Shown piece by piece: positions 1 to 37,749 of a stretch of 37,749 nt of DNA (the first letter of the stretch is position 1; every line of letters starts with the position of its first letter). The position numbers and the translations under genes are program-made. The notes under the pieces are model-generated. The model searched no databases, had not been told where the DNA came from, and saw only the letters and a program-made list of their open reading frames with translations. Source of the stretch: Branchiostoma belcheri (taxonomy: Eukaryota); the NCBI RefSeq assembly GCF_001625305.1, contig NW_017803490.1:8113914-8151662 (forward strand), written 5' to 3'.

Positions 1-10857: not shown

Positions 10858-11224
10858 CTGTAACCATAGCAACAACATTGCAACATCAGCAGAACATTCA
10901 AACATGTCACCATGGTAACCAGTGATCGCATTCACCAAATCTACATTCAGCAATATTTTATTAACAAGATATTATTCTAGAGACTTCAAATCTCTAGGAA
11001 GTATTCTAACTAAGGCTTTGTGACTGTATTGTAACTGTGGTAAGGATTATATTGCACTGCTTCCTGAATTCCTCCACATAAAAACTACTACCTGGTAAGT
11101 AAAGGAATTTAGTGATCTCAATACAATTTTAGCTCGCTGAAGAGCTAATCTCCCACTGATTGTGACAGAGAAGACAGACGCTATGTACAGTATTTACAGA
11201 ATCATTGTACCGGGGAAATTCCCC

Positions 11225-11395
11225 TAGCTCTTTTTGACAATGAACAGTGGACCACAGCTTAACGTCCCGTCCTAAGGACTGTGACACTTTCCAGTAGAAT
11301 GCATGTCTGGTGAGCGACAACAGCCGGGATTCGAACTCCCAACCTCTCGGTCCAGATGTAGGGTTGCTAACCACCAGACTATGCATGCTACTACT
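11225..11395 (-). mobile_element. tRNA-derived SINE, minus orientation
   Basis: tRNA-like head with A box tggtggttagc and B box ggttcgaatccc, followed by a roughly 100-nt non-tRNA tail; related elements at 19495..19680 and 26115..26300. Confidence 0.55.
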
Positions 11396-11469
11396 AACCT
11401 GGCTCTATCATGAAAGCTTGTCTGTGTTGGTAGTTACACGTTTAGAGTAAAAACTTTTGATCCAACACA

Positions 11470-11610
11470 ATAAAGTTCTCTAACCTAGAGCTTTCGACCA
11501 GGCACTCTGGTCTTCCTCAGTAGACTGACCCAGTGTGACTTCACATGTGGCTTCTTTGAAGTGTGACGTCAACACTGGGTCAAAGGTATCTGGTAGACGA
11601 TGTCGGCCCC
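11470..11610. repeat. Hairpin/MITE-like element, shorter copy of the 23955..24150 element
   Basis: Internal inverted repeat gacccagtgt...acactgggtc; about 85% identical to 23975..24080. Confidence 0.45.
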
Positions 11611-11688
11611 TGTCACGGTAGCATGTAACTATTAACACAGATGAACTTTCCTGATAGTATAAGAAGTGATTTTGGAAAGAGTACTAAC

Positions 11689-11899
11689 CTGGTTGTTGAA
11701 AGGCGACTCGTCCAGTGCCTTCCTGTGTTTCGCCAGCGCTCGCCGCACCATGTCGGCCTTGTCCCAACCGTCCAGACTCCCGACGTTGATGAACGTTGCG
11801 TCGCGGCGGGACAGCGAGCGATGTACATCCTGGTCCTCCGTTACCGTGACAATGAACTTGACGTTCGGAGGCATGATGCGAGGCAGCCATTCCATACTC
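11689..11899 (-). CDS. TEP1: TEP1-like exon, NACHT (SMEWLPRIMPPNVKFIVTVTEDQDVHRSLSRRDATFINVGSLDGWDKADMVRRALAKHRKALDESPFNNQ)
   Basis: Minus ORF 11632..11895; ESPFNNQ is identical to human TEP1. Acceptor gagacag| and donor CAG|GTTAGT. Confidence 0.75.
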
Positions 11900-12294
11900 C
11901 TGTCTCAGCAAAAATAAAGAGAAAAAAAATCAGCATAATGTTCACAATTGCTTAAAGTATGTATTACTAATTTCAATGTATTTGATTTAGATTCTCACAG
12001 TCTAAACACTTGAAATAGCAGCTAAAATTTTTAAAACTAGTCATATTAACAGTGAACGAGGAATTGTAATGTCCCTGGAATAACGCATTCTGCTATCCAC
12101 CTTTTGTTGTAACCATGTCTTGTCCTGTGTAAATGGTGGGCCCCATTGAAGAGCAACCTCTACTACATGTATATGCTACCCAGCAGTTTAATGATGAAAT
12201 AAATACATGTACTCGTAGACCAGCTTGTTGTCTTGATGTCTAACCTTTATCAATGGCATTCATTTTTAAGGAAACCTAAAAAATGGAAACTTAC

Positions 12295-12433
12295 TTGGCC
12301 TGGTGTGCGTCTTCCATCTGGTCCAATCCATCCATGAAGATGACCACAGGAGAGTCTGGAACCTTCCCAGCAGCCTTTAGGATTTCCCCAAACTGGTTCT
12401 GAAGGTTCTTGTAGGAGCCTGGAACCTCACAGG
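12295..12433 (-). CDS. TEP1: TEP1-like exon, NACHT Walker B (CEVPGSYKNLQNQFGEILKAAGKVPDSPVVIFMDGLDQMEDAHQA)
   Basis: Minus ORF 12291..12503. Acceptor ccttccttcag| and donor CAA|GTAAGT. Partial copies of the 5' end with the acceptor lie at 12555..12598 and 12715..12765. Confidence 0.75.
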
Positions 12434-12894
12434 CTGAAGGAAGGTGAAATAAAACATTCAATTTATTATCTTTGTACATACATATATACAGGTTAACCAG
12501 CAATACTGGTAACTGGAACCTCCTCGGCAGCCTTCAGGATGTCCCCAAACTGGTGCTGAAGGTTCTTGTAGGAGCCTGGAACCTCACAGGCTGAAATATG
12601 AAATAAAACACTCGTCTATTATCTCTGTACATATACAGGTTAACCAGCAATGTCTTCCACATGTATTTTTCCTCACTTGACTCACAGGTAAAAATAAAAA
12701 ATTGGTCTTTACGAAACTCTGGTTCTTGTAGGAGCCTGGAACCTCACAGGCTGAAGGGGATGGATTAAAACATTTGTCTTGTATCTCATAAAATAACAGC
12801 AAATGAATTCATATTATATAGTCTGTATTACTTATTTTCTCATTGAAAATAATCAGCACAGCACAGAATTCAGCACCAAGGAGAGTTCATATAT

Positions 12895-13350
12895 ATGGAG
12901 TCTAAATCCCTCCTGCTATAAAATTGCAACATGATGTAACCCAACACTAGTTACCATGGTGACAGACGTCTGGTTCAGGTCATTGACCTTATTTCTTTGC
13001 AGAAGAAGAGGAAGAAGAATCAGAGGAAAAACAATATGTTTTCCTTCTGAGAAAAACAGAGATGGTAAACATAAAAATGTTTTTACCAAGAGAGAAACGC
13101 CTCTTCATCTCCTGACACAGCCTGGTCAGGGTAGCTGAGATGTCTGTGGAGTTTGTATTAGTGTTGGTGTTGGTGTTTTGGGACATTCACTTCTTTTGGG
13201 ACATTCCTCTCTTTTTCCTCAGAGTCTGTTTCTATCTTCTTCTGCAAACAAATAAGGTCAATGACCTGAACCAGACGTCTGTCACCGATGGTAACTAGTG
13301 TTGGGTTACATCATGTTGCAATTTTATAGCAGGAGGGATTTAGACTTCTG
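12895..13350. repeat. Inverted pair of R2 repeats flanking a partial duplicate of the P-loop exon 3' end (pseudo-exon at about 13050..13186)
   Basis: 12905..13000 is the reverse complement of 13255..13350. Minus ORF 12989..13186 reads STDISATLTRLCQEMKRRFSLGKNI, which copies exon 13472..13677 (STDISVTLTRLCQEMKRRFSLGKDI) including its GTAAAG donor. Confidence 0.55.
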
Positions 13351-13471
13351 TCACCATATATGTGAATGTGTTTGAGTAAGAATGGGTAGATTCAGGTGCG
13401 GTACTAGAGGAAGGGAACTCTCCTTGGTGAAGGCAGTTGACAGGTTAAAAAAAACAAAACAATATCTTTAC

Positions 13472-13677
13472 CAAGGGAAAAGCGTCTCTTCATCTCCTGA
13501 CACAGTCTGGTCAGAGTAACTGAGATGTCCGTGGAGTTCGGAGCTGCACCTACGAAGTGTGTCAGAACACAGTCAGGAGCTGAGCAGCTGTCTGAGTCCA
13601 GGTACTGCTGCACCAGTCTGGCACACAGGGACGTCTTACCACTGCCTGACTTTCCCACAACCACCAGGGTACCATTC
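13472..13677 (-). CDS. TEP1: TEP1-like exon, NACHT P-loop (NGTLVVVGKSGSGKTSLCARLVQQYLDSDSCSAPDCVLTHFVGAAPNSTDISVTLTRLCQEMKRRFSL)
   Basis: Walker A GKSGSGKT in minus ORF 13404..13664. Acceptor ccccatcag| and donor TTG|GTAAAG. Confidence 0.8.
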
Positions 13678-14178
13678 CTGATGGGGAGGACAATGTATTA
13701 AGTCAATATTTGACAATTTTAAGATCAGTTATTTGAAAGTTTTTCTAGGTGCGTCATACAAAATAATCTTCATCAACAAAGATTTTTATTATTACTTTTC
13801 TGACACTTAGATGTCAAGAATATGCTGACTATATATGAGATAGTAAAATATACTGTAACATTTAATATCATTACAATCATAACATTATGTAAACCTTAGA
13901 AAATATTTGGATGCACAGATGCACCCACATAAAAAAAAATTGGGTGCACAGCTCCAAATTTCGGTGCACTAATGAAGGTACACATACCAGTATTTGAGCC
14001 CTGTATAAAAGTTTTTATTTGTAAGAATAAAGAGAAGAGAGAGTGGCAGACAGCAATTGTGACTACTTGAGTCAATCTGCATAATAATTATATAATGAAG
14101 ACTTTATTAACAAGAAACTTCAGCTCTTGTTAAGTATTGTCTAAGTGCAAATGCCTGACTACATCTAAGAAAACTTAC

Positions 14179-14319
14179 TTGCAGAGAGAGATCTCGGCGG
14201 CACACTGCTTGAGGAGTTTGTCCCTTCCCACAAACCTCTCTGCCTCCTGCTGCACGAAGGCCTGGTGAAGACCAGTCTCACCCCCGCTGGCATCAGTGGA
14301 CTCTTCCAGAGGGAACTCC
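14179..14319 (-). CDS. TEP1: TEP1-like exon preceding NACHT (EFPLEESTDASGGETGLHQAFVQQEAERFVGRDKLLKQCAAEISLC)
   Basis: Acceptor tgttgttctag| at 14321-14320 and donor CAA|GTAAGT at 14178-14177; phases fit both neighbouring exons. Confidence 0.7.
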
Positions 14320-14332
14320 CTAGAACAACAGT

Positions 14333-14556
14333 ACAGGGAACTGCAGTTAGACACCTGGGAACTGCAGTTAGATACCCAAGAACTGCAGTTAGATACCCGG
14401 GAACTGCAGTCAGATACCCAGGAACTGCAGTTAGATACCCGGGAACTGCAGTTAGATACCCAGGAACTGCAGTTAGATACCCAGGAACTGCAGTTAGATA
14501 CCCGGGAACTGCAGTTAGATACCCAGGAACTGCAGTTAGATACCCAGTTATCATGA
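14333..14556. repeat. Minisatellite, 21-bp unit (g)gaactgcagttagatacccrg, about 10.5 copies
   Basis: Direct tandem repeats abutting the acceptor of exon 14179..14319. The unit is 7 codons and open in both listed ORFs (14165..14554 minus; 14265..14573 and 14296..14556 plus). Confidence 0.85.
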
Positions 14557-14775
14557 TTCTTTTTATTTACTAGTGTCAGTGGTAAATATTTATTTATATT
14601 ATAGGATTTACCACATTTGTGGAGGGATTTACCACATTTGTGGAATGATTGACATTATAGGTGACTATGACCTCTTTGAGATGTCAACCCTGTCAACCCC
14701 TATCACACTAATATGTGCAAACTTTCCAAGTGTTCAGCTGCTAATTATGCATAACAAAGGACCTTTACAACTTAC

Positions 14776-15100
14776 CTGACCACGGCATTCCACAGATTGT
14801 TCAGCACCCTCATTCCGAACTCTTCCAGCCCGGACACCATCGCCTTCCCATCATCCATCACTCCGGCAAAGGCACATGGGTACCCATCATGCACTTCCAG
14901 CCCGCTTCTGCGAATCCTGCTCTTCAGTTTCTCCATCTTTTCCTTTGAAGAGGAAGACTCGGAGAGAAAACTGTCTCTCAGCTTCCCCGACACATCGCTC
15001 TCGAAGGAAGGGTCGCGGAAGTAGAAGAAAGCTCTGCCCTGTGCAGCTGATGGGTCGGCGAGTGCCGCGTGGTGGATTTCTAGTTCTGTCATCGACCGGC
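14776..15100 (-). CDS. TEP1: TEP1-like exon, DUF4062 C-terminal part (GRSMTELEIHHAALADPSAAQGRAFFYFRDPSFESDVSGKLRDSFLSE...GYPCAFAGVMDDGKAMVSGLEEFGMRVLNNLWNAVV)
   Basis: Minus ORF 14772..15110. Acceptor attgatttcag| and donor CAG|GTAAGT. Parallels human TEP1 ...[58 protein letters not shown]. Confidence 0.75.
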
Positions 15101-15504
15101 CTGAAATCAATAGAAGTCAAGCTGTTAAAATACCTTGCTACTTCATTTCTATTCTACAAATATATTCTGTATCTGCTTCAGTGAAGAAAACCAAAAGTTG
15201 TCACTAATGATATCTTGGGTGTCGCTTCAGAACGGGTTAGTTGAACGATCTTCAAGATTGGCGCTCACACGTTCTGACAGGCACTCCGCATGAACTTGGA
15301 AAGTTGCCCAAATTCTGTCCTTCATAGAAATCAAAAGATTGTAAAATATGATTGGTAAATATTTTCTGGCCAAATCTTGTCAACCGTGTGGAGAGACAGC
15401 CTTTCTCGGTGCCCCATATACAATGTATGGCACCCTGGGAGTGCCATCATAGCATGTTTCTTGTGCACTTTTGATGCTGTGTGGCACGCTTACATAGTTC
15501 ACAA

Positions 15505-15640
15505 CTCACCTGCTGGATATGACTTCAGCCAATCAAACTCTGGCGCATCTGGAGTGACGTAGCTGTCTGGTACCCAGCCGCACTGCTCTCCCAGCATACC
15601 GAGGAAGTACTGGCAGCGCGAAACTTCGCTCACACTCTGA
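15505..15640 (-). other. Diverged partial duplicate of the DUF4062 exon 3' half with intact GTGAGT donor (pseudo-exon or alternative exon)
   Basis: Reads CQSVSEVSRCQYFLGMLGEQCGWVPDSYVTPDAPEFDWLKSYPA, compared with exon 15752..15957 LSEVSRCQFFLGILGERYGWVPDSYVVPDSPEFDWLKSYPA. Same donor context cag|gtgagtt; an upstream in-frame TGA truncates it, and a possible acceptor gtgtgtcag| is present. Confidence 0.45.
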
Positions 15641-15751
15641 CACACTCACTCAATTATCTCAATATTTAGCGTCTGTTGTCCCCATCTTCTTGCACAGCAA
15701 TACAGCCACTTGCCTCTACTGGCTATACGTATGCATGTAATATTAACTCAC

Positions 15752-15957
15752 CTGCTGGGTATGACTTCAACCAGTCAAACTCCGGCGAATCTGGCACGAC
15801 GTAGCTATCCGGTACCCAGCCGTACCGCTCTCCCAGAATCCCGAGGAAGAACTGGCAGCGGGAAACCTCGCTCAGACAGATCTCGAGGGACTTCTCACTA
15901 CGAGACTCTTCCTCTGTGATGCCCCACCGCAGGTCAACCTCATGGATGTGCACAAAC
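15752..15957 (-). CDS. TEP1: TEP1-like exon, DUF4062 core (FVHIHEVDLRWGITEEESRSEKSLEICLSEVSRCQFFLGILGERYGWVPDSYVVPDSPEFDWLKSYPA)
   Basis: Minus ORF 15723..15953; matches human [42 protein letters not shown]. Acceptor ttactgcag| and donor CAG|GTGAGT. Confidence 0.75.
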
Positions 15958-16370
15958 CTGCAGTAATTTGAAAAAAAAAAATAATTAATTTGAATAATTA
16001 TTGTATTTCACATGAAAAAGAAATAAAAGTCATTGCGGCTAACCGTGATGACAAGATTGAAGAAGGTGATTTGAGGAAAGTTGTTTCTAAAGACAAAAAA
16101 AATTTATGGAGGGCACTTTTGTGACCATGTATTATATAAAATGCAATGTACTTAGGATCTCTCACAGTTACCATGATAATATAACCGTGTGTATAAGTCT
16201 AACTGTTACAGTATGGGCTTTTTCAGCAGGTTGGTTGTTGTCTAAGTATGTTGTACCTATTGACAAGTTTTTATGACTGACTCAAGATACTTATGATATG
16301 TATGGGGGGAATTAAGTAGCATTGTTTTTAATAGTGATGGTGAATATGAAGAGAAAAACATCCTCCCTAC

Positions 16371-16515
16371 CTTTCAGCAGCCCTTGCCCGCAGCTCAGGG
16401 AAGACAAACCTGGTGAGCAGGTCCCTCTCACCGTGCATGTCTCTGAATGTGGAGGAGATGAACACACGGGCTGTTCTCCACACGGGTACAGTCAGCGGTC
16501 GGGACACAGACAAGT
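16371..16515 (-). CDS. TEP1: TEP1-like exon, DUF4062 start ([47 protein letters not shown])
   Basis: [15 protein letters not shown] is identical to the human TEP1 motif. Acceptor tcttttcccccag| and donor AAG|GTAGGG. Confidence 0.75.
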
Positions 16516-17332
16516 CTGGGGGAAAAGATATAAAAATATTAATTTAAGAATTAAAAGAACTCTTACTGCTAAAGTTTATCTTCACAAAAAGAAAACATGT
16601 TGTTTTTGCTCAGTCTCGAGCAGTTTCTTCTTCTTCCATTCCAAAGTCAATGATGACCCGGACCGTGGACCAGACATCTGTCACCATGGCAACTGGTGCT
16701 GTAGGAGACACCCTGTGGTGTTGGGTTACATTATGTAGCAGAAAAGAGAAGCGTGTTTTATTCAGGACTTTGCTTTATCCAGAACAGTTACTGTACTTTA
16801 TCCATAACCATATGTGGTAAAAATAATTATAGTAAATAAACGTTCTTGGATACACAGAGAGTATCCAGAACTGTGCCTGATCCTAAGACCCTAACCCATT
16901 CAGGGTCAGCTACAAGCTCAACCTTTTGTTGTGAACAACAGTTTAAACCCTTAGTGTTTTCATTTATCTACAATGATACACAGAGCCTACACACCTGCAG
17001 TAGTCTGCAGTTCCTCCACAGCTGCAGCAGATGTTGAGACAGCTGCGGTAGGGACAGGCTTCAGGCTGTAAGCCTGGTCAATGTTCTCTACATGAGTCAA
17101 TGCTCTATCCAGAACCATGCTCTATCCAGAACAGTGCTTTATTCTATGTTCTTGGATATACAGAGAGCATTCAGAATTATGCATGATGATCCTTACTCCA
17201 ACCCATTCAGGCATAGAACTAGATAGGCTGCAAGCTGCAACTTTCTGTTGTAAACAATAGTTTATACCCTTAGTGTTTTCATCTATTTACAATGATACAC
17301 AAGTAAGTACAATGATGACAGAATCTACAAAC

Positions 17333-17469
17333 CTGCAGTAGTCTGCAGTTCCTCCACAGCTGCAGCAGATTTTGAGACAGCTGCGGTAGGGACAGGCTTC
17401 AGGCTGTAAGCCTGGTCAATGTTCTCTACGTGAGTCAGCTGGGCTCCACTCCCTCTCTCTGCTATAAAC
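17333..17469 (-). CDS. TEP1: TEP1-like exon, end of TROVE/vWA-like region (FIAERGSGAQLTHVENIDQAYSLKPVPTAAVSKSAAAVEELQTTA)
   Basis: Minus ORF 17325..17624; matches human ILKFIAEHGASHLLEHVGQMDKIF. Acceptor cttttcccacacag| and donor GCAG|GTTTGT. Partial copies at 16985..17100 and 17625..17690. Confidence 0.65.
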
Positions 17470-18088
17470 CTGTGTGGGAAAAGATCACTATTTGTAAGTC
17501 TGCAGGAACAGAAGTATTGTTTTGTATTTTGTCTCATCAGCTGTAGGTTTGTTTGTATCTTTGTCCAGACAGAGTAGGATAACAGCACAGAGTGGAAGGC
17601 TGACATAAAAAGAAGCCTGGTCAATGTTCTCTACATGAGTCAGCTGGGCTCCACTCCCTCTCTCTGCTATAAACCTGGGTGGGAAAAGAATACAATGTCA
17701 TGTTGTACATGATTGTTACTAAGTAAACTAAGTTTGTGAATTTTTACTTCACTGTACATCTGTGAAAAATTCCAGCCAAACTGAAAATGCTGCTAAACCA
17801 CAGGAATACAAAGCTGGAATTGTGAATTAACGGTAGTACCAAGGAGGTTTTTTATCGATCCGGTACATGCTGCACTGCACTGAGTTCTAGAGTTCCATGG
17901 AGCTTCGGCAGCCTGGGTGCCATCCTCTGTAGTTACCACCGACTCCCTATTGTCAGTAGCTACCATGGACTACGGAGGACGGCACCCAAACAAGAGGCTT
18001 GGAGGACAGTTTTTTTTTTTCGAACAGGTGAAAATCAATGCGCATGCGGATGTCATCCATAAAATTAAATCAGTGCATGTGGCCTTAC

Positions 18089-18300
18089 CTGAGTATCTGG
18101 TCGCTGTAGCCAGCGATGTGTATATCATTAGGATGTGTCTCCTGGTCCACAATCCCACAGGCCCTCCCACTGAGGTCCACTGTCACAAACAGCAGGTTGG
18201 GGTTGACGTAACGTCGGTACTTCTCCAGAAACTTGGTCAGCTTCACGTTCAGGCTGGGGTTGTTGTCTCTGCCATTCCACAACACCAATAAGTTGTCCAG
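18089..18300 (-). CDS. TEP1: TEP1-like exon, TROVE vWA-like part (LDNLLVLWNGRDNNPSLNVKLTKFLEKYRRYVNPNLLFVTVDLSGRACGIVDQETHPNDIHIAGYSDQIL)
   Basis: Minus ORF 18085..18288; parallels the Ro60 segment ADVFIVFTDNETFAGG...MCGFDTGAL. Acceptor catttttcag| and donor CAG|GTAAGG. Confidence 0.7.
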
Positions 18301-18755
18301 CTGAAAAATGTTTCAATTTATTTTCAATTCTCATCTCAATAATATATCTAAATCCTTTTTCTGAAAAGTAATCTAAAAAAACATATTCCCCTTAGTATTG
18401 AAGTTGATGACATTGTGACTACTGTTTTCTTTTCTCTCGGTCAATCGAAATTCTTGGTTTTCTGTTTCTTGTAACATTTGCAGGTCCATTCTCTGATGTT
18501 ATCCTCCCTTTTCCGTTGCCTACCTCTCTTCTGTCCTCCCTGTACTGTTCCTTGCATGATACTTAATAATTTTGGCTAGTCCTGATTAACTCCTGATTAA
18601 CCTGGCCTGGGCACTTAGGCAGGTAGGCAGGATTAACTTTTGTTTCTTTACCGTGGTTGGGAGGCCTCTGAATGGACCCTGTATTCAATGTGTGACTCAT
18701 ACTGTACTTCATCCTTTGAGATGTGGTTTAGAAAATGAAAAACCTTCAGCCTTAC

Positions 18756-18830
18756 CTGTACCCTGTTCTTCAGCATGTCAGTCAGGTACTCTATAGGTAC
18801 GTCAGGAGAAGATGCCTGGGACATCAGCAA
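18756..18830 (-). CDS. TEP1: TEP1-like small exon (LLMSQASSPDVPIEYLTDMLKNRVQ)
   Basis: Minus ORF 18648..18830. Acceptor tgtattacag| and donor CAG|GTAAGG; 75 nt, phase 0. Confidence 0.6.
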
Positions 18831-19310
18831 CTGTAATACATGCAGGACATTACTAAGTTAATCTCAATCATTCACAGTTTGAATGTTGGAAACACATGGT
18901 AAACTCATGGTCAAGTAATATGACAAGATATTAGATGGTGCTCATACAGGAACCTTACACAGGAGATAACACTTCTAGTAAACTGACTTCCTTAGTCTGT
19001 CACCATGGAAACTGGTGCTGTAGCAGACACCCTGTGGTGTTGGGTTGTGTTGTGAGTTGCAAGACAGAGTGGGATTATCACCTAATATATGAATTTGTCT
19101 GAGTAAGAATAAACAGAGTTCAGTCACTGACGAAAGCTAGTGGATACTAGCTGAAACGTCTGACCGTTTCCAAAATCATATCCAGTTCCTTGAGTAACTG
19201 CTTTTGGTGTATCGTATTACCTGGATGTCTAACCTTCATCGACGTAAACAGAGCAGTAGTTTGCTAAGCTAAACCATGTGAAGGTAAACATTGCCTTTTG
19301 ATAAACCGAC

Positions 19311-19463
19311 CTGTGTGAGCCCTTTCAGGCGTTCCACATTCTCCAGGATGGACCCCGTCTCCAGACTGACTTCCTGATGTTGTCCTGGTGACACCAGGTG
19401 CAGTTTGGACTCCTCACATGCATGTTTACACATCAAACCCAAAAGTAGGCCAACTTCAGTCAG
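19311..19463 (-). CDS. TEP1: TEP1-like exon (LTEVGLLLGLMCKHACEESKLHLVSPGQHQEVSLETGSILENVERLKGLTQ)
   Basis: Acceptor catctgttccag| and donor CAG|GTCGGT; 153 nt, phase 0 on both sides. Confidence 0.6.
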
Positions 19464-19494
19464 CTGGAACAGATGAATATTAGATATTACATTC

Positions 19495-19680
19495 TAGAAG
19501 GAAGTTGTGGCAAAATGGTAGGGCATTCGGCCCGGAGCCCATGGGTCCTGGGTTTGATTCCACCTACATGCCCCAACTTTGTGCACTTGGGAAAGGCACT
19601 TCACACAACTTTCACCCAACATGCCAGTAATTGACGATTTCTTGGCGGATGGCAATTATCGGAAGAAGATGACTACTTTG
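19495..19680 (+). mobile_element. tRNA-derived SINE, plus orientation
   Basis: tRNA-like head ggcaaaatggtagggc...gggtttgattcc plus a tail sharing the ggaaaggcact(t)cacacaactttc core with 26115..26300. Confidence 0.55.
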
Positions 19681-19744
19681 TGATAACCCTTGGTTAATAC
19701 ATTAAATCAAACTCAATAAGTATTAAGCAAGTATTGAGATGGTT

Positions 19745-20075
19745 AAAAATTGTACAGCTCTAGGTTTGAATAAGTTATAGTACCCTGGCAAATTTTGGTA
19801 TTTTGTAGGTATGTATTACATAAGATGGCTAGAATTCACACCAGTCCTACAGTAACTGTTCTAGGTTTGCCTAAGTTTATAGTAACTGTTGTACCCTGGC
19901 AGATATTGGTATTTGGTAGGTATGTATTGTATGAGATGACTTGAGTTCACACGCACAGTTCTAGGTCTGCCTAAGTTTATAGTAAGTTGTACCCTGGCAA
20001 ATTTAGGTACACATGTACTAGTATATGCTAAGGTATGTATTGAGATGGCTAGAATTCACACGCACAGTTCTAGGT
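19745..20075. repeat. Tandem repeat, about 100-bp unit x3-4, intronic, each unit containing a copy of the donor junction of exon 20066..20246
   Basis: Repeated ttcacacgcacagttctaggt(t/c)tgcc(t)aagtttatagtaa...ccctggcaaat(t)ttggta units; the last unit overlaps the true exon end (cctagaact|gtgcgtg). Confidence 0.65.
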
Positions 20076-20246
20076 TTGCCGAGCCCCCGCGCTGCGGTAC
20101 AGGGCGTCTCCATCTGGTCGTTCATCGCCATGGTGATGGCCGTTGTCCCCCTGATCGGCGCGACGTTGTAGCAAGTTGCGATCTTCACGGCTGTGTCGAG
20201 CGCCGTCCGGTAACGGTTCAGGAGAGCAAGGTCGTACTTCAGACCC
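20066..20246 (-). CDS. TEP1: TEP1-like exon, TROVE (GLKYDLALLNRYRTALDTAVKIATCYNVAPIRGTTAITMAMNDQMETPCTAARGLGKPRT)
   Basis: Minus ORF 20018..20281; matches human KYDGEMLNRYRQALETAV and Ro60 [22 protein letters not shown]. Acceptor cccactcccag| and donor ACT|GTGCGT. Confidence 0.65.
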
Positions 20247-20399
20247 CTGGGAGTGGGGCAAGTGGACAAGTTTAGTATCAAAGCTTCCTATCTGTGTACC
20301 TTCCTCATTCAAAACAATCATCAAAGACAGACTAGAAAAAGGAAACGGACACAAACACGATTAAAAAGAATTGGTAGTACAAGTAAGTTGAAGAATGAC

Positions 20400-20760
20400 A
20401 TATAATAATTGCGTACTCGAACCTCTAACACACACATATACACACGCACGCACGCACGCACACACACTTGTGTGCACACACACACACACATACGCACACA
20501 CACACACATGCATACATAAACACACACACACACGCAAACGCATGCACACGCACACATACAAATGCGCACACAAAGACACGCAAGCACACACACATGCACA
20601 CACACACACACACAGACAGAAACACACAAACATACACACAAATACGCACACAAACACATGCACGCATACATATAGACACAAAGACACACACTCACCTACA
20701 TGTGTACATACACATAAATACGCACGCACGCACGCACGCATATACACACACACATACACT
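20400..20760. repeat. Imperfect (CA)n/(CACG)n microsatellite, about 360 bp
   Basis: Direct reading shows cacacacgcacgcacacacacatgcaca throughout; it produces spurious long ORFs on both strands. Confidence 0.9.
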
Positions 20761-20763
20761 TAC

Positions 20764-20941
20764 ATGTGTGCATTGGTGTTCTTAGCCGAAGGGTCAGAAG
20801 ACAGTGCAGCCTTGAAGTTCATCCCCCTCCCTCCTCCTCTTCCTCCTCCTCTTCCACCCCTGCCCCTGCCACGCCCACTGCCACGCCCACCACCACGCCC
20901 TCTTCCTCGACCATGCCCACTCTGAGGCAGAACTCCAGATT
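20764..20941 (-). CDS. TEP1: TEP1-like exon encoding an RG/RGG-rich segment (SGVLPQSGHGRGRGRGGGRGSGRGRGRGGRGGGRGGGRGMNFKAALSSDPSAKNTNAH)
   Basis: Acceptor ttcttacag| at 20943-20942 and donor CACAT|GTAAGT at 20763-20762. Length 178 nt restores the reading frame between exons 22314..22514 and 20066..20246; the only open frame across the CT-rich tract is this one. Confidence 0.5.
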
Positions 20942-21109
20942 CTGTAAGAAGAATATAAATTAGCCAAATTTTGGCGTCCCTAAACCATAAAATGTAACAA
21001 CATCAATTCCAATGTCTGAATCCTGTTTTCGAATTTTTAATGCACGCAATTAGGACAAAACGCGTTCAAATCCTTCTATGGAAGCCAGGCCAAACAGCAA
21101 AGTACAGTA

Positions 21110-30370: not shown

Positions 30371-31678
30371 TTGACAGTGATTCTCTCCGCATCTAAGACG
30401 TCTTCTGGCCGGTAACAAACCCTTAGGTACGTCTAGCTTAGCTCTTCTGTATGATGCTGATAGCCTCTGTAGCAGGCTTAGCTGTTTTCTGATTAGGCCA
30501 GTTCTAAAACAACGGGGGTAATTCAACCAGGCCGGCTATGTTGTCTATATGCAATCAGAAAATAGCACATAAAAGCTCCCAAAGACCCTGAAGACCCCCA
30601 AAACCCCCAGTTTTTGGCATGCTATGGAGGCTAGATGCTGCTGATACAATTAGAGTTTTGTAGGGTTAGTCTAGCTGTTTTTAAACTGCAGAATGCCGCC
30701 GATCTAGGTGTAGGTGCTTGACAACAAGACAATGCGTACCTGCTTGGGCGGTTTTTCTTGTGTTGTCTTACCTGTACGAGCACACCTGTGTACAAAAGGT
30801 AGGTTACGACAGGTGAGTTAAGAAGGTCACCCGAAAAAGTGCAAGAATTACCCGATCTTCCTGATACAGGTATCTTTAAAAGTAAAAGTGGTCTAGCTCT
30901 CGGATGTCAGTGAGAGTGTCGCCCCTCCCCATTAGATAATGGTACAGTCCCATAGCAGCAAATGGGTACCCAGTGGGCCAAATGTTATTGGCATTACATA
31001 ATTAATACTCCATATTGATTATCATTAATACCATTGTGTTATTGGGAAGCAGTTGATGGTGGTTGTGGGAAAAGATTTCTCGTGTCATGCTTTATATAAA
31101 TGCTGTTTTTGCTGCAGGTAAAGTTTGTTTTGTAGACTAATTGTTGTGTTGTTGCTAGGGACAGTAACTGTTACATGTAGGTCATGATTCAAAATGCCTA
31201 GGAAATGTCCATATACAATGAATGGCCATTGTTTAAGTGGCAACAAACTGTTCAGAATGTTGATCAAAATTATTGCAGTTTTTGTTTTGAACTTTTGCAT
31301 CAAATTTGTGGTCTTTTATTTATCTATTCATTTCATTAGGCAAGGGTACATGTATACTTAAATCTGTATGTTGCAACCTTATTGCATTCAAAATAGTACT
31401 ATATCATATGATAGAATTGTTCAACCCCAAATGACTATAACACTGCAAATGATACTGAAGTACTATTAAATTAATTGACAGTGGTGGTCTTCTTGATTAA
31501 TTAATGTTTTCCATTAATACATACATGTACATGTATCAATATTAATATGCTACACCCCAAATTATATGCAAGTGCAAACTGCGACTATGCAACTTTTTAA
31601 ACAGCACTATGCAATAACAATAATGTATTACTATTAATTAATCTTTTTGTTGTTGTTTTTCAGGAATCAACAGAAGTT

Positions 31679-31832
31679 ATGTTCTCCCACCTTTTGGACT
31701 GGGCCAGTGTGCCTGCCCACCTGCAGTTCAACCGGTTTGTGCTAGGGGGCTATCGTCCACTGCAGTCTGTAGCAGAGTGTGTGCAGAGCCTCTTCTATCT
31801 GCACAATGAGCTGTTCAACATCTTATCTCATG
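31679..31832 (+). CDS. PAQR-family (MMD/PAQR10/11-like) coding exon 1 (MFSHLLDWASVPAHLQFNRFVLGGYRPLQSVAECVQSLFYLHNELFNILSH)
   Basis: Plus ORF 31679..31948; matches PAQR motifs RFxxFMNHRxP and HNExxNIxTH. Exon begins at acceptor 31664; donor CATG|GTACGG at 31833-31834. Confidence 0.7.
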
Positions 31833-31861
31833 GTACGGAATGGCTGATATTGTTATTTCCA

Positions 31862-32250
31862 GGGGTATTCTTTTGTGTGTGTGTGTGTGTGTGTGTGCGT
31901 GCGTGTGTGAGTGTATCTGTGTGTGTGTGTGTGTGCGTGCGTGTGTGAGTGTGGTGTGTGTGTGTGTGTGTGTGTGCAGGTATGAGTGTGTGTGCATATG
32001 TGTGTGAGTGTATGTGTGTGTGTACGTATGTGTGTGTGTTTGTGTACATGAATGTATGTGTGTGTGTACATGTGTGTGTGTGTGTACATATGTATGTGTG
32101 TGTGCGTACATGTATGTGTGTGTGTGTGTGGTTGTGTGTGTAATCTACTATGTGTGTGTGTTACACATAATGTATGTGTGTGTGTGTGTTTATGTGCGTG
32201 CATGCTTGCGTATGCGTGTGTTTTATGTACATGTACGTACTACTGTACAC
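31862..32250. repeat. Imperfect (TG)n microsatellite, about 390 bp, occupying most of PAQR intron 2
   Basis: gtgtgtgtgtgtgcgtgcgtgtgtgagtgta... fills most of intron 31833..32281. Confidence 0.9.
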
Positions 32251-32281
32251 CAGGCTTATAATATTTTGTTTTCACCCGTAG

Positions 32282-32500
32282 GTCTTCCCATCCTGTTCTT
32301 CGCCCATTATGCGACCGACAGTCATACCTGGGACCAGATCTCGCACAGTTGGCTAGCTTACCTGAACTACGCTGCAGCTCTGGCACCACACCTGGGGAGC
32401 CTGTCCTATCACCTGTTCATGAACCACAAGTCAGGTGCAGGGACCTACTTCAGACTGCTCAAACTGGACATGTGTGGTGTGTGGGCCGTTCAGACACTCG
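32282..32500 (+). CDS. PAQR-family coding exon 2 (LPILFFAHYATDSHTWDQISHSWLAYLNYAAALAPHLGSLSYHLFMNHKSGAGTYFRLLKLDMCGVWAVQTL)
   Basis: Acceptor ttttcacccgtag| at 32280-32281 and donor CTCG|GTAAAA at 32501-32502, anchored by the tail of ORF 32008..32526. Confidence 0.75.
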
Positions 32501-32574
32501 GTAAAACAGCTACTCTTTATTCTTAAATCTTGCAATGTTAGCAGGAGTTCTTTTTCCGTGACATGAACCACAAA

Positions 32575-32660
32575 TTTCAGTCATTCGCACAGACGTACTT
32601 ACATGTAAGACTGCTCAAACTGGTCATGTGTGGTGTATGGGTGGTACAGACGCTCGGTAA
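32575..32660 (+). other. Partial duplicate of the PAQR exon 2 3' end with intact GTAAGT donor and acceptor-like tttcag (pseudo-exon)
   Basis: Reads ...MNHKFQSFAQTYLHVRLLKLVMCGVWVVQTLG|gtaagt, compared with the real exon ...MNHKSGAGTYFRLLKLDMCGVWAVQTLG|gtaaaa. A 76-nt cassette would shift the reading frame. It is followed by an R1 repeat copy. Confidence 0.5.
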
Positions 32661-33006
32661 GTCACTGACGAAAAGTAGTGGATGCAACCTGAAATGTCTG
32701 ACCATTTCCAAAATCCTATCCAGTTGCTTGAGCTTTGGAGGGAAAGATACAATCTTCCACAGCCAGACCCCCTGGCCAATTTTACTCTCCTTTTTGCAGA
32801 ATTCTACAAGCTGTATTTCCATAGAAATGCCTGGTGGAGGCTAGTACAAGTATCTGAAAGTGGATTTCCCCTCAATACTAGTAACACTTGTGTGTACCAA
32901 ATATCTATGATTTGTTTAATTTATTGTTTCAGCTTTCATAAATTGATTAACGACCTTCTGAACAGGTCCAGGAAATCTGCTAACATCTAGTTGCACATTT
33001 TTGCAG

Positions 33007-33437
33007 GTGCCTTGACAACAATCTATGCAACGTTCTACTGCAACAAGCTGCTCCAAACCTTAATGCTGACCACGTACATCCTCGTATCATCATGGACATT
33101 ATACGAAGCTGTACACGCAACGTCCGTCTACAAGAGAATGTGCTCTTTTGCAGCGCAAGTCGCTATCCGTGTCCTAACTCTTCTAGTCCGAGTGTCACCA
33201 CTCGGGTACGGAAATCCGTATTCCACCAAACACACTTTTCTTATGGACGCTTTTGCTATCACTGGCGGAGTAATAAATCTGTTACGGGTGCCTGAAAGAT
33301 TTTGGCCGGGAAAGTTTGACTATTTTTTTAACAGTCACAATATAATGCATGTGATGACCACTATAGGCGTGCTCCATATGCATTGGGGTGCGGTAGGGGA
33401 TATAATGTGGGCGTCACAGTATCAATGCAATGTATAA
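33007..33437 (+). CDS. PAQR-family terminal coding exon (GALTTIYATFYCNKLLQTL...RVPERFWPGKFDYFFNSHNIMHVMTTIGVLHMHWGAVGDIMWASQYQCNV*)
   Basis: Plus ORF 32991..33437. Acceptor catttttgcag| at 33005-33006. The C-terminal PAQR signature PERFxPGKxDxxxxSHxxxH is present. Confidence 0.8.
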
Positions 33438-34369
33438 CAATTGAATGTGAAAATAATGATCCATTCAGAATTTGACAAAATAATATAATTGCCTTTCTAT
33501 ACTGGGTTCTTAGCCACACAACCAAAAATTGGCAATTTCTCTTGTTTAAGGGCTAGATTAAAGCCCTCAAGGAAGGTAGCCAAATTTTTTTTAATGTGTA
33601 TAGCTGTAGCTAAGACCCAAAGTGATGCATAAAGTAATATTTACCAAATTGTTAGTGGTACACCAAGTGTATTGTCCTGATTTAGAAACCCTGTGCGGAG
33701 GGAGAAGAAATATGGTACCTACATGCTTGTATAATGACTGTAAATTTTGTGATGTTGGTAGAAAAGCAAAGCAAATTGGGCTACTAGGTACTTTTTTTAT
33801 ATCAAGACTGTATTTGATAGAATCTTTTGTATAGAAGTACAGACTGCAAATGATCAATTAATTGATGAACATTGTATTGAAAAATTAATATATGGCTTTT
33901 ATACTTGATGGCAGGAGTAATGTGTATAACCCATCAGGGTTAAAAACTGTAAGGAGATAGCCTCTACCAGGCTTGAAATGTGGCTGGAACGAGTAGAAAT
34001 TAGCCGAATAGACAGATAACATGTCAGAGGAATTGGTCCGCTAAAGGAGTACAATTTGCTGCTTAGTGGGCTAATAGTAACCTAACTCCCTTGGCATGTT
34101 ATCTGTCTATATTGCCAATTTTTACTCTTTCCAGCCACTTTCAACACCTGGTAGAGGCTAGCAAAAATCAACTATGTGCAAATCAAGGTAAAATAATGAA
34201 CCTAGAATAATTCTATGCCACTGAATCATCAGATATGGTGAAGGGAATAAATTGATAGAGAAACTAATACACTGAAGAGTTGTCACTTTCATGAAAGTCA
34301 GGGGCTTGCATTTGAATGGGTGTGTTTTGTATGGTACTGCAGAATAGGGCACTTAGTGTAAAATAACCC

Positions 34370-34570
34370 ATAAGCTCAACCAAGGATTGAGGTGCTCAAG
34401 AATCCCAGATTGGAACTCGCTGTAACCAAGTACAGTAGGGGCATTGTCATATGCTAAACAATGTCTAGAGTTAGATGTTCAAGGGTTAGGTGTAACAAGT
34501 CGCTCGTTGTGATGTAGCCAGCTGCCGCCGCGCCGTGTGCCTGCGAAGCTGGTGTGTTACGCCGAAGGGT
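34370..34570. repeat. Interspersed repeat family R3 copy
   Basis: Shares caaggattgaggtgctcaagaa...ggaactcgctgt...agctgccgccgcgcc with 745..900 and 9270..9470. Confidence 0.5.
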
Positions 34571-35164
34571 GGTTATACCGGCTATACAGATACAGATAGG
34601 TACAGAAGCTATGAAAGGAAGAAGAAACCAAAAACTGACAAAGAAACAAACTCAGCATCAGTCACTTTATTGTGACATTAACCACATACAAGCTGACAGG
34701 GAAAATGTTTCAAACATCTTTACCAATTATAAGGAAAGTCATAAGAATAATCATAAGAACAAATGACTGTGAGTAAACTTCTTTTTTTTCATCTGCTGGT
34801 AAGTAATGTTAGATGTCTAACAAGGGATTCTTACAGGATAAAATTGATCATTTATTAAGAGAGCCGAGGATGGATAGATCAAATACTTACTACCTGCAGA
34901 TTTGGGAAATCATTATTTATTTAATTTATTTATGAACATTTACCACATTCGTGGAAGAATTGACATAACATGTAACTATCACCTCTTCAAAGATGTCAAC
35001 CTTGGGACCAGACTGTATGGTAACTGTTTTCAATCCATGTCTAACAATAAAGATGTCAGAATTTTATCAAGCAAAATAGAGTGAGTAGGAGAGGTAACGA
35101 TTTCACTGAATACTTTTTTGAATCCTCGACCTGTCAGCTGGGTTACATGGTGTCAGGCAACTTA

Positions 35165-35976
35165 GGGGTCAAAGTTGGCAGGACGGACCATCATTTTGGA
35201 CTTTTTCAGATAGGTCTTATAGGAGCCTCCAAACGGGTTCCAATAGATACCGTAGCCGCTGCGACTGGTGTAGTCAGAGGGGCGGAGGTACGGGCCGTTC
35301 AGGGCAGACTGAGCGCAGTCCTTGTACCACCACCCTCCCGTGTAGGTACCCTTACCACCAGCACAGGACCCGCTATTGTCATCAAAGTCCCAATCCCTAG
35401 AACTGAACGACTGACCCGTTAGGTAGGGATTAGATGATGAGTCTGAGAACCCATCCCCAGCGGTCCCACTGTACCCACTAACAGAAAGGCTATACAGGTA
35501 CCAATTACTATCAACCGAGAATGAGTTATACTTGGCGTACTTAACCACGCCTGCCCAATCTTCCAGCTCTACGTATAACTCATACGCGTCCTGATTTGTC
35601 AAGTAGTACATGTTCAACAACCCCAGCCAATGCTCTCCATCGGCAGCGGACCCAAACCCATGGAGAAATGCGCCCCAAGGTCGGTTGAAGTCGATAGACC
35701 CGTCAAACCTGTTCTGTATGACCGTCCACCCTCCCCCATCTGTGGTCTGATCACAGTATACAGAGATCGGTTCGGTCAGACCTACAGGCATGATGTCGTG
35801 TACACCACTAGACACAGCATTTAACATGGACAGTGCTGTGTGGATGTCAGAACAGTCGGAAAAGTAGTTTGTGCGCCCGCTGAGGGCCAGAGAAGACATG
35901 ACTGTCTGGGGAAGCTGCCCGTCCACATGGTCTGGCTTGTCAGCTTGGTTCTCTTCCTCCGGAGACAACAGCGATT
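35165..35976 (-). CDS. Fibrinogen-related domain (FReD/FBG) protein, terminal coding exon
   Basis: Minus ORF 35162..36022. FBG hallmarks DCSDIH, VYCDQTTDGGGWTVIQNRFDGSIDFNRPW, GFG, EHWLGL, ELYVELEDWAG, YSGTAGD, CAGG, GGWWYKDCAQSALNG. Acceptor cctttacag| at 35978-35977; stop at 35162-35164. Confidence 0.8.
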
Positions 35977-36506
35977 CTGTAAAGGAAACATAAAAGTTAA
36001 TAGGAGACTGACGAAATGTCACAAAGTTTTGTAGTTGGCTATACCTTTTTCAAAATATGTTACAAAATTAAAATATATTTCTTTTGTCACCCCATGAAGT
36101 TCCACCAGAACAATAGTTGAGATAGAGGTAACAGAAGACTCATTTAAACTTAAAGGCATCCAGTGCAGTTTTTAGGGCTTGGAAATCCGATTGTCAAAGC
36201 CAATATTCTAGTCATTTACCTACATATTGAGTTAAAACTGCCAAAAAGGAGTTAAAACCACACTATCCCAATGTATATTGACCCTCATGGAGCAAACATT
36301 TCCAAAAGTCTGAAGGGCCCTGGGCTGATTCTTGGGGTACCACCCAGAAAATAAATGGCAGACATCTTGGGGTTTGTTTCTGCAGTTTTAAATACCCAAA
36401 TTATGAAATACTGACTCAGATGATCGACGGCCTTATTCTGAATATTTCCAGTTTTGCTGCTATGAAGTCGCATTGGATGCCATTAACTCAAAAGCGGTGT
36501 GCTTAC

Positions 36507-36602
36507 CACAGGTGGCAGGGTCGAGTGAGTTGAGCGTGTCTCCCACAGCTTTGCACACGTCCTTCACCAGAGAGATGTCATCGGGGCTCGGTTTGGTCAG
36601 AG
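36507..36602 (-). CDS. FReD protein coding exon 2 (LTKPSPDDISLVKDVCKAVGDTLNSLDPATC)
   Basis: Acceptor tttttacttgcag| and donor TGTG|GTAAGC; its phase-1 exit joins exon 3, giving codon GAA. Confidence 0.6.
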
Positions 36603-37081
36603 CTGCAAGTAAAAATCATTTTGAGACATTTTGAAATGATACGTAGCATTTATAGCATGTCCTTTGACTCCTGCAACCTTACTCAACAGAGTGGTCCTGG
36701 GAGAAAATTTGACTGTTGAATTTAACTAAAATACTCGTAGATGAAGTTCGTTTTTATGACAGGTTACTGGTTTTCAGTCTCTAGACCCCTTAGCCATACA
36801 CAACCAACAGAATGCATCGACGAAAAAGATCATTTACATTATCTCAAAGCACATCTGATCTTTTAGAGGCTGGAACGACAATGTCAAATTGGCCAGTATC
36901 TATTTGCTGGTACAAAAAAAGGAGCCCAATAAAAACTCCTAAAAACATTCAGCAAAAAAGGCCTAAGCCAAAACCTCTGCTCCTAGAGAACCAGTTACAA
37001 AAGTTGTGTAACGATGCTCCTATATGTATGTCCTTGACTCTTTCCCTCTATGATCTACAACATATCATATTCAGCACTCAC

Positions 37082-37208
37082 CAATATTTTGGCACCCTTC
37101 CCTGATTTTACACAGGTCCGCGGTATGTTGCAGTGTGCCCCCGTCCTGCGATGTTCCACGGACCGTGCTGCAGGCAGCAGCGATGAGTAGAATCAGGTAC
37201 AGCATCAT
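37082..37208 (-). CDS. FReD protein coding exon 1 with signal peptide (MMLYLILLIAAACSTVRGTSQDGGTLQHTADLCKIREGCQNI)
   Basis: ATG at 37208-37206; hydrophobic signal peptide with a cleavage-site-like VRG-T. Donor ATTG|GTGAGT at 37081-37080; phase joins exon 2. Confidence 0.6.
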
Positions 37209-37749
37209 GTCGGCTGGTCGGCAGTCTGGCTAAACCCTGATGCAGGCCTGTATTTAAACCTTACCTACACCTGTCCGTATTTACCAGCCACTTTAGACAG
37301 AAATAACCGACCCTCCAGACGTGAATGTGCTACTTCCCTCTCTCCTTTATTAAAATTGACACAACAATCAGCGAACCAAATGTACAAAGGAATTTTCCAA
37401 TTTCATTCAGATGTCATCTGTTTGGTTACTTGTAAAGCAATATAGACTGTTTGCTTTAAAGAACTCGCGCCGGTATTCAAAGGCTACTCTACACACCGTT
37501 GAAAATGAATTATCAAATAATCTTCGAGTGATCCTCCACATGTACAAAAGCGTGAATTCGTTACTTCCTGCCTTTCTTTATTAAAGTTGACACAACGCTC
37601 AGCTAAATATTTTGTACCATCTGCCAGAAAGAAAAATGTGTTCTGTCGGCACCAACAAACCAGTTCACTAGTCTGCCCTGCTATGTGACTACTGTATGTC
37701 ATTTTAAGTTGTTTGGTACACAATTCAAAAGTTCAGAAATTTTCAATGA

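Follow-up and report, generated by a model that had tools for sequence, protein, structure and literature searches.

An RG-rich exon in the TEP1-like gene of Branchiostoma belcheri encodes a linker, predicted to be disordered, from the TROVE HEAT ring to the vWA domain

Ro60 is the prototype of the TROVE proteins, and in the human protein the connection from the HEAT ring to the vWA domain is short, fewer than 20 residues, and is not known to be rich in RG dipeptides. RGG/RG motifs are disordered elements that bind RNA and serve as substrates of protein arginine methyltransferases (PRMTs). FUS, hnRNP U, FMRP, nucleolin and fibrillarin are RNA-binding proteins that carry such motifs, also known as GAR boxes. 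The definition of the Tri-RGG and Tri-RG classes reportedly goes back to Thandapani et al. in 2013. The TROVE region of TEP1 binds to vault RNA and to telomerase RNA, with a specificity that is limited, as 10.64898/2026.09.21.753143 restates, and preprints of 2026 describe the DUF4062 region of the protein as a TIR-like NADase within a STAND architecture that the TROVE/vWA region may regulate. A search of a literature library found no paper that links TEP1 with RGG motifs.

The stretch of DNA analysed here, the window, comprises 37,749 nucleotides from Branchiostoma belcheri, and all coordinates given are window positions. A TEP1-like gene lies on the minus strand. The 2718-residue protein XP_078576926.1, a RefSeq prediction from B. 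floridae x B. japonicum, matches the window in tblastn as collinear minus-strand exons that cover residues 1-2215 and run from position 28723 to about 420, a stretch taken to include the DUF4062/TIR-like, NACHT and WD40 regions. Three exons concern us, labelled A, R and B in the order of transcription; a slash marks a splice junction. Exon A (22514..22314, 201 nt) ends ...GCA GCA G/gtactag in phase 1, with one nucleotide left over, and its product, (D)HKKLPFMAML...FPFRFFSAYEVLNQLEKDLTAA, forms the HEAT helices that close the TROVE ring. For exon B (20246..20066, 181 nt) the entry phase is 2, its first base being codon position 3, and the exit phase 0; its product, GLKYDLALLNRYRTALDTAVKIATCYNVAPIRGTT..., provides the helix and the strand with which the vWA domain opens. 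Exon R (20941..20764, 178 nt) lies between the two, with phase 1 at its entry and phase 2 at its exit, and codes for (E)SGVLPQSGHG, an RG core and MNFKAALSSDPSAKNTNAH(M), which together would make up a disordered linker from the TROVE HEAT ring to the vWA domain.

Exon R has canonical AG/GT sites and keeps the reading frame. The 3′ splice region (20942..20970 on the minus strand) reads aatttggctaatttatattcttcttacag/, a pyrimidine-rich tract followed by AG. The acceptor itself is atattcttcttacag/ (ttcttacag/), with 79% pyrimidine over bases -17 to -4 and C at -3. The donor is /gtaagtgt and the 5′ splice site, GTAAGT at 20758..20763, contains an in-frame TAA so that the RG frame closes right at the end of the exon. 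Only one minus-strand frame is open through the 178 nt; the other two hold stops. Joined in order, exons A, R and B translate without a stop as ...FPFRFFSAYEVLNQLEKDLTAA-ESGVLPQSGHGRGRGRGGGRGSGRGRGRGGRGGGRGGGRGMNFKAALSSDPSAKNTNAHM-GLKYDLALLNRYRTALDTAVK... (TAA-ESGVLPQSGHGRGRGRGGGRGSGRGRGRGGRGGGRGGGRGMNFKAALSSDPSAKNTNAHM-GLKYD). A direct join of A to B shifts the frame and runs into an immediate stop codon, and exon R therefore cannot be an optional cassette. The boundaries, acceptor, donor, single open frame and in-frame join given in the first-pass annotation agree with the sequence, and XP_078576926.1 has the same boundaries.

That annotation had also argued that the segment fixes the phase exactly. 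Exon R does restore the frame, but the property is not rare, since the A-to-B intron (22313..20247, 2,067 nt) contains a further 186 open segments, 30-450 nt long and bounded by AG..GT, that do likewise, and phase repair is thus weak as evidence by itself. When frame-restoring segments are ranked with a crude splice-signal score exon R comes second, behind an 85-nt segment in a microsatellite. It is the only one of them found to have homologues elsewhere. That exon R is more than a chance segment is shown by cross-species sequence conservation, not by the phase argument.

The microsatellite, of (TG)n/(GCGT)n type and about 340 nt long (20428-20764), begins at the exon R donor (GTAAGTGTATGTGTGTG...). 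It generates a long His/Thr-rich pseudo-ORF on the plus strand (20395..20925). This frame and a second plus-strand ORF (20766..20963) were considered as genes and rejected, being His/Thr- and Pro-rich antisense read-through of the microsatellite and the RG run. A plus-strand low-complexity ORF had been reported as the only one listed here; the listing also includes a minus-strand ORF of 57 residues (20794..20967) that uses a different frame. It omits the RG frame only because no ATG, GTG or TTG lies upstream in that frame.

The RG core (20918..20823, minus strand) reads GHGRGRGRGGGRGSGRGRGRGGRGGGRGGGRG, 32 residues consisting of 10 Arg, 20 Gly, one His and one Ser. It contains 10 RG dipeptides and four RGG triplets, and the segment RGGRGGGRGG fits the Tri-RGG pattern, taken as RGG(X0-4)RGG(X0-4)RGG, which bears out the assignment of an RG/RGG motif in the first-pass annotation. 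Arginine is specified by four codons (AGA, CGT, AGG and CGA) drawn from both codon families, glycine by all four of its codons, and the DNA of the core holds only two short arrays with a 12-nt period. The repeat is thus far purer as protein than as DNA. The core is followed by a non-repeat tail (20822..20764), MNFKAALSSDPSAKNTNAH(M), that is conserved between Branchiostoma species.

A spliced model of the window gene, built by hand from 12 exons with exon R included, gives 634 residues from TROVE through vWA. It aligns end-to-end with residues 313-940 of XP_078576926.1 at 89% identity with two gaps. Exon A is 94% identical to residues 566-634 of that protein and exon B 87% identical to residues 690-750. 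Between them the congener reads ...EKDLTAA/ESGEPLQSGRGRGRGRGGGRGGGRGRGRGRGRRGGMSFKAALTSDPSAKNTNAHM/GLKYDLPLL... and so carries exon R with identical boundaries. In the tail 18 of 20 residues are identical (tblastn 20822..20763, 90%, E 1.6e-5). Conservation of the tail at about 90% equals that of the protein as a whole (89%), which indicates purifying selection on a coding exon. The two species share the RG core as well as the tail; the window core is four residues longer (32 as opposed to 28), and the flank ahead of it reads ESGVLPQSGHG in the window as opposed to ESGEPLQSGRG.

A second newer model, P0221, is a 505-residue B. floridae RefSeq entry named 'telomerase protein component 1-like', 88% identical to the window protein and carrying PF13271 (DUF4062) and PF19334. 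It starts at a Met within exon R, MSFKAALTSDQSAKNTNAHMGLKYD, and crosses the same junction from the exon R donor to exon B (MSFKAALTSDQSAKNTNAHM/GLKYD); 17 of the 20 tail residues are identical. In both of these Branchiostoma sequences the gene, the exon and its boundaries (TAA/ESG ... NAHM/GLKYD) are those of the window. Exon R is already in RefSeq models of congeners and is not a new discovery of gene structure.

The best match to the spliced window protein is a different B. floridae entry, P0107 (XP_002596572.1, C3Z4J5), which aligns in two blocks at 93% and 87% identity and shares a 90% cluster with XP_078576926.1. This model, from 2008, does not include exon R and reads ...FPFRFFSA/GLKYD.... 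At about residues 570-580 it loses the Tyr of the SAY motif, invariant in our alignment, together with EVLNQLEKDLTAA; besides the Tyr, 13 residues of the last HEAT helix are gone. The skipping of exon R in this model is probably an annotation error. Our own assessment, drawn from sequence comparison, is that exon R is nearly certain to be real, a constitutive coding exon of the Branchiostoma TEP1 orthologue with the boundaries 20941..20764.

Many exons of the window gene are followed, a short way on, by partial tandem copies of their own 3′ ends and the intron starts (21908-22419, 23332-23537, 16919-17696, 15503-15877, 13067-13538 and 19760-19952). There are three occurrences of the 3′ half of exon A (a 202-nt unit, 2.6 copies, 88% matches) and other pairs are 78-98% identical. 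The second copy of exon A is open and reads KLTDEGAV, like the B. floridae protein, the copy in the real exon reading KLMDDGAV. The intronic copies were rejected as alternative exons, as copy 3 has stops and copy 2 is out of frame from the exon A donor. The tandem copies may reflect genuine local duplication, or they may be spurious and stem from assembly of a highly heterozygous genome. Retrotransposon fragments on the gene strand, identified by eye, occupy TEP1 introns at 21190-21900 and 26578-27216. The first includes an ORF like the C-terminal tail of a LINE ORF2 (21393..21653) with a (AAATAAAC)n tail near 21171-21197; the second (26578..27216) holds a 212-residue ORF that resembles a reverse-transcriptase fragment. 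Between the TEP1 exons matched at 14778-15104 and 14178-14318 lies a minisatellite of about 10 copies of a 21-nt unit, with up to 95% identity (14294-14587), which on the minus strand reads as the 7-residue repeat YLTAVPG. An Rfam search returned no RNA family match anywhere in the window.

Where does exon R fall in the fold? The peptide translated from exons A, R and B gives a single match to the Pfam TROVE family (PF05731, E 5.6e-27; score 95 bits, cut-off 23) that covers residues 2-159 and runs across exon R, and the placement of this exon in the TROVE region of a TEP1-like gene, made in the first-pass annotation, therefore stands. An AlphaFold2 model of the 634-residue TROVE-vWA segment, calculated with 90 homologues, has a mean pLDDT of 87.1 and a pTM of 0.84. 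A Foldseek search of the PDB with this model returned Ro60 or TROVE structures as all of the top 13 matches (including 9kop, 9l5y, 9nep, 2nvo and 1yvp), with E values from 9e-14 to 4e-9. The predicted fold has the same HEAT ring and vWA domain as Ro60 (PDB codes 1yvp, 9nep and 2nvo). A PDB sequence-profile search with the A-R-B alignment gave only spurious low-complexity matches (E >0.1) and no Ro60, so that the link to Ro60 needed the fold search.

In the model a helix at residues 302-323 ends with exon A, and exon B supplies a helix (388-408) and a strand (413-422). Exon R corresponds to residues 324-382, and no secondary structure is assigned at 324-379. The only long stretch of low confidence, pLDDT <50 at residues 332-371, consists of the RG core and the nine residues MNFKAALSS. 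Since the end of exon A coincides with the end of a helix, the next helix and the first vWA strand begin in exon B, and nothing structured falls between, exon R is predicted to encode the entire disordered connection from the HEAT ring to the vWA domain. The low pLDDT is a prediction of disorder and says nothing on RNA contact. Lys-, Glu- and Asp-rich sequence (KDKKTQKKKDDKKEDKDQPK...SEGGENEEE) makes up a second stretch of low complexity, encoded at about 25282-25300 and 24560-24625, corresponding to model residues 135-175. It spans the E3/E4 junction inside the TROVE ring and includes the only other low-confidence segment (pLDDT <50 at 157-164).

A protein search with exons A and B retrieved mostly exon-sized ORFs on eukaryotic contigs in metagenome and Logan assemblies. 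The DNA around seven such ORFs was compared, one of them (L003) being a near-identical shorter copy of another (L002); the loci L001-L003 and L005-L008 are 47-58% identical to every named protein. Six (L001, L002, L005, L006, L007 and L008) have an RG-rich frame on the coding strand between the homologues of exon A and exon B. In five of these the RG exon has AG/GT sites, an entry phase of 1 and an exit phase of 2, with lengths of 163 (L001), 157 (L002), 163 (L005), 121 (L006) and 151 nt (L008), all of them 1 mod 3 like the 178 nt of the window exon. L007 has its RG region divided between two exons, and there the RG exon is in phase 1 at both ends. Homologues of exon A are 201 nt long wherever complete (L001, L002, L005 and L006), those of exon B 181-184 nt. 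An ORF on a 1-kb contig, P0018, reads from an upstream exon through exon A to ...AGRGRGGKRGGRGGRGGGSKRGG, an RGG run reached without an intron.

Several relatives have in common with the window exon the motifs SGV and GHG before the RG run and DP(S/T)K after it. The 'DPS.K' of the window tail resembles the '(K/R)DP(S/T)K(A/P)P' tail of L002 and L008. Two bivalve proteins, Mizuhopecten yessoensis XP_021378535.1 and Solemya velum KAL5022413.1, likewise have an RG-rich run between FPFRFFSAYEVL and YD..L..RY.KALD. Both of them, and also L001, L002, L007 and L008, open the linker with a segment of the type '(I/L)(I/V)(D/E)AA.AAT', unlike the amphioxus exon, and the bivalve and L007 linkers add a WW..KKK tail. 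The A-to-B intron of the window was searched for the '(I/L)(I/V)(D/E)AA.AAT' segment as a hidden micro-exon and it is absent there; the best score was 18, in a LINE ORF, against a median of 16 and a maximum of 25 for shuffled introns.

Two features of these loci call for a comment on assembly and history. In the exon B homologue of L001 (10739-10920) an A5 run contains a surplus A and the frame is broken, on a contig with 5x coverage, and this is probably a homopolymer assembly error, not the mark of a pseudogene. L004 (5263-6700; ENA ERZ25069580, contig ctg104839) holds an intron-less copy of TEP1 with an in-frame stop and frame shifts, cut off beside integrase and reverse-transcriptase ORFs. 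It looks like a processed pseudogene and preserves a spliced mRNA whose linker is Lys-rich (...ERAKKDGVTQSRGQARKKRLSKTAEKKYKKQ...).

Full-length TEP1 proteins were obtained by a profile search of a representative library, and the linker was surveyed in the 98 TEP1-type sequences in which both anchor motifs were found. Its median length is 60 residues and its median net charge +4. The charge is positive in 76 of the 98 linkers, Lys outnumbers Arg in 69, and only seven have at least six RG/GR dipeptides. The highest counts of these dipeptides belong to the Branchiostoma protein and the window (20 each), Solemya velum (15) and Mizuhopecten yessoensis (11), with unnamed sequences and an amoebozoan transcript next in rank. 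Basic linkers of non-RG type occur in Mya, Lytechinus, Anneissia, Priapulus and one vertebrate-like fragment. Partial shark and snake linkers are also basic and non-RG as far as the sequences extend, and the linker is the same in isoforms X1 and X2 of Lytechinus. Vertebrate and echinoderm linkers occupy the same position in the TROVE module, are of similar length (about 55-87 residues) and are net positive; unlike that of the window they owe their charge to Lys and Arg, in which they are rich, and have at most a few RG dipeptides, and those of vertebrates contain hydrophobic, probably helical stretches such as ...IPVIYEQLKWEKLK....

These comparisons alter the picture drawn in the first-pass annotation. 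Its view of vertebrate TEP1 as basic and non-RGG at this position holds for shark, snake and the vertebrate-like fragment. The alignment of TEP1 orthologues that it proposed as a check recovers the RG segment in congeners, in six invertebrate loci and in bivalves. The exon can hardly be called inserted, for nearly every TEP1 homologue has a linker of some 60 residues, usually basic, at the exon R position. Nor can it be described as a lineage-specific module, given a same-phase exon in six loci outside amphioxus and RG-rich linkers in Mizuhopecten, Solemya and the amoebozoan transcript. Across the sequences surveyed the conserved feature is a basic, predicted disordered linker, and RG chemistry is a recurrent variant of it, most lineages having a Lys-rich one. 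Amphioxus is special in composition, being the most RG-rich of the sequences compared, and not in having the segment.

What might such a linker do? Our preferred reading, to which we would assign a probability of about 0.6, is that exon R provides the TEP1 linker joining ring to vWA, its RGG box acting as a cationic, RNA-contacting and probably methylated tether. The RG linker would act as a flexible tether, positively charged and adjacent to the RNA-binding ring, that may add RNA contacts of low specificity in the manner of RGG boxes elsewhere; by the same analogy it is probably a substrate of arginine methyltransferases. The amphioxus segment would then be the local version of the basic linker that almost all TEP1 homologues possess. 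This reading is drawn from the linker position and disorder, from the conserved positive charge, and from general knowledge of RGG boxes and of RNA binding by the TEP1 TROVE region. The boxes of FUS, hnRNP U, FMRP, nucleolin and fibrillarin resemble that of the window, which combines a Tri-RGG motif with predicted disorder next to a folded RNA-binding domain. There they form terminal tails beside RRM or KH domains, whereas the window box would be an interdomain linker in a TROVE-vWA protein, for which we infer RNA binding and methylation.

The excess of Lys over Arg in 69 of the 98 linkers argues that nothing specific to RGG need be required at this position. The main alternative, possible if somewhat doubtful, is that the exon is real and the RG run neutral filler driven by slippage, in a linker that need only be long, flexible and perhaps mildly basic. 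Repeats of GGN, CGN and AGR codons expand and contract by replication slippage, the core contains 12-nt arrays, the run differs in length among Branchiostoma (32 and 28 residues) and AlphaFold2 shows no structure in it. Linker composition varies widely, from K-rich through mixed to RG-rich, and the RG-rich type is patchy at seven of 98. Composition is not free, however, as the net positive charge is kept in 76 of the linkers. The use of Arg codons from both families, with the repeat purer in protein than in DNA, also speaks against filler, as does the presence in distant lineages, by new origin or by retention, of RG-rich linkers in this place beside the RNA-binding ring.

A role for the RG box mainly at the protein level is, in our judgement, unlikely. 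RGG boxes in other proteins engage in methylation-dependent Tudor interactions, transportin-type import and condensates and take part in regulation, and here the regulated activity would be that of the TIR-like NADase or NACHT. The suggestion of the 2026 preprints that the TROVE/vWA region may regulate the TEP1 NADase lends this some weight. Nothing in the present analysis points specifically to such roles, though, and the RG segment lies inside the RNA-binding module, distant in sequence from the NADase domain.

A more far-reaching reading, which we regard as improbable and offer as speculation, starts from recent work that raises the possibility of regulation of the TROVE/vWA region by RNA. 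It makes the RG box of amphioxus and certain molluscs a lineage-tuned, methylation-switchable part of an RNA-sensing input, one that shifts the RNA ligands of the TROVE ring (G-rich or structured RNAs, for instance) and hence the firing of the NADase. Were this true, the repeated occurrence of RG linkers would reflect selection on ligand range and not drift.

That the segment is no exon at all, but a chance open frame in a GGN-rich patch of intron with A and B bridged in some other way, as in the 2008 model, is very improbable: XP_002596572.1 does lack the segment and the intron does hold 186 frame-restoring alternatives, but in that model the invariant Tyr of SAY is missing along with the end of the last HEAT helix, two more recent RefSeq models take in exon R or its donor junction, the tail is 90% conserved between species, RG exons with matching phases occur in six loci, and P0018 reads from exon A into an RGG run without an intron.

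Exon R is a clean case of a low-complexity exon missed by an older gene model, and short RG exons are easily missed by gene predictors; XP_002596572.1 patched the frame by shortening a conserved helix. The linker from the TEP1 ring to the vWA domain changes its chemistry across animals, being Lys-rich in some and of RGG type in others. If the linker helps in the capture of RNA, the TEP1 proteins of amphioxus and bivalves would be natural tests of an RGG box placed on a Ro60-like ring, and they could also show whether RNA input tunes the NADase activity.
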